Source: Octopus sinensis
Taxonomy: Eukaryota
Assembly: GCF_006345805.1 (NCBI RefSeq)
Contig: NW_021825367.1
Location: forward strand, 1-15,852
Length of the DNA: 15,852 bases
Direction: 5' to 3'
Shown: positions 1 through 15,852 of the stretch, piece by piece
How positions within the stretch are numbered: the stretch's first letter is position 1
How the letters are laid out: each line of letters begins with the position of its first letter
Made by a program: the position numbers and the translations under genes
The notes under the pieces: model-generated
Told to the model about the DNA's origin: nothing
What the model saw: only the letters and a program-made list of their open reading frames with translations
The model's database searches: none

Positions 1-194
1 TATGTTCATGAAGCCTGTCAGTTTTGTCCTTCTCATCCACATTTCATTAAATGATATCAAAATACAGATAATAATAAGAATAATATTATAATAAAAAAGG
101 TGGGATAACACACCGCCTTTTTTACTTTCATCTTATTTCTCGGGTGATTCTTGAAGCAATTCATGAGGACTTAACTTGAAGGAGGTAAAAGCCT

Positions 195-427
195 AGCGGC
201 GATCTGGCAGAAACGTTAGCACGTCGGGCGAAATGCTTAGCGGTATTTCGTCTGCGTTACGTTGTCGGTTCAAATTCCGCCGAGGTCGACTTTGCCTTTC
301 ATCCTTTCGGGGTCGATAAATTAAGTACCAGTTACGCACTGGGGTCGATGTGATCGACTTAATACCTATGTCTGTCCTTGTTTGTCCTCTCTGTGTTTAG
401 CCCCTTGTGGATAATAAAGAAATAGGT
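195..427 (+). mobile_element. tRNA-type SINE, family M (central domain resembles the MetaSINE Meta domain), near full length
   Basis: A-box-like TGGCAGAAACGTTAG, B-box-like GGTTCAAATTCC, central GACTTTGCCTTTCATCCTTTCGGGGTCGATAAATTAAGTACCAG, tail ending GAAATAGGT. The same core recurs in many places in the window. The Meta-domain assignment is from memory. Confidence 0.8.
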
Positions 428-508
428 AAAAACCCATGTCTTTCAAAGCTCTGAATTACGTCTAGCGTACAATTTACTTCGTGCCTAAGCCATTATAAGT
501 TATAAATA

Positions 509-826
509 GGGTAAAGACCCCCTTCGGTCATGAATGACCTTGGGATTGTATCTAGAAAGTTCCCATCCGAGGCACAAGTCTGGGCAAGGTTGTTTTTGTG
601 GAAGAGCAGCAGTCGCCCATGCATACCAGCCTCCCCTCTCCACGCCACTGATGTTATCCAAGGGAAAAGCAAAAACCGATACAGCTTGGCACCAGTGACA
701 TCGCAACTCATTTCTACAGCTGAGTGATCTGAATCAACGGGAAATAGAATGTCTTGCTCAAGAACACAACATACATCTCAGTCCGGGAATCGAAATCGGT
801 GCCCTAACCACTGAGCCATTCGCCTT
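509..826 (-). mobile_element. tRNA-derived SINE with CORE-like middle and a distinct 3' tail; head internally deleted
   Basis: Minus strand reads GGCGAATGGCTCAGTGGTTAGGGCA (A box) ... TTTCGATTCCCGG (B box) ... TTGTGTTCTTGAGCAAGACA ... CACTCAGCTGTAGAAATGAGT. The middle matches the SINEs at 9338-9540 and 10976-11250. Confidence 0.7.
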
Positions 827-888
827 CACTTTTATATGATAGTAGTAACAATGGTTTAGGATTTTGGCTCGAGACGGGCTCTTTTAAT

Positions 889-1004
889 GGGAAGAAGTAG
901 TCGATTACTTCGACCATAACACTTGGACGATACTTTATTTCATCGACCCCGAAAGAATGAAATACAAAGTTGGGACCTGAGCGAGATTTGAACTCAGAAC
1001 GTAG
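889..1004 (-). mobile_element. Family M SINE fragment, diverged
   Basis: Reverse complement of the core: ATCGACCCCGAAAGAATGAAA ... GATTTGAACTCAGAACGTA. Confidence 0.7.
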
Positions 1005-1089
1005 GATCAGAATAAATATTGAAAAGCATTCTTTTGCAAACTCTCTTATGATTGTACTAAACCATCGTCATCATCAATTTTTTTTTATT

Positions 1090-1164
1090 GTTTCAAATTC
1101 CACCGAGGCAGACCTCGCCTTTCATAATTTCAGGGTTGATAAAATAAATGTCAATCAAGTACTG
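1090..1164 (+). mobile_element. Family M SINE fragment
   Basis: TTCAAATTCCACCGAGGCAGACCTCGCCTTTCATAATTTCAGGGTTGATAAAATAA aligns to 269-325. Confidence 0.65.
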
Positions 1165-1249
1165 TGCTAAAAAGGCAAACCGTTATTAATTGTTTCTTAT
1201 TTAGGTGTAATGTTAGTCTCAAGGTCAGTAATTTGAGGGAGAGGGGTTT

Positions 1250-1380
1250 CGTCTATCATACAGATTCCAGTCCTTGACAAGTACTTTATTTTGCTGACCT
1301 CGAAAGGATGAAAGACACAGACGATTTTAGAAGGATTTCAAGTCATAACGTAAATAATCGCAAAACATTTTGTTCGATAG
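1250..1380 (-). mobile_element. Family M SINE fragment, strongly diverged
   Basis: GTACTTTATTTTGCTGACCTCGAAAGGATGAAAG matches the reverse complement of the core; boundaries are approximate. Confidence 0.55.
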
Positions 1381-1423
1381 TCTAACAATTCTGCATATCC
1401 ATCCTTATTTGCTGAAACACACA

Positions 1424-1530
1424 GGACGAAATGTTTAGCAGCGTTTCGTTCATCTTTACATTTCGAGTTCAAATACCAGGTCAGTTTTGCTTTTCAACCT
1501 TTCGAGGTCGATAGAATAATACCAGTCAAG
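1424..1530 (+). mobile_element. Family M SINE fragment
   Basis: CGAAATGTTTAGCAGCGTTTCGTT ... GAGTTCAAAT ... TTTGCTTTTCAACCTTTCGAGGTCGATAGAATAATACCAGT. Confidence 0.65.
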
Positions 1531-1557
1531 GTATTCAAGTATCCAGTATTCAATAAT

Positions 1558-1939
1558 GGAAGCACTCAGTCGGTTACGACGACGAGGGTTCCGGTTGATC
1601 CGAATCAACGGAACAGCCTGCTCGTGAAATTAACGTGTAAGTGGCTGAGCACTCCACAGACACGTGTACCCTTAACGTAGTTCTCGGGGATATTCAGCGT
1701 GACACAGAGAGTGACAAGGCCGGCCCTTTGAAATACAGGTACAATAGAAACAGGAAGTAAGAGTGAGAGAAAGTTGTGGTGAAAGAGTACAGCAGGGATC
1801 ACCACCATCCCCTGCCGGAGCCTCGTGGAGCTTTAGGTGTTTTCGCTCAATAAACACTCACAACGCCCAGTCTGGGAATCGAAACCGCGATCCTATGACC
1901 ACGAGTCCGCTGCCCTAACCACTGGGCCATTGCACCTCC
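1558..1939 (-). mobile_element. Full-length young tRNA-derived SINE, family R (copy A); 3' part of a composite element
   Basis: A box TGGCCCAGTGG and B box GGTTTCGATTCC. Hand alignment to 11319-11700 gives 12 substitutions in 382 bp and no indels. Confidence 0.9.
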
Positions 1940-2049
1940 GCTATCGTGATATTATCCGTAGTGTGAAAATAAAACTTCCAAAGACCCCTACTCATACGAC
2001 GGCTAAATACGCTAATGACTTAATGATTAGAGCATTCGTCTCACAATCG
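1940..2049 (-). repeat. Captured 110 bp flank: inverted copy of 11209-11318
   Basis: 1941-2049 is the exact reverse complement of 11209-11317 (109/109); 1940 and 11318 differ by one C/T. Confidence 0.95.
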
Positions 2050-2119
2050 GTCTGGGAATCGAAACCGCGATCCTATGACTGCGAGTCCGCTGCCCTAACC
2101 ACTGGGCCATTGCGCCTCC
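2048..2119 (-). mobile_element. Isolated family R tRNA-like head, the 5' end of the composite; TSD ATTCAATAAT at 1548-1557 and 2120-2129
   Basis: Minus strand GGAGGCGCAATGGCCCAGTGG ... GATTCCCAGACCG, then switches to the captured flank. A 10 bp direct repeat brackets 1558-2119. Confidence 0.9.
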
Positions 2120-2204
2120 ATTCAATAATACCACACAACGTAATCAATTATCCTTTCTCAACAAAGTTTCAGGCCTTGTGCCTGCAACAGAAAGGACTGT
2201 TACT

Positions 2205-2395
2205 GCGGGGAGGCACAGTTGCTGAGCGCATCAGACAAAATGCGGTATTTTGTCAGTCATTACGTTCTAAGTTCAAATTCCGCTGAGATCAGATTTGCTT
2301 TTTATCCTTTCGGGGCTCGATAAAATAAGTGCTAGTTGAGCACTGGGGTCAATGTAATCGACTAACCCCATCTTCCAAAATTGTTGGCCTTGTGT
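2205..2395 (+). mobile_element. Family M SINE, diverged, with type-2 tail
   Basis: TTACGTTCTAAGTTCAAATTCCGCTGAG ... CCTTTCGGGGCTCGATAAAATAAG ... CACTGGGGTCAATGTAATCGACT ... CAAAATTGTTGGCCTTGTG. Confidence 0.75.
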
Positions 2396-2463
2396 CACAA
2401 TTTGAAACCATTATTATTGCAAGGCGGCGAATTGTTTGCCCGCCGGTCAAAATGTCTTTCCCC

Positions 2464-2604
2464 GTTGCATTCGGAGTTGAAATCCTGCCGGGGTCAACTT
2501 TACCTTTCAAACTTTTAGAGCCGATGAAATATGTACCAGTTGAGCCCTGAGGTCAATGGAATCAACTAGTCTCCTTCCTAAAAATTTCAGGCCTTGTGCC
2601 TATA
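2464..2604 (+). mobile_element. Family M SINE 3' fragment with type-2 tail
   Basis: GAGTTGAAATCCTGCCGGGGTCAACTTTACCTTTCA ... GTACCAGTTGAGCCCTG ... AAAATTTCAGGCCTTGTGCCTATAG. Confidence 0.7.
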
Positions 2605-3041
2605 GTAAATTGTGCCTATATCATGATTCTTACAACAAAGGGTTAAAAGAAACACACTTCGTTGAATTTTGCACTTTACTTTGCTTCTGTGGTGCACAGA
2701 TTCCCCTAACCCGGTAAACCACAGACGACTGGAATAAGCTAACCTAACAGCAGTCAAGTGAACGAAACGGAACGAAACAGGTCCCTATTCCCTATTCTAC
2801 ACAACCCAGAGTTCTTTCATATCATTATCTCTTGCTCTCACCATGATGTCTCTAATGAGACAGCTGTTCATCATTTCAAACATATGTTCCGCCATATATT
2901 CAAAGACGTGTAGCGAGAGACTATCTACAAGCACGCACACGCACGTGTCCATACACAAATGCAAGACAACCCCGCCCCCCCCCACACACACATCGTATAT
3001 TTTATATATTTCATTCTTATAGTGTTTTTCTTCTTTCCAGC

Positions 3042-3124
<83 letters not shown>

Positions 3125-3372
3125 GTATATCTATCTCTATGTCTGTCTATTTGTCTGTCTGTGCAAATATACACATGGTTATATATATACTAATACGCAC
3201 ACATACACACACACACATATATATATATATTTGTGTGTGGTGTGTATATGTATATATACATATTTGTGTTTGCATATGTATATGTATGCATGTATGTGTG
3301 TGTGTGTGCAATATATAGACAAACCTACCTACACATACATTTATATGGACATTCATATATATATATATATAT

Positions 3373-3410
<38 letters not shown>

Positions 3411-3466
3411 TATATATATATGTGTGTATATGTGTATATGTATATATGTATATATGTATATATGTA

Positions 3467-3538
<72 letters not shown>

Positions 3539-3621
3539 TATAGATAGATATATATGTATATATATAGATATATATGTATAATATAGATATATATGTATAT
3601 ATATATAGATATATATATAGA

Positions 3622-3659
<38 letters not shown>

Positions 3660-3770
3660 TATAGATATATGTATATATAGATATATGTATTTATATAGAT
3701 ATATAGATATATATGTATATATAGATATATGTATTTATATAGATATATAGATATATATGGTATATAGATA

Positions 3771-3810
<40 letters not shown>

Positions 3811-3900
3811 AGAGAGAGAGAGAGAGAGAGAGAGATATACATATATATGTATGTATGTATGTATATATAGGATATACAGAAATATACGCATGTATGTATG
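3042..3900. repeat. Compound microsatellite block: (TCTA)n, (AC)n, (AT)n, (TCTA)n-(AT)n-(ATAG)n, an ATATAGATATATGT-like minisatellite, (AG)n, (ATGT)n
   Basis: Direct reading; (TCTA) about 20 units at 3042-3124. Confidence 0.95.
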
Positions 3901-4034
3901 TACGTGTGTAGATAAAGGCGGCGTAGAAGTATCCATACGCAGTCAGACAAGTGGATCACCTGTTTTGAAGAGGGAACCTTTAATCAAGTTACCAAACTCT
4001 TTCTTCCTTACATGTTTACAACACCGCAGGGTTA

Positions 4035-4134
4035 CTCTCTCTCTCTCTCTCGCACACACACACACACGAACTTCACAAACACATACATATATAAAACTTA
4101 CTCGGAAAAGGATCCGTGGCGTTCGATCATATAA

Positions 4135-4184
<50 letters not shown>

Positions 4185-4350
4185 CACACACATACCTACA
4201 TACATGCACACACACTCACATACACATAAGCACTGATACGCACAGACACACGCCCACACACATACACACAAACAAATATATACAGACAAATAGATAATAT
4301 GTGCGTGTGTAAATGTCCATAGTTTTACGTTCAGATCCATGTGTGTATGT

Positions 4351-4382
<32 letters not shown>

Positions 4383-4400
4383 TTGTGTGTATGTATGTAT
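4035..4400. repeat. Compound microsatellite: (CT)n, (AC)n, (AT)n, (GT)n
   Basis: Direct reading. Confidence 0.9.
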
Positions 4401-4544
4401 ACGGCACTCAACATGCACTGACATTCAGACACGTTATACGCATGAGGAGAAAATGTGAAACACGCATCAAGGAACAAAATTCAGCCAACACTCTTTAAGT
4501 GCGTGTGCCTAATCAGGTGTGCACCTGTCCCTAGGTGTGTATAC

Positions 4545-4576
<32 letters not shown>

Positions 4577-4658
4577 GCGTCCGTGTGTCCGTGCGTGCAT
4601 GTTTGGGAGCATATCAGCCTAGTCACACCTAGAGACTTGATAATATACGTTATACTGC

Positions 4659-4748
<90 letters not shown>

Positions 4749-4793
4749 GTCTATCTGTCTATCTGTCTATCTATCTATCTATCTCTCTATCTA
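4545..4793. repeat. (GT)n tract (4545-4575) and long (ATCT)n tract (4660-4793)
   Basis: Direct reading. Confidence 0.9.
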
Positions 4794-5454
4794 TCCGTCA
4801 TCAGCCCAGGAGAGTGAGATCTGCTGACTGAGGTGCCTGTCCAGCCTTCACAAACATATATATTTACATTGAAATCTATTCACTGATCACCGTAATTAGA
4901 AATATTAAATTTCTAAATGTCTCAAAGAGACATGAGCGGTGGTGGAGCGATGGAGTGGTTGTATACTGACAACCTGGGTTAAGACCCAGAAACATGCATG
5001 TCCTCAGGTGTGAATCTTGGCTGGTGAGGGTGCTTGCCTCCCCTTCACAAATATAAGGACAAAGGAAATGTGTCAAAGCCGACAGGAAGCGGCGATGCTT
5101 CCTAGGGCTAAACAGCGGTGGTGTAATTCCCATACGGGACTGTCACGTTATGTTGACAGTATACAACCACTATATATATATAAGTAATTATATAGAAGTA
5201 AATAACTATATTATTATTTTTTTTCGATTTATTATTATTATTACTAGTATTGTTGTTATACATACATACATACATACATACATACAAGTATATGTAATGA
5301 TAATAATAAGTGGATGTAAAGATATGAACAAAATAAGAATAAATAAAAACAACAACAAAAACAAATTACATGAACGTATATAAACAGAAAATACAAATAT
5401 TACAGGCCTCCCCCCCATACACACACTAAATAAACATAGGCGCACATAGAGATA

Positions 5455-5702
5455 TAAGCATGCGCAAATGAAGACATACAATAGAAATACAAAATGGCGG
5501 ACAGTTAGTAAGGAGAGACACAAATAAGAAAGAAGAAAACAAAGGACCACTGATGCGGTCACAGTAGTGTGACGAAAAGAACTCTGGCCGAAATAAGATT
5601 AAGATTATGTAATAAATAAATAACACTGAAGCAAGTAACACCAATATATAGTGCATCTGTTTTTATTAGCTAACTGGCAAAATGACCGTTCCTAAATATA
5701 AC
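5455..5702 (-). repeat. Unclassified interspersed repeat, copy 1
   Basis: Minus strand shares collinear blocks with 11780-11997: ATATTT.GG.ACGGTCATTTT, AATAAA..CA..GCACT, CAGAGTTCTTT, ACACT.CTGTGACC, CCATTTTGT, GCATGC. Confidence 0.6.
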
Positions 5703-5704
5703 AA

Positions 5705-5935
5705 TATACACACACACACGCATATATATATATATATAATATATATATATATATAATATATATATTATATATATTATATTATATATATAATAATATATAT
5801 ATATATTGCCTACACACACAAAGAAACATGTGTACATACATTAATACATAAATACGTAATGCATACGCTAATATACTATAAGTGTGTATATAAAATGTTA
5901 TTCCGAGTTTCACGTAACAGTCCTTCGCACGTGCG

Positions 5936-5975
<40 letters not shown>

Positions 5976-6391
5976 ACACACACAAAACCCTGTGCGCGCG
6001 TGTTTATGGAGTTTGCGAATGAATCTAAATCAATACAGCTTTTTTTTTCAAGACGTGCCTTCATAGTTTTTACAGCAGAGAGCCATAACTTAACTCTTTG
6101 CACTTAATGGCCTTTTCCCCACCACCGCCACCACTACAACCACCATTAACAAGAGTCAGAAAAACAACAACAACAACAACAACAACAACATCTCTATGCT
6201 CTATGAGTACCACTCATGCCTATACTCTACAAATACTAGAATGGTAAACGGGCAAGAAATGAAGTGGCTGACAGGAACTTCAACCAAACAAACAATAGGC
6301 TTCTTGTTTTCGAACCATAACGATATTCGTGCACACACACACGCGCGAACGCGCACTCAATACATATGCATATACATACCTTATTATATAT

Positions 6392-6436
<45 letters not shown>

Positions 6437-6469
6437 TATATATGTATATATTATATATATATATGTATA
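5705..6469. repeat. Scattered microsatellites: AT-only tracts (5722-5805, 6380-6469), (AC)n (5938-5985), (CAA)n (6165-6190)
   Basis: Direct reading; unique sequence lies between the tracts. Confidence 0.85.
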
Positions 6470-6981
6470 TATACAATTAAGGGCTCCTAAATAAAGATGC
6501 CGAGTGCTGGGAACACAAAAAGGGGATGAATTTATCGAGAGTGAAAATCAAAAACGTTTTACCGATAACTTTAACAACTCGTACCGCGGTTTCTGCTTCT
6601 TTCTAGCAAAAACAGAATATGTTTGCTAAGGCCAGCTTCATCAGCGAGTCGCCGAATTTAATCGAGGTCTGCAGCGATGTGGGACTATGTGTTAAACCCG
6701 ACTACTAGCAGATCTTAACTTTTCAAATCTCTGCAAGATCTGCTAGTAGTCGGGTTTAACACATAGTCCCACATCGCTGCAGACCTCGATTAAATTCAGG
6801 CGACTCGCTGATGAAGCTGGCTTAGCAAACATATTCTGTGTTTTGCTAGAAAGAAGCAGAAAACCGCGGTACGAGTTGTTAAAGTTATCGGTAAACGTTT
6901 TTGATTTTCACTCTCGAAAATTCATCCCCTTTTTGTGTTCCCAGCACTCGGCATCTTTATTTAGGAGCCCTTAATTGTATA
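6470..6981. mobile_element. 512 bp foldback (MITE-like): two 247 bp inverted arms around an 18 bp spacer
   Basis: Arms 6470-6716 and 6735-6981 differ by six 1 bp indels and no substitutions; spacer is AACTTTTCAAATCTCTGC. The inverted repeat is certain; the MITE identity is inferred. Confidence 0.7.
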
Positions 6982-7164
6982 ACTACATGAATAATATTTT
7001 TCTATATGAATAATATTTTTGTCTTATGACTAATTCGTCTTTTGTGCTGGGCACCTGGTAGTAAATAATATTACTACCCTTCTTGTTTATATATGTATAT
7101 ATATATAAACTTACTTGGAGAACAGAAAAGAAACGAAACGACGCGAGGACGCTCAGTCATGCAA

Positions 7165-7374
7165 TAAATTAATAAATAAAATATATGCATACATACATAC
7201 ATATATGTACGTACCTACATCTACATGTATATATACATGCATATATAAATATATATATTTGTGGTGTCCTGTACTCACATATATATTTATATATGCATGT
7301 ATATATACATGTAGATGTAGGTACGTACATATATGTATGTATGTATGTATGCATATATTTTATTTTTTAATTTA
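7165..7374. repeat. Inverted duplication of microsatellite-like DNA: 92/96 bp arms, 22 bp spacer
   Basis: 7165-7256 versus the reverse complement of 7279-7374: one substitution and one extra CATA unit. Confidence 0.9.
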
Positions 7375-7379
7375 TATAT

Positions 7380-7418
7380 ATGTATATATATGTGTGTGTG
7401 TGTATGTATGTATAAACA

Positions 7419-7454
<36 letters not shown>

Positions 7455-7631
7455 TGCATAAACATACATGAATGTATGCATGTGTATGCTGGTAATATAT
7501 ATATTCATGCGTACTCACACAAATATATATATATATACACACATATACATATATATATATGTGTGTGTGTAAACACACATGCACACACACATAGCATATG
7601 TAAATGCATGCATACGTATATATATGCATGT

Positions 7632-7680
<49 letters not shown>

Positions 7681-7695
7681 CGTGTGTGTGTGTGC
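7380..7695. repeat. Compound (AT)/(GT)/(ATGT)/(AC) microsatellite ending in a long (GT)n
   Basis: Direct reading. Confidence 0.9.
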
Positions 7696-8039
7696 GTGTT
7701 GCTACTTTAAAGTTCCATACAATTACAGATGTTGTCTGTCTGTCTCTGCGGATCTTTTCCGTTTTAGCCAAAAAACGATTGGAGTCGGAAGTTGTCATTA
7801 GGGAGACTCGGTGTTTAGGTCGGGGTTGAGGCAAGAGACGGTTTGATTGGTTCCCTTGCAGGTCGGCTGGCTGGCTTGCTGGTTTGTTTGTTGGTTTCTC
7901 GGTTGTTTGTTTGAATAAGGATGGCGGCGAGTTAATAAGGGGCTCCCTCAAAATAAGGGTCAGACGACCCAGATTTATGTCGCTTTGATAATGTTACTCC
8001 CACCACTTTATTTCTGCAGCAGTAACCTTATAATCTTTA

Positions 8040-8360
8040 TTGTTGCCGCTGCTGTTCCTGCTACTTTGGTTGTTGTTGTTGTTCTTATCGTTGTTGATGT
8101 TTTGCTAGTGTTGACAATGTTAGTGTCGCCGTTGTTGTTGTTGTTGTTTTTGTTGTTGTTGTTGTCATCGTCGTCGTTGTCACTTCTTATTGATGTTAAA
8201 AGTAAAATTTCTAGGCAGGTTGTTTTGCAATTCACTGATGTTACTGATATATTTCAACAGTAAATCAACGTGCTAGAAATAGTAACCAGATCTCTTCATT
8301 TCTTCCCTTATTTTCCCTCCATCTTCTCTCTCTCTCTCTCTCCTCTCTCTCTCGCTCTCT
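8040..8360. repeat. Degenerate (GTT)n/(GCT)n tract (8040-8180) and (CT)n tract (8320-8360)
   Basis: Direct reading. Confidence 0.85.
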
Positions 8361-8889
8361 TTCCCTTTCTCCTGTGCCTGCTGCTGACACGTAACCCGTG
8401 GCCAGTTTCCCTCCATTCTCTCTCTTTCTCACACCAACCACCTAGCGATTCGGTCGCAAAAATTTTTCTCTGTTTTGCTATTTGCTATTGTCTATATCCT
8501 TCAAGATTTCTTCTAAGCGTTACCTACCATCCTTGTCGTTTGGCCATAAGACTGTATTTTGCTCCGTTTCGTCTTTGTCCATCATCTTAAATTAGATATT
8601 TTTAACCTTCGTATGTCTACTCTGTCGTTTTGTTTGCTTGAGGCCCGATTCTCTTCGTCTTTCGCAGGCAACTCCAGCATAGGAAGCCCCTCGGTTTTCT
8701 CATAAATGGTGCGAAACTGAGTATTACCATTTTGGTTGGTAACTGATGAAGAATTAAGAACCATCTGTGTCTTATATACGTATACGTTTGCTTATCTGTC
8801 GTTGTTTATTTACAATGCATTTTTACATTTATTAAGTAATCGTACGCAATACACACTCGACGTTTATTAACAGTACGTTTATATATATA

Positions 8890-9282
8890 CTAGCAGTATC
8901 GCCCGGTGTTGCTCGGGTTTGTAAGGGAAATAACTATATAAGCATTTTTAGAGATGTAAAGTATAATAGCCATCTCAATATGGCTAACCACAAAGGGGGG
9001 GGGGGTTTACTGTAGCTTTTACGTTCTGAGATTTAATAATAATTTTAGGGAGTTACTTCCCTTATATATGCCAAAGTGCATTAAAAATGGGAAAAATTGA
9101 TGGTAAATTTTTTTTAAATCGTAGACTCATCGTAGACGCGCGCTAATACCCAGAATGGCTCGATATGAATCACGACTATAAGATACCCGGTTTGGTTAAA
9201 CTGCACCGCAAAATGTGGGAGTAGTCAGGAATCTAAATCGTAGGAGACAGACAGCACACAGCCTCTCTTTTATATATAAAGA
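8890..9282 (-). mobile_element. Complete non-autonomous Helitron (393 bp)
   Basis: Minus strand starts TCTTTATATATAAAAG and ends CCCGAGCAACACCGGG-CGATACTG-CTAG (subterminal GC hairpin, then CTAG). It sits between a host A and T with no TSD, inside an (AT)n tract. These are the canonical Helitron termini. Confidence 0.85.
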
Positions 9283-9337
9283 TATATATGTGTGTGTGTG
9301 TGTGTGTATGTGTGTGTGTGTGTGTGTGTTATAAAAA

Positions 9338-9536
9338 ATAAATGCGCCCTTTTAAAGCCTAGCCAGGCTCATGGGCCCGGTTTCCCGGTTTCTATGGCGT
9401 GTGTGTTCCCCAACTGGACGGGACGCCAGTCCATCGCAGCGTTGCTCAATTTTGCCATCTGAGTGGACTGGAGCAACGTGAAATGAAGTGTTTTGCTTAA
9501 GAACACAACGCGTCGCCCGGTCCAGGAATCGAAACC

Positions 9537-9540
<4 letters not shown>
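9338..9540 (-). mobile_element. 5'-truncated tRNA-derived SINE with CORE-like middle
   Basis: B box GGTTTCGATTCC, TTGTGTTCTTAAGCAAAACACTT, CTCCAGTCCACTCAGATGGCAAAA, GCGATGGACTGGCGTCCCGTCCAG; abuts (AT)20 at its 5' side. Confidence 0.75.
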
Positions 9541-9581
<41 letters not shown>

Positions 9582-9919
9582 TCTGCACTTTAGTGTATCT
9601 ACGTATTCACACATACCACACACTCACATATACACGCACACATAAATCTGTGAATATACGTATATAATACGAGGGTGGATTGTGGAGAGAAATTCAAAAG
9701 TGCTGAAGATAGATAGGTCTAAGCTCCAGGAAGCCACGAAGTGTCTCCCAAACCCGTTTGACATATGGATGACATTTGAAGTGATTAACAAGTTTCTTTC
9801 AGACGCTACCGTAGTTTGACATTTCAGCGCCTAGACAAAGTAGAACCGATTCTTCGGCCTTCAAGTCTACAGCTTAAATACGATGTGGTATGGGGATAAT
9901 GGCCACTTATCAGATCCAT

Positions 9920-10043
9920 TTATTATATATAATATATATATATATATTATATATATTATATATATATATAATATATATATATATTATATATATATATATA
10001 CATACACATATATCATTGCAATTACACAACACACACAATATGC

Positions 10044-10074
<31 letters not shown>

Positions 10075-10272
10075 CACACACACATATATATATATACATA
10101 TATGTACGTATACACACACACATTCACACACACGCATACGCACACACATACACACATACAAATCCAAACATATTTACAGATATGCATTGGAATGATATAC
10201 ATAGATATGCACATACACACACAGAGACACACACACACATACACACACACGCACGCGCACATACACACATAC
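9920..10272. repeat. Compound AT-only and (AC)n microsatellite
   Basis: Direct reading. Confidence 0.9.
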
Positions 10273-10565
10273 TCTGACTGACGCTCATGAACATAAATAC
10301 TTAGACCCATCAAGACAATCCTGATAAGTGTGTGTGTTTGTGTTTATGAGCTGAAGAGAAAACCTCCATATTGTTGCTCACCCAGCTACAGACGCATATC
10401 TCGTATAATACTTGTACAAACTGCTAGAAATTTATTTCCATGTATTATTTTATTCACTCTACTCATTCCTGTATTGAGCCCTTATTTGTATCTTAAGTCA
10501 TTTGGAATGTAGCATGTGAACTTGTATATACTAGAGTATATAAAAACTGGCCATCAATCGGTTAT

Positions 10566-11250
10566 GTGGACGAGCGTTCCAGTCGATCCGAGCTACAGAA
10601 CAGTTTTTTCTACTCTAGGTACAACGCCCGAATTTTTTTGGGGGAGTCGATTAGATCGACCCCAGTACGCAACTGGCACTTAATTTATCGACCTCGAAAG
10701 GATGAAAGGCAAAGTCGAACTCGGTGGAGTTTGAACTCAGAACGTAAAGACAGACGAAATACCTATTTCTTTATTACCCACAAGGGGCTAAACACAGAGG
10801 GGACAAACAAGGACAGACATAGGTATTAAGTCGATTACATCGACCCCAGTGCGTAACTGGTACTTAATTTATCGACCTCGAAAGGATGAAAGGCAAAGTC
10901 GACCTCGGTGGAGTTTGAACTCAGAACGTAAAGACAGACGAAATACTCAGAACGTAAAGACAGACGCCTTGAGCAACAGAACAGTCTGCTCGTAAAGTTA
11001 ACGTGTATGTAGCTGAGCACTCCACAGACACGCGTATCATTAACGTAGTTATTAGGGAGATTCAGCGTGACACAGAATGTGAAAAGCATGGCTCTTTGAA
11101 TTACAGGTAAAACTCGTTTTTGCCAGCTGAGTAGACTGGAGTAACCCGAGATAAAGTGTCTTGCTCAAGAGACACAAATCGCCTCCGAGAATCGAACTCA
11201 CGATCTTACGATTGTGAGACGAATGCTCTAATCATTAAGTCATTAGCGTA
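10566..11250 (-). mobile_element. Old tRNA-derived SINE (CORE-like middle, family R type tail), split by a nested insertion into 10976-11250 and 10566-10604
   Basis: Decayed head (TGACTTAATGATTAG ... GAGTTCGATTCTC), CTTGAGCAAGACACTTT middle, and a tail homologous to the family R tail. The tail resumes at 10566-10604 beyond the insert. Confidence 0.75.
10605..10975 (-). mobile_element. Family M SINE dimer (184 bp period) inserted into the old SINE; TSD ACAGAACAGT
   Basis: Direct repeat ACAGAACAGT at 10595-10604 and 10976-10985. Two cores 184 bp apart, plus a third 21 bp copy of CTCAGAACGTAAAGACAGACG at 10946-10966. Confidence 0.8.
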
Positions 11251-11316
11251 TTTAGCCGTCGTATGAGTAGGGGTCTTTGGAAGTTTTATTTTCACACTAC
11301 GGATAATATCACGATA

Positions 11317-11705
11317 GTGGAGGCGCAATGGCCCAGTGGTTAGGGCAGCGGACTCGCGGTCATAGGATCGCGGTTTCGATTCCCAGACCGGGCGTTGTGA
11401 GTGTTTATTGAGCGAAAACACCTAAAGCTCCGCGAGGATCCGGCAGGGGATGGTGGTGATCCCTGCTGTACTCTCTCACCACAACTTTCTCTCACTCTTA
11501 CTTCCTGTTTCTGTTGTACCTGTATTTCAAAGGGCCGGCCTTGTCACTCTCTGTATCACGCTGAATATCCCTGAGAACTACGTTAAGGGTACACGTGTCT
11601 GTGAAGTGCTCAGCCACTTACACGTTAATTTCACGAGCAGGCTGTTCCGTTGATTCGGATCAACCGGAACCCTCATCGTCGTAACCGACGGAGTGCTTCC
11701 ATTCC
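11317..11705 (+). mobile_element. Full-length young family R SINE (copy B) with 12 bp TSD AATATCACGATA
   Basis: TSD at 11305-11316 and 11706-11717; A and B boxes intact; ends CTTCCATTCC. Confidence 0.92.
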
Positions 11706-11779
11706 AATATCACGATATATGACATACATAAAATTATCATAATTCGTGTTTATGCATTTGCTTTGCAGGATACTATTAC

Positions 11780-11997
11780 AAATGGTGTAATATTTGGGAC
11801 GGTCATTTTTTTGTGCCAATAAACACACGCACTGTTTATTTGATCTTCACTTTAGTTTTATTATTATTATTAGTTTATTTGTCAGAGTTCTTTCGTCTCA
11901 CACTCTGTGACCTCTTCAATGACTTACTGTTCCTCGTGACCCCTCTTCTCTCTGGTCTTGCCTTGTTTATTCCATTTTGTCTTTCTTCTGCATGCGG
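11780..11997 (+). repeat. Unclassified interspersed repeat, copy 2
   Basis: Collinear blocks with the reverse complement of 5455-5702; old and diverged. Confidence 0.6.
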
Positions 11998-12199
11998 TAT
12001 AATTTAGCGTTTATCAAATTGCTAGGTGTTCATATAAAATGATAAAATGAATGCTAATTTTCAAAAGACAAATATTTATTACTTTAAAATGAAATGAAAT
12101 TTTAAAAAATTATTTAAAAAAAGAGAAAATAAAAATAAAATTACTTTTGATAAAATTACTGTTGATTTTTGTACTACGGAATTTCCCCTTCAGACTCAC

Positions 12200-12702
12200 T
12201 CACTCTCTCTCTCTCCTCCTCGCTCTCCCCTCTCATCTCTCTCTCTCTCTATATATTATATATGCCCCCTTCCTTCTTCTTCCCCCTCCTTATCCTCTGT
12301 CTCTATGACTCGTTCTCTTTCATTTTGTGTGTTGTGTTCACTTGTTCATTGTCTGTCACCCTGCTTAGTATGTGTACTCGCCCTGCGTTTCACGTTAAGT
12401 CTATACTGTAAAGCCTATAGTTAATATAACTATACGATGTAAAGCGTAGCTGACGACACCAACGAACGAACGAACGAACCAGCCAGCCAGCCAACCAGCC
12501 AACTAACCAGCCAGCCAACAAACCAGCCAGTATTTGTACAGGACATTACATATGTATGTAGGTGCGCATGTGTATATATATAAAATATGCAAACTAGAGG
12601 CATGTTAATTGGTTATTCTTCCTAAATGTATGATGATCTGTCGCAGATAGAGATCATGGACGTGTTGATGATGATGATGATCATCATCATCATTATTTAT
12701 CA

Positions 12703-12755
<53 letters not shown>

Positions 12756-12831
12756 TATTATTATTATTGCTGTTGTTGTTGTTTTTATTATTATTATTAT
12801 TGCTGTTGTTGTTGTTGTAATTATTATTATT
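12200..12831. repeat. Microsatellites: (CT)n (12200-12255), (AACG)/(AGCC)/(AACC) (12460-12530), (GAT)(CAT)(TAT)n(TGT)n (12660-12831)
   Basis: Direct reading. Confidence 0.9.
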
Positions 12832-13146
12832 GAGTAGAGAGCAGTTCATGCCATCAAAGTGACACGGGGTAAAATATCGAAGCCAGTATACCCATCATGA
12901 CTACCCGTCTGATAAGGGTACACCAGGCACGCATCACAACCATATGTGTGCGACATGCTGATCTCATGTCAAGATAAACAGCACATGACCTTGCAGGTGG
13001 GGCCCAGTTAAAATTTTCTTCTGGTCGAGTAGCCCATCCCGCTCAAAAGGTCCCTGAATAAGGGTTGTTTAATTATGTTGTACGAAACACCCATGTTTCC
13101 AGAGGTGAATTATTCAAACCCCAAAGAATCCCTCACAACACATAGC
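12832..13146 (-). mobile_element. (AAT)n-tailed retroelement, copy 1, 5'-truncated
   Basis: Collinear with 13210-13527 but with many differences. Same 3' end (CTGCTCT.T..CTC then (AAT)n) and truncated at the opposite end, as expected for target-primed reverse transcription. Confidence 0.75.
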
Positions 13147-13153
13147 TTTATTG

Positions 13154-13209
<56 letters not shown>

Positions 13210-13761
13210 GAGTGAAAGAGCAGTTCATGCCATCAAAGTGACACTGGGGTAAAATATACGAAGCCCAATATACCCATCATGACTACCCGTCTGATAAAGG
13301 TACACTAGGCACATGCATCACAACCAAATGTGCGCGACATAGTGATCTCATATCAAGATAAACAGCACATGACCTGCAGGTGGGGCCCAGTTAGAATTTT
13401 CTTCAGTTGAGTAGCCCATCCCGCTCAAAAAGTCCCTGAATAAGGGTGGTTTAAGGATGTTGAAAAACCACCCATGTTTCCAGAGGTGAATTATTCAAAC
13501 CCCAAAGAATCCCTCTCAACACATGGCTATGATGCTCCCCCACTACTTCTGCTCGTGATCAGAGATGCACATATCGTTAGCCACTAAGGGACATGCTCAA
13601 CTGTTTAGGTCAAACAACTGACAAGCAAATCTGTGGTATTGAGCAGAATATTTGCTGTATCCCATCTTTATACCAAGACAAAACAATGTACATGATAACA
13701 CTTCCAATCAGTTAAGATCAGAAGCCATGAGAGCCACTGCCTGGTACTGCATCAGGGCATT
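13210..13761 (-). mobile_element. (AAT)n-tailed retroelement, copy 2 (about 550 bp, non-coding; SINE or LINE 3' UTR)
   Basis: Flanked on both sides by (AAT)n (13148-13209 and 13762-13799). No tRNA-like head or ORF seen. Confidence 0.75.
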
Positions 13762-13799
13762 TATTATTATTATATTATTATTATTATTATTATTATTAT

Positions 13800-14452
13800 C
13801 ATCATAATATGTACTTTTAATCTGCATTCTGTTACACACACCTAGCGAAACACACCTAGCGTCTTAGGGAGAGTGAAGGATAAGAGCTATTACAGTATGA
13901 CTGTAAGCTTGGGGAGGTGAAGTGGCAGGGGCAGTAGCAAAATATCTTCATGTAATACAATACAGAAATTTAAATTTAAAAGATTTTTCTAAAGTTGTTG
14001 GCAGTATTTGTTAACACAATCTTTTGGATTTCTCTGAGACATGGTTCTCCTGGGATATTATCTCGTTGTTTTTGACATCCCTTTCTTATCATACCTAGGG
14101 CACCCACAATAATAGGATCATTTCTCGTTTTAAGATTCCACATCTTATGTATTTCAATTTCCAAATCCTTATATTTACTTAATTTATCAAATTCCTTTAC
14201 AGATATATTTTTATCAGTGGGAACACTTACATCAATTAGTCGACTAGTGTTTTCTTCTTTGTCTTTAATGACTACATCTGGTTGATTAGCCTGGATCGTT
14301 CTGTCGGTGTTGACTGGAAAATCCCAGAGGATAGTGACATTTTTACCTTCAACGACTGGCTCGGGATGATGTTCATACCAGTAAGTAGGAGTGTTGATTT
14401 TGTAGTGTTTACCTATTTTCCAATGTAAATACTGTCCTATCCTAGCATGGCA
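13800..14452 (-). mobile_element. 5'-truncated RLE-type non-LTR retrotransposon (R4/Dong-like) with about 175 bp 3' UTR and (AAT)n tail
   Basis: RLE coding segment followed by a UTR ending GATTAAAAGTACATATTATGATG(ATA)n. Confidence 0.85.
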
Positions 14453-14458
14453 ATTTTG
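13976..14458 (-). pseudogene. C-terminal restriction-like (PD-(D/E)xK) endonuclease domain of a non-LTR retrotransposon; 160 codons, no stop or frameshift, no start
   Basis: Hand translation: QNCHARIGQYLHWKIGKHYKINTPTYWYEHHPEPVVEGKNVTILWDFPVNTDRTIQANQPDVVIKDKEENTSRLIDVSVPTDKNISVKEFDKLSKYKDLEIEIHKMWNLKTRNDPIIVGALGMIRKGCQKQRDNIPGEPCLREIQKIVLTNTANNFRKIF*. Motifs HA/HW (RHD-like), WYEH.P, ILWD, TDR, N.PD, IDV..P, K..KY and GALG are typical of RLE elements. The clade call is from motif recall. Confidence 0.88.
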
Positions 14459-14459
14459 T

Positions 14460-14540
14460 CCTCCTCCCCCTCCCCCTCCTCCTGCCCCTCCCCCTCCTCC
14501 CGCCTTCTCCCCCCCTCCCGCCTCCTCCTCCTCCTCTCTT
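14460..14540. repeat. C-rich polypyrimidine tract (G-rich on minus; G-quadruplex potential)
   Basis: Multiple runs of three or more G on the minus strand. Confidence 0.85.
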
Positions 14541-15594
14541 TAAATGGTGAGACGGTGACATAAATTGTGACGTGCTAGGATAAATACTAGCTTCTCGAAC
14601 TGTAACTCCGAGTTTCACGTTTTTAATATTTTGGATATTTACTATAGAATATCGGTGACAATGCCTAAGCAAACTATCATATCGAGATATAACTTGAATA
14701 TTTGAGACGTTTACTTAAGGTTACTTTTGGCAATGACTCAAATCTCGATATATTATTAGTCAATGATATCTCGATGTGTTTTTTCAAAGATTGTTTTCTT
14801 ATATATTGTCACGGTCCTATCTTTCATCAATTGCACGGTCATATCCTTCAGCAAGAAGTTTCAAGTAGTTTCAGATTCTTATATAATATATGCACTAATA
14901 TATATTGAATATTCTCCACTGTTTGTAAATACAGTTGTTCTCCAATCCATTTATTGCTCCTCAATATATTGTATAGTGTCCACAGATAGAGATACAAAAG
15001 TGAAAGGGGAACAACAGCCCCTGGAATTTTTCAACAATGTTCTGACGCCATCTTGAAAAGCTTATATTAAGCGTCTTATTTAAAACGCAGAAGATATAAA
15101 CAAAGTGAAAAAGGAAATTATTTCTTCGATAAAGGGAATACGTAATCATCAAAGACGCCATGTTTTGCTTTAGAAGTCGTAAGTTCCCTCGCAGAAGAAA
15201 ATCTTGCAATCTTTTGAACTTGACCTTTTTCAACACGATGAAAAGGATAAATCTAAACAAAATATCATCCAACAATTTTAAAGATACTTTGGGATTTAAC
15301 AAAAATCAAACACATCCATGTTTCTTCAGGCTAATCTTAAATTTACACAAAACCGACAGCCACATAAACAATTTAGATTTCTTTCAAATTTTCCGCTACA
15401 CACCCTTTCATGAAAACTAATTCCAGCACACTCTCGAAATAATAGGAATAGTTACTAACCTAAATATAGATCATAAATGTAATTTCTTTTCACCAATCCC
15501 AAACGTAGATTGATAAATACAGCAAAAAGTCGGTGAAAATGTTTTAGATTCCATCATCAATTAATATTAAACAAGCCACTTCTTTCCGCTGTTG

Positions 15595-15669
15595 GCTAGT
15601 AGTAGCAGTAGCAGCGGCAGTAGCAGTAGCAGCAGCAGCTGTAGCACCACCTCCACCACCACCAGCAAC

Positions 15670-15717
<48 letters not shown>
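15595..15717. repeat. Compound trinucleotide repeat (AGT/AGC)(ACC)(AGT)n
   Basis: Direct reading. Confidence 0.9.
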
Positions 15718-15749
15718 CCTTTCTGGTGTAGGCACAGTTTGGAAGGCGG

Positions 15750-15852
15750 AAGTAAGTCGATTACGTCGACCCCAGTGCTCAGCTGCTACTTATTTAATTG
15801 ACACCCCGAAAGAACGAATCGCAAAGTTAACCTCGGGGGAATTTGAACTCAG
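15750..15852 (-). mobile_element. Family M SINE fragment running off the window end
   Basis: GTCGATTACGTCGACCCCAGTGCTCA ... CCCCGAAAGAACGA ... CCTCGGGGGAATTTGAACTCAG. Confidence 0.7.

What the first reader, a model, noticed from the sequence alone, without database searches (positions are those of the whole stretch)
1548..2129. Composite SINE carrying the locus-specific 5' flank (with half a TSD) of another SINE 9.2 kb away
Seen: on the minus strand the structure is tRNA head (2119-2048), then 110 bp identical to 11209-11318 except for its last base, then a full SINE (1939-1558). The whole is bounded by one TSD, ATTCAATAAT. The captured piece contains the left half of copy B's own TSD (AATATCACGATA, at 1942-1953 as reverse complement) and a cut-off piece of the old SINE head that is continuous only at 11.2 kb. 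The 11.2 kb locus is therefore the donor. The junction has a 2 bp CG overlap, and both sequences carry TTGTGAG next to it (CCGGGCGTTGTGAG versus TACGATTGTGAG). Inference, model 1: a break just after the head of a pre-existing SINE was repaired by microhomology-primed copying from the nearby inverted locus, resolving in the homologous SINE. Model 2: a chimeric RNA (5' transduction plus template switch) retrotransposed locally. Either way a Pol III promoter now sits in front of captured DNA, a route to new dimeric SINEs.
Basis: partly seen in the sequence, partly recalled or inferred. Interest (0 to 1): 0.75.

Follow-up and report, generated by a model that had tools for sequence, protein, structure and literature searches.

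The report
SINE with flank copied from neighbour
An octopus SINE carries an internal 180-bp patch copied from the flank and head of another SINE 9 kb away, most likely a scar of DNA break repair or a replication slip, so it is a tidy single example of a known process and not a new mobile element.

Summary
On the minus strand, 2129-1548 reads: target-site duplication (TSD), SINE head (positions 2-74), 108 bp identical to 11209-11316, a full 387-bp SINE, TSD. The donor is the 11.2-kb locus (B). There the copied piece runs continuously into an older SINE and ends in B's own TSD.

The spacer occurs three times in the 2.72-Gb genome: at B, at A, and on an allelic contig carrying the identical composite. 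So this is a one-off, not a mobile subfamily.

My best reading (about 0.6): a simple SINE already at A broke, or stalled replication, near position 74. The body-side end invaded the nearby inverted SINE B by homology and copied B's head plus 106 bp of flank. It then rejoined the old head through a 2-bp CG microhomology.
- For: the donor is only 9.2 kb away, among about 300,000 copies.
- For: A's body shares none of B's seven private substitutions.
- For: a low-coverage relative appears to have the A junction but no spacer.

The rival is a chimeric RNA retrocopy (about 0.2). Two TTTT runs in the spacer and zero progeny argue against a new dimeric SINE. Read-level proof of the junction is still missing.

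The parts
2120..2129 (-). 5' copy of the TSD of locus A (ATTATTGAAT). The last T may instead be SINE position 2.
   Evidence: Read directly. It matches 1557-1548.
2048..2119 (-). Head1: SINE positions 3-74, with the A box at 2109-2099 and a B-box-like motif at 2066-2055. It differs from B's head only at position 42 (a CpG to CpA change).
2048..2049 (-). Junction: the CG shared by SINE positions 73-74 and by 11209-11210. This is the only microhomology at the join.
   Evidence: by direct reading.
1942..2049 (-). Captured spacer, identical at 108 of 108 positions to 11209-11316. It holds about 34-54 nt of the antisense head of an older SINE, then unique flank, then B's left TSD copy at 1953-1942. 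Two TTTT runs lie at 1974-1971 and 1969-1966.
1555..1941 (-). Full-length SINE2 (387 nt). It has 13 differences from B's SINE, and none of B's seven private states is present.
1548..1557 (-). 3' copy of the TSD of locus A. The ATT at 1557-1555 could belong to the SINE tail or to the TSD.
11209..11316 (+). Donor stretch: the 5' flank of SINE B, ending in B's left TSD copy at 11305-11316.
11317..11705 (+). SINE B, with an ATTCC tail. Its right TSD copy, AATATCACGATA, follows at 11706-11717.
10971..11262 (-). Older SINE of another family (different tRNA-like head, related 3' module). It runs unbroken across 11209, which shows that locus B is the ancestral context.
   Evidence: other copies (L018, L042, L028) align continuously from 11242 to 10971. 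family D17.

Best explanation
This is a DNA-level templated insertion into a SINE that was already at A.

Proposed steps:
1. A simple SINE had inserted at A and made the ATTATTGAAT TSD.
2. Later, a double-strand break or a collapsed replication fork occurred near SINE position 74.
3. The 3' end on the body side invaded the homologous, inverted SINE B 9.2 kb away.
4. It was extended through B's head (positions 74 to 1) and on for 106 nt into B's 5' flank.
5. It then dissociated and was joined to the old head end through a 2-bp CG microhomology.

The net result is a 180-bp inverted templated insertion, made of B flank plus a second head, inside one TSD. This corresponds to synthesis-dependent strand annealing with template overrun, or equivalently a two-step replicative template switch of the MMBIR type.

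Shown here:
- The structure.
- The direction B to A.
- That the composite occurs only once in the genome.
- The junction.
- That A's body shares no B-specific substitution.

Inferred:
- A pre-existing simple SINE at A.
- The position of the break.
- The order of invasion and joining.

The composite is not a functioning dimeric SINE.
For: 1. Proximity. The family has roughly 3x10^5 copies, judged from summed contig depth over the SINE of about 1.5x10^7 against about 50 for single-copy flanks, and at least 4,524 first-look candidates. Yet the template lies 9.2 kb away on the same contig. A randomly targeted retrocopy would land that close with probability about 7x10^-6.

2. One junction is invisible because it lies in register inside the SINE homology. 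The other is a 2-bp microhomology. That pairing is the signature of homology-initiated, end-joining-resolved repair.

3. Substitution pattern. B has seven non-majority states, at SINE positions 116, 122, 159, 239, 256, 288 and 359. A has none of them, and A and B share no derived state anywhere in the 387 bp. A's SINE matches unrelated copies at 99% but B at only 97%. A rough likelihood ratio of about 5 (range 2-23) favours 'only spacer plus head2 copied' over 'whole 495 bp copied'.

4. The spacer is 108/108 identical although it has the same CpG density as the SINE (7 per 108 bp against 26 per 387 bp).

5. Contigs of run X16 (organism D, about 8x) include a 190-nt contig at 2098-2287 with zero mismatches. 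That is A's flank, TSD and SINE head. The same run has no depth at all over the spacer bins at 1966-2039. This suggests a SINE at A without the spacer.

6. The spacer has two TTTT runs, so a Pol III transcript could not carry it.

7. The composite is 100% identical on a second contig, C11093, which differs by a SNP and indel cluster at 2658-3209.
Against: - No read or contig was shown to span the head1-spacer junction. The spacer contigs listed for X1 and X15 are B-type.
- In X1 the B-type spacer contig has ordinary single-locus depth (49 against 48-56). That is not what a spacer present at both A and B in two doses predicts.
- Head2, which must come from B in this model, already differs from B at 4 of 74 positions while the spacer shows 0 of 108. 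Three of the four are CpG to TpG changes, so this is possible but awkward.
- The substitution-based likelihood ratio is weak.
- The link between A and B rests on one 15.8-kb unplaced contig rich in microsatellites.
- RT template-switch chimeras were noted by this scan elsewhere in the same genome, which raises the prior of the RNA route.
- The tool itself warns that the gap in X16 is not proof of absence.
Confidence: 0.6

Rival explanations
1. Chimeric retrocopy, the reader's model 2. A Pol II read-through RNA containing B's 5' flank and SINE B was reverse-transcribed at site A. At the position corresponding to 11209, the reverse transcriptase jumped (CG microhomology) to position 74 of another SINE RNA and copied it to its 5' end. 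The whole then integrated with one new TSD.
For: - A single clean TSD surrounds the whole composite.
- A 2-bp microhomology fits an RT template jump.
- This scan noted a 5S-SINE chimera and a mixed SINE trimer, each inside one TSD, elsewhere in this genome.
- A and B carry similar numbers of private changes (6 and 7), as expected if both date from about the same time.
- Run X17 (organism E) has a contig that leaves the alignment exactly at 2120. That is compatible with an empty site.
Against: - Landing 9.2 kb from the source has probability about 7x10^-6 under random targeting.
- The 5' partner is cut at position 74 of 387, not at a natural RNA 3' end.
- The spacer's TTTT runs rule out a Pol III template.
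- All seven B-private changes would have to post-date the event, while the spacer stayed unchanged in both lineages.
- X16 seems to have the A head junction without any spacer.
- There is no other progeny of B with flank.
Confidence: 0.2
2. RNA-templated repair. The logic is the same as the best explanation: a pre-existing SINE at A, a break near position 74, and a homology-guided extension. The difference is that the broken end was extended by a reverse transcriptase on a locally tethered nascent transcript that contains B in sense orientation.
For: It explains both the proximity and the abundance of RT-made chimeras in this genome. The product would be indistinguishable from that of the DNA-templated route.
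Against: There is no direct evidence. It is not known whether the region is transcribed, and no RNA run held the stretch ('0 on record as RNA'). It also needs an extra assumption.
Confidence: 0.07
3. Assembly or polishing artefact. The true A locus holds a simple SINE, and the 180-bp patch was introduced from B-locus reads.
For: - Both contigs are small and unplaced.
- The X1 spacer contig is B-type and at single-locus depth.
- No junction-spanning record was listed.
Against: - A junction with only 2 bp of overlap cannot come from overlap-based or k-mer-based assembly.
- The composite is identical on two contigs that differ by nearby SNPs and by a TE insertion.
- The spacer contig of X15 ends exactly at 2049. 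That is where an A-type and a B-type path would fork.
Confidence: 0.06

Closest known systems
Templated insertions from homology-initiated repair finished by microhomology or end joining (SDSA with overrun; MMBIR/FoSTeS; on a large scale the inverted-repeat-mediated DUP-TRP/INV-DUP rearrangements). Named from my own knowledge; templated-insertion and MMBIR papers are listed, e.g. PMC8421209.
   Same: - The template is a nearby inverted repeat.
- One junction is hidden in homology and the other has 2 bp of microhomology.
- The inserted tract is an inverted copy of local sequence.
   Different: - Small scale (180 bp).
- The homology is a 387-bp SINE pair 9 kb apart.
- The result is a SINE with a duplicated Pol III head and captured unique DNA.
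Non-allelic gene conversion and recombination between SINE copies. This has been proposed, beside RT template switching, as a way SINE modules are exchanged (PMC4758252, citing Nishihara 2006 and Kramerov & Vassetzky 2011).
   Same: DNA-level information transfer between two dispersed copies of one SINE family.
   Different: Ordinary conversion stays inside the homology. Here synthesis ran 106 nt past the SINE boundary and duplicated the head.
Chimeric retrocopies made by LINE reverse-transcriptase template switching (Buzdin et al. 2003, cited in PMC4758252), and 5' transduction.
   Same: Two sequence sources lie inside one TSD, and upstream flank of a source element is carried along.
   Different: - The 5' partner is an internal fragment, not a full small RNA.
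- The flank is not at the extreme 5' end.
- Source and target are 9.2 kb apart.
- The substitution pattern does not link SINE2 to B.
Octopus tRNA-derived SINEs (Ohshima & Okada 1994: OK, OR1, OR2, cited in PMC4758252).
   Same: A tRNA-promoter-type head, high copy number, TSDs and a short-repeat tail, in an octopus genome (the organism is named).
   Different: I could not compare sequences with the published consensi, so the family name is open.

Membership tests
LINE-mobilised tRNA-type SINE (the elements themselves) | Internal Pol III A and B boxes in the head | tested here: met
   TGGCCCAGTGG at positions 13-23 and GGTTTCGATTCC at positions 56-67. This is a motif match only.
LINE-mobilised tRNA-type SINE (the elements themselves) | Head recognisable as a tRNA | tested here: not met
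   ARAGORN found 0 genes. There was no tRNA hit in Rfam at E<=1.
LINE-mobilised tRNA-type SINE (the elements themselves) | Many dispersed copies with individual TSDs and a simple-repeat tail | tested here: met
   29 copies with 8-14-bp TSDs and (ATTCC)n tails. At least 4,524 candidates.
Templated insertion by homology-initiated, microhomology-resolved repair or template switch | Inserted tract identical to a template nearby in cis | tested here: met
   108/108 identity. The template is 9.2 kb away on the same contig, inverted.
Templated insertion by homology-initiated, microhomology-resolved repair or template switch | One junction within homology and in register; the other with 1-5 bp of microhomology | tested here: met
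   The spacer ends exactly at B's flank/SINE boundary and continues in register into the SINE. The other junction shares only CG.
Templated insertion by homology-initiated, microhomology-resolved repair or template switch | A recipient allele without the insertion exists or existed (a simple SINE at A) | tested here: inconclusive
   X16 has the flank+head contig at A but no spacer depth. This rests on low coverage and contigs only, and the tool warns that a hole proves nothing.
Chimeric retrocopy by RT template switching | One TSD around both parts | tested here: met
   ATTATTGAAT at 2129-2120 and at 1557-1548.
Chimeric retrocopy by RT template switching | The 5' part is a complete small RNA ending at its natural 3' end | tested here: not met
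   Head1 stops at position 74 of a 387-nt SINE. There is no tail, no poly(A) and no CCA.
Chimeric retrocopy by RT template switching | The 3' part is a direct copy of the source element and shares its private mutations | tested here: not met
   None of B's 7 private states is present in A, and there are no shared derived states. This is still compatible if the event closely followed B's insertion.
New mobile dimeric or composite SINE subfamily | Several TSD-bounded copies of the same composite | tested here: not met
   The spacer has only three hits: B, A, and A's allelic contig.
New mobile dimeric or composite SINE subfamily | Transcribable as one Pol III unit (no internal terminator) | tested here: not met
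   Two TTTT runs in the spacer and none in the SINE. Terminator function is inferred from general Pol III knowledge.

The most novel reading that the evidence does not exclude
Flank-overrunning template switches between neighbouring SINE copies, DNA- or RNA-templated, are a recurrent process in this octopus genome. They place Pol III heads in front of foreign DNA and so feed the visible module shuffling among its SINE families. On this view, the locus is that process caught before any amplification.
Probability: 0.12. Interest if true: 0.6.

Novelty: new member of a known kind. Interest (0 to 1): 0.3.

Why it matters
SINE families evolve by swapping modules. Two routes are debated: reverse-transcriptase template switching and DNA-level non-allelic recombination (PMC4758252). 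This locus is a datable case with the donor identified. In it, a Pol III head has been put in front of unique DNA plus a second SINE, and the evidence leans to the DNA route. By itself it is a single, apparently immobile scar. Its value is as a worked example and as a search image: head, then a foreign spacer ending in someone else's TSD, then a full SINE, all inside one TSD. A genome-wide count of such composites, with the distance to each donor, could show which route dominates.

Tried and rejected
- **tRNA identity of the head.** ARAGORN and Rfam found nothing. Only promoter-box motifs support the head.
- **Processed tRNA-like RNA as acceptor.** I considered that head1 ends at the natural 3' end of a processed tRNA-like RNA, which would have favoured an RT jump. 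There is no cloverleaf call and no CCA, and the cut lies inside what would be the acceptor arm. Unsupported.
- **TTGTGAG as the crossover.** Rejected, because the junction lacks GGGCG.
- **B derived from A.** Rejected. Other copies of the older SINE align unbroken across 11209, and B has its own complete TSD.
- **Shared minor subfamily.** Variants shared with single other copies (for example L018 shares 122A and 288A with B) are what top-hit selection among about 10^5 copies would give by chance.
- **Chromosome-placed allele.** None was found. A's flank occurs only in C1838 and C11093, and B's flank only in C1838. An 11-kb query was swamped by a 660-bp repeat.
- **Read evidence.** High-copy SINE contigs dominate, and the tables list neither the A-type junction nor a 180-bp-skipping joint. 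This leaves no verdict on the junction or on zygosity. The depth argument in X1 is ambiguous because the dosage of B is unknown.
- **Substitution-pattern likelihood.** It only weakly favours the repair model.

Full report
**What is there.**
Locus A runs as follows:
- TSD ATTATTGAAT at 2129-2120.
- A SINE head at 2119-2048, which is SINE positions 3-74.
- A CG at 2049-2048 that belongs to both neighbours.
- 108 bp at 2049-1942 identical to 11209-11316.
- A complete 387-nt SINE at 1941-1555.
- The same TSD at 1557-1548.

BLAST gives 482/495 identities between A and 11209-11703, plus a second hit of head1 on B's head at 72/73. The repeat finder reports the same 495-nt inverted pair at 97%. Locus B is an ordinary insertion: TSD AATATCACGATA at 11305-11316 and 11706-11717, and an ATTCC tail. 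The left TSD copy of B lies inside A at 1953-1942.

TTGTGAG is a coincidental similarity next to the junction and is not the crossover.

**Direction.**
The first 34-54 nt of the spacer are the antisense head of an older SINE that occupies about 10971-11262 on the minus strand. Other copies of that older family (in L018, L042 and L028) align without a break from 11242 to 10971, that is, across 11209. The sequence is therefore continuous only at B. With B's half-TSD inside A, this fixes B as donor and A as recipient.

**Uniqueness and reality.**
The genome has 2.72 Gb in 13,516 contigs.
- The 110-bp query hits three places: B, A, and C11093:38278-38386.
- C11093 is collinear with window 1-4681 at 99.0% and carries a 100% identical composite.
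- It differs by a cluster of SNPs and indels at 2658-3209.
- At the point matching window 4681, it continues into a repeat that is 99% identical to dozens of loci.

I read the two contigs as alleles separated by a polymorphic transposon insertion. C11093 ends before the B-equivalent position. The window is the whole of contig C1838. Neither A's flank nor B's flank has a chromosome-placed copy. The result is a one-off, not a subfamily. A junction with 2 bp of overlap, present on two contigs, is hard to get from an assembler.

**The SINE family.**
- A full-length query gives at least 4,524 first-look candidates, and the scored copies are 97-99% identical.
- Summed contig depth over the SINE is about 1.5x10^7 against about 50 for single-copy flanks. 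That suggests on the order of 3x10^5 copies.
- Twenty-nine copies show 8-14-bp TSDs, a start at GTGGAGG and (ATTCC)n tails.
- ARAGORN and Rfam do not call a tRNA, but an A box and a B-box-like motif lie at positions 13-23 and 56-67. Head1 therefore holds a complete promoter.
- Positions 1-193 and 196-385 also occur separately in other, more diverged elements. The older SINE next to B shares the 3' module (family D17).

**Which mechanism: proximity.**
With about 10^5 potential templates or sources, the donor lies 9.2 kb away. A randomly targeted retrocopy lands that close with probability about 7x10^-6. A mechanism that depends on proximity is therefore required.

**Which mechanism: substitutions.**
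I polarised the 13 A/B differences on 57 other copies.
- B has seven non-majority states (positions 116, 122, 159, 239, 256, 288, 359), all downstream of position 115.
- A has six (positions 2, 8, 41, 73, 197, 374).
- A and B share no derived state.
- A's SINE is closer to unrelated copies (99%) than to B (97%).

So nothing but the spacer ties SINE2 to B. That is expected if only the spacer and the second head were copied from B and the body is the old A element. If the whole 495 bp were copied, all seven B changes must have come later, while the spacer, which has equal CpG density, stayed at 0/108 in both lineages. A simple Poisson model gives a likelihood ratio of about 5 (range 2-23) for the partial-copy model. 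This is weak. The model also has its own tension: head2 differs from B at 4 of 74 positions. Three of those are CpG to TpG changes on the same strand.

**Which mechanism: terminators.**
The spacer contains two TTTT runs and the SINE contains none. From general knowledge of Pol III termination, a Pol III RNA could not carry the spacer, and a transcript from head1 should stop before SINE2.

**Which mechanism: reads.**
- **Spacer coverage.** The spacer bins at 1966-2039 are covered in X1 (organism A) and X15 (organism B). They have zero depth in X16 (organism D, about 8x) and X17 (organism E).
- **X16.** It nevertheless has a 190-nt contig at 2098-2287 with no mismatch, which is A's flank, TSD and SINE head. 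If the hole is real, D has a SINE at A without the spacer. That is the allele the repair model predicts and the retrocopy model forbids.
- **X17.** Its contig follows 2301-2120 and then continues for 61 nt unlike head1, which is compatible with an empty site.
- **X1 and X15.** The listed spacer contigs of both runs carry B-type letters. The X1 contig runs on into B's upstream sequence at single-locus depth (49 against 48-56). The X15 contig stops exactly at 2049, where an A path and a B path would fork.

None of this shows the A junction directly, and the tool warns that holes and depths in contigs prove little. I count it as suggestive only.

**Which mechanism: prior from this scan.**
Earlier notes record a 5S-SINE chimera and a mixed SINE trimer inside single TSDs in this genome. 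RT template switching therefore does happen here, which keeps the RNA model alive.

**Most likely mechanism (0.6).**
A simple SINE was present at A. A break or a fork collapse occurred near position 74. The body-side 3' end invaded inverted SINE B by homology. Synthesis ran through B's head and 106 nt of flank. The extended end was then released and joined to the old head through CG. This is SDSA with overrun or, equivalently, a two-step template switch: homology first, microhomology second. It is a small-scale analogue of inverted-repeat-mediated rearrangements.

Rivals:
- Chimeric RNA retrocopy (0.2).
- The same repair, but on a tethered RNA template (0.07).
- Assembly artefact (0.06).

**Comparison and novelty.**
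Templated insertions, gene conversion between SINE copies and RT-made chimeras are all known. PMC4758252 names non-allelic homologous recombination and RT template switching as the two discussed routes of SINE module exchange. This locus is a clean instance, probably of the first route. It is not a new kind of element. It has no progeny and an internal terminator, so the 'route to dimeric SINEs' remains a possibility in principle and is not shown here.

**Caveats.**
- There is no read-level proof of the junction.
- The A-B link rests on one unplaced contig rich in microsatellites.
- Copy samples were chosen by similarity to A or to B.
- Organism names were coded in the run tables.

Noticed in passing
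L006:1003-3500 (C11093:41002-43500), opposite window position 4681: The allelic contig carries a repeat of at least 2.0-2.5 kb that is 98-99% identical to dozens of loci. It starts exactly where the two contigs stop aligning and is absent from the window. It looks like a very recent, polymorphic transposon insertion and probably explains why the assembly forked here.
   Followed up: partly
window 10971-11262 (-), and loci L013, L018, L022, L028, L041, L042, L047: The young SINE is modular. Positions 1-193 and 196-385 turn up separately in older, more diverged elements. The older SINE next to B has a different tRNA-like head on a related 3' module (84% to 1606-1744).
   Followed up: partly
L057:1500-2154 (C30:9969236-9969890): A full SINE is followed after 1 nt by a 5'-truncated copy (positions 117-385) in the same orientation. 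Similar short extra pieces abut full copies on C22, C52 and C6.
   Followed up: no
window 257-428 and 10760-10931; also 10645-10762 and 10829-10946: A second abundant SINE-like family is present. One pair is inverted at 95%, and there is a 184-bp-spaced tandem pair at 96% just upstream of the older SINE at B.
   Followed up: no
window 13148-13808: A repeat of about 660 bp is 95-97% identical to at least 40 loci on many chromosomes. The family was not identified.
   Followed up: no
window 3000-4700, 5200-6500, 7180-7660, 9900-10300: There are long TA/TG/TATC microsatellite tracts. The Rfam 'miRNA' hits here (mir-5014, mir-297, mir-3149) are all below gathering score and are palindromic simple repeats, not genes.
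   Followed up: yes
window 1934, 1901, 1869 (SINE2 positions 8, 41, 73) and 2080 (head1 position 42): All three CpG transitions in the second head are C to T on the SINE sense strand within 66 nt. Head1 has one on the opposite strand at the neighbouring CpG. This could be ordinary CpG decay or deamination of single-stranded repair intermediates. There are too few sites to tell.
   Followed up: partly
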